Source of the DNA: Candidatus Daviesbacteria bacterium GW2011_GWA1_41_61 | GTDB taxonomy: Bacteria > Patescibacteriota > Microgenomatia > Daviesbacterales > UBA10151 | Reading direction: 5' to 3' | DNA length: 64,000 bases | NCBI GenBank assembly: GCA_000997385.1 | Contig: LCBT01000004.1 | Coordinates: forward strand, 8,002 to 72,001 | Shown here: positions 1 through 64,000 of the stretch, piece after piece | How positions within the stretch are numbered: position 1 is the stretch's first letter | Layout: each line of letters begins with the position of its first letter | The notes under the pieces: model-generated | Database searches by the model: none | What the model was told of the DNA's origin: nothing | The model's input: the letters and a program-made list of their open reading frames with translations, nothing else | Position numbers and translations under genes: made by a program

Positions 1-80
1 AAACAGATGAGATTTAAATTAGTAACAGTTTTTGTGTTAATTATTTGCGCTGTTTAAATACCTGAAAGGAGGGAAGAAAA

Positions 81-323
81 ATGGAGGCTGAGAAGGATGA
101 GACTTTTTGGAAAGAGTTGGCCCGGGAACTGGAAGAGGGAATGAAAAGAGATCTTAGAGGGGATTCTAATAAAGAAGTTGGTGGAAGTTACGCGTCCTCC
201 AGAGATGATGCTTTTGATAGTTTTTATCAGAAAGCGGTCGTGAATCAGTTTATGGAAGGAATCGAAAGACGGGAAGATCCTTTTGGCAAGACAGAAAATG
301 ATCCCTATAGGGCAAGCTATTGA
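81..323 (+). CDS. hypothetical small acidic protein
   Basis: 80-aa ORF with strong SD (aaaggaggg) 8 nt upstream of ATG; no recognisable family. Confidence 0.35.
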   Translation: MEAEKDETFWKELARELEEGMKRDLRGDSNKEVGGSYASSRDDAFDSFYQKAVVNQFMEGIERREDPFGKTENDPYRASY

Positions 324-522
324 AGGAGTGGTGGAGGCCTATCACCAAATGGTGGCAGGGAGGTTTATTAGTGGAGCTATGGAGTGGGAGTGTGCTTTTG
401 CTAATATAAAAGATTCCCCTTCTGATGCTAAGTTAGAAGCTTTGTTGGATTTATCGGTGGCCCGTTTAGTGAAGGCTTTTTATGAAAAACATAGAAATAA
501 AAAGAAGGGAGGAGCTTCATGA
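283..522 (+). CDS. hypothetical protein; may be the out-of-frame continuation of the 81..323 ORF (frameshift or pseudogene)
   Basis: 79-aa ORF overlapping previous ORF by 41 nt in another frame, no SD before any in-frame Met; ends with ATGA overlap into the GntR gene. Confidence 0.2.
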   Translation: MARQKMIPIGQAIEGVVEAYHQMVAGRFISGAMEWECAFANIKDSPSDAKLEALLDLSVARLVKAFYEKHRNKKKGGAS

Positions 523-962
523 TGGAAAGAACAGATCTAGGAACAACAAAGTTACCATTATTTAGGCAATATGCCACAACTTTAATGGAAAGAATTAGCG
601 CCGGAGTTTATGCTGAAAAATTACCGCCGGAGCCAGATTTAGTTAAAGAAAGTCAATTAAGCCGGGGAACAGTTAGAGCAGCTCTGGCAATTTTAGAAGC
701 CAATGGTACAATTACCAGGTTTTCGGGCCGAGGAACTTTTATTAACACAAATCGTTCCAGAGATCTGCTAAGGGAATCTATAGAGATAGAAGAGCTGGGA
801 TTAAAGGTAAAACCCTATCCTGAGCACCCCTTCATGGATACTCTCCTCAGACTAACAACCCTTTTGAAGGATACAACTATCCCGGAGACTGTCAAAGGTG
901 GGTTAGTCAAGGTAATCAGTGCTCAGCTAGATTTGGTTGAGCAATTAAGGTATGTTTATTGA
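519..962 (+). CDS. GntR-family winged-HTH transcriptional regulator
   Basis: N-terminal motif LPPEPDLVKESQLSRGTVRAALAILEANGTI typical of GntR HTH; SD aagggaggag upstream. Confidence 0.55.
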   Translation: MMERTDLGTTKLPLFRQYATTLMERISAGVYAEKLPPEPDLVKESQLSRGTVRAALAILEANGTITRFSGRGTFINTNRSRDLLRESIEIEELGLKVKPYPEHPFMDTLLRLTTLLKDTTIPETVKGGLVKVISAQLDLVEQLRYVY

Positions 963-989
963 GTTGCCCTAAATGTATTTAAATAGTTA

Positions 990-1340
990 CTACTTTTTCT
1001 TGATCCTAAATTTGCCATCTTTTTCTGTTACAACCATAAAGCCCCTGATATCTTTGTGTTTTGAGAAGATCTCTTTGAGAGCTTCTATTTTATTGTCTGA
1101 CCTTTGGTTCGGTAGTCTTAAAAGAATGATCCCTCTGTGTGGCTGCCCATATTTGAAGATTAATTCTCCGAAGTCTTTGTCGGAAGTGAGGAGAATAGCA
1201 CCTTTAGATGTTGCTAAGGTCAAAACTTGAGCGTCTTCTGCTCCTGGACTAATTTGTTTGACACGAAGGACTAAGTGGCCAGATTGTTGTAAAAATTGGG
1301 CTACCTGTTTACCGAGGTTTTCGTCTAATAAAAATTTCAT
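990..1340 (-). CDS. DUF5615 (PIN-like, Mut7-C type) putative toxin
   Basis: MKFLLDENLGKQVAQFL...LLTSDKDFGEL matches DUF5615 consensus; overlaps upstream DUF433 partner. Confidence 0.6.
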   Translation of the reverse strand: MKFLLDENLGKQVAQFLQQSGHLVLRVKQISPGAEDAQVLTLATSKGAILLTSDKDFGELIFKYGQPHRGIILLRLPNQRSDNKIEALKEIFSKHKDIRGFMVVTEKDGKFRIKKK

Positions 1341-1560
1341 GCGCCACAGTGCGTTGTGCTGGGTAAGTTTTTTCTACCACCTTTTTAGCATACTCTAGCG
1401 CTGCCTTTACTTGATCTTCTGTTAAATCGTAATCTTCTATAATTTCTGGTACAGTTTGGCCGTTTTTGATCAAATTCAGGATTAATTCCACGGTAATTCT
1501 CGTCCCCTCAATTGTGGGCTTGCCTAACATGATATTAGGATCGGTAACGATTTTTTTCAT
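1309..1560 (-). CDS. DUF433 putative antitoxin (partner of DUF5615)
   Basis: LGKPTIEGTRITVELILNLIKNGQTVPEIIEDYDLTEDQVKAALEYA matches DUF433; six-frame track starts at TTG 1575, ATG at 1560 preceded by TGTATAAT (leaderless-like). Confidence 0.6.
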   Translation of the reverse strand: MKKIVTDPNIMLGKPTIEGTRITVELILNLIKNGQTVPEIIEDYDLTEDQVKAALEYAKKVVEKTYPAQRTVAHEIFIRRKPR

Positions 1561-1580
1561 AAAGTAATTATACAAAATTT

Positions 1581-1614
1581 GCGTTAATTTTGGCAGTAGT
1601 GTATAATACTTTCT
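1581..1614 (+). promoter_or_regulatory. sigma70-like promoter for pnp (TTGCGT-17-TGTATAAT, extended -10)
   Basis: ttgcgt taattttggcagtagtg tataat read directly; divergent from TA pair promoter. Confidence 0.35.
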
Positions 1615-1706
1615 AGGTTAGAGGTTTTGGAGATTGAAAAGAACCAATTAGTTAACTACTAGTTGCTTCTTCTGCAGTTTCCAACCCTTAACCACTTTAA
1701 TTTAAT

Positions 1707-3950
1707 ATGCAAAAAGTTGTTACCCGAGAGATTGATCTCGCTGGACGAAAGCTTAAACTGGAAACAGGCTTGCTGGCTCAGCAGGCAGATGCTTCAGTGG
1801 TGGCTTCTTGGGGTGAAACAGTAGTCCTTTGCACTGTGGCTACTAAGCCTTTGACCCAGGATATGGGTTACTTTCCTTTGTCAGTAGAGTATGTGGAGAA
1901 ATACTATGCCGGAGGCAGAATCACCGCTCAAAAGTTTATCAAAAGAGAAACCCGTCCTCCCGAAAAGGCTATTTTAGCCGGCAGAGCCATTGACCGGGCT
2001 ATCCGCCCTCTTTTTCCAAAAGATTTTTATAATGAGGTTCAAGTAGTGGTAACAATTTTGTCCTTTGATGGGGTCAACGATCCAGCTTTGACAGGTTTTA
2101 TTGGTACCTCTGCTGCTTTGGCTATCTCTTCAGTGCCTTGGGATGGGCCAATTGGTATAACCCGGGTTGGCCAGGCGAATGGTAGTTTTATCCTCAACCC
2201 TGATTTAGAAACTGAAGACCATCTTGATCTAAATACTTTGGTAGCTTCCACTAAGGATAAGGTAGTGATGCTGGAAACCGAAGGCAAAGAAATAGATGAG
2301 ACAACTGTCTTAGCAGCTATTAAAGAAGGGCATACTGCTGCCCAGCGGGTGATTGATTTCATTGCTGATTTTTCCAAAGAAGTGGGCCGGGAAAAGCAGC
2401 CCTACACTCCGGTGTCTGAAGATGTTGAACTTTCACTTTTGGCTGATGTTAAAGGTGAGTTCAAAGAAAAGATTGAAGCAGCTTTATTTGATACCCAACA
2501 TCCATGGCATGAAGCTACGGGGGATATGATCAAAGAAGAGCTGGCTATCAAATATGCTGAAAAGTTGACTCCCCAACAAGTTGGAACGATCTTTGATAAG
2601 GTTGCCAAAGAGCTGATGCTTGATTTTGTCTTAAATAAAGGCAAAAGGGTGGACTCCCGGGCTATGGATGAAATCCGTCCGATCTCCATAATACTAGGTT
2701 TACTTCCTCGGACTCATGGTTCAGCCATCTTTCAGCGGGGAGGAACCCAGGTTTTAGGCATAGCTACTTTAGGACCACTTTCTGCTTCTCAAATCCTGGA
2801 AGGAATGACGGGGGAAAGCACTAAAAGGTATATGCATCACTATAATATGGGCATTAACCCCTTTGCCACTGGCGAGGTGAAGAGGATTGGCAGTCCGGGC
2901 AGACGGGATATCGGTCACGGAGCCTTAGCAGAAAAAGCTTTAGTTAATGTTTTGCCCCCAGAGGAAGAGTTTCCCTATGCTATCAGAGTGGTTTCAGAAG
3001 TTTTAGGGGCTAATGCCTCAACTTCGATGGCTTCAGTCTGCGCTTCAACTTTATCTTTACTTAATGCCGGAGTGCCGCTGAAAAATCCGGTGGCAGGTAT
3101 CGCCATGGGACTTTTTTCCAATGAAGAGAAATTCCAAGTAATTACTGATATGCAGGCAGTGGAAGACTTTTATGGCCAGATGGACTTTAAAGTAGCAGGA
3201 ACTTTAAAAGGTATTACCGCTATTCAAATGGATACCAAGCTTCATGGTTTAACCTTGGTCATTATTGAAGAGGCCTTAAAACAGGGTAAAAAAGCCCGGG
3301 AATTTATTATTACCAAAATTAATGAAGCGGTTCCTGAGGTTTCCCAGCTTTCCAAGTATGCTCCTAAGATTGAGGTGACTCATATTAAGCCTGAGGATAT
3401 TGGCACTTTAATTGGCAGCGGCGGCAAAACCATTAACGGGATTATTGCTAAAACGGGAGCCCAGATTGATATCGAAGATGATGGAACAGTGATGATCTCG
3501 GCAGTTGACGAGGCAGCAGTACAAAGAGCATTAGAAGCAGTAGAAGGGATGTTTAGAGAGATCCAAGTAGGTGAGGTTTATGAAGGTAAGGTGGTAAGAA
3601 TTGCTCCTTTTGGAGCTTTCGTGGAGATTCTGCCAGGCAGGGATGGTTTGGTTCATGTTTCCCAAATGGCTCCCCATCGGGTAGAAAAGCCAGAAGATAT
3701 TGTCAGTGTGGGGCAAACTGTTAAAGTCAGGGTTACTGAGGTAGATAATATGGGGAAAATTGGTCTGTCGATGCTTTTTGGAGAGGACCGGAAAGAAGAC
3801 TCAGAGTCAAGGCCTCAAAGACGGGATTTTGGAGCCCGGGAAAGGTCTTTTGGTAGAGGTTCTGATAGAGGCCGGTTTGACCGGGACCGTAGTCCTTCAC
3901 GCCGGGGTTTTGGTGAGGGATCCGGTGGCCGACGGGACCGGCGGAGATAA
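1707..3950 (+). CDS. pnp: polynucleotide phosphorylase with C-terminal RG-rich tail
   Basis: Two RNase PH domains, KH (IGSGGKTINGI) and S1 (GKVVRIAPFGAFVEI) domains; last about 55 aa are Arg/Gly/Asp-rich low complexity. Confidence 0.95.
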   Translation: MQKVVTREIDLAGRKLKLETGLLAQQADASVVASWGETVVLCTVATKPLTQDMGYFPLSVEYVEKYYAGGRITAQKFIKRETRPPEKAILAGRAIDRAIRPLFPKDFYNEVQVVVTILSFDGVNDPALTGFIGTSAALAISSVPWDGPIGITRVGQANGSFILNPDLETEDHLDLNTLVASTKDKVVMLETEGKEIDETTVLAAIKEGHTAAQRVIDFIADFSKEVGREKQPYTPVSEDVELSLLADVKGEFKEKIEAALFDTQHPWHEATGDMIKEELAIKYAEKLTPQQVGTIFDKVAKELMLDFVLNKGKRVDSRAMDEIRPISIILGLLPRTHGSAIFQRGGTQVLGIATLGPLSASQILEGMTGESTKRYMHHYNMGINPFATGEVKRIGSPGRRDIGHGALAEKALVNVLPPEEEFPYAIRVVSEVLGANASTSMASVCASTLSLLNAGVPLKNPVAGIAMGLFSNEEKFQVITDMQAVEDFYGQMDFKVAGTLKGITAIQMDTKLHGLTLVIIEEALKQGKKAREFIITKINEAVPEVSQLSKYAPKIEVTHIKPEDIGTLIGSGGKTINGIIAKTGAQIDIEDDGTVMISAVDEAAVQRALEAVEGMFREIQVGEVYEGKVVRIAPFGAFVEILPGRDGLVHVSQMAPHRVEKPEDIVSVGQTVKVRVTEVDNMGKIGLSMLFGEDRKEDSESRPQRRDFGARERSFGRGSDRGRFDRDRSPSRRGFGEGSGGRRDRRR

Positions 3951-4029
3951 GGATTACAGTATAGTTTTCCTCTGATTAGTGCTAAAATTAAACTAGATAA
4001 GGATTTACGATTTAAATCTCTTAAAAGCT

Positions 4030-5091
4030 ATGGATACTGCTGCCCAAGGTAGTGATAACTCTTCAAACCAGGACCAAATTAGTAAACTTCGGGATTTGGT
4101 AAACAAAGTTTCCTTACCTTCCGGTTTAACCGAGAAATTAAATGAGCATTTAGATCGGCTGGCCCGGGCCATTGCCTCTTCAGGTTATAAAATTGAGTTT
4201 GATCGGGAGTTTGAATATATCCAATTTGTGGCTACATTGCCTTTTAATAAATCATCGGAAGATATTTTAGATTTAACTACAGCAGCTCAAATTTTGGATA
4301 AATACCATTTTGGACTGCGGGCAGCTAAGGAAAGAATTTTGGAGTATCTTTCGGTACTGATTTTAAATGCCCGGCAGGGAAAAAGTTTTCATTCCTCCGT
4401 GCTGTTTTTTGTGGGGTTAGTAGGAAGCGGTAAGACATCTTTGGCTTATTCTATTGCGGAAAGCTTAGGACGAAAGATCATCCGTATCCCCTTTGGAGGC
4501 TTGGGATCTGTCAAAGAACTGCGGGGGCAGTCTCGGGTCCGGGCAGAAGCTGAACCAGGAAGGCTGATACAATCAATCCAATCGGTGGGAGTCAACAACC
4601 CAGTTATCCTTTTGGATGAGTTAGACAGGGTAGCCACTGAATCGCGGGCTGATGTGATGGGAGTATTAGTAGAGCTTTTGGATCCGGAACAAAACTCTAC
4701 CTTTTTAGACCACTATGTAGATTATCCCTTTGATCTATCCAAGGTTTTATTTATCGGCACAGCGAATAACACCGCCAATATTGCCACGGCGGTGATGGAT
4801 CGATTGGAGATGATTGAAATGCCTTCTTACAGTGATGAAGAAAAGATTACTATTGGCCGGGATTATATCTTACCCAAGGTTTTAAAAGAATCTGGGCTGC
4901 CCGAGGGTACAGTTGCTTTAGACGTTGCCTTGTGGCCGCAAATTGTCCGCCCCTTAGGCTATGATGGTGGTATTAGGTCGCTACAGCGGACTATTCAAGG
5001 GGTGGTCAGAAAGGTAGCCAAAGAGGTAGTACAAGGGAACTTTGGACCTTATAATTTAACAGGAGAGAATATTAGTCGATATTTGGGATAA
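4030..5091 (+). CDS. Lon-like AAA+ ATPase lacking N-domain and protease domain
   Basis: Lon helical region (LDKYHFGL..KERILEYLSV), Walker A GLVGSGKTS, Walker B ILLDELDR, sensor-1 IGTANN; 353 aa, stops before protease domain; next gene is RNase J. Confidence 0.7.
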   Translation: MDTAAQGSDNSSNQDQISKLRDLVNKVSLPSGLTEKLNEHLDRLARAIASSGYKIEFDREFEYIQFVATLPFNKSSEDILDLTTAAQILDKYHFGLRAAKERILEYLSVLILNARQGKSFHSSVLFFVGLVGSGKTSLAYSIAESLGRKIIRIPFGGLGSVKELRGQSRVRAEAEPGRLIQSIQSVGVNNPVILLDELDRVATESRADVMGVLVELLDPEQNSTFLDHYVDYPFDLSKVLFIGTANNTANIATAVMDRLEMIEMPSYSDEEKITIGRDYILPKVLKESGLPEGTVALDVALWPQIVRPLGYDGGIRSLQRTIQGVVRKVAKEVVQGNFGPYNLTGENISRYLG

Positions 5092-5098
5092 AAAAATT

Positions 5099-6799
5099 AT
5101 GAATAAAAAATTTAGACCTCATTATGACAATAGAGCTGGAGTACTTACCCCTTTAAAGGTTATCCCTTTAGGTGGTGTGGGTGATGTGAGTAAAAATATG
5201 TATGTTTATGAGTATGGCCAGGATATTGTCATTGTTGACTGTGGGATTGGCTTTCCCGATGAAGCTATGCCTGGCATTGATTTGGTCATCCCGGACATCT
5301 CTTATTTGAAAGACAAAAAACACAAAATCCGGGGATTGGTTATTACTCATGCTCATGATGACCATATTGGCGGTATCCCCTATCTTTGGAAGGAGTTAGG
5401 TTTTCCTCCTATCTATGCTCAAAGATTGGCAGCCGCTTTTATTAAAAATAAACTGCATGAGTTTAACTTAAGCCAAAAGGGTCTTAACACCGTTAGTATT
5501 GATAGCCGTTTTAATCTGGGCCATTTTAATATCAGCTTTTATCAAGTTTCTCACTCAGTACCTGATTCAACAGGCATTGTTTTGGAAACTCCGGCTGGCA
5601 GGGTTATCCACCAGGCTGATTTTAAAGTCGATTGGACACCGATGAGTGGCCAGGTGATTGATGTGGGGAAGATTGCCCTGATGGGGGATAAAGGAGTAGC
5701 ATTGATGTTAATTGATGCTTTGAGGGTGGAAAAGCCTGGCTACACTTTATCAGAAAAAACGATTCAGCCAACTTTTGCCCGGATTGAGGCTGAAACTAAG
5801 GGTAAGGTGTTGATCACCACTGTATCTTCCAATATCGGACGGATCCAGCAGGCTATCAATGTGGCTGTAGATGCTGGAAGAAAAATTGCTTTTCTGGGTA
5901 GATCAATGGAGAGCAACTTCCAAATTGCTTGGGATTTAGGTTATCTCCAAGTTCCCTCGGGGATTGTGATTGCCCCGGAGGAGATTAAGAGGTTCCCCGA
6001 AAAGAAGTTGATGTTGATTGTGGCCGGTTCTCAAGGTCAACCCGGCTCATCTTTGTCCCGTATTGCCAATAACGATCACAAGTTTGCTTTTGTCACCCCC
6101 CGTGACAGTGTGGTTTTTTCTGCTGATCCCATTCCTTCCCGTGAAGCAGCCCAGCATGCTTTAATTGATAGGCTGACTAAATTGGGAGCCAATGTTTACT
6201 ACACCGAGATTACGGATGATCTTCATGTTTCAGGTCATGCCAGCGCTGAGGAGATAAAGATGATGATCAATCTAGCCAAACCGAAGTATCTGCTACCCAT
6301 TGGGGCTACTTTCAGACAGATGAAGGCTTTTTCTAAAATGGTCCAGCAGTTGGGGTATGAAGAAGAGAAGATTTTATTAGTCGAAGATGGCAAGGTAGTC
6401 ACCCTTAGCCAGGACAATGTTAAAGCAGATGGATTTGTGGAGGCTAAAAATGTTTATGTTGATGGACTGGGGGTGGGGGATATTGGTAGTGTGGTGTTGC
6501 GGGATAGGATGGTTATGGCCGAGGAGGGAATTGTTTTAGTCATTGTCCCGGTTGATGTCCGTACCAGCAAATTAACCGGAGAACCGGATATTGTCAGCCG
6601 GGGGTTTGTTTTTGAGAAACAATCGGAGGAGCTGTTAGATAAAGCTAAAAATATTGTTAAAGCAGCTTTAGCAGATCATCCTGATGCTGCTTTAGATTGG
6701 CGGTTTATCCGCCGCCATATTGAGGACAGTTTAGAGAAATTTTTCTATGAGGAGACCAAGAGAAGCCCGTTAATTTTGCCAGTAGTGATAGAAGTATAA
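5099..6799 (+). CDS. rnj: ribonuclease J (metallo-beta-lactamase/beta-CASP)
   Basis: HAHDDHIGG motif, about 560 aa RNase J architecture with C-terminal domain. Confidence 0.9.
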   Translation: MNKKFRPHYDNRAGVLTPLKVIPLGGVGDVSKNMYVYEYGQDIVIVDCGIGFPDEAMPGIDLVIPDISYLKDKKHKIRGLVITHAHDDHIGGIPYLWKELGFPPIYAQRLAAAFIKNKLHEFNLSQKGLNTVSIDSRFNLGHFNISFYQVSHSVPDSTGIVLETPAGRVIHQADFKVDWTPMSGQVIDVGKIALMGDKGVALMLIDALRVEKPGYTLSEKTIQPTFARIEAETKGKVLITTVSSNIGRIQQAINVAVDAGRKIAFLGRSMESNFQIAWDLGYLQVPSGIVIAPEEIKRFPEKKLMLIVAGSQGQPGSSLSRIANNDHKFAFVTPRDSVVFSADPIPSREAAQHALIDRLTKLGANVYYTEITDDLHVSGHASAEEIKMMINLAKPKYLLPIGATFRQMKAFSKMVQQLGYEEEKILLVEDGKVVTLSQDNVKADGFVEAKNVYVDGLGVGDIGSVVLRDRMVMAEEGIVLVIVPVDVRTSKLTGEPDIVSRGFVFEKQSEELLDKAKNIVKAALADHPDAALDWRFIRRHIEDSLEKFFYEETKRSPLILPVVIEV

Positions 6800-6865
6800 T
6801 TATCCTATAGTGCTTACAAGTATGATATAATACTTATAAAGTTAAAGTTTTGAGATAACTAAACT

Positions 6866-8971
6866 ATGTCTAGACGTCGTTCACCTTATTCTCTTCCTAA
6901 ACTAAAGCTGCACCAGAAAACTGTGGTGGCAGTGGGTTCTTTAGTAGCTTTAGTGCTAGCTGGCCTTTCCGGGGTGGCCCTTTTAACTGACACTCCAACG
7001 CTCAATTTTTGGCGGGAGTTTTTGCAGCAGTATTTGGGTTGGACGGCGATCTTTTCCCCAGCGCTGTTTTTAGTCACTGCCTTGGTCTTACAGAAATTTA
7101 AATGGTCAGCAGCTCAGCCTAATGTTTTGGTAGGCTTGGTAACTTTGGTGGTAGTTTTAAGTGGTTTAACTTCCCCTTTAGATTCTTCTCAGGCTGGGCA
7201 GATTGGCAATTTAGTGTGGGTAGAACTGGCCTCTCTTTTGACAAACTTTGGAGCGGGGGTAGTTTTGGCTGGAGCCTTTTTAGTGGGGGTGGTGGTGTTA
7301 TTTAATACCTCGATTACCACTATTTTAGGGATTTTTGTTCAAGGGGGGTTATTTTTAAAAGACAGAATTTTTGGGCCGATCTTGTCTTTGTTTAGCCGTG
7401 GGGAAGGTTTTGAACAAAGGAAGATCCCGATTAAAGTTTCCGGGGTGGATGATCTTAAACCTAAAGTTGCCTCAAGACAACAAGGGGCTGAAAGCCCGTT
7501 GGTTGCTGATGAATTGGTCCAAAATATAGCTGGTCAAGTGCGGATCTGGAAGTATCCGCCAGTGGCTTTGTTGTCTGATAAGATCGGTTCTGCGGCTGAT
7601 AGGGGGGATGTCAAAAGAAATGCGGCCACTATTGAAAAAACTCTGGATTCTTTTGGTATTCAAGCCCGGGTGGCGGAAGTCAATGGCGGCCCGGCAGTTA
7701 CCCAATATGCTTTAGAGATCTCTGCCGGGACCAAGATTGCTAAAATTGCCAACTTACAGCATGATATTGCTTTAGCTTTAGCTACCCCGACTGGAACAGT
7801 CCGGATTGAGGCTCCTATTCCTGGGAAATCTTTGGTAGGTATTGAGGTCCCCAACCGGTCACTGGAGGTGGTGGGTTTGAAAAGTATTTTATCTTCTGAA
7901 GAGATGACTAAAAACAAATCCAAGCTGGCAGTAGCTTTAGGGAGAGATACTTCTTCCCGTTCGGTGGTGGTAGATATTGCCAAGATGCCTCACTGTTTAA
8001 TTGCCGGGACTACTGGTTCTGGTAAATCTATTTTAATTAATGCTTTTATCACCACGTTGCTTTTTAGAAATTCCCCAGAAGAGTTAAAATTGATTTTAGT
8101 TGATCCTAAAAGAGTTGAGTTAAATAATTATAACGGTCTGCCTCATCTTTTAACCCCGGTTATCACCGAGCCAGAAAAAATCCTCTCTGCTTTAAAGTGG
8201 TCTATGGCCGAGATGGACCGCCGTTATAAGTTGTTCCAATCAGTGGGGGTGAGAAATATTGCCGGCTACAATGAGATGTCCGGTTTTCAGGCTTTGCCCA
8301 ATATTGTGATTTTAATTGATGAGTTGGCAGATTTAATGATATTTGCTCCGGTTGAGGTGGAGGCTGCCATTACCAGGATTGCTCAACTGGCCAGAGCCAC
8401 CGGTATTCATCTGGTGGTAGCAACACAGCGGCCATCAGTAGATGTGATTACGGGTTTAATCAAAGCCAATATCCCCTGCCGGATTGCTTTCAATGTTTCC
8501 TCAATGATTGATTCCCGGGTGATTATTGATCAGCCAGGAGCAGAGAAGCTGTTAGGCCGAGGTGATATGTTATTCCTCCCTCCTGATGCTTCCAAGCCCA
8601 TACGTATTCAAGGAGTTTTTGTCTCTGATGCTGAGATTAACAACCTGATTTTTTACTTAAAAGAGTTAGGCATTGCTCCCCAGTACACAACTGAGGTGAC
8701 AGAAATGCCATTAGGTAGGATGGGGAAGGGTGGGGACTTTGGAGATCGGGATGAATTATTTGAAGAAGCAGTCAGGACTGTCTGTCAGTATGACCGGGCT
8801 TCAGCTTCACTGCTACAAAGAAGGCTCAGGGTTGGATATGCCCGGGCTGCCAGGATGTTAGATGAATTGGAGGAATCTGGAATTGTTGGTCCAGGGGAGG
8901 GATCAAAACCCAGAGATGTCTTAGTCAGAAACGCTGAGGAATACCTTGCCCAAAGAGGAGGTTCAGAATAG
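6866..8971 (+). CDS. ftsK: DNA translocase FtsK/SpoIIIE
   Basis: N-terminal 4 TM helices, linker, motor domain with Walker A GTTGSGKS, C-terminal gamma winged-helix (LLQRRLRVGYARAARMLDELE). Confidence 0.9.
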   Translation: MSRRRSPYSLPKLKLHQKTVVAVGSLVALVLAGLSGVALLTDTPTLNFWREFLQQYLGWTAIFSPALFLVTALVLQKFKWSAAQPNVLVGLVTLVVVLSGLTSPLDSSQAGQIGNLVWVELASLLTNFGAGVVLAGAFLVGVVVLFNTSITTILGIFVQGGLFLKDRIFGPILSLFSRGEGFEQRKIPIKVSGVDDLKPKVASRQQGAESPLVADELVQNIAGQVRIWKYPPVALLSDKIGSAADRGDVKRNAATIEKTLDSFGIQARVAEVNGGPAVTQYALEISAGTKIAKIANLQHDIALALATPTGTVRIEAPIPGKSLVGIEVPNRSLEVVGLKSILSSEEMTKNKSKLAVALGRDTSSRSVVVDIAKMPHCLIAGTTGSGKSILINAFITTLLFRNSPEELKLILVDPKRVELNNYNGLPHLLTPVITEPEKILSALKWSMAEMDRRYKLFQSVGVRNIAGYNEMSGFQALPNIVILIDELADLMIFAPVEVEAAITRIAQLARATGIHLVVATQRPSVDVITGLIKANIPCRIAFNVSSMIDSRVIIDQPGAEKLLGRGDMLFLPPDASKPIRIQGVFVSDAEINNLIFYLKELGIAPQYTTEVTEMPLGRMGKGGDFGDRDELFEEAVRTVCQYDRASASLLQRRLRVGYARAARMLDELEESGIVGPGEGSKPRDVLVRNAEEYLAQRGGSE

Positions 8972-9292
8972 ATGATAGCTCAAGCACAAGCATTAAGGCT
9001 ACAATCCCGGATTGAAAGCACTTTTAATGTGTGTTTGCTTTTATCAAACTTCCGATGTTCGATTTTAATTGCCCCTGACATTTATGATTGATTCTTCTAT
9101 AGAAGGGAAACTGGTTGGGTAGCAGAATTCAGTTTAGAAATTATTCTGATAGACCAACAGTTTTAGGAAGGTTACTGCCGGATTCAATAACCTTAACAGC
9201 TAAGCTTTATTTAGAAGATATTGTTACCTCTGGAAAACGATAAAAGATGATTTACCGGTTCTTAAAGAACAGATTAGAAAGATAAAATCTTA

Positions 9293-10255
9293 TTAATACT
9301 GGGGGGTTTGGTTGGTAGGTGTTTGGGGAGTGGGAGGTAGAGTGGTTTCAGAAGAGGGAGCAGTAGGAGCAGGGAAAGAGGAAGAAGGAAGGGAATAAGT
9401 GGGTTGGGGAGCAGGTGAAATCTCAGGTGGAGTATAGGAAGGTTGGGAAGAGTAGTGGCCAGAAAAATCATTTAATAGATCAGCTACCCCTTTTTGATCT
9501 CCCGAGGGAGGTGCAGCGCTAAAATTTGTCTCAGATGGTGCAAATGGTGCAAACGGTGTTTCACCAGGCTGGGGGATAGTAGGGCTGATTGTTGTATCTT
9601 GCGGAAGCTGAGATATTTGTAAAGCAGGTTCTGCAGCTGGAGGAGTCTCTAGTCTGGGAATAGGCTCTTTGGCTATCTCCTGCAGATCTTCTTCTAAGGT
9701 ATCTGAGGCCTCAATTTTTTGTAAGACCTCATCAACAGGAGTCATCATTTCTGCAAACCGCTTCTCCTCTTCCTCTTTCCTTCTCCTTTCTACCTGCTCG
9801 TCAGCAGTAGTTTTAAACCTTTTAAACTGTTCCTGGGTTAAGTGCATATAAGCTAATATAATTTTTTCACTGCAGCCGTCTCTTATATCCTGAAGATTGG
9901 TAAAAAGCATGATATAAAAATCCTGGCCGGTCTCCGGTTGTTTACTGTGGCTGATTTCGACATGGTACTGTTTAAGTTCCATCCGGTAATGATCTTCAAT
10001 GGCGCTGGGATCAAATTGAGCTAAATCAGTATGATTAACCAGCAGTTTATTTTGATTGATCAGCTTGATCAGTTGGGAGAGATATTTTTCTGCCTTGGCA
10101 GAGTCACCACTGGGTGGAGGCAGATGGGCCATTTGAGATTTATCTTTGGGGTTGGAAATATCGGGCATTGGAATTATCTTACGAAGGTCAGGGCAAAAAG
10201 TCAACGGCAATAGTGCTATAATTTCGTAAGAAATTACTGTTCCGCATCCCGACAT
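9293..10255 (-). CDS. hypothetical protein with Pro/Ser/Thr-rich C-terminal low-complexity tail
   Basis: N-terminal about 190-aa globular part with acidic coiled coil, C-terminal about 120 aa P/T/S/Q-rich; true start may be the internal Met (MPDISNPKDK). Confidence 0.5.
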   Translation of the reverse strand: MSGCGTVISYEIIALLPLTFCPDLRKIIPMPDISNPKDKSQMAHLPPPSGDSAKAEKYLSQLIKLINQNKLLVNHTDLAQFDPSAIEDHYRMELKQYHVEISHSKQPETGQDFYIMLFTNLQDIRDGCSEKIILAYMHLTQEQFKRFKTTADEQVERRRKEEEEKRFAEMMTPVDEVLQKIEASDTLEEDLQEIAKEPIPRLETPPAAEPALQISQLPQDTTISPTIPQPGETPFAPFAPSETNFSAAPPSGDQKGVADLLNDFSGHYSSQPSYTPPEISPAPQPTYSLPSSSFPAPTAPSSETTLPPTPQTPTNQTPQY

Positions 10256-10305
10256 ATATCAGGAGAGGACTATAATTTTTCCTGAATTGACAGGATTATT
10301 ACCTT

Positions 10306-10944
10306 ATGCATACTGTGGGCCAGATTTTAAAAGAAACAAGAGAAGTCAAACTTTATACTTTAGAAGAGGTAGAAAAAGCGATCAAGATTAGAAAAGAACT
10401 TTTAATAGCCCTGGAAAAAGATGATTACTTAAAGCTTCCTCCCCCCACCTTTGTTAGAGGTTTTATCAGAAACTATGCCAAGTTTTTAGATTTGGATGGA
10501 GAGAAGCTGTTGGCTATCTATAGGAGGGAATTTTCCGAGAAAAAACACAAGCCTTATATTATGGATGCTTTTGTTAACCCAGTTAAAAAAAGGAAGCTAG
10601 ATATTACTCCCAGTAGGGTTTTAGGAGGGGTGGTATCTTTGATGATTATCACCTTTTTTGTTTACCTTTGGTTACAGTACCGCCAGTTTATTGGTCCTCC
10701 ACCGCTGACTGTGATCTCCCCTTCTGATCAGTTGACCACAGATAACCCCACGGTGATGGTGGAAGGCAAAACTGATCCGGAGGTGGTGGTGATGGTCAAC
10801 AGTCAGGAGATCCCAGTAGACAGCAGTGGAGAGTTTCAAAAGGAGATTACTTTATCCTCTCAAGTAAATAAATTAACTATTGTGGCTACTTCCAAATTTG
10901 GGCAAAAAACAGCACTTGAAAAAGTGGTTTATCTTAAGAGATAA
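10306..10944 (+). CDS. rodZ: RodZ-like cytoskeleton protein (XRE HTH + TM + C-terminal domain)
   Basis: N-terminal LGQILKETRE...IRKELLIALEKDDYLKLPPPTFVRGFIRNYAKFLDLD matches RodZ HTH region; single TM; C-terminal beta-rich domain. Confidence 0.6.
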   Translation: MHTVGQILKETREVKLYTLEEVEKAIKIRKELLIALEKDDYLKLPPPTFVRGFIRNYAKFLDLDGEKLLAIYRREFSEKKHKPYIMDAFVNPVKKRKLDITPSRVLGGVVSLMIITFFVYLWLQYRQFIGPPPLTVISPSDQLTTDNPTVMVEGKTDPEVVVMVNSQEIPVDSSGEFQKEITLSSQVNKLTIVATSKFGQKTALEKVVYLKR

Positions 10945-10954
10945 TAGTAGAAAT

Positions 10955-11254
10955 ATGGATATTTTGCAGTTATCTTTAGTTTTTCTAATTTCTTTAATTG
11001 CCATTTTGCTGGCCTTTTTAGGTACTCAGTTTTTCTATGTTTTAAAAGACTTAAGAGTTTCTTTGCAGAAGTTAAATAAAATTTTAGACAGTACCGGCAG
11101 TATTACTGAAAACATTCAAAAACCAGTAGAGGCAGCAGCTAATCTAACTTCTGCAGTTGAGGCAGGGGTGAAAGCTGTTAAAATGGGGATTGAAGGAAGT
11201 GAGCAGGTTAAAAAGCTTTTTAATAGAGACCACAAAGAATTTAAATCAAAGTAG
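10955..11254 (+). CDS. small membrane-anchored coiled-coil protein (DUF948-like)
   Basis: Start moved to ATG 10955 just after rodZ stop; N-terminal TM then coiled coil; ends overlapping alaS convergently. Confidence 0.4.
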   Translation: MDILQLSLVFLISLIAILLAFLGTQFFYVLKDLRVSLQKLNKILDSTGSITENIQKPVEAAANLTSAVEAGVKAVKMGIEGSEQVKKLFNRDHKEFKSK

Positions 11255-13151
11255 CATAAATTCTTCTTACTCCTGATCCAGCTGATTCTTCTTTGGTAAT
11301 ATTAAGGTGTCCTAACTGTGAGGTGTTTTTAACATGGGGTCCACCACAGATCTCTATTGAAAATGGAAATCCTTCGACTCGCTCCGCTCGCTCAGGATGA
11401 CTGTTTCCACCGATGGTGTAAACAGTCACTTTATCCCCATATTTGGCTCCAAACAACCCTAAAGCGCCTAATTTTAAAGCCTCTTTTTTATCCATCACCT
11501 CAGAGGTAACTGTTAAGTTTTCCTGAATTTTTTGATTAACCAAATTTTCCACTTGTTTACTCTGTTCCTCAGTTAATTTTTCCGGATGAGAAAAATCAAA
11601 CCTTAATCTTTCCGAAGTTATATTACTGCCCTTTTGAGTAACATGTTCTCCTAAAATCTGTCTTAAAGCAGCGTGAAGCAGGTGAGTAGCAGTGTGGTAT
11701 TTAATAGCTACTTCGGATTGATCCACCAAACCTCCCTTAAACATTCCCGTCGAAGCAGTCCTGGACAACTCCTTATGCTTTTCAAACTCAACCTGAAATT
11801 CTTCTTGATCAATTTTTTGCCCTTTTTCAGCCAGAAGTTCTTCAGTGACTTCTATTGGAAATCCATATGTTTGATATAAATCAAAAGCATTTTTGCCGTT
11901 AACTTCGCTTAGTTTTTCAATCTCTTTAAAACCTTTGACCAAAGACGAACCGAATTTTTTCATTTCTTCAACGATCGTTTGGTGTAACTGTTCTTTAGTC
12001 TGCAAACTGTTTTTATTAATAGAAAATAACCAATCATACATTTCTAGAATTCTGTCACATATGGTGGTAATTTCTTCTACAAACTTCAGATCTCCAGTTA
12101 GTTGATAAAATTTAATGGCTGATCTTCTAAGTAATCTTCTTAAGATATATCCTTGTAGTTTATTAGAGGGAAAAACCCCATTAATAATGAGAAATGTAGC
12201 ACCTTTTAAATGGTCAGTAATAATTTGCATAGAAGATCTATTATCGGTATATTTTTTGTTTGTTACTTTTTCAATTTCTTCTATAATTGACCAGAAAAGA
12301 TCAATTTTAAATACATCAGCATCTTTATTTGAGACAGCAACAAGTCTTTCTAATCCGCCTCCAAAATCAACATTTTTATTGGGTAACTTTTTTAAAGAGC
12401 CATCAGCTATTTTTTTGTACTCCATAAAAACAGAATTTCCTATTTCTAGAAAATGTCCACAGTCACAGTTGGGATGGCAATATTTTCCATATTTAGGATC
12501 ATGCTTTATTTCTTCAAATTCATAAAACATCTCTGAGTTGGGACCTCCTGGTTCTCCAGTAGGCATGGCCTCAATACTTCCAGTTCTACTCCACCAGTTT
12601 TTCTTTTGGTCATAATAAAAAATTCTCCCTCCCTGCATCCCTACCTCTGCAGCATACTCTAAAGAATCTAAGGCTACTTCTTTAGCTCCAACATTTTGTT
12701 GAGAAAATAACTCCTTCCAGATTTGGACAGATTCGGTATCTTTGGGAAGATGATATTTTTCATCTCCAGCAAAAACAGATACATAAAGTTTATTTGGATC
12801 AATACTAACCTCCTTTATCAGAAATTCAAAAATCCAAGGGAGCTGTTCCTTTTTAAAGTAATCTCCTAAAGACCAGTTCCCCAGCATTTCAAAGAGGGTG
12901 GTATGGCGGTTATTTCCAACATCTTCAATATCTTGGGCTCTAAAACATGGTTGAGAATTAACTAATCTGGTTCCTTCAGGGTGTTTCTGCCCTAAAAGAT
13001 AAGGAACCATTGGTTGCATCCCTGAGGAAGTAAAAAGAGTAGTGGGATCGTTTTCTGGTACTAGGGGAGCAGAGGGGATAACTTTGTGCCCCTTTTTAAT
13101 AAAGAAATCTAAATATTTTTGTCGGAGTTCCCTTGATGTCATATGAACCAA
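11241..13151 (-). CDS. alaS: alanine--tRNA ligase, compact form without C-Ala domain
   Basis: Class II catalytic core (FTSSGMQP, CFRAQDIEDVG), tRNA-recognition (FLIINGVFPSNKLQGYILRRLLRR), editing-site zinc motifs HTATHLLH and CGGPHV; ends at ...GVRRIYATLI, 636 aa. Confidence 0.9.
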   Translation of the reverse strand: MVHMTSRELRQKYLDFFIKKGHKVIPSAPLVPENDPTTLFTSSGMQPMVPYLLGQKHPEGTRLVNSQPCFRAQDIEDVGNNRHTTLFEMLGNWSLGDYFKKEQLPWIFEFLIKEVSIDPNKLYVSVFAGDEKYHLPKDTESVQIWKELFSQQNVGAKEVALDSLEYAAEVGMQGGRIFYYDQKKNWWSRTGSIEAMPTGEPGGPNSEMFYEFEEIKHDPKYGKYCHPNCDCGHFLEIGNSVFMEYKKIADGSLKKLPNKNVDFGGGLERLVAVSNKDADVFKIDLFWSIIEEIEKVTNKKYTDNRSSMQIITDHLKGATFLIINGVFPSNKLQGYILRRLLRRSAIKFYQLTGDLKFVEEITTICDRILEMYDWLFSINKNSLQTKEQLHQTIVEEMKKFGSSLVKGFKEIEKLSEVNGKNAFDLYQTYGFPIEVTEELLAEKGQKIDQEEFQVEFEKHKELSRTASTGMFKGGLVDQSEVAIKYHTATHLLHAALRQILGEHVTQKGSNITSERLRFDFSHPEKLTEEQSKQVENLVNQKIQENLTVTSEVMDKKEALKLGALGLFGAKYGDKVTVYTIGGNSHPERAERVEGFPFSIEICGGPHVKNTSQLGHLNITKEESAGSGVRRIYATLI

Positions 13152-13185
13152 TTATATATCATTTTTCGTTCTTACATTTGTCTGC

Positions 13186-13731
13186 TTGACTTTTACTATG
13201 GGTAGTAGTAAAAACTTCATAATAGTTATGAATGAAGTAGTTTTTATCACCGACCATTGTCATACTGGCCATTTAAAAGCAGCTTCGTACGAACTTAACA
13301 ATCGAAGCCGAGATATTGCTGAACAATGTGTTTATCGGATAGGGCAAGTAGACCCAGTGAAAAGTCCAAAACATATCTCTCTTAATCTAAGACTTGCGGT
13401 AAGCCGGGGAAGTCTTCCTGAAAAAGATAAGGAGAAGTGGCAAGGAGCTGAAAAGGAGTTAGTAAAATTAATGAAGACAGCTCATATAATGAAGTCTCTT
13501 ATTCGAGCCGAGATGAGGTTGGGGGAAATGCTGCAAGAAGTTCCGCAATTTTTATCTTTTCAAGAAGCTTTTTTATATTTTAAGTCTACTAGTTGGCGAT
13601 TGGACTACTTACTTTCTTCTCAAGCTCGGCAGAGACTGGACTCTGCGCGTTTGGTTTCTTATTCTTTCCTAGAGAGCTGGGTTTTAAGAAGGGCAATTTT
13701 TGAGGGAATCTATTTTACACAACCATCTTAG
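13186..13731 (+). CDS. doubtful hypothetical ORF in an 840-bp low-coding region
   Basis: 181-aa ORF with no SD and no family resemblance. Confidence 0.2.
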   Translation: MTFTMGSSKNFIIVMNEVVFITDHCHTGHLKAASYELNNRSRDIAEQCVYRIGQVDPVKSPKHISLNLRLAVSRGSLPEKDKEKWQGAEKELVKLMKTAHIMKSLIRAEMRLGEMLQEVPQFLSFQEAFLYFKSTSWRLDYLLSSQARQRLDSARLVSYSFLESWVLRRAIFEGIYFTQPS

Positions 13732-13994
13732 TGTTTTACTAAATAGTGCTTATCTCTCTTTTTTCGAGATTTCGGATTAGTTCAATAACATAATGAATAG
13801 TGAGGCCTTGTTTTTTGGCAATTTGGTGTTCCAATTTGGCTCCAGTGGACTACTCCCAACGATGGTCATATGAGCCGCAGATGAAACGGGAATTTACCAA
13901 ATACCTCAAAGACGTTTAGACGATCCCTGTTATACTTGACAACATCTTCTTTTAAGCTTTTACTTAGAGTATAGAGGGAAAGGGGGTGAGGTAA

Positions 13995-14501
13995 ATGCAA
14001 GTTAGTAAATTTTTCCCCATTCCTTTACTGGTGGCAGTTATAGCCTTTGTTTATATGTGGGCTGCTGCTCAATTTAACCTAATAGGTTGGATAGCCTTTA
14101 TTACCTGGGGTGGATACTTTCTCTCAGGTGTTAGTTCTAAAAGTGCTGTCAGGGAAGCCATTAGTGTCTCCCTGGGTATTATTTTGGGGGCAGTTATAGT
14201 TCTTTTGGCCACTGCCCTATCCTCTAGTTTAGGTACCTTAGCTGTTCCGATAATTGTAGCTGTAGCAGCTTTTGTCATTGTCTTTTTGGAGCTTGTCCCC
14301 TGGTTTGATATGGCTCCAGGATACTTTTTGGGAGCGGCAGTTTTCTTTGGAGCTGGAGCCAAGCCGGATATGGCAACTATCACCGCAGCCTGGATTCCAG
14401 CAGTTGTGGGTATTGTCCTAGGAGTGTTGACCGGTTATCTGCGGGGGTTGATCTTGAGTGCTCAGGGAGCACAGGATACCTTAAAGAAGGCAACAGCTTA
14501 A
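13995..14501 (+). CDS. small 4-5 TM membrane protein (possibly DUF1097-like)
   Basis: Strong SD agggggtgagg; hydrophobic Gly/Ala-rich helices throughout. Confidence 0.55.
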   Translation: MQVSKFFPIPLLVAVIAFVYMWAAAQFNLIGWIAFITWGGYFLSGVSSKSAVREAISVSLGIILGAVIVLLATALSSSLGTLAVPIIVAVAAFVIVFLELVPWFDMAPGYFLGAAVFFGAGAKPDMATITAAWIPAVVGIVLGVLTGYLRGLILSAQGAQDTLKKATA

Positions 14502-14586
14502 AAAGTTAAGGTGTTTTACTTTAGACAAGCCTCTCCATTTAATATGGGGAATTTGTCGTTGTTAAAAATTAAATTCTCTTAAAACT

Positions 14587-15936
14587 ATGGATACAAAAGA
14601 AAATAATCTTCTAACCAGTTCTCCAGCTGCGCTTAAGGCTACTAAAGTCCCCAAGTCTGTTGACCCTCCCCAAAAGACGGCAGAAGAGAAAGCTCCCCAG
14701 CAGGAAGACCGGGAAATAGAAGAACAGATTAAAGCTGACAACAAAAAGGTGGTGCATGCTGTCAGGATAGTGGTAGAAGCAGGGATGATTAGCGCCTTAT
14801 ATTTAAGTCGGAGTCCTTATTTCTTACCTTTGGCGTTGGTTATTACCCTTAACGAAGTTATAAGCCAGACCTTAATTTACCTTGCTAAGAGTAATCAGCT
14901 CATAAAAAAAATTACACCTTATGTTTATATATTTACTTCCATCAGCACTATTTCTTCTGTAGCCTATTTTACTGGGTGGGTGATAAATGATTTCTATTTA
15001 ATTTATTTAATTCATGTCTCCTCAGCTACAGTAGGGTATGGTTTAAAAGTGGGCCTGGTGAGCTTTCTTTTAGCTGTTGCTACCTATACTAGCTTACTGC
15101 ATCTGTATCAGGCTCCGTCTTTGACTTATCTGCGTCTGCCCATCCTCTCTATTTTAGTCTTCAGGTTATTGGTGACTCAAAGAAGATATGAAAAAATTGA
15201 AGGGTTGTTAAGTAATGTTTTGAATATTGAGAAAGCCAAAGGGGATTTTATCTCTATTGCCTCTCATAACCTAAGGACACCAGTCGCAGCCATTTATGGT
15301 TATATTGATTTACTTTTAAGAGGTGATACTGGCAAGCTGGGCCAAGAGCAGTCAGATTATGTTAAAAAGATTAAAAATAATAATACTGAACTGGAAAGGT
15401 TGACGGAACAGTTGTTACAGATTTCTATTTTAGAAGTGGGGAAGGAGGTTAATTTATTCAAGCAGCCCAGTCAGATAGAAGTAATCATTGAGGGGGTGGT
15501 GGATAATTTTGCTCCCGTAGCTTCAGCTAAGGGTGTGGAGATTGTATTTAAAAAGGAGAATTATCTGCTGTCTTTGGTGGATATAGATGTGGAAAAGATC
15601 AAAGCAGTCATTTTAAACTTAATTGACAATGCCGTAAAATACACCGATAAAGGGAAGGTCGAGATTAAAGCTAAAGAAGAGGGAGATTTTATAGCTGTTT
15701 CCGTTACCGATACTGGCAGCGGTATCTCCAAAGAAGATTTACCCAAACTGTTCACTAAATTTTTCCGCTCCGGTAATATTCTAGTCTATAATAAGGTAGG
15801 TACAGGACTAGGCCTTTATTTAGGAAAGAAAATTGTTGAACTTCATGGTGGGAGTATCAGGGTAGAGAGCGTAGAAGGAGTGGGTTCCACATTTATCTTT
15901 ACCATACCCATAGCCAAAACGAATAACTTCTTATGA
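14587..15936 (+). CDS. sensor histidine kinase with polytopic N-terminal membrane domain
   Basis: H-box IASHNLRTPVAAIYGY, N/G boxes (LIDNAVKYT, GTGLGLYLGKKIVELHGGSIRVES); several TM helices N-terminally. Confidence 0.85.
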   Translation: MDTKENNLLTSSPAALKATKVPKSVDPPQKTAEEKAPQQEDREIEEQIKADNKKVVHAVRIVVEAGMISALYLSRSPYFLPLALVITLNEVISQTLIYLAKSNQLIKKITPYVYIFTSISTISSVAYFTGWVINDFYLIYLIHVSSATVGYGLKVGLVSFLLAVATYTSLLHLYQAPSLTYLRLPILSILVFRLLVTQRRYEKIEGLLSNVLNIEKAKGDFISIASHNLRTPVAAIYGYIDLLLRGDTGKLGQEQSDYVKKIKNNNTELERLTEQLLQISILEVGKEVNLFKQPSQIEVIIEGVVDNFAPVASAKGVEIVFKKENYLLSLVDIDVEKIKAVILNLIDNAVKYTDKGKVEIKAKEEGDFIAVSVTDTGSGISKEDLPKLFTKFFRSGNILVYNKVGTGLGLYLGKKIVELHGGSIRVESVEGVGSTFIFTIPIAKTNNFL

Positions 15937-16556
15937 TGTATCTAATAGGGGCATTTTTAGCAGTTTCTATCATTACCTTGGAGATAATACTTTTCCAAAA
16001 GAGATCTTTTTATAAAAAAAATGTCTCTTTAATACACCGCCTTAATAAAAATTTAGAAATTCTTAAGGCTTTATCATTTCTCACTTCTTCCAAGGCCTCC
16101 TCTTTATCAGAGGATTTGCAACAATTGGCAATTTATTTTTCCCCGCAAGATTTATATCAGGATTTTACCGTAGTCTTATTAAAAGATACAGGAAAAGGTA
16201 TAAAGGGGGTGTTGAGATATCATTATAATCAGTCTTTGGAGTCAAAGCCAGAGATTAAGGAAGACTCTACTTTAACCAAAGCTGAAGATTGTTATTTAAA
16301 TAAGATAGAGAACAATTTTTCAGTAGTTGGCGACTCCTCGTCCTCTGTTTATCCTTTGGCAGCGCTGTTCCCTCTAAGATATTCCTCCCAAAACTGGGGA
16401 GTTTTAATGGTTTTTGCGACTAATGATTTTTCTAAACAGGACTTAGATTTTCTTAAGGCAGTGTCAGGTGTGGTCGTTTTATTGCTGAAAAAATTTGAAT
16501 TTAGACAGTCTTTGACAGACGGCGAGCAAGTAGCAGGAGTAGACCAAGAATGGTAA
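15933..16556 (+). CDS. membrane-anchored GAF-like domain protein
   Basis: N-terminal TM, degenerate GAF-like C-terminus; ATGA overlap with the kinase gene. Confidence 0.4.
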   Translation: MMYLIGAFLAVSIITLEIILFQKRSFYKKNVSLIHRLNKNLEILKALSFLTSSKASSLSEDLQQLAIYFSPQDLYQDFTVVLLKDTGKGIKGVLRYHYNQSLESKPEIKEDSTLTKAEDCYLNKIENNFSVVGDSSSSVYPLAALFPLRYSSQNWGVLMVFATNDFSKQDLDFLKAVSGVVVLLLKKFEFRQSLTDGEQVAGVDQEW

Positions 16557-17188
16557 TATTTTTGACCTTGGGTTTAGTATGGCTGATAATAGAGTTAGTC
16601 CGGGTATTTCTCCTATGGAAGAAAAACCGAAGAGCTCTGTCTGCTTTGGTGAAGAGTCAAGAAGAGCTAGGTTACCTCTCTTTTATCTTTAGCGAGGTTT
16701 TTGCTCAAAAGTATCCGGTGGAGGTGATTTTTCCCAAGCTGCTTAATCGCCTCAGGGAAAGCCTCGGTTGGACTTATCACAGCATTTTCCGTCTGGATGA
16801 GGAAAGGCAACTAATGATAGTCCGTTTTACTGGATACTTGCCTGATTGGTATATGGAAAAGTTTAGTACCAAGGTGTTGGTAAAAGTGGGCGATGCTGCC
16901 ATCGGCAGGGCAGTGTCCACCAGCCAACCGGTAATTATCAATGCTTCAATTGTTGATCCCCGCTTCAAAAGCGTTACTCAAGTAGCCCAGCAAACAGGTT
17001 ATAAATCCTTAACTTGTTGCCCGATGATTGGCAGGCTCAAAGTATATGGAGGTTTTTGTGCTTATAGTCAGTATGAGAATATCTTTACCCTTCACGATAG
17101 CCAATTTTTATTAACTTGCGCTTATCTTTATGGAGCCATCTTAGAAACGATTTTATTGCAAGAATATCTGAAAAAGAAGGATAAATAG
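16550..17188 (+). CDS. membrane-anchored GAF domain protein
   Basis: VGDAAIGRAVSTSQPVIINASIVDPRF resembles GAF ligand-binding core; 7-nt overlap with previous gene. Confidence 0.6.
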   Translation: MVIFLTLGLVWLIIELVRVFLLWKKNRRALSALVKSQEELGYLSFIFSEVFAQKYPVEVIFPKLLNRLRESLGWTYHSIFRLDEERQLMIVRFTGYLPDWYMEKFSTKVLVKVGDAAIGRAVSTSQPVIINASIVDPRFKSVTQVAQQTGYKSLTCCPMIGRLKVYGGFCAYSQYENIFTLHDSQFLLTCAYLYGAILETILLQEYLKKKDK

Positions 17189-17247
17189 CCTTAAGACCTT
17201 AAGATTAGACCTTGACACTACAGGTAAGTTTGTATATCCTCTAATTA

Positions 17248-17634
17248 ATGGATAATTCATCATCTAATAAGAAAAAGATTCTCATCGTGGAGGATGATTT
17301 TTTTATAAGAGACTTGTATGAGATACAAGCTCGTAAAACCGGTTATGAGGTGGTAACTGCCACTGACGGCGAAGAAGCTTTGGCTAAAGTAAAAGAGGAG
17401 CTTCCCAACCTGGTTATTTTGGATATTATGTTGCCTAAAATGGATGGGATCAGTGTTTTAAAATCCCTTAAAGCGGACGGGAAGTTGTCTGGGATTCCTT
17501 GTGTTTTGGTAACTAATCTGGAAGACCCTCTTAAAGAACGGGAAGCTATGCAGGAGGGAGCAGCAGCCTATTTTTTAAAGATTAAAACTACTCCGCAACA
17601 ACTTATCGGCACTGTAGCTCAGTATTTAACTTAG
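17248..17634 (+). CDS. stand-alone response-regulator receiver (CheY-like)
   Basis: KILIVEDDFFIRDL ... LVILDIMLPKMDG ... receiver fold, no output domain. Confidence 0.85.
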   Translation: MDNSSSNKKKILIVEDDFFIRDLYEIQARKTGYEVVTATDGEEALAKVKEELPNLVILDIMLPKMDGISVLKSLKADGKLSGIPCVLVTNLEDPLKEREAMQEGAAAYFLKIKTTPQQLIGTVAQYLT

Positions 17635-17654
17635 TGTTTGGTTTACAATCCTTA

Positions 17655-17732
17655 CTTAAACCCCAATATTTCTGTATTCAAATACTACAGGAGAACTATT
17701 TTAAAGTAACTTTTATCTTCTTGGGGTTTAAG
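17655..17732. repeat. perfect 12-bp inverted repeat (cttaaaccccaa / ttggggtttaag) separated by 54 bp in the intergenic region
   Basis: Read directly at 17655-17666 and 17721-17732. Confidence 0.7.
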
Positions 17733-17830
17733 AATATTGAGTTTAATGGTAAACTTAGTTTAGTAGTATGTTGACGGTGTTAGTGTGGCTTTTAGTAACT
17801 AGGGCCGAGGAGTGAATTTTAACGGCAATA

Positions 17831-20194
17831 TTGCCCATGAACTTTTTTGAAAATATCGCTGCCCAACTACCTTTTGGCAAGAAATCCGACCCAGCGGAGT
17901 ATTTCTTTGTCCTCAATATTGGTTTGTCGGAAGTTACAGCTGCTGTTTGGGCTATCTACGGACAGGAAATCGAGATTCTTAGCCAGGCCACTTTAACCTA
18001 TGAGGGAACAGATGATTTGTTGGAAAAAGGCTACCAGGTTTTAGATAAGTCATTGGGAGCTTTGGAAATTGAGCCACAAAAGGTGCTTTTCGGAGTTCCC
18101 GAAACCTGGAGCTTAGATGACGATCTGAAAGAACCTTATTTAAAACTTCTGAGGAAGATGCTTAAGAAATTTGGCCTTCAGCCTTTGGCTTATGTGACTA
18201 CTACCAACGCCCTCTCTTTCTTCTTACAAAGGCAAGAAGGAGCTCCTCAAACAGCTATCCTTATCGGGATTGGTGATTTTTTAGAAGTTACTTTGACCAA
18301 AGGCGGGAAGATGCTGGAAAGTCGAGCCGCCAAACGCTCGGGGTCTTTGTTTGAAGACATTGAAAAAATCCTTAGCCAGTTTACGGAAGTAGAGGTTTTG
18401 CCTTCAAAAATCCTTCTCTATCCCACTAACAAAGAAGAAGATTTGGCCAAAGTTAAAGATGATCTGATGTCTTTCCCCTGGATGCAAAGGCTTTCCTTCT
18501 TACACTTTCCCAAAATAGATCTTTTAAATGAAGATATTGCTCTTTCCTCAGTAGTGTTGTCAGCTGCTTGCGAGATGAATCCTCATATCAACTTTAAACA
18601 TCACTTTGTTTTATCAGCTTCTCCTTCCCCCTTACCTTCCCGCAGCCATAGTTTAAAACCGCCGGAGGAAGAATTGGGGTTTGTGGAAGGGGATATTAAG
18701 GAGCATTTGGGAAAAATCAAAGGAGATGAAAGTAAGTCCCAAAAGCCTTTAGAAAGTGAAGAGATGAGTGATCAAAAAGCGGGGTTTACCTCCCAATTAG
18801 TTTCTCCGGATTTGCCCGAAAGCGCCTATGAATCGGGACCAGAAGAGGAAGAATTGTTAGCTGATTCTGAAGACTTTGAATATTCCCGGCCTTTAACTGG
18901 ACGGTCTCATCATTCTGCTCCTGATTCATCCAAGTCTTTTGGTACTCAGTCCAGCTTTTCTTTACCGGCCGCTTTAGGGAAAGCCACCTCTTTGATGACT
19001 GCCCTAAAACCCAAAGAAGGAGTATCGGCAATATCCGGAAGATTACTAACAACCAAGCTGTTAATCCCGCCGGTTGTTTTGCTGCTTTTGGCCGGAGCTT
19101 ACCTTTTCTTCTCTCGCGCTGAGGTGGCCATTTTTGTAGAGCCAAAAGTATTAGAAAACAGCGCTGAGATTGTGGCTGATCCTAAAGCCACAGAGGTTAA
19201 TGAAGAAAAAAGGATTATTCCCGGTGTGATTATTGAAACTACCTTAAGCGGAACTGGTAAGGCTGTAGCTACGGGTAAAAAACAGATCGGCGATCCGGCT
19301 CGCGGCAAGGCTATAATTTACAATTTAACAGCTTCCAAAATTTCACTTTCCCAAGGGACAGTTTTAACCTCTTTCGAGGGCTTAAAGTTTGCTGTAGATT
19401 CTTCAGTGCAAATTGCTTCTCAATCATCTTCTGTTGGAGCAGACTTTACCACTGTTATTAAACCGGGAAAATCAGAGGCAGTGGGCGTTACCGCTAAAGC
19501 CATTGGCCCGGAAGGAAATTTGCCGGGAGGAACAGATCTTTTAGTGACGGGATATCAAAAGTCTCAGGTTGTTGCCCGGATAGAGGAGGCGTTGTCCGGA
19601 GGAACCTCCAAAGAAGTAACTGTTGTTACCTCCGATGACCAGAAGAAACTTCAGGCCAAAGTGTTGGATGACCTTCGCCAAAAAGCTCAGGAGGAGCTTA
19701 AGACTAAACAATCAGGGGATCAGAAGGTTATCGCTGAGGCTTTAAGTGTGGTCGAAGGCAAATATAAGTTTAATAAACAAATTGGGGATCAATCTAGTGA
19801 GTTTTCTCTAAATGCCACAGTTCATTTTAAGGGGATTGCTTACTCAGATACTGATCTTAAGACTGTGGTTTCTAAGTTAGTCCAAACCAATATTCCGGAA
19901 GGTTTTGGTTTAAGCCCGGCAGATATGGAAACTCAAGCTGACGTTTTTAAGGTAGATAAAGATGGAGGGCTTGTTTTTAAGGCTAAGTTTAAAGCAAAGC
20001 TTATGCCAAAATATAATCTGGAGGAGTTAAAAGCTAAGATAAAAGGAAAAACTGTTGAGGAAGTAGCAGCTCAAATTAAAGAGCTGGAAAGTGCTATTGG
20101 TTCGGAAATCAAGCTTAGCCCGAGCTTGCCTGCTCCGCTGGGCAGACTGCCCTTTGTGGAAAAAAATATCGCCATCTCCGTCTCTCCAAAATAG
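17831..20194 (+). CDS. FtsA/PilM-like actin-fold domain fused to disordered linker, one TM helix and a large extracytoplasmic domain
   Basis: N-terminal VLNIGLSEVTAAVWAIYG (phosphate-1-like) and ILIGIGDFLEVTL (phosphate-2-like) as in FtsA/PilM; Ser/Pro/Glu-rich linker; TM LLIPPVVLLLLAGAYLFF; about 350-aa C-terminal domain of unknown fold. Confidence 0.5.
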   Translation: MPMNFFENIAAQLPFGKKSDPAEYFFVLNIGLSEVTAAVWAIYGQEIEILSQATLTYEGTDDLLEKGYQVLDKSLGALEIEPQKVLFGVPETWSLDDDLKEPYLKLLRKMLKKFGLQPLAYVTTTNALSFFLQRQEGAPQTAILIGIGDFLEVTLTKGGKMLESRAAKRSGSLFEDIEKILSQFTEVEVLPSKILLYPTNKEEDLAKVKDDLMSFPWMQRLSFLHFPKIDLLNEDIALSSVVLSAACEMNPHINFKHHFVLSASPSPLPSRSHSLKPPEEELGFVEGDIKEHLGKIKGDESKSQKPLESEEMSDQKAGFTSQLVSPDLPESAYESGPEEEELLADSEDFEYSRPLTGRSHHSAPDSSKSFGTQSSFSLPAALGKATSLMTALKPKEGVSAISGRLLTTKLLIPPVVLLLLAGAYLFFSRAEVAIFVEPKVLENSAEIVADPKATEVNEEKRIIPGVIIETTLSGTGKAVATGKKQIGDPARGKAIIYNLTASKISLSQGTVLTSFEGLKFAVDSSVQIASQSSSVGADFTTVIKPGKSEAVGVTAKAIGPEGNLPGGTDLLVTGYQKSQVVARIEEALSGGTSKEVTVVTSDDQKKLQAKVLDDLRQKAQEELKTKQSGDQKVIAEALSVVEGKYKFNKQIGDQSSEFSLNATVHFKGIAYSDTDLKTVVSKLVQTNIPEGFGLSPADMETQADVFKVDKDGGLVFKAKFKAKLMPKYNLEELKAKIKGKTVEEVAAQIKELESAIGSEIKLSPSLPAPLGRLPFVEKNIAISVSPK

Positions 20195-20225
20195 TTTATG
20201 GTACACTACTTAAAACTTATAGAGT

Positions 20226-20606
20226 ATGAAATACTTAGGCGTTGATTGGGGCTTAAAAAGGGTTGGGTTGGCTATTTCCGAAGGGAAAATCGCTTCTCCT
20301 TTGGCTGTACTGAGTGTTAACAGTTTGCAGGATGGCTTAGACAAGCTAATCTCTTTTATCAAGAGGGAAGAAATTGATATAGTAGTCATCGGTAAACCTG
20401 AAGGGGAGTCAGGGAAAAGAGTTGAAGCGGTGGTCAAAAAACTAAAGAAAGTTGGGTTGAAGGTAATCGAAGCTGATGAAACCCTCTCTACCCAAGAAGC
20501 GAAAAAATTTCTGCTTCGGATAGGAGTAAGCCGAAAATCACGGCGACTGGATGACGCCTGGGCGGCAACCATTATTTTACAGAGGTTTTTAGATGAACAA
20601 CCTTAA
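20226..20606 (+). CDS. ruvX: Holliday junction resolvase-like YqgF/RuvX
   Basis: MKYLGVDWGLKRVGLAISEG... RNase H-like YqgF signature, 126 aa. Confidence 0.85.
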   Translation: MKYLGVDWGLKRVGLAISEGKIASPLAVLSVNSLQDGLDKLISFIKREEIDIVVIGKPEGESGKRVEAVVKKLKKVGLKVIEADETLSTQEAKKFLLRIGVSRKSRRLDDAWAATIILQRFLDEQP

Positions 20607-21600
20607 TCCAAGTTATCAAATAAAACATCGACAAAGGTGGCTTCTTTTAATTTTGTTTTTAGTGGTTATCTTGGCGGGGTTGAAATTTTATATAGATTAC
20701 TTGCTTTCCCCGGTGGATGCTCAAAAAACCACCTTACAAACTTTTGTCGTCGAGAGTGGAGAATCTACTTTAGGAGTAGCCCAAAGGTTAGAAAAGGAGG
20801 GTTTGATTAAATCAGCTAACGTTTTTGCTATTTTAGCCAGAAGCAGGAAAAGCCAAGGGCAAATTCAAGCCGGCGAGGTTGAGCTCTCTCCATCCTTAAA
20901 CGCTTCAGAGACTTTAAAAAAATTAATGCTGGGAGTATCTGACAAACGGACCACTTTAGTGGAAGGATGGAGAGTAGAAGAGATGGCCCAAGAACTAAAT
21001 TCCAAATTAAAAATTGAAAAGTCGGATTTTTTGGCGGTAGCGAAAGAGGGCTATATGTTCCCGGACACTTATTATTTTAGTCCCAAGGCTTCAGCTTCTG
21101 ATGTGGCTGATGTGATGAAAGATAATTTTAACCAAAAATATGATGAGAAGCTCCAAGCCAAAATTAAAAAATTAGGTCTAAGTGTAGATGAGGGAGTAAT
21201 TTTGGCTTCAATTGTGGAAAGAGAGGCTCGTTCAGAGGAGGATAGAAAGATGGTAGCCAGTATTTTACTCAAAAGGTTTAATATCGGCATGCCCTTGAAT
21301 GCTGATGCCACAGTGCAATATGCTTTAGTCCCCCAGGGAGCCAAAAGCCCGCCTGCCGGGGGATGGTGGAAAAGATATTTAACTAGAGATGATTTAAAAA
21401 TAGAGTCTGCCTTTAATACCTATCTTTATCCGGGCTTCCCGCCTGCTCCTATTGCCAATCCCGGGTTTTCTTCTATTCAAGCCGTGGCTGAGGCTAACAC
21501 GGCTACCCCTTACTTATATTACTATCATGATCCTCAAGGCCGGTCTTATTATGCTAAAACTTTGGAAGAACATAATGAGAATGTGGTCCGCTACCATTAG
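20593..21600 (+). CDS. mltG: endolytic murein transglycosylase MltG (YceG-like)
   Basis: N-terminal TM, YceG core, C-terminal YLYYYHD...AKTLEEHNENVVRY typical of MltG. Confidence 0.8.
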   Translation: MNNLNPSYQIKHRQRWLLLILFLVVILAGLKFYIDYLLSPVDAQKTTLQTFVVESGESTLGVAQRLEKEGLIKSANVFAILARSRKSQGQIQAGEVELSPSLNASETLKKLMLGVSDKRTTLVEGWRVEEMAQELNSKLKIEKSDFLAVAKEGYMFPDTYYFSPKASASDVADVMKDNFNQKYDEKLQAKIKKLGLSVDEGVILASIVEREARSEEDRKMVASILLKRFNIGMPLNADATVQYALVPQGAKSPPAGGWWKRYLTRDDLKIESAFNTYLYPGFPPAPIANPGFSSIQAVAEANTATPYLYYYHDPQGRSYYAKTLEEHNENVVRYH

Positions 21601-21691
21601 GGGTTGTAAGTTATACCAGGATCCAGGATAGATGATCACTTGATTGACACCAATCCCTCTTTGTGAGTTAATAAAAGTAGTGTCAAAGAAG

Positions 21692-24600
21692 ATGAATCCG
21701 TCTGAAACAAAACTAAATTCTATCCTCAGTAAACTCTCCTCCCAGCAAAATAAAAAGAGAAAGGTTGCTATTTTAATCTTCTTCCTTAGCTTAATTTCCT
21801 TTCTATCAATAACCACCTTTTCTCCCTTTAAAGATAAACTCTTTTCTTCTCTTTATCCCAAACGTTTTTCCTTTGCTGCTGGAAATACTTATTATGTTGC
21901 TACCATTGGTTCTGACTCAAATACCGGAACCATTGATCAACCCTGGCGTACTGTAAAGTATTCTTTGTCTAAACTTCAACCCGGTGATACCCTTTATCTT
22001 AGAGGTGGTACTTACTATAATGAAGGCGGTACTACCATCAGTTTGAAAGGTGCATCCACCAGTTGGATTATCTTACAATCCTACCCCGGAGAAAGGGCAA
22101 TCATTGACGGAGGCGTACCTGATTTTAGCAATGCTCCCAATAATGCCTGGGAACTGGTTGATTCCTCAACCGGCCTTTACAGGAGCGTAAGCAGCAATTT
22201 CAGCGGTTCTGATCTTTCCAGTAATGCCACGTTGGGCGGCTGGCTTCTTGATTCCAACACCCAACTTGTTCATTACGGCCATTCTACCAGCGAAAATCCT
22301 GATTCTTTAAACTCCCAGAACTATACTGTCAGTAAATTTAATCCTGTCTACATCGGGCCGGGTGTCCAGCTAAGAGGCGATGGTCATATATACATTCGTT
22401 TAACTCCCAATTCTTATAATCAAATTGCCCAGGATGGAAGCACCCTGCCGCAAATTCCCGCTGATACTAATCCCAACAACAACCGCATTTCGATCTTTAA
22501 TACCAGCACCCTTTATACTCTTAGCGGTGCCAGTTATCTGGCATTTAAAAATATTGATTTTGTTCACGCCGTTAAACTCTTTGATCTTCAAAACAGCACG
22601 AATCACATTCTTTTTGACCAAGATAAATTTAAATTTGGTTCATACGGCATCAACACCGAACCTACCTCGGGAACTTCTGATATTGAGGTAGCTTCCAGCG
22701 AATTTACGAACGGAGTACCTGACTGGTTGCGCTGGACCGACACTAAAAATATCGCTTATGATAGCTCTCCCGCTTATCCTGAGTTCCAATCAGTAGCCAT
22801 AGACGGCACTCCTTCGAATTTCTACATACACGACAATTATATGTACCGCCTCTTTGATGGTCTTCACTTTAAGGATGGGACGGCAAACACACAGTTTATC
22901 AACAACGTAATCGCTTTAAGCCACGATGATGCGTTTGAAATTAATCCTACGGTGCAAAATGTGGAGATTGCTCATAACATAATGCGCCATGTCCATAACG
23001 GTTTTGGCGTCAACCGCAGCAGCAGCTGTACCGGAGTGGGGGTTATCAATATGCACCATAATGTTATGGATACCTCAATGCCACAGCGCCAAGGCAGGGA
23101 AGGCAACTCCCGAATTTCTCAATATCCTCTCTGGTCACCCTATTCTCCTTTTGCCTCACACGGCAGCGGCTGTGATACCTACAAACTACGTTTTTACAAC
23201 AACACAATTGTGGGACGAAGGGCGACCAGCAGTTCTGATTCCTTAGGACCGAGAAACATGACCGCCTCCACAGACCTTTATGTCTACAACAATCTCTGGT
23301 ATGCCATCAATAATGTGAGCGCACTTTCTAACCATCAGGAAAGCTCTGGCGCTCACTATGACGGTGAAGCTTTCTGGCAGTCTAACCCTTCCGGTCAATC
23401 TTTACTTTTAAATTTCGGAAATGGCAGCAGTTTCACTTCTCTTTCCAGCTACACTTCAACAATCGGAACTACCTGGTTAAAATCAGGTATTCAAACCGAC
23501 CCGGGATTTTCTCTTTCTGCTATTGATTCTAATAACTATGACCCTGCGACAGTATGGAGCATTTATCAACCAACAAACCCTGCATTTTTTACTACCGAAG
23601 TTGACACCACAGGTCTGGGTTGGCCTGAGGCAGATGGCATTACTTACCGGGGGGCAGTTGGATTAAATTCTACACCCGCTGCAATAAACACCCCTTCTCC
23701 TACTCCTATTATTTCTACACCTACTCCTACTTCCCAACCCACTGCTACTCCTACCCCCACTCCTACTCCCAAACCTACTACTACACCCATTCCTATCTCT
23801 ACTCCCACGCCAACCTCATCTCCTTCAGATGCAGTAACCTTTAATCCTGTAGCCGACAGTTTCGTCGAGGCCTCCTATCCTGATAAAAACAATGGCAGTA
23901 GCAGTGCCTTGGGGGTTGATGGAAGTCCTATTGAAATAAGCTATCTCAACTTTGATTTTGGATCTTTAGCAGGTAAAACTGTTACTTCGGCAAAACTTCG
24001 TATATATTTAACAAATTTCTCCACAGGAACCCAAAATATTAAGTCAGTTACAAATACCAGTTGGAGTGAATCCAGCTTAACTTACAACAATAAGCCAACA
24101 ACCGGGACGACAATAGCTTCATTTGCCGGTAACAGTTCCAGTACCTGGAAAGAGGTTGATTTAACTCCATTTCTATCTGATAAAGCAGGACAAACCTTTT
24201 CCTTAGCAGTTGAACAGTCAGCTACAGATGGAATTGATTTCTCGTCTCGGGAAGCAATGAACAAACCTCAAATTGTAGTAACTTTAGCTGGCGGGATTAC
24301 AGGAAATACCTCTTCTCTGTTACCTACAGCTGATGCCGAAGTTGAGAAAAACTATCCTGATAAAAACTATGGCAGTTCAACTGCTTTAGAGGTAGATAAC
24401 AGCCCGGTAGAGATAAGTTATCTTAAATTTAATTTAACTCCTTTTGCAGGAAAAGAGATTGTTTCTGCTAAATTAAAACTAAGAGTCAGGAATTCTTCCA
24501 GCGGCATACAATATGTCAGACTTGTTGAAGATACAATTTGGAGTGAATCCAGCTTAACCTACAATAACAGGCCGCAAGCTTCAACTACAATCACCCAGTT

Positions 24601-24778
24601 AAATGGAGGAAAAAGTAGCACCTGGATTGAGATTGATGTAACTTCTGCAGTTTTGACAAAGCTTGGAGGATATCTCTCCCTCCTGGTTGATTCAACCTCA
24701 AGTGATGGTTTTGGTTTTTATTCAAAAGAAGCTTCAACATCAACATATAGACCGACATTAATTATTACAAATAAGTGA
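21692..24778 (+). CDS. secreted/surface right-handed beta-helix (pectate-lyase-fold) protein with Pro/Thr linker and two C-terminal carbohydrate-binding-like (DNRLRE-type) repeats
   Basis: Signal anchor; GNTYYVATIGSDSNTGTIDQPWRTVKYSLSKLQPGDTLYLRGGTY N-cap typical of beta-helix proteins; PT-rich linker (TPTPTSQPTATPTPTPTPKPTT); two about 150-aa repeats sharing YPDKN.GSS.AL.VD.SP.EISYL.F....AGK...SAKL......W.ESSLTYNN.P. Confidence 0.6.
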   Translation: MNPSETKLNSILSKLSSQQNKKRKVAILIFFLSLISFLSITTFSPFKDKLFSSLYPKRFSFAAGNTYYVATIGSDSNTGTIDQPWRTVKYSLSKLQPGDTLYLRGGTYYNEGGTTISLKGASTSWIILQSYPGERAIIDGGVPDFSNAPNNAWELVDSSTGLYRSVSSNFSGSDLSSNATLGGWLLDSNTQLVHYGHSTSENPDSLNSQNYTVSKFNPVYIGPGVQLRGDGHIYIRLTPNSYNQIAQDGSTLPQIPADTNPNNNRISIFNTSTLYTLSGASYLAFKNIDFVHAVKLFDLQNSTNHILFDQDKFKFGSYGINTEPTSGTSDIEVASSEFTNGVPDWLRWTDTKNIAYDSSPAYPEFQSVAIDGTPSNFYIHDNYMYRLFDGLHFKDGTANTQFINNVIALSHDDAFEINPTVQNVEIAHNIMRHVHNGFGVNRSSSCTGVGVINMHHNVMDTSMPQRQGREGNSRISQYPLWSPYSPFASHGSGCDTYKLRFYNNTIVGRRATSSSDSLGPRNMTASTDLYVYNNLWYAINNVSALSNHQESSGAHYDGEAFWQSNPSGQSLLLNFGNGSSFTSLSSYTSTIGTTWLKSGIQTDPGFSLSAIDSNNYDPATVWSIYQPTNPAFFTTEVDTTGLGWPEADGITYRGAVGLNSTPAAINTPSPTPIISTPTPTSQPTATPTPTPTPKPTTTPIPISTPTPTSSPSDAVTFNPVADSFVEASYPDKNNGSSSALGVDGSPIEISYLNFDFGSLAGKTVTSAKLRIYLTNFSTGTQNIKSVTNTSWSESSLTYNNKPTTGTTIASFAGNSSSTWKEVDLTPFLSDKAGQTFSLAVEQSATDGIDFSSREAMNKPQIVVTLAGGITGNTSSLLPTADAEVEKNYPDKNYGSSTALEVDNSPVEISYLKFNLTPFAGKEIVSAKLKLRVRNSSSGIQYVRLVEDTIWSESSLTYNNRPQASTTITQLNGGKSSTWIEIDVTSAVLTKLGGYLSLLVDSTSSDGFGFYSKEASTSTYRPTLIITNK

Positions 24779-25206
24779 TTAAGATGAGAAGAAAATTAAA
24801 AAACCAAGGATTTTCAGCCATAATTCTACTTGTGCTTATCGCTGCAATAAGCATTTTGCTGATTTATTTTTACTATTTTAAGAGTAGCGGAAAGATAGAA
24901 GAATGGGTTAAAAAATACACACCTCAAACTAGTAAGAGCGAACAAACTGTTGTTGAAACTAATGTCAAAATTACCAAAGAGGGTTTTGTCCCCCAAATAA
25001 TTAAGGTCAAAATAGGAACAGAAGTAACTTGGATAAATGAAGACAAAAATTCCCACCAAGTAATTTCTGATTTAGAAGGTCTTGATAGTGATGAACCTCT
25101 GCTTGCTAACGATTCATTCAGTTTTAAATTTGAAAAAACAGGCACCTTTTCTTATTATGATGATTTAAATCCTCAAAAATTCAAAGGAACAGTAGTTGTG
25201 GAGTGA
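24775..25206 (+). CDS. membrane-anchored cupredoxin-like fold protein without copper ligands
   Basis: N-terminal hydrophobic anchor; EGFVPQIIKVKIGTEVTWINEDKNSHQV pattern of cupredoxin-like domains; no Cys in domain. Confidence 0.45.
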   Translation: MIKMRRKLKNQGFSAIILLVLIAAISILLIYFYYFKSSGKIEEWVKKYTPQTSKSEQTVVETNVKITKEGFVPQIIKVKIGTEVTWINEDKNSHQVISDLEGLDSDEPLLANDSFSFKFEKTGTFSYYDDLNPQKFKGTVVVE

Positions 25207-25288
25207 AAAACCACTACTAAAGTTTTTTATACAGCTACCCTAATTTAGTGCCTTGACAGGTAGTTAAAAATATTTTAATTTAATATTA

Positions 25289-26017
25289 ATGAATAAAACT
25301 GCTCAAGCAGGAATAGTTTCCCCCTTGCTGCTTTTGGCTTTGGCTGCTATGGGAGTATTATCTTTTATTTTAGTCACTCAATTTGCTCCCTTCCAAAAAA
25401 CTGAAGTGGCCCAGCTTTATCCAAAGGAGGAACCCCAGGCTCAAATAAAAACTACAGGAAGTGGAGCCCCATCAGGGACTCATTATAATTTAAATATTAT
25501 TGGGGCACCCAAAGGAAAAACAGCTTCCTTGACTGAAAGCAGCGGCCATCGGATCTTTGTCCCCCTAACAGGAAGCTGTAAGATTAAGTTATCCATGGGA
25601 GATTTTGCAGTCCTGGATGGTAATTGCACTGATGGACCGGCATCTTTCCAACTGCCAAGTCCTGATCCGGATAATGATGGGATAACCACCTATTCAGTCT
25701 GGGTAAGAGCTTTAGGTAAACCGGGTGGCAAATCCACCATGACACCCTGCGCTACTTATATTGATCCCACTACAGGTGTAGCAGAGGAGTGGTGTTCTAC
25801 CTCTCAGTTGGTCTCAGTCAGAACTTCCGGCAAACAATCCTTTAGTGATGTTTCTAAGCTGTTGCTTTATGTCTATGTTGATCTGGATGGAGATGGGACT
25901 ATTGAAAGATATCCACTCTTTGATCCAACCCTGCAGGATTATTTCTGGAGCTATGATAATCAGGGTCTGAAGCTTCTACAGATGAGATTTTATCCCATCC
26001 CCTCCAACGTTAACTAA
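25289..26017 (+). CDS. secreted hypothetical protein (signal peptide, 4 Cys)
   Basis: TTGACA promoter 25249; N-terminal signal peptide LLLLALAAMGVLSFILV; no family recognised. Confidence 0.5.
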   Translation: MNKTAQAGIVSPLLLLALAAMGVLSFILVTQFAPFQKTEVAQLYPKEEPQAQIKTTGSGAPSGTHYNLNIIGAPKGKTASLTESSGHRIFVPLTGSCKIKLSMGDFAVLDGNCTDGPASFQLPSPDPDNDGITTYSVWVRALGKPGGKSTMTPCATYIDPTTGVAEEWCSTSQLVSVRTSGKQSFSDVSKLLLYVYVDLDGDGTIERYPLFDPTLQDYFWSYDNQGLKLLQMRFYPIPSNVN

Positions 26018-26171
26018 ACTGTCAGCTTTAAAATATTTACAATTAAGGACTGATTGTTTTGTGGTATAATTAATGCAGCCAAAAACTGAGGAGAGAGTTT
26101 TTGAAGGGTGCCTCTTGACAGGCTGTTTTTGTTGTGGTTAAATTATCCACAGCTTAATAACCTAAATATTG

Positions 26172-26200
26172 GCATACAGGGTTGTATGCTTTATTTTGTT
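26172..26200 (+). terminator. rho-independent terminator/attenuator hairpin in rpoB leader
   Basis: gcataca-gggt-tgtatgc followed by tttattttgtt, about 40 nt upstream of rpoB ATG and downstream of extended -10 elements tgtggtataat (26060s) and TTGACA (26117). Confidence 0.4.
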
Positions 26201-26240
26201 GTGTCCATAGATTTAGGGGCTTTGGGGGAACCATCTACTA

Positions 26241-29200
26241 ATGCCTGATAAAAATACTAACACAGCCGGAACCCGGGTTTACTGGGGAAATAGAAAAAAT
26301 ATTGACCAAAAATTTGACCTGACATACCTGCAAAAGGAGTCTTATGAACGGTTTATTAAAGAGGGTATCGGGGAGATTTTGTCTTCTGTCAACCCCGTGG
26401 TTGATTTTACGGGTAAAAACTGGAAATTAGAATTCGGCGATTATTCCTTGGGTAAACCCCGCTACACTTTTGAACAGGCAATTTTAAAAGGCGTGTCTTA
26501 TGAAGCTCCTCTTCGGGTGGAGATTACTTTAACCCACCTCCAGACTAACCAACAATATAAGCAAGAAGTTTTTTTAGGAGACATCCCTCAAATGACTGAA
26601 AAGGGGACGTTTATTATCAATGGTATCGAGAGGGTCGTAGTCAATCAGATTGTCCGTTCTCCGGGTGTGTTTTTCTCTTCTTCCCAAGATCCCATCACCG
26701 GGAGGGTAGTTTATTCGGCTGAACTTCGTCCAGCCCATGGATCATGGTTGGAATTTTCTGTTTCCCGGACCGATGTGATTACTGTCAAAATTGACCGGCG
26801 ACGGAAATTTGCAGCCACCACTTTTTTGCGGGCTATTGGTTATGAAGACGAACAGACACTTAACGGACTTTTTACGGGAGTGGATAACCATGAAGATCAC
26901 CATTATCTTGAAGCAACTTTAGCTAAGGACACCACTAAAAATCAAGAAGAAGCGCTTCTGGAAATCTACCGTAAGATGAGACCCGGTGATCCAGTAGTTT
27001 TGGAAAACGCTAAGAATATGTTAAACAACATGTTTTTCAATGCCCGCCGTTATGATTTAACCCGCGTCGGTAGATTTAAGATCAATAAAAAATTAAAAGT
27101 TGATATTGCTAACAGCTCCGAGAATTGGATTTTGAAAAATGAAGATATCGTAGCCACTATTACCTATCTGATTGGCTTGCAAAATGGCAAAGGGAAGGTG
27201 GACGATATTGATCATTTAGCCAACAGACGTGTCAGGCGGGTGGGAGAGTTGGTAGCCCAAAACGCTTTTTGGGTGGGGATGTTGAGGCTGGAGAGAGTCA
27301 TTAAAGAAAGGATGAGCCTGCTTTCCTCCGAAGAAGAGATTAACCCCGGAGGACTGGTCAATGCCCGGCCGATTATCGCCGCGGTAAATGAGTTTTTCCG
27401 GTCTTCGCAACTTTCCCAAATTTTGGATCAAACCAACCCGCTTTCCGAAACCGACCATTTAAGAAGGATTACTGTTACCGGGCAGGGTGGTATTACCAGG
27501 GAAAGAGCCTCTTTTTCGATCCGGGATATTAATCACTCTCAATACGGCCGGATTGATCCTATTAGATCTCCGGAAGGACCCAATATTGGTTTAGTGACTT
27601 ATTTGGCTCTCTATTCGTGGATTAACGAGTATGGGTTTTTAGAGACTCCCTATTATAAAGTAGTCTTAGTTGGGGGTAAGCCCAAGATTACCGATGAGGT
27701 TGTCTATATGTCCGCTGATGATGAAGAGGATTATTACATTACTGAAGCGACAGTTGAAGTTGACCAAAAGGGTTTTATCACTCAAACCAGAGTCCCGGTG
27801 CGTTACAATGGGAGTTTCTTTGAGGTTGATTCTAAGGTAATTAACTTTATTGATGTTTCACCTCAACAGATTACCGGAATTTCGGCGTCCTTAATTCCTT
27901 TCTTAGCTCATGATGATGCCAACCGGGCTTTAATGGGCAGTACCATGCAGAATCAGGCTGTGCCGTTGCTCCTTCCTGCGGCGCCGATTGTCGGCACAGG
28001 GATGGAAAAAGTGGTGGCGGAGAATATGGGACGTGTAGTGCGGGCTCCCTTTGACGGGGTAGTGACTGCGGTGGATGCCACAGTCGTGACTGTCGAGGGC
28101 AAAGAGGGAAAGAAAAGCTGGGAAATTAAAAAATTTGTTAATACTTCCGACAATACTAGCTATAGCCAACGACCGGTAGTAGCTTTGGGGCAAAAGATTA
28201 AAGTAGGAGATCTGTTAATTGATGGCACTGCTACTGATAATGGTGAGTTAGCCTTAGGCCAAAACTTACTAATTGCCTATATGAACTATGAAGGTTTAGG
28301 TTATGAAGATGCCATTGTTATTTCTAATCGGTTGGTGCGGGAGGATGTGCTCTCTTCAGTCTATATTGAAGAGTATGTTACTGATGTTGTCGAAACTAAA
28401 CTGGGACCAGATGAGTTAACCCGGGATATCCCTAATGTAGCTGAAGAAAATCTGGCTAATTTAGACGAAGGCGGTATTGTCCGTATTGGAGCTAAAGTCG
28501 GGCCGAATGATATTTTAGTCGGTAAAGTCCAGCCTAAGGGAGAGACTGAGCTCAGCGCTGAGGAAAGATTGCTTAGAGCTATTTTTGGCGAAAAAGCCAA
28601 AGAGGTCCGTGACACTTCCCTGCGGATGCCACACGGCGAACGGGGTACAGTTATTGGCATTCAAATTCTTTCCCGTGAGGAGGGAGATGAGTTGGATGCT
28701 GGGACAATCAAGAGAATCAAGGTTAAGGTGGCTCAGTTGAGAAAGATCTCCGTGGGGGATAAATTAGCTGGACGGCATGGGAATAAAGGAGTAATTTCTA
28801 AGATTGTGTCGGAGGTGGATATGCCCCATCTGGAAGATGGAACGCCGGTAGATATTGTTATCTCCCCCGTGACCATCCTTTCCCGTATGAATTTAGGACA
28901 GTTACTTGAGGCTCATTTGGGGTTGGCCGCTGAGAAGTTAGGCATTAAGGTAGCTGCGCCGGTATTTGAAAAGATCCCCGAGAATATCATTGTCGAGCAG
29001 CTTAAGAAAGCTGGACTTCCAGAAAATGGTAAGATGAAACTGATTGATGGAAGATCTGGAGAGTACTTTGATCAAGATATTGTAGTGGGGAAAGCTTATC
29101 TTCTAAAGCTGCACCATATGGTGGAGGATAAACAGCATGCCCGTTCTACAGGACCATATTCTATGGTTACTCAGCAACCATTAGGCGGGAAAGCCCAAAT

Positions 29201-29573
29201 GGGAGGACAGAGATTGGGAGAGATGGAGGTTTGGGCCCTGGAGGCTTATGGCGCCGCCCATATTTTACAGGAGATGTTGACTATTAAATCTGATGATGTG
29301 GTGGGCCGGACTAAAGCTTATCAGGCTATCATTCAAGGTGAGGATATCCCCCAAGCTTTAGTCCCAGAATCTTTTAAAGTGTTGGTAAAGGAACTGCAGT
29401 CTTTGGGAGTTAGTGTGGAAACAATCAACCCCACCATAGCAGCTGTAGTAGCAGAGGAGATTAAACCAGAGATAGCTTCCGAGATGGGGGCAGCAACTAT
29501 AGTCCAACCAGAAGAGCTGGGAGAAGGTTCGGGGATTGAAGTTGAAGAGATAGAAAACCTTGAAGCAGAATAG
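26241..29573 (+). CDS. rpoB: DNA-directed RNA polymerase beta subunit
   Basis: 1110 aa, canonical beta motifs (NMQRQAVPL..., GDKLAGRHGNKG). Confidence 0.97.
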   Translation: MPDKNTNTAGTRVYWGNRKNIDQKFDLTYLQKESYERFIKEGIGEILSSVNPVVDFTGKNWKLEFGDYSLGKPRYTFEQAILKGVSYEAPLRVEITLTHLQTNQQYKQEVFLGDIPQMTEKGTFIINGIERVVVNQIVRSPGVFFSSSQDPITGRVVYSAELRPAHGSWLEFSVSRTDVITVKIDRRRKFAATTFLRAIGYEDEQTLNGLFTGVDNHEDHHYLEATLAKDTTKNQEEALLEIYRKMRPGDPVVLENAKNMLNNMFFNARRYDLTRVGRFKINKKLKVDIANSSENWILKNEDIVATITYLIGLQNGKGKVDDIDHLANRRVRRVGELVAQNAFWVGMLRLERVIKERMSLLSSEEEINPGGLVNARPIIAAVNEFFRSSQLSQILDQTNPLSETDHLRRITVTGQGGITRERASFSIRDINHSQYGRIDPIRSPEGPNIGLVTYLALYSWINEYGFLETPYYKVVLVGGKPKITDEVVYMSADDEEDYYITEATVEVDQKGFITQTRVPVRYNGSFFEVDSKVINFIDVSPQQITGISASLIPFLAHDDANRALMGSTMQNQAVPLLLPAAPIVGTGMEKVVAENMGRVVRAPFDGVVTAVDATVVTVEGKEGKKSWEIKKFVNTSDNTSYSQRPVVALGQKIKVGDLLIDGTATDNGELALGQNLLIAYMNYEGLGYEDAIVISNRLVREDVLSSVYIEEYVTDVVETKLGPDELTRDIPNVAEENLANLDEGGIVRIGAKVGPNDILVGKVQPKGETELSAEERLLRAIFGEKAKEVRDTSLRMPHGERGTVIGIQILSREEGDELDAGTIKRIKVKVAQLRKISVGDKLAGRHGNKGVISKIVSEVDMPHLEDGTPVDIVISPVTILSRMNLGQLLEAHLGLAAEKLGIKVAAPVFEKIPENIIVEQLKKAGLPENGKMKLIDGRSGEYFDQDIVVGKAYLLKLHHMVEDKQHARSTGPYSMVTQQPLGGKAQMGGQRLGEMEVWALEAYGAAHILQEMLTIKSDDVVGRTKAYQAIIQGEDIPQALVPESFKVLVKELQSLGVSVETINPTIAAVVAEEIKPEIASEMGAATIVQPEELGEGSGIEVEEIENLEAE

Positions 29574-29657
29574 AAACAAGAAGCTGAGAAGGAAGCAGAA
29601 GGTGCAGGCCTTCTTAAATCAGCCTAGATATGATAGATTTACAGCTGTCCATTTGCT

Positions 29658-32600
29658 ATGAATGATTTATTAGATTTTGAATCTTTAAAAGTTACTATTG
29701 CTAGTCCAGGACAGGTTAAAGCCTGGTCTTTTGGGGAGGTTACTAAGCCGGAAACCATTAACTACCGGACCTTAAAACCGGAAAAAGACGGTCTTTTTGC
29801 TGAAAATATCTTTGGCCCAACCAAAGATTATGAATGTTACTGCGGCAAATACAAACGGATTCGTTACCGTGGTGTAATTTGTGACAAATGCGGTGTTGAG
29901 GTTACCCAAAGCAAGGTCAGACGTGAAAGGTTGGGCCATATCACCTTAGCTGCTCCGGTGGCTCACAATTGGTTTGTCAAAGGGGCTCCTTCCAAACTTT
30001 CCTTAGTTTTGGACTTGTCCTTAAAGAGTCTGGAAGCGGTGATCTATTTTGCTTCTTATTTGGTGATCGAGGTTGATGATCAGGGGAGAACTCAATCTTT
30101 AAGCAAACTAGAAGCAGATTTAGAGGCTAAGAAAAAGCAGGCTTCGGATAATATCGACAAAGGCATCGCGGCTTTGCAATCTGACTTGCGTCGGCAGTTG
30201 GTCGAACTTAAAGGTAAGGGGAGCGAAAATCAGGAGATAGCAGCTGCTGATTTGGAGCTTAAAAGCAAGCAGGAAATTCAAAAGCTACGGGATAACCTGG
30301 CGGTGGAACACAGTCAGCTGGAGCAGATCTTTAAGGCGGTATCTGATCTGACAAAGAGTATTAGTTTCCTCCGGGTTCTCTCCGAAGATGAGTATTTAAA
30401 GCTGGAAGAGTATGGGGTGGCTGATTTTCTCAAGGTTGGTATGGGGGCGGAGGGTTTATTGGAAGTTTTGAAGAAAATTGATCTTAATAAGCTCTCGGCT
30501 GAACTTCGGGAAGAGGTGAGAAAGACTTCAGGACAGCGTCATATCAAAGCCACTAAAAGGTTGCGGGTTATTGAAGGGATGAGGATTGCCAGTATCTCCC
30601 CGGAATGGATGATCATGCAAATTTTGCCGGTTATTCCGCCAGATCTTAGGCCGATGGTTCAACTTCCAGGAGGCCGTTTTGCTACTTCGGACTTAAATGA
30701 CTTGTACCGGCGGGTGATTAACCGTAATAATCGCTTAAAAAGGCTTATTGATTTAGGAGCTCCGGAGATTATTTTGCGTAATGAAAAACGGATGCTTCAG
30801 GAAGCCGTGGACGCTTTGATTGATTCTAATCTCAAAACTACCCGGCGTGGAGCAGGTGGCGGTCATGTTCTGCGCTCTTTGTCCGACATGCTGCGTGGTA
30901 AGCAGGGAAGGTTCAGACAAAACCTGTTGGGTAAACGGGTAGACTATTCGGGCCGGTCAGTTATTGTGGTTGGGCCTCAGTTGAAACTTAATCAAGTGGG
31001 GTTGCCCAAAGAGATGGCTTTGGAGATGTTTAAGCCTTTTGTGTTGCGGGAAGTGATTGCCCGGGGGTTGGCGGCCAATATCAAAGGAGCTAAAAATGTT
31101 TTGGAGATACGATCTTCTGAAGTCTGGGATATTTTGGAAGAGGTTATCTTCGGTCATCCGGTGTTGATCAACCGGGCTCCGACACTGCACCGTTTGGGGA
31201 TTCAGGCTTTCTTCCCAGTGTTAATTGATGGCAGTGCTATCCAAATCCATCCTAGTATCTGTGCCGGATTTGGAGCAGACTTTGATGGGGATCAGATGGC
31301 AGTCCATGTTCCCTTAAGTAAAAAATCCCAGGAAGAGGCAGTCCGTTTAATGATGGCTAAGGAAAATATCTTAAAACCAGCTTCCGGACAGCCGGTGATC
31401 GGCCATAATCGGGAGATGGCTTTAGGGATTTACTATGCCACTTCTGTTGATGAAACCATTATGCCTATTGAAGATCGGGTTTTTATTCCCGATGAAGCGG
31501 TATTAGCTTTCCAGATCGGTAAGATTAAGCTCAGGCAGCAGATTAAAGTTCATCTTAAGGGAGAAGTAACCGAGACAGTGGTGGGAAGAATTTTATTAAA
31601 CCGTCTTTTGCCGGAAAGCATGCGTTTTATTAATAAAACTATTGGTGCCAAAGAAGCGCAATCTATTGTTATGGACGCTTTTAATAAATTAGAACGGGAG
31701 GAAGCAGCTAAATTAATTGATGATCTGAAAGATTTCGGGTTTTGGGGGGTAACTATCTCCGGAGTCTCAGTGGCAGTTTTTGACAACACCATCATTAAGG
31801 AGAAGGATAAAATGATCAAAGACGGCGATAAAGAGGTGGCTGAGATTGAATCTAACTTTAAAAAGGGACTGATTACTAATGAAGAGAGAAAAATTTTAAC
31901 TGAAGAGGTTTGGACTAGAATTGGTGATGAGATCGCCCGCAAGACCTTAGGTTCGCTTGATGCTAATAATCCAGTCAGTGTTATTATGAAATCCGGGGGA
32001 GCCAGAGCTACTACAGAACAGATCAAACAACTTTCCGGTATGCGGGGTTTTTCGGTGGATCCAACTGGAAAGATTGTGGAGTTACCTACCAAATCTAACT
32101 ACCGGCAGGGATTTGCTGTTTTTGAGTATTTCACTTCTTGCCGAGGAGCCAGAAAAGGTGTAGCTGATAAAGCCCTAAAGACTGCTGATGCCGGGTATTT
32201 AACCAGAAGGTTAGTTGATGTGGCGCATGAGGCGATTATCCGAGCTGAAGGGTGTAGTGACAAAGAAGGGGTTAGTCTGCCAGTTCCTACCTCTCTACCA
32301 GCTGTCCTCTCCCGTTTTGTCGGCCGAAAGCTGTCGGCTAAAGTAGTTGACCCCAAAAGCAAAAAAGTCTTGGCTTCAGAAGGCGAGTTTGTTGATGAAG
32401 AAATTTTAAAAAATATTGTTGAGGCAAGAATAGAAAACATCTCTATTTTTTCATCTTTGACCTGTAAGACTAAATTCGGCCTTTGTGCTAAATGTTATGG
32501 TTGGGATTTAACTACTAGGAAAGTTGTTCAGATAGGGGTGCCGGTGGGGGTGGTAGCAGCTCAAAGCATCGGTGAACCCGGGACACAGCTCACGATGAGA

Positions 32601-33338
32601 ACTTTCCATACCGGAGGAGTTGTCGGTGTTGATATTACCATGGGTTTGCCTCGGGTAGAAGAGCTTTTTGAAGCTAGAACCCCCAAGAGTGTCTCCCCAC
32701 TTTCCGAGATTTCCGGCAAAGTTTCCGTCATTGAAGGAGATATGGGTACTAAGATCCGTATTAGAACTACAATTAAACCTTATGAAGAGCGAGAGTATGC
32801 CATTTCGGCTACGGCCACTGTTTTAGTAGAGGATGGACAGTTGATAGCTGCCGGAACACAACTGGCCAGTGGCCACCTTGATATTAAAGAGGTGGTGAGG
32901 GTTAATGGCCTTAAAGCGGCTCAAAGATATATTGTTGACCAAGCTCGGGAGGTATATGCTTCTCAGGGTGTACAAATTAACGATAAACACTTTGAAGTTA
33001 TTGTCCGCAAGATGTCGGATAAGGTTAGAGTAGAGACTCAAGGGGATACTAATTTACTGCCGGGGGAGATTATTGACCGGGTAAGATTTGAAGAAGAAAA
33101 CCAGCGGGTTTTAGCAGCGGGAGGAGATCCGGCTACGGCCTCAGCTATTATTCTGGGTATAACCCGGGCCTCGCTGCTGACGGAATCGTTCCTTTCCGCA
33201 GCTTCGTTCCAAGAAACAACCACTGTTTTGGCTGATGCTGCAGCCTCAGGTAAGGTTGACCGCTTGCTGGGACTTAAGGAAAACGTTATAATTGGACGTT
33301 TGATTCCGACTGATCCTAGCAGGGTCAAAGTGAGATAA
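29658..33338 (+). CDS. rpoC: DNA-directed RNA polymerase beta' subunit
   Basis: 1226 aa; zinc finger [33 protein letters not shown] catalytic motif. Confidence 0.97.
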
Positions 33339-33411
33339 ATATAATAAGCCTTTTGTAATAGCCTGAATCTCGTTTTTTGGGTAGTTGCAGTAAAAAGTCC
33401 AAATAAAATAT

Positions 33412-33837
33412 ATGCCAACGATAAATCAATTAGTCAGAAAAGGGCGGCGGGAAGCCCGCAAAAAGGTTAAAGCTAGTGCTCTGCGGCGCAGCTTTAATGC
33501 TTTGGACAGAAAATATATACCAACTTTTAATCCTCAAAAAAGGGGAGTGGTGACGGTGGTCAAAACTATGACCCCTAAAAAGCCTAACTCCGCTCTTCGT
33601 AAAGTAGCTAGGGTGAGGTTGTCCAATAAAACAGAGGTAACAGCTTATATTCAAGGCATTGGGCATGATCTGTCGGAGCACGGGATTGTTTTAATAAGAG
33701 GCGGTAGGGTTAAAGATTTGCCAGGGGTTAAATATCATATCGTCCGTGGGAGGCTGGATATGAGCGGGGTGCAAAAACGGATGACCAGTAGATCTAAATA
33801 TGGATCAAAGAGAATGTCAGGAGGAACAAAAGTTTAA
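33412..33837 (+). CDS. rpsL: 30S ribosomal protein S12 (with about 13-aa N-terminal-region insertion)
   Basis: [11 protein letters not shown]...[16 protein letters not shown]...[20 protein letters not shown]; 141 aa vs 124 typical. Confidence 0.95.
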
Positions 33838-33843
33838 ATAACC

Positions 33844-34326
33844 ATGCCTAGATCAGGAAAAATTACCAAGAGAGTTGTTTTGCCAGATCCAGTTTATAAC
33901 TCTCGTCTTTTAAGCAGGTTTATCAACCGGATGATGTTTTCCGGTAAAAAAACAGTGGCTCAAAACTTGGTCTATCAAGCCCTGGAAGAGATTGAAAAAA
34001 CTGCTGGCAAAAATCCCCTGACTGTCTTTGAGGCAGCGATCTCGAATGTTATGCCCAGGATGGAAGTACGGCCAAGAAGGATTGGCGGAGCTTCTTATCA
34101 AATCCCGGTTGAGGTAAGAGGAGACCGCAAGGAGGCTTTAGCGGTTCGCTGGATAATTGAGGCTGCCAGAAACCGTTCTAATAAAGAATACCACACCTTT
34201 GATAAAAAGTTGGCTGCTGAATTTTTAGATGCCTCTGAAGGCAAGGGCGCAGCTATTAAGAAGAAAGAAGATACCCTACGGGTAGCAGAAGCCAACCGGG
34301 CTTTCAGCCATTTCAAATGGCAGTAA
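33844..34326 (+). CDS. rpsG: 30S ribosomal protein S7
   Basis: Conserved S7 sequence, 160 aa. Confidence 0.95.
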   Translation: MPRSGKITKRVVLPDPVYNSRLLSRFINRMMFSGKKTVAQNLVYQALEEIEKTAGKNPLTVFEAAISNVMPRMEVRPRRIGGASYQIPVEVRGDRKEALAVRWIIEAARNRSNKEYHTFDKKLAAEFLDASEGKGAAIKKKEDTLRVAEANRAFSHFKWQ

Positions 34327-34342
34327 ATTTTTCCTAAAGTAT

Positions 34343-34371
34343 TTGACTTTCTATTCAAACTTGGGTAATAT
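34343..34371 (+). promoter_or_regulatory. sigma70-like promoter TTGACT-17-TAATAT downstream of rpsG
   Basis: ttgact ttctattcaaacttggg taatat read directly. Confidence 0.4.
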
Positions 34372-34404
34372 TACCCTGTAAGACAGCTTAAAAAGCTGGT
34401 GGTA

Positions 34405-34431
34405 GAGCCTCCTAAAAGAGGAGGCTTTTTA
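34405..34431 (+). terminator. intrinsic terminator-like hairpin (gagcctcct-aaaag-aggaggctt + T5) between promoter and SD of the Gre-N gene
   Basis: 8-9 bp GC-rich stem with 5-nt loop followed by ttttt, then SD aaggagg and ATG 34455. Confidence 0.55.
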
Positions 34432-34454
34432 AATGTTTAAGGAGGAATAATTGA

Positions 34455-34688
34455 ATGGATAAATTAAGTTTGGAAAAGATTAATATGTGGAAGGGAAAAC
34501 TGCAAAAACTCCAAAAAGAGTACGAGGAGATTATGCAAAAAAGAGGTGAAGCCATGCAGATGGGAGATCTGAGAGAGAATGCTGCTTTCCAATCTTTATC
34601 TGAAGATGCTGATACCTGGCGGGCCAGAATGGAAGAGCTAAAAAATATTATTACCAAACTGGAACATGAAAACCCGGGAGCCAAATAA
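34455..34688 (+). CDS. Gre-factor N-terminal coiled-coil domain-only protein (77 aa)
   Basis: [30 protein letters not shown] aligns to GreA [30 protein letters not shown] incl. acidic tip D..E; no C-terminal FKBP-like domain; strong SD; TAATG overlap with fusA. Confidence 0.7.
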
Positions 34689-36829
34689 TGGCTGTAGCAA
34701 CTCAAACCAAAAGGGATTTTCCCTTAGATAGAATTAGAAATATCGGCATCATCGCCCATATTGATGCTGGAAAAACTACCACCACCGAAAGAATCCTTTT
34801 TTATACCGGTAGAACTTATAAAATCGGCGATATTGATGAGGGTACTACCACTACTGACTGGATGGAGCAGGAAAAAGAGAGGGGAATCACCATTGTTTCC
34901 GCTGCCATTACTACTTTTTGGATCCCTAAATCTGGGCCTTTTGAGGGTCAGGAAACCAGAATTAATATTATCGATACTCCGGGGCACGTTGACTTTACTG
35001 CTGAGGTAGAAAGGTCACTGCGGGTTTTAGACGGGGGAGTAATTGTGCTGGATGCAGCTTCCGGTGTTCAATCCCAAACTGAAACTGTCTGGAGACAGGC
35101 TAACAAATATAAAGTCCCTTTAGTGGCTTTTGCCAACAAGATGGATGTGGTGGGGGCAGATTTTTTAGCTACCATCCAATCAGCCAGAGATAGGTTAGGA
35201 GCCAATGCCTTGCCTTATAATCTGCCGATTGGCAGTGAAAATGATTTTAAAGGGGTGGTTGATCTTTTAACTAAAAAAGCCTATATCTGGGAGGGTGATC
35301 AAACTGGAGCCAAGTTTAATGAAGCAGAGATTCCTGCCCGGATGGTTGATCTGGTTGCTACCTGGCGGGATAAGTTGGTGGAAGAGATCTCCGGGACTGA
35401 TGATGTCTTGATGGAAAAGTATTTGAATGGGGAAGAGATCAGTGTTGAGGAGCTTAAAAAATCCTTAAGACAAGCGGTCATTGATAATAAAATTGTCCCA
35501 GTAATGGCTGGGTCATCTCTTAGGAATAAAGGTGTCCAGCCGATGCTGGATGCAGCAGTAGAGTTTTTGCCTTCCCCTCAGGATGTTTCGGAAGTGGTAG
35601 GAGAAAATCCCCGTTCCGGTGAACAAGAGATTAGAAAAGCTGACCCTAAATCCCCTTTGTCAGCCTTAGCTTTTAAGATTCAAGTTGATCCCCATGTGGG
35701 GAAGCTAACTTATCTGCGGGTTTATTCGGGGACTATTCAATCTGGTTCTTATCTTTATAACTCCTCCAAAGGCATTAAAGAAAGAGTCGGTCGCTTAATG
35801 TTGATGCATGCCAATGACCGGGAGGAGATTGAGGAAGCTTACGCCGGAGAGATTGTGGCAGCAGTGGGCTTAAAAGAGACTATTACCGGCAACACTTTAT
35901 GTGATGAAAACGCCCCGATTGTTTTAGAGTCCATTACTTTTCCTGATCCGGTGATCTCTTTAGCTATTGAACCTAAAACCAAATCTGACCAGGAAAAATT
36001 AGGCACGGCACTATCAAGGTTATCAGAAGAAGATCCTACCTTCAGAGTCAAAGTCGACCAGGAAACCGGCCAGACCATTATTGCCGGAATGGGAGAGTTA
36101 CAGCTGGAGGTGCTAGTAGATAGGATGAGGCGGGAGTTTAAAGTGGAGGCTAATGTCGGCCAACCTCAAGTAGCTTATAAAGAGACTATCACTCAAACTG
36201 CCAGCGGTGAGGGTAAATACATCCGTCAAACTGGAGGACGGGGTCAATACGGGCATTGTTTTCTAAGAATTGAACCTCTTCCCCGGGGGCAAGGCCGGGA
36301 GTTTGCCTCAGCGATTGTTGGCGGAGCCATACCTCGGGAGTTTATCCCAGCTATTGAAAAGGGGGTTTTAGAAAAAGAAGATACCGGTATTTTGGCAGGT
36401 TATCCTGTCACCGATATTAAGGTGGCAGTTTATGATGGATCTTTCCATGATGTGGATTCTTCAGAGATGGCTTTTAAGATTGCCGGTTCCCTAGGGCTTT
36501 CTGAAGCTGCCAAAAAGGCTGAAATGGTGTTACTTGAGCCTATCATGAAGGTGGAGGTCACCACTCCGGAGGAGTTTTTGGGAGACATGATTGCTGATTT
36601 ATCTTCTAAAAGGGCGCAGATTCAATCTACGGAGATGAGAGGTAATGCCAGGGTAGTACTAGCTTTAGTTCCCTTAGCTGAGATGGGTGGTTATGCTACT
36701 ACTATCAGAAGTATGTCTCAAGGAAGAGCTACTTACTATATGGAAGCAGATCACTATGAGGAAGTTCCCAAAAATATTACCCAAAAGATCGTTGAATCCT
36801 CCGGCTTCACCGGCAGGGTAGAACACTAA
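34688..36829 (+). CDS. fusA: elongation factor G
   Basis: 713 aa, G-domain motifs [21 protein letters not shown]. Confidence 0.97.
36800..36829. repeat. direct repeat copy A (3' end of fusA, tccggcttcaccggcagggtagaacactaa)
   Basis: 29/30 identical to 39097-39126. Confidence 0.85.
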
Positions 36830-36834
36830 AAAAG

Positions 36835-39042
36835 TTACTTTTTCTCTTTAAGCTTAACTCCTGCAATAATCATAGCCTCAATGAAAGATTGTCTACCTTC
36901 TGCAGTAACAACGTCTATAATCTTAGATATATTCTTTCTTTTTTCAAAATATTCGGGGTGTTCTTGCTCTAACCTAGCCTTTACCTGCAAGGCTATTGAA
37001 GATAGTCGAGATTCCCTACCCGTAAAAATTAGATGTAGGATGGACTGCGTTAGTGGCAAATCTGCTTCACGAACTTGCTGAATAGTAGTGTCTTTTAGTT
37101 TTTCCCCTGCAGCTACCATTGCGTTAATAAATATTTGTCTACCTTCAAAGGTGACTGCGTCTACTATAAAAGACCCGTTCATTCTTTTTTTAAAATATTC
37201 AGGGTACTCGCTCTCTAATCTCTCTTTTACCTCTTTAACTCTTAGTGATAACCTTGTTCCATCACCTATAAAAACCAATTTTACACTCTCCCATGTTAAA
37301 GCCATATCTGTATCCTTAAGTTCCTGGATATCTTTGTCTTGCAGCGCTATACCCGCGGCTAACATTTCTTCAATAAAAGCTTGTTTGCCTTCAAGGGTAA
37401 CGATTGAGATCACATTCGGCCCACTCCTTCTTTTAGAAAAATATTCTGGATGCTCAGTTTCCATTCTTGTTTTTACTTGTAGGGCCAGAGGAGATAACTT
37501 CTCAAACCCGCCCCTAAAGACCTCTGTCAAACCAGCATGCGATAGTGGGATTTCTCCAGCTATAACATCTATTAGTAACCCCTTCCCAAGATCTGAAATA
37601 TCTACCGAGTCGCCTTTCCTTCTTATGTTTTGCACTACATCAAGTTCAGTTAATCCTGCAATGTCCTGCTCGGGCCCAAGGTATAATAGACCACTCGGTA
37701 GTTGTCTAACACTTCCTTTCATCCACATACCCATGTTATATGACCAGCCATATTGATTGGTTTGGTAGAGGAAGTCTAGATTAAGACCAAATAATTTACC
37801 TTCAAAGCGGCGAGCTAGTCTTCCAACGTATTGGGTATAACGTAGGTCGGAATCGGTAGGAGAAGCCCAAACTAAAACTTCAGTAAATGGAGCATCAAAT
37901 CCTTCTGATGCAACATAGGGAGATATTAAAACCTGAATGGAACGAGGGTCGCTTTGTGCAAGTTTATATCTTTCAATAGTGTCGAGAGCTGGAATTTCCT
38001 CATTATGAATTTGTCTTGCAGCTTGCTGGTTGACAGCAACACCTACCTTAATACCTTTAGCATTTAGAAGTTGTGCCAATTCTTGAGCCTCCCAGACAAA
38101 GTTTACAGCCACAACAGTTTTGTATTCTTTTTCACCATCTCTGATGATATTTGCAACCTTATCTGCAATAAATGGCCTCAGTTCTGGACTTTTCTTTAAA
38201 ATTTGCTCGAGCTTTCGATAATCAATCTGTCCATTTAGTTTAGTGGGGATCTCTTCTACTAGACCTGTTGTATTAATTTGCATTCCCAAAAGAGGAGGAA
38301 GTAATCTTGACTCTTGTGCTTCGGGCAAAGGGAAATTATAAGCAACCTCAAAACCATATTGTTCTGGCCTCTTCATTTGACCACTGTGTCTGTGGGGAGT
38401 AGCAGTGAACCCTATTACATTTGGGAATTGACAAACTGCGGAAGCTCGTTGAGCGGTTCCGATATTGTGAACCTCGTCAACAATCACTAAATCAAATTCT
38501 GCTGGATCAAGCTGACCTCTTTTGTAGGCTGATTGAATAGTTTGGATTGTTGCCACTCTCACATCGACGTCTTTATCCTTAAATCTTCCTACCCGATAAA
38601 ATGGAAGATCCTCTTGTTCGATTTCAAGAACTTCCTCGACGTCCTCTGTTTCTGTGGTATCTCTTTCTAACTCCTCTGACTCAGTATAGTCAACATAGTC
38701 AACACCACCATTAGATTCTTCTTGATACCTTATTAAAGCAGCATGCGCTTGTTGCACTAAAGTCAACTTTGTTCCGGCGATAAAAAGTACTCTTGCTCCA
38801 GGGTTTCTGCTTCTCCATCTTTCAATAACTTCATGCTCAACCCTTGTTTTACCGATACCTGTTGCCATAGCAGCGATAGGAAAATGGCTGCCTACTTCTC
38901 TTCTCTCAAGATGATCTAAAACTGTCTGAGCTGCCTCATACTGTTTTTGGTCTAACAGGGTTTGTAAATCTGGGGTCAGAAGACCATCTCCACCAACCTC
39001 ACCTGTCAAGCCACGAATTTTTTGCTCACCACTTCTTTCCAT
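36835..39042 (-). CDS. SF2 DEVH-box helicase (ResIII/COG1061-like) with three C-terminal about 80-aa tandem repeats
   Basis: Motif I ATGIGKT, motif II VIVDEVHN, motif III GFTATP, motif VI QYVGRLARR; C-terminal triple repeat (L.VK.RLE.EHPEYF.KR......D.VT.EG.Q.FI.AM..AG.KL); six-frame track ORF runs to 39123 through repeat copy B, start probably ATG 39042 preceded by tgatataat. Confidence 0.75.
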   Translation of the reverse strand: MERSGEQKIRGLTGEVGGDGLLTPDLQTLLDQKQYEAAQTVLDHLERREVGSHFPIAAMATGIGKTRVEHEVIERWRSRNPGARVLFIAGTKLTLVQQAHAALIRYQEESNGGVDYVDYTESEELERDTTETEDVEEVLEIEQEDLPFYRVGRFKDKDVDVRVATIQTIQSAYKRGQLDPAEFDLVIVDEVHNIGTAQRASAVCQFPNVIGFTATPHRHSGQMKRPEQYGFEVAYNFPLPEAQESRLLPPLLGMQINTTGLVEEIPTKLNGQIDYRKLEQILKKSPELRPFIADKVANIIRDGEKEYKTVVAVNFVWEAQELAQLLNAKGIKVGVAVNQQAARQIHNEEIPALDTIERYKLAQSDPRSIQVLISPYVASEGFDAPFTEVLVWASPTDSDLRYTQYVGRLARRFEGKLFGLNLDFLYQTNQYGWSYNMGMWMKGSVRQLPSGLLYLGPEQDIAGLTELDVVQNIRRKGDSVDISDLGKGLLIDVIAGEIPLSHAGLTEVFRGGFEKLSPLALQVKTRMETEHPEYFSKRRSGPNVISIVTLEGKQAFIEEMLAAGIALQDKDIQELKDTDMALTWESVKLVFIGDGTRLSLRVKEVKERLESEYPEYFKKRMNGSFIVDAVTFEGRQIFINAMVAAGEKLKDTTIQQVREADLPLTQSILHLIFTGRESRLSSIALQVKARLEQEHPEYFEKRKNISKIIDVVTAEGRQSFIEAMIIAGVKLKEKK
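36838..37497 (-). repeat. three tandem about 240-bp coding repeats (helicase C-terminal modules)
   Basis: Protein-level repeats of 84, 82 and 54 aa with shared EHPEYF.KR / EG.Q.FI.AM motifs. Confidence 0.5.
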
Positions 39043-39096
39043 GAGGCTAATTATATCAGAAGGTATTAGAGCATACAAATTATAGGATATCTGACT

Positions 39097-39126
39097 TCCG
39101 GCTTCACCGGCAGAGTAGAACACTAA
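39097..39126. repeat. direct repeat copy B (tccggcttcaccggcagagtagaacactaa)
   Basis: Duplicates last 9 codons + stop of fusA with 1 mismatch, 2297 bp downstream of copy A. Confidence 0.85.
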
Positions 39127-39132
39127 TATTGG

Positions 39133-39161
39133 TGTTGACTAAACGTACGGAATAACGTACA
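39133..39161 (+). promoter_or_regulatory. sigma70-like promoter TTGACT-17-TACAAT with CGTACG dyad, 8 nt before the Phd/YefM-like ATG
   Basis: ttgact aaacgtacggaataacg tacaat; acgtac repeated twice (possible autoregulatory operator). Confidence 0.5.
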
Positions 39162-39169
39162 ATACCCTC

Positions 39170-39367
39170 ATGACTACAGTTTCTGCCACAACTGCCAGAG
39201 AAAAATTATATGATCTCATTGAAGAGGTGAATAGGTCTGGGAAAATGATTGGTATTACTAACAGGGGGGTGTTAAAAGCTGTATTGATTAGTCAAAAGGA
39301 ATACGAGTTCATGGTGAATATTGTTTTTAAGATATCAAAAAGAGAGTTAAAAAATGTAAGATTTTAG
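39170..39367 (+). CDS. Phd/YefM-family antitoxin-like protein
   Basis: TTAREKLYDLIEEVNRSGKMIGITNRGVLKAVLISQKEYEFM matches Phd/YefM N-terminal fold consensus. Confidence 0.65.
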   Translation: MTTVSATTAREKLYDLIEEVNRSGKMIGITNRGVLKAVLISQKEYEFMVNIVFKISKRELKNVRF

Positions 39368-39368
39368 A

Positions 39369-39920
39369 GTGGCTCAATCTAATTTCTGGACCATTGCTGA
39401 CAATTTACCACCAAGACCTGATTGTTTAGTAGTTATATCCTACTCTGTTAAAGATAAAAGTGAACCTACAAGACAAACCAAAGCTTTAATAAAAGAAGCT
39501 TTTGGATGGTGGAAAAAATTTCCCCAAGCTAAAATTATTATGTCTACTGGAGATAATCAGGGACTAGGATTGCCTAATTCTAAAGTCATGGCAGACTATG
39601 GTGTTAGTCTAGGTCTTCCCAGGAAAAATATTATTGAGGAGGAGAAATCTCAAGATACTTATGAGAACCTACTTTATTCCAGGAAGATTATTCAAAAAGA
39701 GGGGTTTAAACAACCTACCTTAGTAGTTTTAGATCTTCATAGTAGAAGAGCTCTAGCCCTAGCCAGAAAGTTGAGCTGGAAAAATTTCTACTGGATAACT
39801 GTTTTTAGTCAAGGTGAATCAGGATATGGGAAAAAAGCTCTCCAGACTTCCTCCCGCCCTGTGATCTTAATCTATGAGATGCTAGCTTATGTTTATAATA
39901 TGCTAAAAGGAGAGTTATAG
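39369..39920 (+). CDS. DUF218/YdcF (SanA/ElyC)-like domain protein
   Basis: DCLVVIS...AKIIMSTGD...MADYGVSLGLPRKNIIEEEKSQDTYENLLYSRKII...LVVLDLHSRRA matches DUF218 motifs; GTG start 1 nt after Phd-like stop. Confidence 0.65.
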   Translation: MAQSNFWTIADNLPPRPDCLVVISYSVKDKSEPTRQTKALIKEAFGWWKKFPQAKIIMSTGDNQGLGLPNSKVMADYGVSLGLPRKNIIEEEKSQDTYENLLYSRKIIQKEGFKQPTLVVLDLHSRRALALARKLSWKNFYWITVFSQGESGYGKKALQTSSRPVILIYEMLAYVYNMLKGEL

Positions 39921-39971
39921 TCTTTATAAATCAGATCTTGCTTTTTTGAGAGAAATAGTGTAAAAATAAGA

Positions 39972-40024
39972 TGCAAATTAAGAAACTTAATTTGCAGACC
40001 CGCTTGTGGAAAGTGGGTTTTTAA
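39972..40024 (+). terminator. tandem hairpins: 11-bp perfect stem (tgcaaattaag-aaa-cttaatttgca) then intrinsic terminator (acccgctt-gtgga-aagtgggt + T5)
   Basis: Read directly downstream of the DUF218 gene. Confidence 0.55.
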
Positions 40025-40096
40025 TGGGCTTGAAATGTAGGACTTGATTTTTCAAGTAATCTTGTTTAAACTACTTTATCAAGTAAGAGGTTGTGC

Positions 40097-40153
40097 TGGA
40101 TGATTTGGCAGTACAAACTTTAGAAAAAATAAAGGAAAAGTCCAAATCATCCA
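40097..40153 (+). promoter_or_regulatory. perfect 12-bp inverted repeat (tggatgatttgg / ccaaatcatcca) with 33-nt purine-rich loop ending 7 nt before tuf ATG
   Basis: Read directly; potential 5'UTR hairpin or operator. Confidence 0.4.
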
Positions 40154-40159
40154 AAATAT

Positions 40160-41344
40160 ATGGCAGAGGCAAAAAAATTTGAAAGAACCAAACCGCACGT
40201 GAACATTGGTACCATGGGTCATGTTGACCATGGTAAGACCACTTTAACGGCGGCTATCATGACAGTGTTGGCCGGTAAGGGAATGGCCCAGAAGTCTTCT
40301 GTTGATGATATTGATAACGCTCCTGAAGAGAAGGCCCGCGGTATTACTATTAATATTTCCCACCGCGAATATGAGACCGAAAAGAGACATTATGCTCACA
40401 TTGACATGCCGGGTCATGCTGATTACATCAAAAACATGATTACCGGCGCTGCTCAAACGGATGGAGCTATTTTGGTAGTTTCGGCTCCCGATGGCCCAAT
40501 GCCCCAAACTCGAGAGCATTTACTCTTAGCCAGACAGGTAGGGGTTCCAGCAATTGTAGTTTACCTAAACAAAACTGACCAGGTTTCTGATCCCGAACTT
40601 TTGGAACTGGTGGAAGAAGAGATCCGCGATCTTTTGGCCAAATACCAATTCGATAAAAACTCCCCCATTATTAAAGGTTCAGCTTTGAAGGCCTTAGAAG
40701 GTGACACGGAAGCTGTTAAATCTATTGAAGAGCTGATGAAAGCTGTTGATGAGTGGATCCCTACTCCTACCCGGGATGTTGATAAACCATTCCTGATGGC
40801 TGTAGAAGATGTTTTCTCTATCAAGGGAAGAGGAACTGTTGTTACAGGGAGGATTGAAAGAGGTAAAGTTAAGATTAACGAGGAAATTGAAATTGTAGGA
40901 ATCAGACCAACGAAGAAAAGCGTTGTGACTGGAGTAGAAATGTTTCATAAAATGCTGGATGAAGGTCAAGCTGGAGATAATGCCGGGATACTTCTTCGGG
41001 GTATTGAAAAAGATGATGTGGAGCGTGGTCAGGTTTTAGCTAAACCGGGCTCAATCACACCCCACTCTGAATTTGAAGCTGAAGTTTATGTCCTTTCTAA
41101 GGAAGAGGGTGGAAGACATACCCCGTTCTTTAAAGGCTACAGACCGCAATTCTATATTAGAACTACTGATGTGACCGGTGAGGTTATCTTACCGGAAGGT
41201 CTGGAGATGGTTATGCCGGGTGATACTACTAAGATGAATGTTAAGTTAATTACTCCGGTAGCTATGGAGGAGGGGTTAAGATTTGCTGTCCGGGAGGGTG
41301 GTAAGACCGTTGGAGCTGGAGTCATTACTAAGATTCTTAAATAA
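40160..41344 (+). CDS. tuf: elongation factor Tu
   Basis: 394 aa, [22 protein letters not shown]. Confidence 0.97.
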
Positions 41345-41446
41345 GAATCTTGCGATAGTTCCGCCGATAAATAAACGAAGTTTGTAAATCGGCGTAGTAA
41401 CTATCTAAAAATTAATAAGTAGTATATTCCTGAATGAGGTTTGACC

Positions 41447-41472
41447 AAAAAGGGCCGCAAAGGCCCTTTTTT
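41447..41472 (+). terminator. rho-independent terminator after tuf (aaaagggcc-gcaaa-ggccctttttt)
   Basis: GC stem 5 bp + loop + T6, A-tract upstream (bidirectional). Confidence 0.8.
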
Positions 41473-41479
41473 GATGTTT

Positions 41480-41511
41480 GAGTGTTTTGTGGCTATTTTT
41501 GTGATATAATG
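41480..41511 (+). promoter_or_regulatory. extended -10 promoter (tgatataat) for the S10 operon
   Basis: TGaTATAAT at 41502-41510, 28 nt before rpsJ ATG; same motif recurs upstream of ftsK and the helicase. Confidence 0.35.
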
Positions 41512-41538
41512 TTCGCACCTTAATAGGTTTACTATACT

Positions 41539-41850
41539 ATGGCTAAAGGACGAGTCAGAATCAAACTTAAAAGTTATGACCATCGGGTTTTAGATGGCGC
41601 TTCAGAGCAGCTTTTAGACACTGCTTTACGTACCGGTGCCAAAATTGTTGGTCCGATCCCCCTTCCTACTAAAACAGAAAAGTTTACTGTTATCAGAGGT
41701 ACCTCTTCTAACGCAAAAAATTCCCAAGAAGCATTTGAAATTAAAACCCACAAAAGATTGGTGGAAATCGTTGAACCTACAGAAAAAACTATTGATGCCC
41801 TAATGCATCTAGAGTTACCCGCCGGTGTTGACATTGAAGTTAAGATGTAA
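41539..41850 (+). CDS. rpsJ: 30S ribosomal protein S10
   Basis: RVRIKLKSYDHRVLD... 103 aa. Confidence 0.95.
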   Translation: MAKGRVRIKLKSYDHRVLDGASEQLLDTALRTGAKIVGPIPLPTKTEKFTVIRGTSSNAKNSQEAFEIKTHKRLVEIVEPTEKTIDALMHLELPAGVDIEVKM

Positions 41851-42046
41851 CTTCTCTTCACACTTTGGCCCTTTGTTCCAGCCAAAGGAGAGATCCTTTT
41901 CCTAATCAAGATAGTTGCATTTTGAGCGTAGTTCATGGTAGAATCTTTTCTAGGCCATGCAAATGGTAAAAATTTAAACTGGCTTTAAAAAAATCAGTAG
42001 ATCGCGCGTCGGAAAAAGATACGGCGACTCAAAATAGCGAGATACT

Positions 42047-42086
42047 GAGTGAGAGTCTGAGAGAATTGGACCTCACTCTTTTTCTT
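42047..42086 (+). terminator. terminator-like hairpin (gagtgag-18 nt loop-ctcactc + T-run) in 253-bp rpsJ-rplC spacer
   Basis: Read directly; 20 nt upstream of rplC SD. Confidence 0.35.
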
Positions 42087-42103
42087 GGCTAAAAAGGAGA
42101 AAG

Positions 42104-42889
42104 ATGATGATAGATACTTTACTTGGTGTTAAAAAATATATGACTTCTACCTATGATGCTCGGGGACGCCGGGTAGGTGTAACCGTGATTGAAGTCCAGC
42201 CTAACATGATAACTCAGATCAAGAGTGATGACAGCAAAGATGGCTATCAGGCTGTGCAGCTGGGATATGGAGCTAAAAAATCAGTTAAAAAGCCTCAGCT
42301 AGGGCATTTAAAGAAAGCTAAAGTAGCAGGGAGACTCAGATGGCTTAAAGAGATCAGAGGTGAAGAGAAAGGTGCGTCTTTAGGTGAGCAAATTGAAGTA
42401 AGCAAGATCTTTAAAAAAGGCGATGCGGTTAAAGTAAGCGGTCTTAGTAAAGGCCGGGGTTTTCAAGGAGGAGTTAAAAGATATGGTTTTGCCGGAGGTC
42501 CTAAAACTCATGGTCAATCAGATAGGCACCGGGCTCCAGGATCAATTGGTTCAGGAACAACTCCAGGCAGGGTTCTAAAAGGTAAAAGAATGGCTGGACA
42601 TATGGGAGCTTCCCAAGTTTCCGTCCGGGGTTTGGAAGTGATATCAGTAGACAAGCTGAATAATTTTTTGGTAGTCAAAGGTGGAGTTCCGGGACATCCA
42701 GGAGCTTTGCTGAGGATCCAAAATATCGGTAAGATTAAAGGATATACTCCACCGCCTGAGGAAAAAGAAGATGAAGAGGAATCCGACGCTAAAGCTTTGG
42801 CGGACAAAGGAGATGAAGTGGCTGAGACAAGAGAGCCTGTGGAAGTTATAAAAGAGGAAGGATCTGAGGAGGGAACCGAAAATGCCTAG
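42104..42889 (+). CDS. rplC: 50S ribosomal protein L3 with acidic C-terminal extension
   Basis: L3 core; about 45-aa Glu/Asp-rich tail. Confidence 0.95.
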   Translation: MMIDTLLGVKKYMTSTYDARGRRVGVTVIEVQPNMITQIKSDDSKDGYQAVQLGYGAKKSVKKPQLGHLKKAKVAGRLRWLKEIRGEEKGASLGEQIEVSKIFKKGDAVKVSGLSKGRGFQGGVKRYGFAGGPKTHGQSDRHRAPGSIGSGTTPGRVLKGKRMAGHMGASQVSVRGLEVISVDKLNNFLVVKGGVPGHPGALLRIQNIGKIKGYTPPPEEKEDEEESDAKALADKGDEVAETREPVEVIKEEGSEEGTENA

Positions 42890-43595
42890 AACCAAGAAGG
42901 AAACTAAACAAGAAGTCTCTGAGGGAAGGACAAAAAGGACTACTAAATCAAATGATTTGACAGTCACAACTTATTCTTTAAAAGGCCAGGAAGTGGGGAC
43001 AGCTGACCTGCCAAAAGAAATTTTTGGGGGTAAAATCAATAAAGCACTTTTGGCTCAGGCAGTAAGAGTGTACCTAAATAACTTAAAGGGGCACTTCTCT
43101 CATACTAAAACCCGAAGTGAAGTTAAAGGGTCTACCCGGAAAATCCGGGTCCAAAAAGGCACCGGAGGCGCCCGCCATGGTTCTATCCGCGCTCCAATTT
43201 TTGTCAAGGGAGGAGTGGCTTTAGGCCCAAAGTTTAGAAAAGTGGAATTTAAGCTGCCTAAAAAGATGAAAAGAGCTGCCTTGATTTCCGCCCTCTCTGA
43301 TAAGGCTAAAATGGGTGAAGTCTTGGTTTTACAAGGTGTGGAAAAGGTTTCCGGGAAGACTAAACAGATGCAGGAGCTTTTAGACAAATTGTCTAAGCAG
43401 AATATCTTAATTGTCAATGAGGGGAAAAATGAAATGCTGATGCGGTCAGTGAGGAATTTGCCAACTATTAAAGCTATAGCTTTTGACCAGCTTAATGTTT
43501 TGGAGATTGTAGCCCATCAAACAGTGCTGTTTACTAAAGAAGCAGTAGAGAAACTTGAATCTAAGATGGTGGGTAAAGAAAAGGAGTCAAAGTAA
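42882..43595 (+). CDS. rplD: 50S ribosomal protein L4
   Basis: L4 core with about 25-aa N-terminal basic extension. Confidence 0.9.
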   Translation: MPRTKKETKQEVSEGRTKRTTKSNDLTVTTYSLKGQEVGTADLPKEIFGGKINKALLAQAVRVYLNNLKGHFSHTKTRSEVKGSTRKIRVQKGTGGARHGSIRAPIFVKGGVALGPKFRKVEFKLPKKMKRAALISALSDKAKMGEVLVLQGVEKVSGKTKQMQELLDKLSKQNILIVNEGKNEMLMRSVRNLPTIKAIAFDQLNVLEIVAHQTVLFTKEAVEKLESKMVGKEKESK

Positions 43596-44008
43596 TGGAG
43601 ATCGTTTTAAGAAAACCAGTAGTGACGGAAAAATCAATGAAGTTGGCTGCTTTGGGCTGGTACACCTTTGTGGTAAATAAAAAAGCCCGTAAGCCAGTTA
43701 TTGCCAGGGCTGTAGAAGAATCCTTCGGGGTCAATGTAGCGGAGATAAAAACTACCACCTTTAAACCTGAAACAAAGATGCAAAGATCCAAACGCCATCC
43801 TTATCAGGTTCCAGGATATAAAAAAGCTGTGGTTAAGCTTAAAGAAGGACAAAAAATTGCTTTGTTTGAAACAGAAACCGGAGATAAAGAGGAAAAATCT
43901 ACTCCAGAAGTTAAAGAGAAGAAAAGCTTACTTAAAGGAACAAAAGTGAAGATAGAAAGAGGCGGAAAAGAGAAGGAGACCGAAGTGGGAGGAGAAAGGA
44001 ATGTCTAA
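43595..44008 (+). CDS. rplW: 50S ribosomal protein L23 with Lys/Glu-rich C-terminal extension
   Basis: L23 core (about 95 aa) + about 40-aa charged tail. Confidence 0.9.
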   Translation: MEIVLRKPVVTEKSMKLAALGWYTFVVNKKARKPVIARAVEESFGVNVAEIKTTTFKPETKMQRSKRHPYQVPGYKKAVVKLKEGQKIALFETETGDKEEKSTPEVKEKKSLLKGTKVKIERGGKEKETEVGGERNV

Positions 44009-44858
44009 AAATATGGCTTTAGCGCAGTATGAGCGAAGCTCTAAACTGGTCGCTTACAAGGAAAAAACTAATACCAGAAGGTTTACCTCAAAGCTTTTAA
44101 GACCTGCTAAAAGCGGTCAGGAAATAAGGGGTTTAAGGGTTATTTTACCCAAAAAGAGCGGTCGTTCAGGCGGTAAAATTACGGTGCGTCATCAAGGAGG
44201 CCGGCACAAAAGACAATACCGTCTGATAGATTTTAAGCGGGGCAAATGGGGAATTGAGGGCACAGTGGCAGCTTTAGAGTATGACCCAAACCGTAATGTC
44301 AATATCGCTTTGGTAAAGTATACTGATGGAGAGTTTCGCTATATTCTGGCTCCCCAGGGGCTGAAAGCAGGGTCTAAGGTCGAAGCTGGAAATAAGGTGG
44401 AGGTTAAGGTTGGTAATGCCATGAAATTAAAGAGTTTGCCGGTGGGAACGGTTGTTCATAATGTTGAACTGACGCCGGGCAAGGGAGGCCAAATTGGCCG
44501 CAGCGCTGGTACTTCTTTAACTTTGCAAGCTAAACAGGCACCCTTTGCACACTTGAAAATGCCTTCAGGTGAGATTAGAATGGTTCCTTTAGAATCTGTG
44601 GCAACTGTTGGGGTATTAGGAAATGAGGAATGGAAGCATCTTAAGTTTGGAAAAGCGGGAAGAGTAAGGCATATGGGTATCCGCCCGACAGTCCGGGGAA
44701 CTGCCCAAGACCCGCGTTCTCATCCTCATGGAGGTGGTGAAGCTCGCTCTGGAGTGGGAAGAAAGAAACCAATGACCAAATATGGCCGGCCAGCAGTAGG
44801 GAAGACCAGGCAGAAAGGAAAACTGAGTAATAGATTCATAATAAAGAGACGCCGTTAA
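44001..44858 (+). CDS. rplB: 50S ribosomal protein L2
   Basis: 285 aa, conserved L2. Confidence 0.95.
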   Translation: MSKNMALAQYERSSKLVAYKEKTNTRRFTSKLLRPAKSGQEIRGLRVILPKKSGRSGGKITVRHQGGRHKRQYRLIDFKRGKWGIEGTVAALEYDPNRNVNIALVKYTDGEFRYILAPQGLKAGSKVEAGNKVEVKVGNAMKLKSLPVGTVVHNVELTPGKGGQIGRSAGTSLTLQAKQAPFAHLKMPSGEIRMVPLESVATVGVLGNEEWKHLKFGKAGRVRHMGIRPTVRGTAQDPRSHPHGGGEARSGVGRKKPMTKYGRPAVGKTRQKGKLSNRFIIKRRR

Positions 44859-44876
44859 AAAAAGGAGATAAAAATT

Positions 44877-45158
44877 ATGGCACGAAGTTTAAAAAAAGGA
44901 CCGTATATAGACGAAAAATTAATGAAAAAAATAATGGCTCAAAAAACTGGGCAAAAATCGCCTATTAAAACTTGGGCTAGATCTTCCCAGATTGCTCCCG
45001 AGTTTGTGGGGCATACTTTGATGATTCACAATGGGAGGAATTTTATCTCAGTATTTATTACTGAATCAATGGTCGGTCACCGGGTGGGAGAGTTTGCTCC
45101 CACCAGGACTTTTAAGGGACATGGGAAGATGACTGAAAAATCGACATCAAAAACATAA
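44877..45158 (+). CDS. rpsS: 30S ribosomal protein S19
   Basis: 93 aa. Confidence 0.95.
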
Positions 45159-45167
45159 GGAGAGATT

Positions 45168-45533
45168 ATGGAAATTGGACACACACAAAAATATATACAT
45201 ACTTCGCCTAGGAAACTGAAGCTGGTAGCAGATATGGTCAGATCAATGGAACCGCTTAAGGCTATAAAAATTTTGGAGATGACCAATAAAGCTGCGGCCT
45301 TATCTTTGGCTAAAGCCATTAAAACCGCTGTGGCTAATGCCAGGCAGCAAAAATTGCCGGAGGAGGGCCTTTCTTTTAAGAGTTTAGAGATTAATTCTGC
45401 TTCAACCAGAAGGGGTGTTACAGGCCGTTTTCATGCCCAAGCTAGAGGCCGGGTCAGCCCTTATAAAAAAAGACAAAGCCATATCAGAATAATTTTAAGT
45501 GACGAAGGAGGCAGCAATGGGTCAAAAAATTAA
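45168..45533 (+). CDS. rplV: 50S ribosomal protein L22
   Basis: 121 aa. Confidence 0.9.
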   Translation: MEIGHTQKYIHTSPRKLKLVADMVRSMEPLKAIKILEMTNKAAALSLAKAIKTAVANARQQKLPEEGLSFKSLEINSASTRRGVTGRFHAQARGRVSPYKKRQSHIRIILSDEGGSNGSKN

Positions 45534-46158
45534 TCCGGTAGGCTTTAGAATGGGGGGAACGGCCTTTTGGCAGTCCCGGTGGTTTGCGGATGATAAAAAA
45601 TACCGGCAGTTTATTGCCGAGGATATGAAAATCCGCAACCTTTTAATGAAGAAACTCCGGCCTGCCGGAGTGGCCAGGGTTGAAATAGAGAGATCGATCA
45701 ATAAAGTGAAAATTATTATCTTTGTGGCTCGACCGGGAGTACTTATTGGCCGGGGTGGGACCGGGCTTTTAGATCTGAAGAAGTTGTTGATGAAACAGCT
45801 GGATATAAAAAATGAGAATACTTTAGAGGTAATGCCGATGGACGTCAAATCACCGGATCTGTCAGCATACCTCGTGGCTCAGAATGTGGTTGAGCAACTA
45901 ATTAGAAGACTTCCCGCCCAACGGGTGATGAATCAGACGATAGAAAGAGTGATGCGGGCTGGTGCTAAAGGCGTTAAGGTAGTTTTATCGGGGAGGATCG
46001 GCGGAGCGGAGATTGCCAGACGGGAAAGGAAAGCAGCTGGAACAATGCCGCTTCACACCCTGCGCCAGGATATTGATTTTGCTTCTGTCCCGGCTTTAAC
46101 TAAATCTGGATATGTTGGGGTAAAGGTTTGGATTAATAAGGGGGAGGCGGAGGTTTAA
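45517..46158 (+). CDS. rpsC: 30S ribosomal protein S3
   Basis: Start set at ATG 45517 ([11 protein letters not shown]) with SD gaaggagg. Confidence 0.95.
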
Positions 46159-46159
46159 T

Positions 46160-46591
46160 ATGGCACTACTGGTTCCAAGTAGAGCAAAATTTAGAAAAGC
46201 TTTTCGGGGCAAGAGAAAAGGTTTGGCTAGCCGGGGAAATGCTTTATCTTTTGGCAGCTTTGGCTTAAAGTCTGAAGAAGCTGGGTGGATCTCTTCCCGT
46301 CAACTTGAGGCTGCCAGGAGGGCTGTGACCCATTATACCGCCCGAGGCGGGAGGCTCTGGATCCGCTTATTCCCCGATAAGCCGGTGACTAAACATCCGG
46401 CTGAGGCAAGAATGGGGTCTGGTAAGGGGGTAGTGATCGGATATGTGGCGGTGGTCAAACCAGGGAGTTTGATCTTTGAAATGGGAGCGGTTTCCGAAGA
46501 GGTAGCCAGAGAAGCCTTAAGATTAGCTTCTCATAAGCTACCGATTAAGACACATTTTATCAGTAACATTAATTTAAAAAAAGAAAGCTAA
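46160..46591 (+). CDS. rplP: 50S ribosomal protein L16
   Basis: 143 aa. Confidence 0.95.
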
Positions 46592-46597
46592 ATAGCG

Positions 46598-46858
46598 ATG
46601 AAAAAAAACAATCTGGCAGAAATTAAAAAGATGGAAGTGCCGGCAATTAGGGAAAGAGTCAAAAAGATCCAAAGGGAGGTTGCGGTTTTGGTAATGGATA
46701 AAAATACAAATAAGTTAACTAATTTAAAAATTATTAAAAACAAGAGGAGAGATTTAGCCCAGATGATGACGGTCATAAGACAAAAAAACTTGTTAGCCCA
46801 AATGGAGGCAAAATCTTCCTTGAAGGAAGGTCAGGAGAAACCAAAAGATGCCAAGTAA
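46598..46858 (+). CDS. rpmC: 50S ribosomal protein L29
   Basis: 86 aa, L29 helical hairpin sequence. Confidence 0.85.
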   Translation: MKKNNLAEIKKMEVPAIRERVKKIQREVAVLVMDKNTNKLTNLKIIKNKRRDLAQMMTVIRQKNLLAQMEAKSSLKEGQEKPKDAK

Positions 46859-47300
46859 GAAGCTTAAAACTAATCCAGCCGAGGGTCTTCTGTCAACCGG
46901 AGTTTCTCTAATAAGGGGAAGAGTAGTGGCGGCTAAACAGCCAAAGACAGTAACTGTTTTAGTAGAGAGAAAAAAGACTCATCCTTTTTATAAAAAATCT
47001 TTTATGAGAAGAAAAAAATATCTGGTTCATGATGAGCTGGGAGTTTTGGAGGGTGATGTGGTTGAAATTGTCAAAATCAAGCCAATATCCAAAAATAAAC
47101 ATTTTGGAGTAGTCCGGGTCGTGGGTAAAGATATCGAAGTGATGGTCTCCCAGCACCTCAAAGAAGAAGCAGCCGCCGAGATTGCTGAAGTCATGTCAGA
47201 AGAAAAAGAGTCTAGTGTCGAGAGTCTAGAGTCAAGTAAAGAAGTATCGATAGAGGAAAAGGTATTAAGGGTGTCAAAAGTCAGAAAGGAGAAAGTCTAG
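46848..47300 (+). CDS. rpsQ: 30S ribosomal protein S17 with acidic C-terminal extension
   Basis: S17 OB core then about 60 aa Glu/Ser-rich tail. Confidence 0.9.
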   Translation: MPSKKLKTNPAEGLLSTGVSLIRGRVVAAKQPKTVTVLVERKKTHPFYKKSFMRRKKYLVHDELGVLEGDVVEIVKIKPISKNKHFGVVRVVGKDIEVMVSQHLKEEAAAEIAEVMSEEKESSVESLESSKEVSIEEKVLRVSKVRKEKV

Positions 47301-47309
47301 TCGCTAACT

Positions 47310-47678
47310 ATGGTACAGCACAGATCGATGGTTAAAGTAGCTGATAATAGCGGGGCTAAAATAGTCCAGGTCATTCAGCCTTTGGGAGGGTCAGGGAAAC
47401 GTTTGGCTCATTTAGGAGAGATTTTTGTCGGAGTGGTCAAAAGTGCCGATCCTAACTATCAAGTGAAAGACGCGGAAATTGTCCGGGCAGTTTTGGTCAG
47501 GGCCAAAAAGGAGTATCGTCGTCTGGACGGCTCTTATATCAAATTTGATGAGAATGCGGCAGTGATTATTGACAAAGACGGTAATTTACGGGGTACCAGG
47601 GTTTTTGGGCCGATTGCTAAAGAAGTCAAAGACCGGGGTTTTACTAAGATTGCCTCGTTGGCACCGGAGGTTTGGTAA
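47310..47678 (+). CDS. rplN: 50S ribosomal protein L14
   Basis: 122 aa. Confidence 0.95.
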   Translation: MVQHRSMVKVADNSGAKIVQVIQPLGGSGKRLAHLGEIFVGVVKSADPNYQVKDAEIVRAVLVRAKKEYRRLDGSYIKFDENAAVIIDKDGNLRGTRVFGPIAKEVKDRGFTKIASLAPEVW

Positions 47679-48005
47679 ATGATCAGTAGAAATTATTCTT
47701 TCAAAATTAAAAAAGGCGATGAGGTCAGGATTCTTTTAGGTAAGGACAGAGGCCGAAATGGCAAGGTGATACGTCTTTTGACTAAGGCGGGGAAGATACT
47801 GGTGGAAGGAATTAATTTATCAAAAAGACATGTCCGCAAAAGCAAGGAACGGGAAGGTGGAGTGATTGAGTTAGTCAAACCGATTGATATAAGTAATGTG
47901 GCTTTAATCTGTAGTCATTGTAAACAACCAACCAGGGTGGGTTTTGAGATGAATGGCAAAGTCAAACAAAGGATTTGCCGGAAATGTCGGGAGGCAGTTA
48001 TATAA
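47679..48005 (+). CDS. rplX: 50S ribosomal protein L24 with C-terminal Cys4 zinc-ribbon-like extension
   Basis: KOW domain then CSHCKQPTRVGFEMNGKVKQRICRKCREAVI. Confidence 0.9.
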   Translation: MISRNYSFKIKKGDEVRILLGKDRGRNGKVIRLLTKAGKILVEGINLSKRHVRKSKEREGGVIELVKPIDISNVALICSHCKQPTRVGFEMNGKVKQRICRKCREAVI

Positions 48006-48556
48006 TGGCCGTAAGACTAAAAGCTAAATACCAAGAGGAAATTAAGCCCCAACTTAAGGAAGAGTTTGGGATCAGCAATGATCTATCCGTACCTAAGCTG
48101 GAAAAGGTGGTTGTCAATGTGGGTATGGGTGAGGCCAAAGATAACCGGGATGTTTTAGATAAAGCTGTAGAGAATCTTACCGCCTTAGCCGGTCAAAAGC
48201 CAGTGATCACTCGGGCTAAAAAATCGATCTCTAACTTTAAGCTGTCCAAAGGGCAAGCAGTGGGGGCCAGGGTAACTTTAAGAGGGAATAGAATGTATGA
48301 GTTTTTAGATAAATTAGTCAGCCTGGTTTTACCCAAGGTTCGGGATTTTAGAGGAGTGTCAACTGATTCTTTTGACAATCAGGGTAATTTTACTTTGGGG
48401 TTGCGGGAACAGGTCATCTTCCCGGAAGTAAGCTTCCAAGGCGGAGCGGTTTCCGGTAAAATAAGAGGCTTGGAGATTTCTGTTATCACCACTGCCAAAA
48501 ATAAAGAACAGGGGAAGAGATTGTTAGAGCTTTTAGGAATGCCGTTTAAAAAGTAA
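48005..48556 (+). CDS. rplE: 50S ribosomal protein L5
   Basis: Start set at ATG 48005 (TAATG overlap with rplX). Confidence 0.95.
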
Positions 48557-48564
48557 AAATAAAT

Positions 48565-48744
48565 ATGGCGAAGAAAAGTAACGTCGTAAAAGCTAAAGAG
48601 AAATTTGCAGTTCGTTATCATAGCCGTTGTGTGCGGTGCGGCAGGACACGCTTTATTTTTCGCAAATTTGGCCTGTGTCGGATTTGTTTTAGAGAGTTGG
48701 CTCACGCTGGGCAACTACCAGGAGTGAAAAAGTCCAGTTGGTAA
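48565..48744 (+). CDS. rpsZ: 30S ribosomal protein S14 type Z (zinc-binding, 59 aa)
   Basis: [45 protein letters not shown]...; below the 60-aa cutoff so missing from six-frame track. Confidence 0.85.
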
Positions 48745-48753
48745 GGAGGTTGT

Positions 48754-49128
48754 ATGGATAAAGTAGCAGACTTGTTAATTAGAATTAAAAATGGGTATAT
48801 GGCTTCCCGCAAGGAGGTTACAGTTTCCTATTCAAACTTAGGAAAAGCTATCTTGGCACTTTTGCAGCAAGAAGGCTATATTGAAAGCTATGAAGCTTTG
48901 GAGAGAGAGATAAAGGTGGTTTTAAAATATGAGAACCGTCTGCCGGTGCTGACTGATGTAAAGAGAGTTTCCAAGCCGGGACGCCGGGTTTATAAAGGAA
49001 GCCGGGTTTTACCTTGGGTTTATGATGGATTGGGAATTGCTATTGTTTCTACTCCTAAAGGAGTAATGAGTGATAAACAAGCTAGGAAGGAGGGTGTAGG
49101 CGGCGAAGTTATGGCCTACATTTGGTGA
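48754..49128 (+). CDS. rpsH: 30S ribosomal protein S8
   Basis: 124 aa. Confidence 0.95.
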   Translation: MDKVADLLIRIKNGYMASRKEVTVSYSNLGKAILALLQQEGYIESYEALEREIKVVLKYENRLPVLTDVKRVSKPGRRVYKGSRVLPWVYDGLGIAIVSTPKGVMSDKQARKEGVGGEVMAYIW

Positions 49129-49676
49129 TGTCTAGAGTTGGAAATGTACCTATTATCATACCGTCTCAAGTAAGTGTTGAAGTTGATGGGCAGAAGATCT
49201 TGGTAAAAGGTTCTTTAGGGCAGTTGATGATGGAATTTTTGCCCCAAGTGACGGTAACAGTAGAAGATAATCAAGTGGTTATTAAGCGGAAAAGAGAAGA
49301 CCGTGTCTCCAAATCCCTGCATGGTTTGACCCGCTCTCTACTAGCTAATATGGTTATCGGAGTAGAAAAAGGATGGGAGAAAAAATTGGAACTGATAGGA
49401 GTGGGATTTAGAGCTCAAACTGCAGGAGATAAGCTTACCTTGGCAGTGGGGTATTCCCATCCGGTAGAGATCCAAGCGCCTCCCGGGATTAAGTTTGATG
49501 TGGCTGATAATACTAAAATAACAGTATCAGGAATTGATAAGGCGTTAGTCGGACAAGTAGCAGCGTCTATTAGGAAAGTTAGGCCTCCTGAACCTTATCA
49601 AGGTAAAGGGATTCGTTATAGCGGTGAATACGTTAGAAGAAAGGCCGGTAAGGCTTCAAAAGTAGGAGCTAAGTAA
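49122..49676 (+). CDS. rplF: 50S ribosomal protein L6
   Basis: 184 aa. Confidence 0.95.
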
Positions 49677-49677
49677 T

Positions 49678-50016
49678 ATGTCTAAATTGGCGAAAGAAAG
49701 AAGACATCAAAGAGTGAGGAAATTTATATCCGGGTCAGCGGGTCGTCCCAGGTTGGCTGTTTTTAGGTCAAACCAGCATATTTATGCTCAAATCATTGAT
49801 GATAAAAGCGGTAAGACACTGATTTCCCAATCAGATCTAAAACTGGCTAAGAAAGGGTTAAAAACAGAGATAGCTTATGAAGTGGGGAAGAGGTTAGCGG
49901 CAAAAGCCGCCGCCCAGGGTATTAAGGTGGTAGTTTTTGACCGGGGTGGATTTTTATATCATGGAAGAGTTGCTAAACTGGCTGAAGGTGCCCGAGAAGG
50001 AGGTTTACAGTTTTAA
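49678..50016 (+). CDS. rplR: 50S ribosomal protein L18
   Basis: 112 aa. Confidence 0.9.
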
Positions 50017-50017
50017 T

Positions 50018-50578
50018 ATGAATAACGAGATTAACCAGCAAGAATATTTTGAGAAAGTGGTTCAGGTAAACCGCGTTTCTAAAAAGACCAAAGGGGGGAA
50101 TAAAAGATCCTTATCAGTTTTGGTGGTGGCGGGAGATAGGAGAGGTCAGGTGGGGGTGGGGCTAGGCAAGGCGTCAGATGTCCAATCAGCAGTGCGCAAA
50201 GCTACAAGCTACGCCAGGAAACATTTGATTAATGTGCCTTTAGTGGATAACCGCACTATCCCCCACTCTATTTTAATTAAAAGAGGCGCAGCTAAGGTTA
50301 TACTTAAGCCAGCTAGAGCTGGAACTGGTATTATCGCTGGTGGAGCAGTCCGGGTAGTGGTAGAAGCAGTAGGAATTTCTGACATTGTCTCCAAAATTTT
50401 AGGTACCAGAAACCGGGCTTCTAATGTTTATGCCACATTGGAGGCTTTAAGCAGACTGAAAACCAGGTCTAATAAGGGGATAACTGACAAAGAGGGGGTT
50501 AAAGAGGCTGTCAAGGAATCTAGAACGAGGGTTGTAAAAAAAGTGAGGAAGGCAGGACCAGCAAATGCAGCTGCATAA
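50018..50578 (+). CDS. rpsE: 30S ribosomal protein S5
   Basis: Start set at ATG 50018 (SD gagaaggagg); followed directly by rplO with no L30 gene. Confidence 0.95.
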   Translation: MNNEINQQEYFEKVVQVNRVSKKTKGGNKRSLSVLVVAGDRRGQVGVGLGKASDVQSAVRKATSYARKHLINVPLVDNRTIPHSILIKRGAAKVILKPARAGTGIIAGGAVRVVVEAVGISDIVSKILGTRNRASNVYATLEALSRLKTRSNKGITDKEGVKEAVKESRTRVVKKVRKAGPANAAA

Positions 50579-51005
50579 ATTGTTCAAAACTACTGATAAG
50601 AAAGCCAAAAGAGTGGGCCGGGGTTTGGGTTCAGGCAAAGGCAAGACCTCAGGCAGAGGGATGAAGGGTCAAAAATCCCGGGAGAACATTCCGGCCGGAT
50701 TCATTGGTGGGACCTTACCGCTGTATAAAAAACTGCCTTACCGTCGGGGGTTAGGAAATCCTAAGCAAAGCCCTAAAACTGTAGTTATTCCGGTGGCTAA
50801 ACTCGCTGCTTTTCCCGCTGGTTCGACAGTTGATATCCAAAGTGTCATTGACAAAGGGTTAGTCAGTAAAAAGTCGGCTTTAAAACGGGGAGTTAAGGTT
50901 ACTTCAGACGGGAGCTTGGCAGTTGCCTTGACGGTCAATTTACCCGTAACAGCATCGGCAGCGGAAAAGATTGAAAAAGCAGGAGGGAAGGTTACTAGTG
51001 GCTAA
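50565..51005 (+). CDS. rplO: 50S ribosomal protein L15
   Basis: 146 aa. Confidence 0.9.
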
Positions 51006-52284
51006 CCTGTTTGCTCCGATAATCAACTCTTTTAAGATTCGGGAGCTTCGCAAAAAAATTATCCTCACTGCTGTCATTATCATCATTTATCGTATTGCAG
51101 CTCATATTCCGGTAGGAGGAGTAGACAGAGAGGCTCTGCAAGCTTTATTTTCGGGGAGTCAGCTGTTGGGGCTTTTGGATCTTTTTTCCGGGGGTACTTT
51201 GGCCAACTTTTCCATTATTGCTTTGGGCTTAAACCCCTATATTAATGCTTCCATTATTATACAGCTTTTGACCATGGTTTTTCCTACTTTGGAGGCTTTA
51301 TCCAAAGAAGGGGAATATGGAAGACAAAAGATTAACCAATATACCCGCTATCTGACTGTGCCTTTAAGCATTCTACAAGCCATCGGGGTGTTTGTTTTGC
51401 TACGGAATCAAGGGATTATTACTCAAATGACTCCGCTTTCTATTTTAACCATTATGGTTACCATGGTGGCGGGGACAATTTTTGCCATGTGGCTGGGAGA
51501 GCTGATTACCGAATATGGTATTGGACAGGGTATCTCCATACTTATCTTTGCCGGGATTGTAGCCCGGACACCCGTTGCCCTAGCCCAGACCTTTTCCATC
51601 GTCGATCAGCAACAGATGCTAAACCTTCTTTTGTTTGCGGTTTTAGGTATAGTGATTACTGCCGGTATTGTCTTTGTCAATGAAGGAAGAAGACAGATTA
51701 TGGTTCAATATGCCAGGCGTTTTATTGGGGGGAGAGAGGTAGGAGGGGCTTCTACTTATTTACCGCTGCGGGTGAACCAGGCAGGGGTGATCCCTATCAT
51801 TTTTGCTGTCTCTTTGGTGTTAATCCCTTCTTTTGCCGGGCAGTTTTTGTCCCAACTGCCTCAACCTCTATTTCAAAGTGCGGGAAGGTTTTTTATATCT
51901 CATTTCCGGGTAGATTCAATTGCCTATAATGTTGTTTATTTCCTGTTGGTGGTAGGCTTTACCTATTTTTACACCGCCGTTATCTTTAATCCTAAGAAGA
52001 TCTCCGAGGATATTAAAAAAACCGGGGCTTTTATACCCGGAATTAGACCGGGTACCGCCACTGCAGCTTATTTAAACTATATCTTATTAAGGATTACCCT
52101 GGTGGGAGCTATCTTCTTAGGGCTAGTGGCCATCTTACCTTCCATTGCTTCTGGTTTTACCGGTATTACTACTTTAGCCTTAGGGGGAACCGGGCTTTTG
52201 ATCGTAGTTTCAGTAATTTTAGATACGGCCAAGCAGTTTGAAAGCAGATTAGTAGAGAGAAATTACGAAGGGTTTTTAAAGTGA
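50971..52284 (+). CDS. secY: preprotein translocase SecY
   Basis: 10 TM SecY; true start may be GTG 50997 overlapping rplO stop. Confidence 0.95.
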
Positions 52285-52889
52285 TTAACTGGTTAAAGTT
52301 GATGATGGGGAGTTTTTTAAAAGGAACACCTTCTGTTAAAAGTCAGAAGATTATGATTACTGGTCCTCAAGGGTCAGGGAAAACTACTCAGGCAAAGAAG
52401 ATAGCCAAAAAGATAGATGTTTATTTTGTGGGGGCAGGTGATTTGCTGCGTCAATTTGCAAAAGAAAGTAGCGGGATGGCCGCAAAGGTGAAAAATGATC
52501 TTGAAAGCGGTCGTTTAGTTGATAACGAAATTATAGGTAATTTGCTGAGAAAAACATTATCTCAACCCGAGTACCGGAAAGGTTTTGTGGCTGACGGCTA
52601 CCCGAGGTCTTTGTCCCAGCTTGAGGTTTACAATCCTGATTATGATAGGGTTGTCTATCTTAAGGTTTCAGACGAGGAGGCAGAGAGGAGACTTTTAGAT
52701 AGAAGCAGAGAAGATGATACCTCTGAGGCAATTAAGGAGAGACTGAGTTGGTATCATAAAGAAACAGCACCGTTGTTGGAATATTATCAAAAACAGAAGA
52801 AGCTCGTTACTATAGATGGAGAACGATCTATTGAGGAGGTGGCAGCTGATATTGAAGACAAGTTAAGGGTTGAGGGTAAAAATGACTAA
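52281..52889 (+). CDS. adk: adenylate kinase, short form without LID insertion
   Basis: [25 protein letters not shown]...TAPLLEYY; P-loop GPQGSGKTT (atypical vs GxPGxGKGT); start may be internal ATG 52353. Confidence 0.85.
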
Positions 52890-53652
52890 GACGGCAGCGT
52901 CAATCCGAAACCAAGAAGAGCTGAAATTAATGCGAAAGAGCGGGCAGATATCAGCTTTAGCTTTAAAAAAGGTTTTAGAAAGTGTTCGGCCGGGGATTTC
53001 TTTACGGCAGTTAAACAGAGTAGCTGAGGAGGAAATTTTAAGGTTAGACGGTAAACATTCTTTTAAAGCCGTTCCGGGGTATCTTTGGGGAAGTTGTCTA
53101 AATATTAATGAGGAGGTAGTGCATGGTATCCCCCGGGATATTACCCTTAAGGCGGGGGATGTCTTAAAAGTTGATTTGGGCGCTGTTTATAAAGGATGGC
53201 ATACCGATACTGCCTGGACAGTAGTGGTGGGAGAAGATGCTGACCCGCAAAAAAAGCAGTTTTTGAAGTCTGGTGAGGAGTCTTTATGGGCAGCTGTCAA
53301 CCAGGCTGTGGAGGGCCATAGAATCGGGGATATCTCTTCTGCGATGCAACAGGTTATAGAGGAAGCTGGTTATTCGGTGGTCAAAAGCTTGGCTGGGCAT
53401 GGAGTAGGCAGGTCAGGTCATGAAGAGCCAGAAGTGCCTACCTATGGCCAAAGGGGGACAGGTTTAATCTTAAAAAAGGGAATGACTTTAGCTGTGGAGG
53501 TGATCTATGCAGCCGGAAGAGGAGAGATCTACCAAAAGGCAGATGGTTGGACTTTAGCGACGAAGGATGGCAGTTTAGGAGGGATTTTTGAGATGAGTTT
53601 AATAGTGGGGGATAGGAAAGCAGAAGTATTAACTGATTGGAGAAAAGTATAA
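52870..53652 (+). CDS. map: methionine aminopeptidase type I
   Basis: Pita-bread fold metal ligands (D..D..H..E..E context), 260 aa. Confidence 0.9.
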   Translation: MRVKMTKTAASIRNQEELKLMRKSGQISALALKKVLESVRPGISLRQLNRVAEEEILRLDGKHSFKAVPGYLWGSCLNINEEVVHGIPRDITLKAGDVLKVDLGAVYKGWHTDTAWTVVVGEDADPQKKQFLKSGEESLWAAVNQAVEGHRIGDISSAMQQVIEEAGYSVVKSLAGHGVGRSGHEEPEVPTYGQRGTGLILKKGMTLAVEVIYAAGRGEIYQKADGWTLATKDGSLGGIFEMSLIVGDRKAEVLTDWRKV

Positions 53653-53749
53653 GCGTGAACACACTTAGGTGTAACTGCTTGCGCAGTTATAGGTTGTGTT
53701 TTGAATTAGTTTTTGTTAAAATTACAAATTGCCTGTTTAAACAATTAAG

Positions 53750-53989
53750 ATGGACCAAGATATTATCGAAGTAGAAGGTAAAATTTTAGAAGTACTGCCA
53801 AGTACCCTCTTTAGGGTGGAGATTGACCGTGCTGAAATTCCAGAACTGGTAGGGAAGGTGATTTTAGCTCACATTTCCGGTAAAATGCGGATGCATTATA
53901 TTAAATTAATGACAGGAGACAGAGTCAGGATGGAAATGAGTCCAAAGTATGATTTGACTAAAGGCAGGATCACTTTTAGATTAAAATAG
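53750..53989 (+). CDS. infA: translation initiation factor IF-1
   Basis: 79 aa S1-like. Confidence 0.95.
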
Positions 53990-54109
53990 AGTCAAGGAAT
54001 ATATAAAGACCTGCTCGTGCGTCGGTATGAGAAATTATACCTTGTACTCGCAGAACCTTGCCTTTTTAATTCTTTTTATCGGTAAATAAAGAAAGGTAGA
54101 ATTAAAAAC

Positions 54110-54226
54110 GTGAAAGTGCAAGCATCAATAAAAACACGATGTAAGTTTTGTAAAATAGTTAAGCGGGAGGGCATCTTGTATGTCGTCTGTCCGCGTAATC
54201 CACGACACAAACAACGTCAAGGATAA
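54110..54226 (+). CDS. rpmJ: 50S ribosomal protein L36
   Basis: GTG start; (M)[37 protein letters not shown]; too short for the ORF track. Confidence 0.8.
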
Positions 54227-54234
54227 AATAAAAT

Positions 54235-54627
54235 ATGAGAATTGCCGGAGTGGATTTACCAGACAATAAAAGAGTGGATATTGGCTTAACCTATATCTAT
54301 GGGATAGGGAGGTCTAATGTGCTTAAGGTGATAACAGATGCCGGCGTAGAGGGGGCTAAAAGAATTAAAGATTTAACTGAGGAAGAGGTGGGAAAGATAC
54401 AAAAAGCCTTGGACCAGTTTAAGGTAGAGGGAGATTTGAGACAAGAAGTGACCCAAAATATTAGAAGATTAGAAGAGATTAACGCTTATCGGGGAATAAG
54501 GCATCGCCGTGGCCTGCCAGTACGGGGACAAAGAACCCGTTCTAATGCCAGGACTAGAAGAGGTAAGAGAAAAACTATGGGAACTGTCCGAAAAGAAGTA
54601 GTGGCTAAAATTGGGGGAAGCAAATAA
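54235..54627 (+). CDS. rpsM: 30S ribosomal protein S13
   Basis: 130 aa. Confidence 0.95.
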
Positions 54628-55031
54628 TGGCTAAGAAACAAACCATCAAAGTAAAAGCGGTTAAAAAGTCAGTTGAGCAAAAACAGATCCCTACTGGGAG
54701 AGTTTATGTGACAGCTACCTTTAATAATACTTTAGTTACTTTAACTGATGTTCTAGGTAATACTTTAGCTTGGAGTTCTTCTGGAGCTTCCGGGTTTAAA
54801 GGAGCGAGGAAAGCCACCCCCTTTGCCGCTATTTCTGCTGTTGAATCGGTAGTCAATAAGGCCAAAAGCGTTGGTATGACGGCAGTAGAGGTTTATATTA
54901 AAGGTCCTGGATCTGGTCGTGATTCTTCTCTTCGAGCCTTAAGGAGCGCTGGTTTAAATATTACCATGATTGCTGATGTCACCCCTGTACCTTTTGGAGG
55001 ACCAAGAGCTAAAAAGAAGAGGAGAGTATAA
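54627..55031 (+). CDS. rpsK: 30S ribosomal protein S11
   Basis: 134 aa. Confidence 0.95.
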   Translation: MAKKQTIKVKAVKKSVEQKQIPTGRVYVTATFNNTLVTLTDVLGNTLAWSSSGASGFKGARKATPFAAISAVESVVNKAKSVGMTAVEVYIKGPGSGRDSSLRALRSAGLNITMIADVTPVPFGGPRAKKKRRV

Positions 55032-55633
55032 TGGGACGCTATACAGGACCAAAAAGAAGACTGAGTAGGAGAGAAGGAGTGGCCATTTTTGCCAAAGATG
55101 CAGCCTACATTGAACGTAAAGGAGCAGTGGCTCCCGGTCAACATGGAGCTCGAAGCAGAAGGAGAATCTCTGAGTTTGGCGTACAACTTAGAGAAAAACA
55201 AAAGGCTAAAAGAACTTATGGACTTTTAGAAAAACAATTTGCCAGGTATTATCAGATGGCCAGTAAGAAGGTTGGTAATACCGGAGAGGTTTTAATGCAG
55301 CTTTTAGAAACCCGTCTAGACAATGTTGTCTATAGGCTAGGTCTGGCTTCTTCCCGGGCTGCTGCCAGACAACTTGTCTCCCACGGTCATATCCTAGTTG
55401 ATAACAAAAAAGTTAATATCCCTTCCTTTCAGGTAAAAACTGGGTCAACTGTTGCTATTTCCCATAAAATGTTGGATAATACTCAGGTCAAAAAGAATTT
55501 GACAATTGCGCAAACCTTGCCAGAGTGGCTTGATAGGAAAGCTATAGTAGGCAAGGTTTTAAGGTTGCCTAAGCGGGATGAGGCTGAGCAGGGAATTAGC
55601 GAACAGCTGATAGTAGAATACTATAGCAGATAA
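55031..55633 (+). CDS. rpsD: 30S ribosomal protein S4
   Basis: 200 aa. Confidence 0.95.
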   Translation: MGRYTGPKRRLSRREGVAIFAKDAAYIERKGAVAPGQHGARSRRRISEFGVQLREKQKAKRTYGLLEKQFARYYQMASKKVGNTGEVLMQLLETRLDNVVYRLGLASSRAAARQLVSHGHILVDNKKVNIPSFQVKTGSTVAISHKMLDNTQVKKNLTIAQTLPEWLDRKAIVGKVLRLPKRDEAEQGISEQLIVEYYSR

Positions 55634-55639
55634 CTCTTT

Positions 55640-56548
55640 ATGATTAATTTTAAAGTAACAACAACAACTAATTCAGATACAGAGGGCGCTTTTATAGTTG
55701 AACCTCTGGAGGCAGGTTTTGGTCATACTCTGGGTAACTGTTTAAGAAGGGTGCTCTTGACTAGTTTAGAAGGATCAGCAATTTCTTTTATTAAAATTGA
55801 TGGAGTATCTCATCAGTTTTCCGTCATCTCTGGCATTTCTGAGGACGTGACCGAGATTATTCTAAATCTTAAGCAGGTCCGTTTAAAGATTTTTTCTGAT
55901 AAACCTATAAAGATGAGACTCCAAGCTTCAGGAAAAGGGGAAGTAAAAGCCCGGGATATTGATACCCTGGGGGGAGCAGAGATTATTAACCCTGATCTAC
56001 ATATCGCTTCACTAAACTCTCCTTCAGCTAAATTAAACATTGAAATGACAGCTGAAAAAGGAGTGGGTTATTTAGGGGCAGATGAGAAAAAAGCCGAAGA
56101 GATTGGAGTTATTTCTATTGATTCTATATACTCTCCAGTGGTTTTGGTTAACTATAAAGTTGAACCTACCAGGGTAGGCAGAAGTAGCAATTTTGATAAG
56201 TTGATTTTAAATATTACGACCGATGGGACAATCAAACCTGAAGAGGCCTTAAATGAAAGTGCCAGGATTTTAAGTGTTTATTTTAAGCAGATCTTTGAAC
56301 CTACTTTTGAAGGGGAAGAGGTAGTTGAGCCGGCTATCTCTAATGATGTTTTGAAGTTAAGTGTGGAGGAATTAGACTTGCCGGTCCGTATTACTAACGC
56401 TTTAAAGGCTGTTGATATTGACACTGTAGAAAATCTCATTACTACTTCCCGCACTCAGCTTCTTAAAGCTAAAAATTTAGGAGTTCAATCTCTTTCCTTA
56501 ATTTCTCAAAAGCTTTCAGAAAGGGGCTTGATCTTAAGTGAGGCATAG
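55640..56548 (+). CDS. rpoA: DNA-directed RNA polymerase alpha subunit
   Basis: 302 aa, NTD + CTD. Confidence 0.95.
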   Translation: MINFKVTTTTNSDTEGAFIVEPLEAGFGHTLGNCLRRVLLTSLEGSAISFIKIDGVSHQFSVISGISEDVTEIILNLKQVRLKIFSDKPIKMRLQASGKGEVKARDIDTLGGAEIINPDLHIASLNSPSAKLNIEMTAEKGVGYLGADEKKAEEIGVISIDSIYSPVVLVNYKVEPTRVGRSSNFDKLILNITTDGTIKPEEALNESARILSVYFKQIFEPTFEGEEVVEPAISNDVLKLSVEELDLPVRITNALKAVDIDTVENLITTSRTQLLKAKNLGVQSLSLISQKLSERGLILSEA

Positions 56549-57035
56549 GGTTTATGGTAAACACCTCGGTCGTGATAAAAATCAACGGACAGCCCTCTTT
56601 AGGGGTTTAATTCGTAGTCTCTTTTTAAACGAAAGCATTATCACCACTTCTACTAAAGCCAAAGCTATCAAGGGTTTAGTAGACCGGTTAATTTCCAAAA
56701 GTATCAGCAATACTGAGGCTTCCAGAAGGGTAGTTTTATCAGTTCTTCCTCAACAGGAAGTCAGCAGTAAACTTTTCAAAGAGATTGCTCCCCGATATAA
56801 AAACCGCACCTCAGGGTTTACCAATATCGTCAAATTAGGACAACGGGCTGGTGACGGGGCCCTGAAGGTCAGAATGAGTTTGGTAGAAGGGGATAGGGAA
56901 ATAAGCAGTAAGGGAAAAGTAGCACGTATTAAGGGAGAAGAGAAAGAGGCAGTTGCGGAAAAAGTTTCAGTAAAGGAAATTTCTAAAGAAGAGAAAAAGA
57001 CCAAATCTAAAAAAGGAAAAATCACCAGGGGATAA
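56538..57035 (+). CDS. rplQ: 50S ribosomal protein L17 with Lys/Glu-rich C-terminal extension
   Basis: L17 core + about 50-aa charged tail. Confidence 0.9.
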   Translation: MRHRVYGKHLGRDKNQRTALFRGLIRSLFLNESIITTSTKAKAIKGLVDRLISKSISNTEASRRVVLSVLPQQEVSSKLFKEIAPRYKNRTSGFTNIVKLGQRAGDGALKVRMSLVEGDREISSKGKVARIKGEEKEAVAEKVSVKEISKEEKKTKSKKGKITRG

Positions 57036-57044
57036 ATTCAATTT

Positions 57045-57476
57045 ATGTCTACTAATAAAGTTTCAGCTAAAGATATTCAAAGACAATGGCATTTGATTGA
57101 TGCTAAAAATAAAATTTTAGGCAGGTTAGCCACAGAGGTGGCAACGCTTTTAATGGGTAAAGGTAGGCCTAACTATGTGCCCTATTTGGACATGGGTGAC
57201 AATATAGTAGTGATAAATGCTGGTAAAATAAAGGTTACAGGAAGAAAAGAACAACAGAAAAAATACGTCAGACACTCCGGCTACCCTGGAGGGCTTAAAG
57301 AGGAAACCCTAGAAGGTTTGCGGACAAGAAAACCAGAAGAGGTTGTTATTCATGCTATTTCTGGTATGATACCTAAAAGCAAATTAGGCCGGCAGATAAT
57401 TAAAAAGCTACATGTTTACTCTGGATCAGAGCATCCTTTTAAAAAGGAACTAAAGGAGGAAAAAGGAGATGAATGA
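57045..57476 (+). CDS. rplM: 50S ribosomal protein L13
   Basis: 143 aa. Confidence 0.95.
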   Translation: MSTNKVSAKDIQRQWHLIDAKNKILGRLATEVATLLMGKGRPNYVPYLDMGDNIVVINAGKIKVTGRKEQQKKYVRHSGYPGGLKEETLEGLRTRKPEEVVIHAISGMIPKSKLGRQIIKKLHVYSGSEHPFKKELKEEKGDE

Positions 57477-57867
57477 CTCTAAGGGGGCTCAAGGCATTGG
57501 TAGAAGGAAAGAGGCAGTAGCCCGGGTAAGAGTTTTGGAGGGTAACAGTCCAATTATAGTTAATGGGAGACCTATCTCAGAAGTTTTTCGAGGCATAGTC
57601 TATCAAAAGGCTTATCAAAGACCATTTGAGATAACCAAAACTTTGGGTAAATATACTGCCACTGTCAAAATCAAAGGTGGAGGGGTCGTTTCACAGCTTG
57701 GGGCTTTGGCCCATGGGGTGGCCAGATCTTTGGCGAAGATTTCCCCACAATACCGTTTGCTTTTAAAACAAGCTGGGTTATTAACCCGGGATCCCAGAGT
57801 TAAAGAGAGAAGAAAATACGGTCTAGCCCACAAAGCCAGAGCCAAAAAGCAATCTCCAAAGAGATAA
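57469..57867 (+). CDS. rpsI: 30S ribosomal protein S9
   Basis: 132 aa. Confidence 0.95.
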   Translation: MNDSKGAQGIGRRKEAVARVRVLEGNSPIIVNGRPISEVFRGIVYQKAYQRPFEITKTLGKYTATVKIKGGGVVSQLGALAHGVARSLAKISPQYRLLLKQAGLLTRDPRVKERRKYGLAHKARAKKQSPKR

Positions 57868-57882
57868 TATCCTAGAGTAGTT

Positions 57883-57911
57883 GACAAGGGGGTATTATTC
57901 TGTTATACTTT
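57883..57911 (+). promoter_or_regulatory. sigma70-like promoter TTGACA-17-TATACT with short leader
   Basis: ttgaca agggggtattattctgt tatact ttaccttc ATG. Confidence 0.5.
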
Positions 57912-57917
57912 ACCTTC

Positions 57918-58331
57918 ATGAAAATAAAATTAATTTTGAGCTTATTTTTACTTCTCTTGGGAGGAATTGTTTTATCCCAACAGATTAAAACTGTGGTAGC
58001 TCAGCAAACAGAAAATACCAACACCTCTGCTATTACCAGTCCTATAAGTTATTTTGCTGTAAGTGGTCAAGTTACCTATAAAGCCTTTGGTAAAATTATT
58101 CCTGCTGGGAATGTCTGGGTTAGAATTAATAGAATCGAATCAGGCAGCTGGTATTATGTTAGCACTAACTCTCAAGGCTATTATTCTGCCTTGGTCAGAA
58201 GTGGAAACTATGTTATTAGTGCTATTGATTCTTTAGGCACCCAATTTAAGCCTTCTTCCCGTTTTGTTACCGTCTCTGATAGTAATATAGACAACATTTC
58301 ATTTCAGGGCAGACTCCAGACTAAAAAATAA
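57918..58331 (+). CDS. secreted carboxypeptidase-regulatory-like (transthyretin-fold) domain protein
   Basis: Signal peptide; VSGQVTYKAFGKIIPAGNVWV...GYYSALVRSGNYVISA pattern of CarbopepD_reg-like domains. Confidence 0.55.
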   Translation: MKIKLILSLFLLLLGGIVLSQQIKTVVAQQTENTNTSAITSPISYFAVSGQVTYKAFGKIIPAGNVWVRINRIESGSWYYVSTNSQGYYSALVRSGNYVISAIDSLGTQFKPSSRFVTVSDSNIDNISFQGRLQTKK

Positions 58332-58351
58332 TCTGTTAAGATTAAAGCAGG

Positions 58352-59476
58352 GTGATTAAATATTTAACCTTTTTCCTTTTGTTTGGACTTCCCTTTATAG
58401 TTTTACCTTTTGGAGCTTCACCTTTTGAGATTCCTAAAGTTTTCCTAGCCGAGATAACTATTATTCTACTGACTCTTATCTGGATTTTTCAAAAAAACCA
58501 TACCTGGAAAAGTTTTTCCCTAAAAGAATGGTGGCCTTTTGCAGTATTAATTCTTTTAGGTTTAACCCACCTGATCTTTTTAAACACCCCTACAACCTTT
58601 TTTGGTAATACTTTTAGACTGCAAGGAGTTTTTTTGTTGTGGAATTTACTTATCTTTGCTTACCTTGCTTTACCAGTTAAGACAAATAAAATTCCCTTTT
58701 ACCTGCCGCTACTTGCTTTGGTTGGGTTAGTTGGGAGTTCTTTTTTGGTTTCTGGCAATGAAGTTAGTAGAGGAGTGGGAACTTTAGGAGAGCCTAATTC
58801 TTTAGCTGCTGCAGGAATTTTTCTTTGGTCCTTTCTATTTTTTAGTCAGAGTAAATTGATCTGGAGATTGATTGGGCCTATTTTGGCTCTGGCGCTAGTA
58901 TTTGCCTCCGGATCACGTTCAGGACTGGTGGCTTTGGGCCTGCAAATTTTTTTTCTGTTCCTGATAAAATTCATCAAGTTATCTCACCTTAAATCGCTGA
59001 TAACAACTCTTTGTCTTTTAATCTTGAGCTGGTCTCTGTCATTGATAGAAGGAGGGGGGTGGTTTGAAAATAGAGCTGAGATTTGGCAGACAGCTGCCCT
59101 TTCTGGACTAGAAAGTCCTCTTTTGGGTCATGGATTGGGTAACATTGAGCAGTCTTTAAAAGAGACTTCCCAACTGCTAAATAACAATATCCGGTATCAG
59201 TATGTGGACAGCGCCCACAACTTTCTATTAGATTATTGGGTCCAAGGTGGAATTGTTGGTATAGCAGTAATCATTTGGTTGCTAGGTCAAACCTTTAAGA
59301 AATTCAGTTCTCAGAGGAAAAATTTAGAAGCTGCTTCATTAATAGGTCTTTTAACGATGATGTCATTTAACCCAATGAGTGTGGTAATTTTAATCTACTT
59401 TTGGTGGCTGATAGGACAAGGATTGGTAAAAAAGGAGGAAGTCTATCTCTATGATGCTAGTGACCCCAGATCTTGA
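58352..59476 (+). CDS. O-antigen ligase / Wzy_C-family polytopic membrane protein
   Basis: About 10 TM helices with the family-typical loop ...FASGSRSGLVALGLQIFFL... Confidence 0.6.
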   Translation: MIKYLTFFLLFGLPFIVLPFGASPFEIPKVFLAEITIILLTLIWIFQKNHTWKSFSLKEWWPFAVLILLGLTHLIFLNTPTTFFGNTFRLQGVFLLWNLLIFAYLALPVKTNKIPFYLPLLALVGLVGSSFLVSGNEVSRGVGTLGEPNSLAAAGIFLWSFLFFSQSKLIWRLIGPILALALVFASGSRSGLVALGLQIFFLFLIKFIKLSHLKSLITTLCLLILSWSLSLIEGGGWFENRAEIWQTAALSGLESPLLGHGLGNIEQSLKETSQLLNNNIRYQYVDSAHNFLLDYWVQGGIVGIAVIIWLLGQTFKKFSSQRKNLEAASLIGLLTMMSFNPMSVVILIYFWWLIGQGLVKKEEVYLYDASDPRS

Positions 59477-59521
59477 CATTTTGTTTGGTTGATATATCCT
59501 AGATTATAGGGGGTGAGGAAG

Positions 59522-59563
59522 ATGGCTCGAAAAGCTAAGAAATCTAAAAAGAGTAAGAAATAG
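59522..59563 (+). other. 13-codon Lys-rich mini-ORF (MARKAKKSKKSKK) with strong SD
   Basis: tagggggtgaggaag ATG; SD identical to that of the 13995 gene; TTGACA at 59473. Confidence 0.2.
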
Positions 59564-59582
59564 TGTAACCTAATGGTTATAA

Positions 59583-60920
59583 CTAAGTTAATTTGGGATC
59601 GTTAATAATCCCCATAAATAAAATGGTTTCTAAGCGGTTATCCCTGACGGCAAAGAAAAAAGGTTTATTAATTTGTATAGAAAATGGTTTGGCTGCTTTA
59701 TCAGGGGTTTGCATACTACTAACACCGGAAGCATTTATCCCTTCTTCACTGACCTCAATATAAGTTTTCTGTTTGACTGTACTAAGATATATATCTTTAG
59801 CTAGGTTATCAAAATTAGCCTTGGCCCCAAAAGCTATCCCCATCCCTAAGTTAATCAGAGGATTCTTTAACTCTTTCTCATATTCCATTTTAAATTTAGG
59901 TAAAATAATTGTCCCTTCTGTTTCCCTAAATTCTTCCATCCACCCATTCCAACTTTGAGCACTTAAAGTGGCAGTAAACTGTTTTAACCCATATTTGGGT
60001 AAAAAAAGATACATACTAAACCTACCCTCTTGCCCATAAGGGAGATCTATGGCCTGAAAATCATCATTTTCTAAATATTTAAAGGTCCCTTTTTGCTCCA
60101 TCATCGGATGTTGCTTTTTTAATTTATTGGCTGCAGTGAAGTCTTGATCTTTGGTTAGTTTTTTATCAAACTCCTTTGTCCAGATTCCTTTAAAATAAAC
60201 AGCATTAATAAGATATAAAACAGTATTTTTAGGAAATGGAGAGCTGACAATTTGGGCAATTTTGTTTTTAGTGTTTTCTTTTACCCAATTATTAATAGTG
60301 GCAGCAGCATTTGGTTGAGTAAAATCTAAATTTTTGACTTGAGCCTGGTAGTATTTTTGGTTGGTATCTATAAAATCTTGATTAAACTTTATATCCTTCT
60401 TTCCCCAAATAGAGTTAGCAACAGAGATTTCTACTTTAGGGTCAGTACTTTTTAAAATATTTAACAGATCCTGGTTGTTTTTGTTCAAATCTTCTTTAAA
60501 AATATCTTGAATATTTAAAGTTTGGGTTAGGGCATCTTTGGTTTGGTCTAAAGCTCCTTGGTAAACCATGGAAAGGGCTAAAGAGATGCCCGAGGGGGAA
60601 ATAAAGATATTTTTTAAAGAGTCAACTTTGACAAGTTCTTGGAAAAGTTTAAAGCTAAAGTTATTTTGAGCCGAGACAAATTTTTGGTCTAACCCAGGAG
60701 GCAATAATGGGGGAGTAGGATCCTTCTTTATCTGGGTTACTCCGGGTTGGGATTTCGGAGTGATTGGCTTATGTTTAGGAATAGAGGAGAGTTTGTTGAC
60801 TAAAGAAGGATGGTTGGCTTTAAGATAAAAAGCCCCTCCTACTATGGAGGCAGAGGTAATAAATAGACCAACGATAAAAAGAATCAAGGCAAAACCCGTC
60901 TGGTATTTGGGCAGATCCAC
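59583..60920 (-). CDS. membrane-anchored serpin (serine protease inhibitor)
   Basis: Serpin hinge/RCL SEEGINASGVSSMQTPDK and C-terminal FFFAVRDNRLETILFMGIINDP signature; N-terminal TM anchor + Pro-rich linker. Confidence 0.8.
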   Translation of the reverse strand: MDLPKYQTGFALILFIVGLFITSASIVGGAFYLKANHPSLVNKLSSIPKHKPITPKSQPGVTQIKKDPTPPLLPPGLDQKFVSAQNNFSFKLFQELVKVDSLKNIFISPSGISLALSMVYQGALDQTKDALTQTLNIQDIFKEDLNKNNQDLLNILKSTDPKVEISVANSIWGKKDIKFNQDFIDTNQKYYQAQVKNLDFTQPNAAATINNWVKENTKNKIAQIVSSPFPKNTVLYLINAVYFKGIWTKEFDKKLTKDQDFTAANKLKKQHPMMEQKGTFKYLENDDFQAIDLPYGQEGRFSMYLFLPKYGLKQFTATLSAQSWNGWMEEFRETEGTIILPKFKMEYEKELKNPLINLGMGIAFGAKANFDNLAKDIYLSTVKQKTYIEVSEEGINASGVSSMQTPDKAAKPFSIQINKPFFFAVRDNRLETILFMGIINDPKLT

Positions 60921-61034
60921 AGATTTATTATAACAAAAAGAGCTAAATTAATACATTTTCCTTACCAAACATTTATCAAAGTTTACTATTTTCTGTATAT
61001 CTTGAAAGAATAATATGCGGGGAGTTTATCGAGT

Positions 61035-61505
61035 ATGAAATTGACAAGTACTGCTTTTTTAAATGGGGAGATTATTCCTATCGAGTATACCTGTGATGGT
61101 GATGATACTAACCCTCTTTTAACCATGATCGAAGTTCCTCCTGAGGCAGTTAGTCTAGCCTTGATTGTGGATGACCCTGATGCCCCCGAGGGGACTTTTA
61201 CTCATTGGCTGGTGTGGAATATTGATCCTATTATTGAGGAAATTGAGGAGGGAGAGATTCCAACTGGAGCGGAAGTGGGTTTAAACAGTGCCGGCATGCG
61301 CTCCTATACAGGTCCCTGTCCGCCTTCCGGACAACACCGTTATTTTTTTAAACTGTATGCTTTAGACAGTGAGTTGGACGTTTCCATAAGTGCACAAAGA
61401 GAAGAGATAGATAAGGCGATGGAGCCTCATATCATTGCCCGGGCAGAGCTCTTGGGAATCTATGGACGGGGAGAAGAAGGTGAGTTTAACTCGGAGGAGG
61501 TGTGA
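61035..61505 (+). CDS. PEBP/YbhB-family (Raf kinase inhibitor-like) protein
   Basis: DPDAPEGTFTHWLVWNI and GPCPPSGQHRYFFKLYALD family motifs. Confidence 0.8.
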   Translation: MKLTSTAFLNGEIIPIEYTCDGDDTNPLLTMIEVPPEAVSLALIVDDPDAPEGTFTHWLVWNIDPIIEEIEEGEIPTGAEVGLNSAGMRSYTGPCPPSGQHRYFFKLYALDSELDVSISAQREEIDKAMEPHIIARAELLGIYGRGEEGEFNSEEV

Positions 61506-61517
61506 TATCATATTGAT

Positions 61518-61715
61518 ATGAAAACAGGTAAATTATACCGTAGCAAAAATGACCGGTTGATGGCAGGTGTTTTTGGGGGGCTCGGCCACTATTTGAATGT
61601 TGATTCCACCATTTTACGTTTAGCTTGGGTATTAATAACTGTCTTTACCGGTTTTGTCCCAGGGGTAATTGCCTATATTTTGGCAGCAGTGGTCATCCCT
61701 CCTGAGGAGAAATAA
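61518..61715 (+). CDS. PspC-domain small membrane protein
   Basis: LYRSKNDRLMAGVFGGLGHYLNVDSTILRLAWVL + TM. Confidence 0.7.
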   Translation: MKTGKLYRSKNDRLMAGVFGGLGHYLNVDSTILRLAWVLITVFTGFVPGVIAYILAAVVIPPEEK

Positions 61716-61826
61716 TCATATTGCCGTGTCCAAAGAATCCGAAGACACTGTCCTTCTGATCGATGATGATGGGGATTGTTGTGAACTTGTAAAGACCCCG
61801 TCTTAACTCCCTGAATATGTTAATAT

Positions 61827-62471
61827 ATGGATATGGAAGCAGATTTAGGGAAACAGCCAGGAGCAACAACTTCTCCGCTTGAACAGATTGATCGGACCCC
61901 TATATATACTGCAGGAGGGAGAAGAAATAAGTTAGACATAGTAAGGAGATTATTTGAGCAGTTATGGGGGAAGGGAGAGGAAAGACCTCGGGTCCAGATG
62001 TCAAGAGAGGACTATTTAGACCAGCTAAGGGAATGGTCTTTGGCAAACTATGCTAATGTCCTGGCAATTATAAAAGATTTGGAAAATAGAGATGTACCCA
62101 TAGGTGGTAGCCTAGTAGCTATTGGTAGTAGCGTAGTAGAGAGTGTAGAAAAGTTAAAAGGTAGATATGTGAAGGACATTGATTTAAAGGTACTAGCAGA
62201 CAGAACTTCTTTGACTGATAAAGTTAATCAGGCAGTCATAGAAATTATTAAAGGTAATGGGAAATTTAGTGTTAAGCCCAATCGATCTAGAGTTACCAAC
62301 AGATTAAACGATTTAAGAGATTCACTGTCTCTTCAACCTCTTCAAAAACCTAAGGGAGAAGGAGCTGTCACCCCGGTACATGTAATTCTGTTTGACTCTG
62401 AATGGGATGAAGATGCTGGCTATTATCTAACTCATGAAAAGAGAAAATTTGTCCTACTTTGTAGATTCTAG
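61827..62471 (+). CDS. hypothetical protein, possible minimal nucleotidyltransferase fold
   Basis: IGGSLVAIGS...YVKDIDLKV resembles hG[GS]x9-13[DE]h[DE]h of Pol-beta-type NTases; weak. Confidence 0.35.
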   Translation: MDMEADLGKQPGATTSPLEQIDRTPIYTAGGRRNKLDIVRRLFEQLWGKGEERPRVQMSREDYLDQLREWSLANYANVLAIIKDLENRDVPIGGSLVAIGSSVVESVEKLKGRYVKDIDLKVLADRTSLTDKVNQAVIEIIKGNGKFSVKPNRSRVTNRLNDLRDSLSLQPLQKPKGEGAVTPVHVILFDSEWDEDAGYYLTHEKRKFVLLCRF

Positions 62472-62498
62472 CAAAAAGAAAGTTTTTATCTGTACAAC

Positions 62499-63773
62499 TT
62501 AATCTCCGGCTGTCATATCCATCAGGGAGGCAGCAGACCAGGCCTGGTGACGGCATCCAGTTTGTCCATAAGGAGAAAGATATTCCACAAAACCAGTCTG
62601 ATCTTTGATATAAAGTTCAATAGGACAACCAAAATGAATGATGGGTAAAAGCGAGGCCTCTTTTAGTCTTTGAGCCTCATCAAAGTAACCGAAGTTTTCC
62701 AAACCCTCAACAATTAAACCATTGAGCATGGGCCAAAAACTGCCGTTGTGATATGAGTCCCGGTTAGGGTTAAACGTAGGTGAGGTAGAGCTCATGGTTC
62801 TTATCCCCGCATCTGTCACAAATAAGTCATCCTGAAAAGCTCTCTTTACAAAATCATCGATCAATTTTTGATCTAAGATTGATTCTGTTTGTTTGTCTTC
62901 TTGGAAGCTCGCCCAAAGGGTCAGTAGTGGATTGGCTGTAATAGTCGTAAGCTGCTTTTTCTTCCCGTCCAGAGCTTGAACACCGTAATATAATCCTTGA
63001 TTTTGGAAGATAAATTTGGCGTTGAAAATCTTTTTCATTTTATCTGCAAAGTCCAAAATTTTTTGGGCAAAAGTGGGAGAATGAAATGAATAAAATTGTC
63101 CCCAATACTTTAAAGCTAGCCAACTGAAAGCTTGTACTTCTATTGGAGCAATAGGATACCTAGGAAATTTTCCATTTGGTTTGATGATTGATTGATGAGA
63201 ATCTGTCCAAGAGTGAACGGTCAGTCCTCCATATTTTCGAGATTTAGGGAGACTATATTCGACTAAGAAGTCATTGTCAACATCTCCAAATTTGAGTATC
63301 CAGTTTAGCCCTGTTTCCACTGATGGAAGAACCGTCATCAGAAACTCATTATCCTCAGTTGTCTGCCAATATTTATAAAGGGCAATTAAAGTTAGAGGTG
63401 TTGAATCGATACTATCATAGTTTCGTAAGAGCCCGTCAGGATAGACAAACCAAGGTTTGTTTCCTTTAAGCAGGTGTTCATAACGGTTTTTACGAAACTC
63501 ATGGATAATCTTCCCTGGTTCCTCTCCGCTTTCAAGATTAAATTCTTTTCCTTGTAGAGAGACTAAATCCAGCAACGTTTTCTTAGAGATCTCCAGAAGC
63601 AAAGGAAGGGGTTTTTTGCGGTGAGCTTTTAAGACCTTGAGAACAGTAATGGCACTGTCTCGGCCAAAGGTACACCCAAAAGCTTCCTCTCGGCCCGAGG
63701 CGTTGATGCCCTCCTCCGTGACTAGATCGAGAAGACACTTGTATGCTAGCTGAAAAAGATGTTGTTTATCCAT
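62499..63773 (-). CDS. amylo-alpha-1,6-glucosidase / glycogen-debranching-enzyme-like (alpha/alpha)6 glycoside hydrolase
   Basis: EPGKIIHE and YHNGSFWP motifs typical of GDE_C-type six-hairpin glycosidases. Confidence 0.7.
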   Translation of the reverse strand: MDKQHLFQLAYKCLLDLVTEEGINASGREEAFGCTFGRDSAITVLKVLKAHRKKPLPLLLEISKKTLLDLVSLQGKEFNLESGEEPGKIIHEFRKNRYEHLLKGNKPWFVYPDGLLRNYDSIDSTPLTLIALYKYWQTTEDNEFLMTVLPSVETGLNWILKFGDVDNDFLVEYSLPKSRKYGGLTVHSWTDSHQSIIKPNGKFPRYPIAPIEVQAFSWLALKYWGQFYSFHSPTFAQKILDFADKMKKIFNAKFIFQNQGLYYGVQALDGKKKQLTTITANPLLTLWASFQEDKQTESILDQKLIDDFVKRAFQDDLFVTDAGIRTMSSTSPTFNPNRDSYHNGSFWPMLNGLIVEGLENFGYFDEAQRLKEASLLPIIHFGCPIELYIKDQTGFVEYLSPYGQTGCRHQAWSAASLMDMTAGD

Positions 63774-63844
63774 CGGCAGTTTTAGATGAGGTGAAAGTTT
63801 ATCACAGTGGAAATGGATAACAAGGGGTATTTAAACTATAAGAT

Positions 63845-64000
63845 TTAGTGAGTCAGTGAAGAGGAAACAAAAACCGCTGGTGTCCTGTCCTTAACAGCTA
63901 ATTTTTTTTCTTGAAGGATTTTCCAGTAGATTTGTTCGTAGCTGTCAGCCATTTTTTGAGCACTGAAATTTTCCAAAGCATATTTTCTGCATTGAGCCCG
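63845..64000 (-). CDS. glycosyltransferase family 1 (C-terminal end, partial; gene runs off window)
   Basis: Reverse-strand translation ...RAQCRKYALENFSAQKMADSYEQIYWKILQEK* resembles GT1 C-terminus. Confidence 0.5.
   Translation of the reverse strand, partial: RAQCRKYALENFSAQKMADSYEQIYWKILQEKKLAVKDRTPAVFVSSSLTH

Follow-up and report, generated by a model that had tools for sequence, protein, structure and literature searches.

Patescibacteria have tiny genomes from which many canonical genome-maintenance proteins are missing, and most of their lineage-specific proteins are without known function. In the tiny groundwater bacterium Candidatus Daviesbacteria GW2011_GWA1_41_61, a helicase gene that public databases label 'Type III restriction protein res subunit' (e.g. 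KKR79925.1) lies at 36835-39042 on the minus strand of the window, by which we mean the whole 64,000-nt stretch of DNA that was analysed. Is this a restriction or defence enzyme, or a chromosomal helicase with another task, and what are the repeated modules at its C-terminus?

Results

The helicase gene and its start codon

The mechanical ORF at this position spans 36835-39123 (minus strand) and gives 762 aa from a GTG start; translation from the ATG at 39042 gives 735 aa plus the stop codon. In an N-terminal alignment of 60 homologues, the column holding M1 was the start in 28, and 43 started at most two residues away from it. Because homologue starts cluster at M1, the alignment places the translation start at ATG 39042, and the 27 codons upstream (39043-39123, minus strand) are a spurious 5' extension of the mechanical ORF. 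An earlier note on this DNA had chosen the same ATG, had judged the six-frame ORF to be artificially long by 27 codons, and had seen that the excess ran through the second copy of a repeat; the alignment agrees on the start and the excess, and the extension does cross a copy of the fusA end at 39097-39126 (see below).

Upstream of the ATG, the sequence reads as an extended -10-like box, TGATATAAT (39050-39058, minus strand), which a two-hexamer promoter scan did not detect. Lying 7 nt before a start codon with no Shine-Dalgarno sequence, this box suggests that the helicase mRNA is leaderless or near-leaderless. A plus-strand ORF across the repeat region (37088-37756, 222 aa) was rejected as a shadow ORF, its sole 'homologue' being antisense to another family member.

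An intact SF2 motor

Motifs I, II, III and VI and a two-lobed fold place the protein among SF2 helicases of the ResIII / COG1061 type. All four motifs, ATGIGKT (motif I; aa 60-66, nt 38845-38865), DEVH (motif II; aa 189-192, nt 38467-38478), TATP (motif III; aa 213-216, nt 38395-38406) and QYVGRLARR (motif VI; aa 404-412, nt 37807-37833), lie on the minus strand and are invariant in an alignment of 60 family sequences, as expected from the earlier note, which had called an SF2/ResIII helicase on these same motifs. RecA-like domain 1 (38389-38955, minus strand) holds motifs I, II and III and matches Pfam ResIII (PF04851) over aa 30-218 (E 2e-21; 77 bits against a cut-off of 22.5). RecA-like domain 2 (37810-38157, minus strand; aa 296-411) includes motif VI, aligns with RadD in a Foldseek search of the full model and scored 20.9 bits with Pfam Helicase_C, slightly under the cut-off of 23.5.

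Two further elements mark the motor. Domain 1 contains an acidic insertion (38599-38721, minus strand; aa 108-148, net charge -17) that is probably disordered, the model having a pLDDT below 50 at aa 112-140. Domain 2 is followed by a family-specific segment rich in aromatic residues and methionine, LDFLYQTNQYGWSYNMGMWMKGSVRQLPSGLLYLGPE (37675-37788, minus strand; aa 419-456), whose columns from D423 to G456 are invariant or near-invariant in the family alignment and which is recognisable in a sister clade. Conservation of the family motor as a whole is very strong: about 70 columns do not vary among the 60 sequences. The protein holds a single cysteine, C204, in 735 residues.

A full-length AlphaFold model reached a pLDDT of 84, and its Foldseek matches were, best first, RadD (E 7e-15 over about 430 columns), LlaBIII, SauUSI, LGP2, Hef and HsdR; the two-lobed motor fold agrees with both the model and the matches to RadD and Hef. 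The best partial matches in NCBIfam were Hef, EcoAI-R and RadD. Most of these fold and sequence matches are DNA-acting enzymes; LGP2 binds RNA.

A C-terminal array of 82-residue modules

The C-terminus consists of three exact tandem repeats (aa 490-735) with a period of 246 nt, or 82 aa. Repeat 1 covers aa 490-571 (37330-37575), repeat 2 aa 572-653 (37084-37329) and repeat 3 aa 654-735 (36838-37083), all on the minus strand. By BLASTP, repeat 3 is 48% identical to repeat 1 (E 4e-27) and 53% identical to repeat 2 (E 7e-29), a similarity far above chance. Modelled alone by AlphaFold, repeat 3 gave a pLDDT of 94.6 and the order strand, helix 1, F-x-G turn, long helix 2, beta-hairpin, helix 3, strand. 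We refer to this module as type A. Conservation in it falls chiefly on hydrophobic or structural residues (F20, G22, P43, M71, G75), and its mean net charge is about +0.9, the three repeats of this helicase carrying -3, -1 and +3.

Searches for a known relative of the module came back empty. With aa 457-735, no Pfam family had an E-value below 0.008 and none exceeded its cut-off; a repeat profile found nothing below E 0.18 among PDB sequences. Foldseek of the single-repeat model gave no significant match, either in the PDB (best E 0.45, TM below 0.45) or in BFVD (best E 0.15), where the highest TM, 0.57, belonged to a Fusobacterium phage antirepressor (E 0.8), and it returned no winged-helix neighbour. 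The beta-alpha-alpha-beta-beta-alpha order and a glycine between helices 1 and 2 had raised the idea of a KH domain. A type I KH domain was rejected: the repeat has no GxxG loop and no Pfam KH match, and the list of the 50 best Foldseek matches includes no KH protein. HRDC and other known helicase C-terminal domains were set aside for lack of a Pfam match. The earlier note had described three tandem modules of about 80 aa that it could place in no family, and the 82-aa period and the lack of a match in Pfam, PDB sequences or Foldseek bear it out. As modelled, the type A module is a confidently foldable alpha/beta domain of about 80 residues, new to both Pfam and the PDB.

A small family with interchangeable arrays

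The repeat profile matched 74 of 1.84 billion representative proteins (clusters at 50% identity), and with just 74 such clusters the helicase family is not a universal core gene. The full architecture, a motor followed by 2 to 7 repeats, was present in 81 of the 120 homologues listed; four repeats were most frequent (30 proteins), followed by three (28), five (15), two (5), six (2) and seven (1). Named members come from Levybacteria, Blackburnbacteria, Daviesbacteria and Patescibacteria, and judged by these matches the family is small and confined to Microgenomates-type Patescibacteria. A literature search for it in Patescibacteria found nothing relevant. With the nearest homologues, identity is about 67% in the motor and 45-58% in the faster-diverging repeats, and in Daviesbacteria-like genomes the helicases are 46-47% identical, compared with 85% for EF-G and 77% for RpoB.

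Sister-clade helicases (P0083-P0091), with motors 33-38% identical to this one, carry 4 to 7 repeats of about 62 aa in the equivalent C-terminal position, and those of P0089 exceed the Pfam thresholds for KorB HTH and HTH_23. One family member, P0157, mixes HTH-type and type A modules in a single array. These alignments indicate one conserved motor joined to interchangeable C-terminal arrays of type A, HTH-type or mixed composition. By hhalign, type A matched the HTH-type repeats of P0155 with 91% probability, over 22 columns alone; against pooled HTH-type repeats the value was 2%, which is not significant, and against type B repeats 1%, indicating no homology.

The module also occurs with other partners. 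P0152, the single case of a helicase outside the family, is a different ResIII/SWI2_SNF2 enzyme with a type A module at its C-terminus; in P0149, a LAGLIDADG-like protein, one type A module follows two homing-endonuclease-associated (HNH) repeats; and six N-terminal repeats of P0156, an SNF2 ATPase, match positions 3-60 of the type A profile.

Insertion at the end of fusA

The helicase gene lies on the strand opposite to fusA, and its neighbours are fusA, a Phd-family antitoxin gene and a DUF218 gene. Self-comparison of the window revealed a 30-nt direct repeat on the plus strand: copy A (36800-36829) consists of the last nine codons and the stop of fusA (SGFTGRVEH*), and copy B (39097-39126) is identical to it at 29 of 30 positions, the difference being a single synonymous change of AGG to AGA. 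In a chance test with 100 shuffles, no 30-nt duplication was expected. The two copies bracket a 2,267-nt helicase segment (36830-39096) with a GC content like that of its surroundings. The directly following sequence of fusA in an empty-site variant would be TATTGGTGTTGACT... The 30-nt repeat had no match in metagenome contigs scanned for strain-level empty sites, the collection evidently being without contigs of this genome.

We compared the site with those of the two closest relatives, whose EF-G is 90-91% identical. The order in L024 is fusA, a 77-aa ORF and tuf, and that in L025 is fusA, a 272-aa ORF, DUF218, a 128-aa ORF and tuf; neither has the helicase. The DUF218 gene of L025 is 84% identical in nucleotides to that of the window, and L024 sequence aligns to copy B too. 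Because the fusA DNA is just about 77-82% identical, these are helicase-free sites and not strain-level empty sites. Toxin-antitoxin pairs fill the equivalent fusA-tuf spacers in relatives. From these gene orders, the fusA-tuf spacer of the str / ribosomal-protein operon appears as a variable slot in Daviesbacteria, and the helicase's position there as specific to this genome, by insertion on the opposite strand. The gene would have entered the spacer at the fusA stop codon together with its own promoter-like box, with duplication of the last 30 nt of fusA.

The earlier note's word 'island' was right in a narrow sense, given the duplicated fusA end and the helicase-free site in both relatives. 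The signs of an integrative element are mixed: the flanking direct repeats and the helicase-free sites fit one, but the insert is a single gene, and no integrase, transposase or recombinase was found in it, beside it or among the other odd ORFs scanned in the window. The 64,000 nt hold no tRNA gene. Flanking direct repeats were absent around the helicase at three other loci (0 of 3), no family member adjoined fusA at the other loci examined, and no neighbour of the relatives' helicases at L012-L021 was homologous to any gene of the window.

Genomic contexts and the question of defence

In about 14 contexts of relatives the helicase stands alone, without a conserved neighbour, mostly in housekeeping loci; adjoining genes include rpsB-tsf, rpoBC, ftsZ, secA, recA-recX, DNA ligase, dprA and similar ones. 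The individual settings include rpsB-tsf-frr (L001), recA-recX with HhH-GPD and UDG (L003), a type A family member directly upstream of rpoB-rpoC (L006), L21/L27 (L008), UvrD (L010), an ATP-dependent ligase with an Xth-like nuclease (L012), DprA (L013) and PolX with a sigma-70 factor (L029). The settings at L003, L010, L012, L013 and L029 lean weakly toward DNA metabolism, and the DNA-repair genes among them could be a chance effect in very small genomes. In the sister clade, the divergently oriented gene next to the helicase encodes, at all three loci, a sigma-70-family factor with regions 2-3-4 and about 210 aa of tail; these factors have no repeat modules in common with the helicases.

Pfam, PADLOC and NCBIfam found neither a nuclease nor a methylase nor any other effector domain in the helicase, and no conserved nuclease or methylase partner gene emerged from the roughly 14 contexts; the methyltransferase at L010 is a small Methyltransf_11/23-type gene on the other strand, three genes from the helicase. 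PADLOC matches covered motor segments alone, namely mREase_IV (type IV restriction; 9.7e-16, profile positions 286-564 of 953), PbeA and type I R, and none was a full-length match to a system protein. IMG/VR and GenBank phages contained no family members, just generic helicases of about 25% identity. The earlier note's view of a defence-type helicase finds no backing in these partial motor matches, partnerless contexts and viral collections, and reading the gene as one for phage defence is not supported. That note had staked its view on the module not proving to be a known domain with a housekeeping context in relatives: the context is of housekeeping type, but the match to a known domain is absent.

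Discussion

We read this protein as an intact, ATP-driven DNA translocase of the SF2 RadD/XPB-like kind, guided by an array of nucleic-acid-binding modules and acting as a lone chromosomal helicase and not in defence, a reading to which we give evenly balanced confidence. Its motor would be a nucleic-acid translocase/helicase of the ResIII/DExH type with RadD as the closest solved fold; the type A modules may tether or guide it on its substrate, most likely DNA; and it would act by itself in chromosomal DNA remodelling, repair or recombination. What the data show is the motor, its repeats, the family, the lack of partner genes and the marks of an insertion; DNA binding by the repeats and a role in genome maintenance are what we infer. 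In favour of the module as an accessory domain of helicases and DNA proteins, we counted its partners in P0152, P0149 and P0156, the HTH arrays of the sister clade, the mixed array of P0157 and the short hhalign match to P0155. Against DNA binding we counted the near-neutral repeat charge, the hydrophobic or structural nature of the conserved sites the non-significant HTH comparisons and the Foldseek result without a winged-helix neighbour, and against the reading as a whole the rpoBC (L006) and sigma-70 neighbours (L029 and three of three sister loci), the RIG-I-like and DEAD-box RNA helicases among the fold matches and the small size of the family.

Two other explanations concern transcription and RNA. 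The motor could work on RNA polymerase or transcribed DNA, as RapA, Mfd and HelD do, with the repeats docking on promoter DNA or the machinery. Besides the divergent sigma gene of the sister clade and the member immediately upstream of rpoB-rpoC, one member lies two genes away from a sigma-70 gene, a further one has a giant SNF2-sigma70 fusion protein encoded three genes away, and an SNF2 protein bears related half-modules. Yet sigma adjacency is limited to the sister clade, where the three of three may overstate independence because L020 and L021 appear to be close kin (sigma-factor sequences judged by eye); most type A contexts are without a transcription gene, the sigma factors lack the modules, and Pfam finds nothing resembling the domains with which RapA, Mfd or HelD bind RNAP. 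We consider this role unlikely. Just as unlikely, in our estimate, is work on RNA, as a helicase or as a remodeller of RNPs, perhaps during ribosome biogenesis; the repeats would then play the part of the C-terminal RNA-binding domain of DbpA/YxiN and recognise structured RNA. LGP2/MDA5, DbpA and mitoribosome-assembly helicases are among the fold matches (E about 1e-10), translation genes adjoin several loci (fusA/tuf here, and L001 and L008), and near-neutral repeats are compatible with recognition of RNA structure; but the top sequence and fold matches are DNA enzymes (RadD, Hef, restriction-enzyme motors), the module's domain partners are DNA-associated (SNF2, LAGLIDADG-like/HNH-repeat, HTH arrays), and the str-operon location, an insertion on the opposite strand, is confined to this genome.

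Further readings concern defence, targeting and mobility. As an anti-phage enzyme of a small genomic island, the helicase might, by itself or together with partners encoded elsewhere, use fast-evolving repeats to sense foreign nucleic acid or protein, and several features fit: ResIII-type motors are frequent in restriction and defence and give the partial PADLOC matches, repeat number and type vary while the repeats outpace the motor in divergence, the slot is a variable one beside a Phd-family antitoxin gene, and toxin-antitoxin pairs occupy the equivalent spacers in relatives. What makes this somewhat less likely still is a helicase lacking any effector domain, with no conserved partner and mostly housekeeping neighbours, PADLOC matches confined to a strongly conserved motor, and no relatives on viral contigs. 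More distant is the thought of a modular, 'programmable' translocase, a long shot in which 2 to 7 exchangeable small modules, whether type A, HTH-type or a mixture, would together recognise an extended address on DNA (or RNA), much as zinc-finger or TALE arrays do; it rests on exposed helix residues that vary from repeat to repeat. If it were true, the motor would be delivered to specific chromosomal sites, for instance promoters, given the sister-clade sigma-factor neighbour, and type A would count as a new fold for reading nucleic acids, peculiar to CPR bacteria. Very improbable is a selfish single-gene cassette that targets the fusA 3' end with the helicase as cargo or part of its mobility machinery. 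The duplication brackets exactly one gene and its promoter-like box, its copies are one synonymous base apart, the site is free of the gene in close relatives, and Daviesbacteria-like helicases are far less alike than EF-G or RpoB; against this stand the missing integrase, transposase and recombinase, a window without tRNA, three other loci without flanking repeats, no second member next to fusA and a GC content matching the surroundings.

What emerges is a coherent helicase family that is restricted to its lineage and bears a domain of about 80 residues new to Pfam and the PDB. The analysis also shows the same motor coupled to interchangeable repeat arrays, and it removes a misleading 'Type III restriction enzyme' label, which applied automatically would wrongly count the helicase as defence. 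If the modules are nucleic-acid readers, the family would offer a compact natural example of an array-targeted motor; if they are not, it would be an ordinary lineage-specific helicase with an undescribed accessory domain.

Comparison with known systems

RadD has a cysteine-based zinc-binding motif, which the single cysteine of the Daviesbacteria helicase makes impossible here. E. coli RadD (YejH; PDB 7r7j, 6jde, 8h5y) is nevertheless the best structural match of the motor, at about 22% identity, and also a sequence match, and both are stand-alone SF2 proteins without a nuclease. The helicase falls well short of the NCBIfam model for RadD (NF053632, 45.2 bits against a cut-off of 720). RadD is without a repeat array, and the helicase has the acidic insertion and the unique aromatic segment after domain 2. 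RadD binds the C-terminal tail of SSB and speeds RecA strand exchange (PMC8887467, PMC10238739).

With SauUSI (type IV, PDB 7clg; the best PDB sequence match, 3.3e-14), LlaBIII/LlaGI (type ISP) and HsdR (type I), the helicase has a ResIII-type motor in common, but it aligns in the motor alone and has no PLD or PD-(D/E)xK nuclease, methylase, target-recognition domain or partner genes. The C-terminus of Deinococcus radiodurans RecQ carries HRDC domains of about 80 aa, three in tandem, which modulate nucleic-acid binding and vary in number by species. The likeness lies in a motor with auxiliary domains of this size strung in tandem behind it; HRDC, however, is all-helical and recognised by Pfam, whereas type A has a beta-hairpin and no Pfam match, and the helicase motor is not RecQ-like.

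Closer to home, the similarity between type A and the HTH repeats of P0155 is local, around (E/S)HPE(Y/W)F-x-R; the sister-clade and P0155 repeats are 62-72 aa long and pass Pfam HTH thresholds, whereas type A, at 80-82 aa, passes none and has no significant full-length similarity to them. The sister-clade helicases nonetheless have the motor in common with this family, including the N-terminal G-x-TG..DG-x-LT and the aromatic segment, and their arrays are alike in position and in tandem nature.

Start codon and motor of the helicase

The mechanical ORF (36835..39123, minus strand) runs for 762 aa from a GTG; the earlier note had regarded its first 27 codons as an artificial extension and placed the start at ATG 39042, giving a 735-aa product. 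Both proposals were borne out by the start positions of 60 homologues: the M1 column of the family alignment is the start of 28 of them, and 43 start within two residues of it. Because homologue starts cluster at M1, we assigned the helicase start to ATG 39042. The extra codons lie upstream of this start and cross copy B (39097-39126), which repeats the final nine fusA codons together with the stop (copy A, 36800-36829). The two copies are identical at 29 of 30 positions with a sole, synonymous difference, and no such repeat is expected by chance.

The upstream box pointed out in the same note, TGATATAAT, was found at 39058-39050, and 7 nt separate it from the ATG. There is no Shine-Dalgarno sequence, and the box escaped a two-hexamer promoter scan. 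Judged from sequence, a leaderless helicase mRNA is plausible. At its other end the gene converges on fusA, the stop codons being 5 nt apart (36827-36837) with no terminator between them. The sole terminator-like hairpin for the helicase transcript is weak and lies within the fusA coding end (36804-36781), and the two genes may be subject to colliding transcription or to overlap in antisense.

All four of the SF2 motifs previously picked out, ATGIGKT (aa 60-66), DEVH (aa 189-192), TATP (aa 213-216) and QYVGRLARR (aa 404-412), were found and are invariant in the 60-sequence family alignment. Pfam matched ResIII to aa 30-218 (2e-21) and, slightly below threshold, Helicase_C to aa 296-411; aa 457-735 had no credible Pfam match. 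The motor is strongly conserved: about 70 alignment columns do not vary, among them those of a family-specific N-terminal G-x-TG..DG-x-LT (aa 11-20; 38983-39012, minus strand). A second family-specific stretch, aromatic/Met-rich and containing WSYNMGMWMK, follows domain 2 (aa 419-456; 37675-37788, minus strand). Both segments are near-invariant in the family as well as in the sister clade and were not seen in any described helicase family that was examined; they may be the best handles for family definition and mutagenesis.

The full-length AlphaFold model has a pLDDT of 84, its weak part being an acidic insertion at aa 112-140. The best Foldseek match of the motor was RadD (E 7e-15, ~22% identity), followed by LlaBIII, SauUSI, LGP2, Hef and HsdR, and sequence searches were concordant. 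We rejected orthology with RadD: the NCBIfam model scored 45 bits against a cut-off of 720, and the helicase has one cysteine and therefore no zinc motif.

The C-terminal repeat module

At the C-terminus an 82-aa unit (246 nt), which we term type A, occurs three times in exact tandem, at aa 490-571, 572-653 and 654-735. Pairwise comparisons gave 48-53% identity (BLASTP E 4e-27 and 7e-29). The repeats diverge faster than the motor (45-58% versus ~67% identity to the nearest homologues), and positional orthology with those homologues holds for repeat 1 only. A single-repeat model built from an alignment of 44 diverse repeats reached a pLDDT of 94.6. It opens with a short strand and a 7-residue helix 1; a turn bearing an almost invariant F-x-G leads into helix 2, which is long (18 residues) and ends in the proline conserved in the EHPEYF motif. 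A beta-hairpin, helix 3 and another short strand complete the module. Conserved residues are mainly structural, and at a mean net charge of +0.9 the repeats are not basic. The view that this module fits no known family withstood each search: none of the 44 repeats had a meaningful Pfam match, the profile found nothing among PDB sequences, and the model had no significant Foldseek neighbour in PDB or BFVD.

A homologue search of 5.8 billion proteins yielded relatives from sources named Levybacteria, Blackburnbacteria and "Patescibacteria group". Among the 120 matches listed, a repeat HMM found two to seven type A repeats in 81, comprising full-length relatives (40-68% identical) and some fragments; five proteins carry two repeats, 28 three, 30 four, 15 five, two six and one seven. 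In a Levyibacteriota locus (L015, 5998-8126) the family helicase is broken into overlapping ORFs (5998-7785 and 7734-8126), reflecting a frameshift, a pseudogene or an assembly error.

An exhaustive search of 1.84 billion representative proteins with the type A profile retrieved 74, about 60 of them helicase family members or their fragments. Others included a distinct ResIII/SWI2_SNF2 helicase with a single C-terminal module (P0152); a protein in which a sub-threshold LAGLIDADG domain and two homing-endonuclease-associated repeats accompany a single C-terminal module (P0149); a 1,713-aa SNF2 ATPase whose six N-terminal repeats (~84 aa) match profile positions 3-60 (P0156); and a protein whose array holds five classical HTH repeats, all with the segment ...ESHPEYF-x-RR... 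(P0155). Elsewhere the type A module thus keeps DNA-associated company, namely another helicase, SNF2, HTH arrays and a protein resembling a homing endonuclease. Three further proteins (P0159-P0161) are composed of "...FVG...VWAF" repeats similar to those of the SNF2 ATPase, and a giant 2,057-aa protein in another locus (L008, 1-3170, plus strand) joins SNF2 helicase domains to sigma-70 regions 2 and 4.

Interchangeable repeat arrays in the sister clade

Sister-clade helicases have a motor 33-38% identical to ours and both family-specific segments, but carry four to seven repeats of ~62 aa (consensus GDWL...LG-x-S..WV...L......E-x-R.....HYPP) where the type A array stands in ours. The repeats of one member (P0089) exceed the Pfam KorB-HTH and HTH_23 thresholds. 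A protein with a motor 54% identical to ours (P0057) bears an intermediate repeat type with SHPEWF, and the array of another (P0157) mixes two HTH-type repeats, then one type A repeat. By hhalign, P0155-type repeats matched P0057-type repeats at 96.5% probability over 61 columns, sister-type repeats at 91% over 56 columns, and type A at 91% over just 22 columns; type A against a pooled HTH-type profile gave 2%. The arrays are therefore interchangeable, and the repeat types other than type A are HTH domains.

In all three sister-clade loci a sigma-70-family gene of ~485 aa lies divergently upstream of the helicase (L019 1991-3457, L020 3901-5352 and L021 4380-5840, all minus strand). Their products have regions 2, 3 and 4, extended at the C-terminus by a tail of ~210 aa, and the helicase repeats are absent from the sigma factors, tail included.

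Insertion into the str operon

EF-G encoded in the window matches that of Candidatus Daviesbacteria bacterium GW2011_GWA1_41_61 at 100% identity. In the window, rpoB, rpoC, rpsL, rpsG, a 77-aa GreA_N-like ORF and fusA precede the helicase, which is encoded on the other strand; beyond it come copy B of the fusA end, a Phd/YefM-family gene, DUF218, tuf and rpsJ. The two closest relatives (EF-G 90-91% identical) lack the helicase between fusA and tuf and carry other cargo: a 77-aa ORF in one (L024, 8281-8514), and a 272-aa ORF, a DUF218 gene (84% identical to ours at the nucleotide level) and a 128-aa ORF in the other (L025, 8199-10329). Their rpsG-fusA intervals also differ and include toxin-antitoxin pairs (L024 4089-5698, L025 4393-5619). 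Because the relatives differ there, we regard these spacers as variable slots and the helicase segment (36830-39096) as an insertion in this lineage; within a core operon, both spacers behave as hot spots for insertion. No accompanying recombinase was found, the window holds no tRNA, and GC content is unremarkable.

The cargo of the two str-operon spacers differs from one Daviesbacteria genome to the next; it includes toxin-antitoxin pairs (Gp49/HTH and Phd/ParE), hypothetical ORFs, a signal peptidase and an HD-domain protein. The Phd/YefM-family antitoxin gene (65 aa, Pfam 1.8e-11; in 39170-39920, plus strand) is followed after 1 nt by a DUF218/ElyC-like gene (183 aa), where a recognisable toxin would stand; the L025 DUF218 gene has no Phd gene in front. 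A sigma-70-like promoter rated good, TTGACT-17-TACAAT (39135-39163), lies directly after copy B. An ORF of 74-77 aa ends at the fusA start in the window (34455-34688, plus strand), L024 (5777-6001) and L025 (5774-6001), and its presence in all three suggests a genuine small gene belonging to the str operon of Daviesbacteria. The window copy (3.7e-07) and, weakly, the L024 copy resemble the GreA/GreB N-terminal coiled coil; the L025 ORF has no Pfam match. Two proteins are unusual cargo for the neighbourhood of a ribosomal-protein cluster in a very small genome: a full-length serpin (59583-60920, minus strand; Pfam 6e-110) and a protein of 1,044 aa in which two CBM96 carbohydrate-binding modules occur (21644-24778, plus strand).

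Interpretation

Elsewhere the family gene is solitary and differently placed in almost every genome. Its neighbours include rpsB-tsf-frr, a PemK pair, ftsZ or secA upstream, and NUDIX-recA-recX-rny with HhH-GPD and UDG upstream; it also sits immediately upstream of rpoBC, between a PBP and dprA, behind genes for an ATP-dependent DNA ligase and an Xth-like nuclease, and close to PolX and a sigma factor. In ten further loci no neighbour was homologous to any window gene, and no flanking repeats surrounded the gene in three loci tested. The earlier note had leaned towards anti-phage defence, as the SF2 core might suggest. That reading is unlikely: its defining features, an effector domain, a partner and a defence neighbourhood, are all absent; viral contigs and phage genomes yielded no family member.

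The most economical reading is a stand-alone translocase or helicase that would be tethered to or guided on DNA by its multivalent array, in chromosome maintenance or related housekeeping. The low mean charge of the modules and the mainly structural role of their conserved residues weigh against such guidance. The SF2 motor itself is a DNA-enzyme-like translocase, and the C-terminal array a family-defining set of accessory modules. Other readings are a transcription-coupled translocase, an RNA/RNP remodeller and a selfish cassette; that the array makes the enzyme a programmable, array-guided translocase strikes us as unlikely.

NCBI calls the protein "Type III restriction protein res subunit" or "hypothetical protein". 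Nothing found points to a new kind of system; what our analysis adds is the definition of a new domain and the correction of a misleading database name. Set beside known enzymes, the helicase is an ordinary SF2 motor joined to an undescribed, confidently folding repeat domain, in a modular array architecture restricted to a CPR lineage.

Follow-up and report, generated by a model that had tools for sequence, protein, structure and literature searches.

Orphan (solo) antitoxins and degenerate toxin-antitoxin (TA) loci are a phenomenon discussed in reviews, and exchange of partners between antitoxin and toxin families is known. The described systems that come closest to the locus considered here are the Phd/YefM-ParE/RelE modules, represented by M. 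tuberculosis RelBE2 (Rv2865-2866, structure 3G5O) and RelBE1 (9G12), the yefM-yoeB and axe-txe operons with their operators, and the N-terminal domain of P1 Phd, which has been solved in truncated form. For the YefM L/S operator, with its TGTACA hexamers, a paired layout with 12 bp from centre to centre has been shown experimentally (PMC1802561). E. coli YdcF is cytosolic and SAM-binding, and the same source gives the topology of its E. coli paralogues (PMC12176290).

This study focused on a two-gene locus within the window, a 64-kb stretch of DNA from Candidatus Daviesbacteria. An initial annotation had described it as a Phd/YefM-type antitoxin coupled to a DUF218 protein, behind a promoter with a repeat suited to autoregulation, and as an unusual TA-like pair. 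Domains, junction and promoter repeat were all borne out, but the pairing was not. The locus is probably a decayed Phd-ParE cassette that has lost its toxin, and of which the promoter, half of the antitoxin and the toxin start now stand ahead of a resident ydcF-like gene.

Results

The two open reading frames lie on the forward strand, at 39170..39367 (65 aa, ATG start; here called Phd') and 39369..39920 (183 aa, GTG start), and both were confirmed. The stop codon of the first (TAG, 39365-39367) is separated from the GTG of the second by a single A at 39368, the geometry originally described. At least 10 contigs, each assembled independently and coming from Rifle groundwater samples in ENA, JGI and Logan, carry this sequence without change, so the locus is not an assembly artefact; a chimera was also ruled out, as the junction is the same across many independent assemblies. 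Over 38000-40160, about 10 contigs were invariant, the sole exception being an intergenic SNP at 40129 in L126. No known RNA families or tRNAs were found in or around the locus. Divergent from the two-gene unit, on the reverse strand (36835..39123), is the gene for an SF2 (ResIII/DEAD) helicase of 762 aa with three C-terminal repeats, for which PADLOC gave generic helicase-core matches only. The helicase is missing from the fusA-tuf gap of the relatives L007 and L121; it is variable cargo of this gap, with no evidence for membership in the two-gene unit.

A sigma-70-type promoter is predicted ahead of Phd' (39135..39163, forward strand), with a -35 box (TTGACT, 39135-39140), a 17-nt spacer and a -10 box (TACAAT, 39158-39163). 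It matches the consensus at 10 of 12 positions and is the only strong forward-strand site within 38900-40200, while a promoter scan found no internal promoter inside the two-gene unit. Just 6 nt separate the -10 box from the ATG of Phd', so the mRNA would have little or no leader, with transcription probably beginning on the ATG or directly beside it; homologous Phd-ParE cassettes have the same spacing. Within the promoter is an operator-type pair of hexamers (39144..39161, forward strand), CGTACG (39144-39149) and CGTACA (39156-39161), separated by GAATAA and spaced 12 bp from centre to centre, the second of them overlapping the -10 box. There is a single instance of YGTACR-N6-YGTACR in the 64 kb, and 100 shuffles produced none. 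The repeat noted earlier in this promoter is, at the level of sequence, a conserved operator-type element: the paired hexamers are kept in 7 of 7 Phd-ParE cassettes (L011, L013, L014, L121, L122, L123 and L007) as well as in four Phd-YoeB-like cassettes (L117-L120), and both hexamers of the window match the family consensus perfectly. By this comparison of sequences the locus has a putative operator for autoregulation, like that of a type II TA module. At the far end, tandem hairpins (39972..40022, forward strand; 39972-39996 and 39998-40018, with a U-run after the second; MFE -28.4 kcal/mol, z = -2.9) likely form the intrinsic terminator of the two-gene unit. The region delimited by the initial annotation ends at 40024, coincident with this terminator.

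Assignment of the 65-aa product to the Phd/YefM family passed the curated profile cutoffs, both of PF02604 (PhdYeFM_antitox; E=1.8e-11, 44.1 bits, cutoff 29.8) and of NCBIfam TIGR01552 (phd_fam; 35 bits, cutoff 20.8), and a PADLOC search gave a marginal match only. The PF02604 match covers residues 1-54 and profile positions 1-53 of 74. Profiles, alignment and an AF2 model indicate that codons 1-44 (39170..39301, forward strand) specify an intact N-terminal DNA-binding and dimerisation domain. All 18 invariant columns of the antitoxin family are retained, and over its first 46 residues Phd' has 31-35 identities with bona fide antitoxins, compared with 33-39 of 46 among the antitoxins themselves. 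The model has a beta-alpha-beta-beta-alpha fold with a mean pLDDT of 86.9 (about 95 over residues 1-40), and a Foldseek search with it recovered YefM/Phd N-domains, including truncated Phd (3HS2, 4ZLX) and the Phd-DNA complex 4ZM2.

Homology to the relatives stops at about residue 44-46, and the confidence of the model drops beyond residue 50. The 3' part of the gene (codons 45-65 and the TAG; 39302..39367, forward strand) is scrambled and 69 nt shorter than in the 88-aa relatives, the reading frame being 23 codons short and the remainder of the C-terminal part out of frame. The conserved segment SWEAT...DIKKGRVxSWEEVKK is absent from Phd' in comparison with all 19 relatives, and a nearly invariant Trp in the helix after beta-3 is lost. 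A tblastn search for a remnant of the antitoxin C-terminus, using four cassettes, matched only the N-terminal part of Phd, and the remnant emerged at the DNA level: AAGATATCAAAAAG (39329-39342) matches the DNA that encodes EDIKK in the relatives, but in another reading frame. Local DNA alignment against dinucleotide shuffles gave p<0.002 for this remnant with L011 and 0.022 with L013, a significance that holds for these two cassettes only, and the history of indels in the 3' half is ambiguous, as several alignments are possible. Judged by these alignments, the toxin-binding C-terminal region, a defining part of a TA module, has been destroyed. The dN/dS of the N-domain against the relatives is uninformative because synonymous sites are saturated; pN between Phd' and relatives is 0.18-0.25, compared with 0.10-0.19 among intact antitoxins. 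Given the loss of the Trp and the drop in model confidence after residue 50, dimerisation and DNA binding by Phd' might be impaired, and the chances that it still dimerises and represses its own promoter appear evenly balanced.

The 19 relatives of Phd' are all 87-111 aa in length, and in each of the seven cassettes examined the next gene encodes a ParE of 82-84 aa. A common 5' chassis is found in the window and in these cassettes, comprising the promoter, YGTACR-N6-YGTACR, an ATG placed 6 nt beyond the -10 box and an MTTVSAT start. This Phd-ParE cassette family is common in Microgenomates (CPR), while IMG/VR held only distant Phd relatives, partnered with YoeB-like toxins. No ParE was detected in the 64 kb by tblastn with four ParE proteins, the best match (E = 0.079) lying away from the locus. 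In a relative with an EF-G that is 82% identical, an intact cassette of the family is situated about 500 nt downstream of fusA. An intact Phd-ParE-DUF218 ancestor was not directly seen, because the L121 contig stops 51 nt after parE and the gene following the intact cassette lies beyond it.

The second gene of the locus (39369..39920, forward strand) is a full-length, YdcF-like DUF218 gene. A profile search, run as a check on the earlier assignment, placed it above the curated cutoff of PF02698 (E=3.4e-17, 63.1 bits, cutoff 27.6; profile positions 11-132 of 133), and the motifs previously cited, AKIIMSTGD, SQDTYEN and HSRRA, are all present. The 41 homologues share 50-80% identity, a conserved N-terminus and 38 invariant columns; most of the subfamily comes from Chloroflexota, with a small CPR contingent in which the gene is solitary. 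The closest orthologue (in L007, 80% identity) likewise lies between fusA and tuf, with no Phd there, and the dN/dS between the two is 0.19. Purifying selection acts on the gene as it does on the solitary orthologue and, as its position indicates, the gene is a resident of the lineage between fusA and tuf. A database entry of 99% identity (P0001) represents the same DUF218 gene, with Met instead of Val at the GTG start. The 183-aa protein has no hydrophobic segment (19-residue windows, Kyte-Doolittle maximum 1.03), and so resembles the soluble YdcF type; the membrane anchor and periplasmic domain of SanA/ElyC-type proteins are not seen in it. No Shine-Dalgarno motif precedes the GTG and, therefore, DUF218 is most likely coupled translationally to Phd', by termination-reinitiation at TAG-A-GTG.

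Co-occurrence of the two families was examined with a Phd HMM in the 3-kb flanks of 101 DUF218 loci, about 93 of them informative, and no Phd was found near any of these DUF218 genes, nor beside the closest orthologue, which occupies the corresponding place in its genome. Such a lack of co-occurrence was among the outcomes that the initial annotation had listed as refuting its proposal. The HMM is sensitive enough to pick up even the 26%-identical Phd of L007, at 3e-12. PADLOC gave no match to DUF218, and the three literature matches checked for DUF218 and antitoxins, which were prefix matches to DUF2185/DUF2188 or dealt with ElyC biology, did not name DUF218 as a toxin. The gene downstream of Phd' is DUF218, and no recognised toxin gene is adjacent.

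The junction between the two genes (39365..39377, forward strand) reads TAG-A-GTG-GCT-CAA, where GTG GCT CAA specifies MAQ, and it has close counterparts at the antitoxin-stop/toxin-start junctions of the cassettes. In L123 the sequence is TGA-A-GTG-GCT-CAA-GTA (ParE VAQV...), identical to the window at all 10 nt that follow the stop codon, while L121 has TAA-ATG-GCG-CAA (ParE MAQV...) and L013 has TAA-A-GTG-GCT-ACA. The DUF218 orthologue in L007 starts ATG CTT AAT TTT TGG, and DNA homology between it and the window begins at the AAT at 39381 (codon 5), with no homology of the 3' end of Phd' or the region upstream to the sequence upstream of the L007 gene before DUF218 codon 5. The intergenic regions downstream of DUF218 in the window and L007 are unrelated, and an MAQ start is found in none of the other DUF218 homologues. 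The MAQ and 10-nt identity was recognised post hoc, and by our own estimate its probability by chance is about 4e-4. Read against the cassettes, the DUF218 gene opens with three codons that derive from the start of a ParE gene, and the junction is an inherited one.

Discussion

The distribution of similarity across the locus suggests a history of deletion. The original Phd-ParE type II cassette would have adjoined the resident ydcF-like gene in the fusA-tuf gap of Candidatus Daviesbacteria. Indels totalling 69 nt would have removed or frameshifted the toxin-binding region of the antitoxin, and a deletion from parE codon 4 to about DUF218 codon 2 would have produced an in-frame MAQ-DUF218 fusion at the GTG of the toxin. 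The paired GTAC operator and promoter of the cassette would now serve DUF218, whose mRNA is probably leaderless and whose translation would depend on coupling to the antitoxin stub; this stub, keeping only its DNA-binding N-domain, may still repress the promoter. A further step, to which we give slightly less than an even chance, is that the locus is a domesticated TA chassis, in which the N-half of Phd, the GTAC operator, the leaderless promoter and the coupled toxin start serve as a dedicated repressor and translation-delivery system for the YdcF-like gene.

The alternative that survives best, though it is unlikely, has the same origin but a 65-aa product without function, either a ribosome-delivery ORF or one not yet decayed, and a constitutive promoter. 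The 3' third of the Phd' frame is indeed a frameshifted remnant, the Trp and the entire C-terminal region are gone, pN is somewhat above that of intact antitoxins, and the need for an ORF ending at TAG-A-GTG would alone explain an open stub; the population is invariant, so offers nothing with which to show constraint. Codons 1-44, however, contain no indel or stop and keep 18 of 18 invariant residues, while several indels fall in the 66 nt that follow. Both operator hexamers are perfect against the family consensus, and the confidently predicted N-domain matches truncated Phd that was solved as a folded domain and in DNA complexes, all of which speaks against a stub without function.

A new TA-like pair, in which DUF218 is a toxic or regulated effector neutralised by Phd', was rejected as highly improbable. 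The TA-like layout, in which the smaller gene leads, the two are coupled across 1 nt and the operator is of the autoregulation type, and the re-assortment of TA families are in keeping with it, but the arrangement is present in one population only, Phd' is without the toxin-binding segment of its family (compare 3G5O and 9G12), and DUF218, with no toxin record in PADLOC or the literature checked, is under the same purifying selection as its solitary orthologue. The absence of co-occurrence, the lost toxin-binding half, the pairing of the relatives with ParE, and the ParE codons at the start of DUF218 indicate that the juxtaposition is a deletion scar. Equally improbable is a dedicated transcription factor that was never linked to a toxin and evolved with DUF218, since the intact N-domain and operator that would suit it are outweighed by nearest relatives that are without exception antitoxins linked to ParE, behind the same promoter and operator, by the ParE start at the junction, by the out-of-frame remnant of an antitoxin C-terminus inside the gene, and by the lack of a comparable factor at any other DUF218 locus.

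If it is a decayed cassette, the locus is a sequence-resolved example of the death of a chromosomal TA cassette, in which the toxin is excised, only the DNA-binding domain of the antitoxin is left, and the gene that follows takes over the promoter, the operator and the coupled start site. It also removes a false lead, as it gives no ground for listing DUF218 among candidate toxins. Should the stub still repress, nature would here have re-used a TA regulatory module to control a non-toxin gene, in a CPR bacterium with a minimal genome and, if domestication is true, the toxin will have been swapped in frame for benign cargo. For annotators, a Pfam match to Phd/YefM and a tightly coupled ORF are insufficient for a TA call, and the length of the antitoxin and the conservation of its partner should be checked.

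The relationship of the locus to known systems can be viewed in several ways. It is like the Phd/YefM-ParE/RelE modules, among them those of M. tuberculosis and the CPR cassettes L011, L013, L014 and L121-L123, in N-domain sequence and predicted fold, promoter and operator, leaderless-type spacing and stop/start junction, but differs from them in having neither an intact toxin-binding region nor a toxin, and in the fusion of DUF218 to the first three codons of the toxin. The likeness to the E. coli yefM-yoeB and axe-txe operators lies in a pair of GTAC-core hexamers with a 6-bp spacer, 12 bp from centre to centre and overlapping the -10 box, although the hexamers are CGTACG/CGTACA in the window and TGTACA in those operons, and the window operator is a putative one, recognised from its sequence. 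Conditional cooperativity cannot operate here because there is no corepressor toxin. In size and topology, the 65-aa product is similar to the truncated P1 Phd N-domain of about 50-58 residues (3HS2, 4ZLX; DNA complexes 4ZM0/4ZM2), but these were made in the laboratory from a Doc-linked antitoxin and have 25-32% identity, whereas the window stub is natural and has a frameshifted tail. E. coli YdcF (3CA8), the cytosolic paralogue of SanA/ElyC, has PF02698 and the lack of a membrane anchor in common with the window DUF218, but the two are only distantly related (E = 0.003 by profile) and differ in length (266 and 183 aa). As in orphan antitoxins and degenerate chromosomal TA loci, the toxin has been lost and an antitoxin-like gene kept, but the window locus differs from these in that its operon architecture persists, and a housekeeping-type gene has been joined in frame to the site where the toxin was once initiated.

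Genomic context of the locus

The two adjoining ORFs lie in the str/S10 region of a Candidatus Daviesbacteria genome (Microgenomates, CPR) from Rifle groundwater, in the gene order rpsL, rpsG, fusA, helicase, Phd', DUF218, tuf, rpsJ and further genes. The fusA gene (34688-36829) is followed by a divergent, 762-aa SF2 helicase gene (36835-39123, minus strand), the 65-aa Phd' ORF (39170-39367), the 183-aa DUF218 ORF (39369-39920) and tuf (40160-41344). A single base separates the Phd' stop codon (TAG, 39365-39367) from the GTG start of DUF218. The initial annotation described this ORF pair and assigned its members to the Phd/YefM and DUF218 families; the coordinates and sequence bear out the arrangement, and both assignments hold in profile searches, all matches exceeding curated thresholds (PF02604, 44.1 bits, and TIGR01552, 35 bits, for the 65-aa protein; PF02698, 63.1 bits, for the 183-aa protein). 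The smaller protein is recorded as a hypothetical protein in a GW2011 Daviesbacteria MAG, and the exact DUF218 protein is also present on ENA, JGI and Logan contigs from the Rifle groundwater project.

What lies in the fusA-tuf gap varies among the Daviesbacteria-like genomes compared. The gap holds the helicase, Phd' and DUF218 in the window (36829-40160), a 272-aa ORF, DUF218 and a 128-aa ORF in L007, the locus with the closest DUF218 orthologue (3806-6132), and a 105-aa ORF with an intact Phd-ParE cassette in L121 (992-2067). The helicase (ResIII/DEAD) is antisense between fusA and tuf, its stop 5 nt from that of fusA, and is missing from the same gap in relatives. At its C-terminus the helicase has three repeats, each about 70 aa long with the motif EHPEYF..R, and its PADLOC matches to type IV restriction and PbeA proteins are confined to the helicase core. 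Some assemblies (L002/L125, against window 39043-39123) start it at an internal ATG, giving 735 aa, and L002 has rplB in two ORFs (against window 44001-44858); differences between strains or assemblies outside the locus may account for this. A 77-aa ORF between rpsG and fusA (about 34455-34688; 1087-1320 in the fetched locus L001), abutting the fusA start, has a weak GreA_GreB_N Pfam match, and the rpsG-fusA interval of L007 contains a peptidase S26 gene and a second, divergent Phd-ParE cassette.

A truncated antitoxin gene

A search of 5.8 billion proteins recovered 19 relatives of Phd' besides itself, every one of 87-111 aa. Phd' shares with them the invariant N-terminus MTTVSAT..AR and all invariant columns through E44, and lacks the conserved C-terminal block (~SWEAT..V.SDPELVKGIKKGxEDIKKGRVxSWEEVKK); of the 74 positions in the PF02604 profile, its match extends no further than 53. 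M. tuberculosis RelB1 (9G12) and Rv2865 (3G5O) align with the family profile over its entire length, and in their complexes the C-terminal part that Phd' lacks belongs to the toxin-contacting region. In its DNA the ORF falls 69 nt short of the 88-aa type, and AAGATATCAAAAAG (39329-39342) corresponds to the stretch that encodes E-D-I-K-K in the relatives, found at the orthologous position and read in a different frame (local alignment against dinucleotide shuffles, p<0.002 versus L011 and 0.022 versus L013, both Phd-ParE cassettes). From the shortening and the out-of-frame remnant we infer that several indels have scrambled the 3' part. Their combined effect happens to bring the ORF back into frame at the original stop; the exact history is ambiguous, several histories fitting a reconstruction from cassettes only about 62-72% identical in DNA in the conserved N-terminal part.

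The AlphaFold2 model of Phd' (mean pLDDT 86.9, about 95 over residues 1-40, dropping past residue 50) has the predicted beta-alpha-beta-beta-alpha fold of a Phd/YefM N-domain. Its best structural matches are YefM/Phd N-domains, including Phd truncated to residue 57 (3HS2), an isolated DNA-binding domain (4ZLX) and the Phd-operator complexes 4ZM0 and 4ZM2.

Loss of the toxin gene

In every relative whose context was fetched (L011/L012, L013, L014/L015, L121, L122 and L123), the next gene encodes an 82-84-aa ParE-family toxin, starting 0-1 nt past the antitoxin stop or overlapping it. The L121 organism, with an EF-G 82% identical to that of the window, carries its intact cassette of the Phd' family about 500 nt downstream of fusA, making this position a plausible ancestral site; the contig ends 51 nt beyond parE.

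Past the antitoxin stop, the window reads A-GTG-GCT-CAA-TCT-AAT-TTC-TGG (M-A-Q-S-N-F-W). In L123 the same place reads A-GTG-GCT-CAA-GTA, the ParE start V-A-Q-V; ParE of L121 begins ATG-GCG-CAA (M-A-Q-V) and that of L013 A-GTG-GCT-ACA. The DUF218 orthologue of L007 begins ATG-CTT-AAT-TTT-TGG (M-L-N-F-W), its DNA homology with the window first appears at AAT (position 39381), and the MAQ start is absent from all other DUF218 homologues compared. The DUF218 ORF thus opens with three codons that belong to the toxin. By this comparison the junction is a deletion scar, parE having been lost in frame from its codon 4 through about DUF218 codon 2. A chance match at the junction has a probability of about 4e-4 (our post hoc estimate, taking a start codon at the site as given and counting six comparison cassettes). 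The 64-kb window contains no remaining ParE-like sequence.

Origin of the DUF218 gene

Close homologues of the 183-aa protein number 41; they are about equally long, with the conserved N-terminus FW.I.D.PP..PDC. The protein has no hydrophobic segment, and the family profile links it distantly (E = 0.003) to E. coli YdcF (3CA8), which is soluble. YdcF is cytosolic and SAM-binding, while SanA and ElyC, its paralogues in E. coli, are envelope factors with a membrane anchor (PMC12176290). Judged by these features, the 183-aa protein belongs with the soluble, YdcF-like proteins and is an ordinary member of the family.

The closest homologue, in L007, is 80% identical (dN/dS 0.19) and occupies the same fusA-tuf gap; EF-G of its source organism and EF-G of the window are 90.6% identical. 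No Phd-like gene lies upstream of this homologue. The initial annotation had proposed Phd' and DUF218 as an unusual pair, against which a lack of co-occurrence elsewhere would speak. We fetched 101 further loci of this DUF218 subfamily within PF02698, the majority from Chloroflexota and a few from CPR bacteria; in about 93 the sequence preceding the match is 350 nt or longer. They were scanned in six frames, 3 kb on each side, with a Phd-family HMM that finds the 26%-identical Phd of L007 at E = 3e-12, and none of the 101 had a Phd-like ORF; the proposed pairing therefore falls. The CPR homologues (Amesbacteria, Gottesmanbacteria, a Patescibacteria MAG) are solitary, in unrelated contexts. On this distribution, DUF218 is a resident gene rather than a partner of Phd. 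That DUF218 proteins are not known toxins agrees with the literature searched and with PADLOC, neither of which links them to a toxin.

Separately, 12 of the 101 loci, all Chloroflexota (L023, L024, L026, L028, L032, L035, L040, L041, L045, L054, L089 and L098), have DUF218 directly behind a fused MFS-like/spermidine-synthase-like gene of about 510-530 aa on the same strand, stop and start often touching (PF01564, 23.6 bits; PF07690, 23 bits, below the curated cutoff). By analogy with SAM binding by YdcF, the two may be functionally linked.

Expression signals

The region's only strong plus-strand promoter, TTGACT-17 nt-TACAAT (10 of 12 positions matching), lies upstream of Phd', whose ATG is just 6 nt beyond the -10 box. 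CGTACG-GAATAA-CGTACA lies within the spacer and -10 box, and this paired-hexamer pattern occurs once in 64 kb and in none of 100 shuffles. The upstream regions of the relatives' cassettes align with that of the window: a -35 box is visible in three of the four aligned loci and reads TTGAC there, and all share paired YGTACR hexamers 6 nt apart, with a -10 box that the second hexamer overlaps and that the ATG follows after 6 nt. The divergent L007 cassette has TGTACG-N6-TGTACA. On IMG/VR contigs (L117-L120, 1440-1800), Phd relatives of 80 aa, whose N-domains are about 50% identical, have a YoeB/Txe-like toxin as partner and AGTACG-N6-CGTACG upstream, so that the layout spans ParE-linked and YoeB-linked cassettes. 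It is also that of the E. coli YefM operator, established experimentally as paired TGTACA cores, 12 bp centre-to-centre, over the -10 box (PMC1802561). These comparisons lend good support to the earlier suggestion that the promoter repeat would serve as an autoregulatory operator.

Promoter scanning of the region gave no internal promoter ahead of DUF218, and no Shine-Dalgarno sequence precedes its GTG; many internal operon genes of the genome have AGGAG. Downstream of DUF218, two tandem hairpins, with a U-run behind the second, look like a terminator. Elsewhere in the window, the first genes of operons mostly lack a Shine-Dalgarno sequence and internal ribosomal-protein genes carry AGGAG; rpsL and tuf, both without one, have a common GTCCAAAT ... 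AAAATAT motif immediately 5' of the ATG (33392-33411 and 40135-40159).

Discussion

Transcription would begin at or beside the Phd' ATG, so that the mRNA would be leaderless, like that of the intact cassettes, and the DUF218 cistron would be translated by termination-reinitiation at TAG-A-GTG, just as parE would have been. Such dependence on coupling would be sufficient reason for the stub to stay open to its original stop. Whether Phd' also acts as a repressor is close to an even bet: codons 1-44 are free of indels and stops and keep all invariant residues next to a scrambled stretch, both operator hexamers are intact, and truncated Phd N-domains are known to fold and sit on DNA, but a nearly invariant Trp has been lost, the model is weak beyond residue 50, and non-synonymous divergence is slightly raised. 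In type II TA regulation the toxin acts as corepressor in conditional cooperativity; with no toxin corepressor, any repression by Phd' would be simple, not conditionally cooperative.

The locus thus appears to descend from, and to work like, a Phd/YefM-ParE type II module. Such modules have a toxin-binding segment, a toxin gene and a conserved pairing, whereas the window locus, where each was sought, lacks all three and is therefore no longer a TA module. Orphan antitoxins and decaying TA loci are already well known; what is unusual here is that a neighbouring gene appears to have captured the toxin's initiation site in frame, together with the promoter and operator of the cassette.
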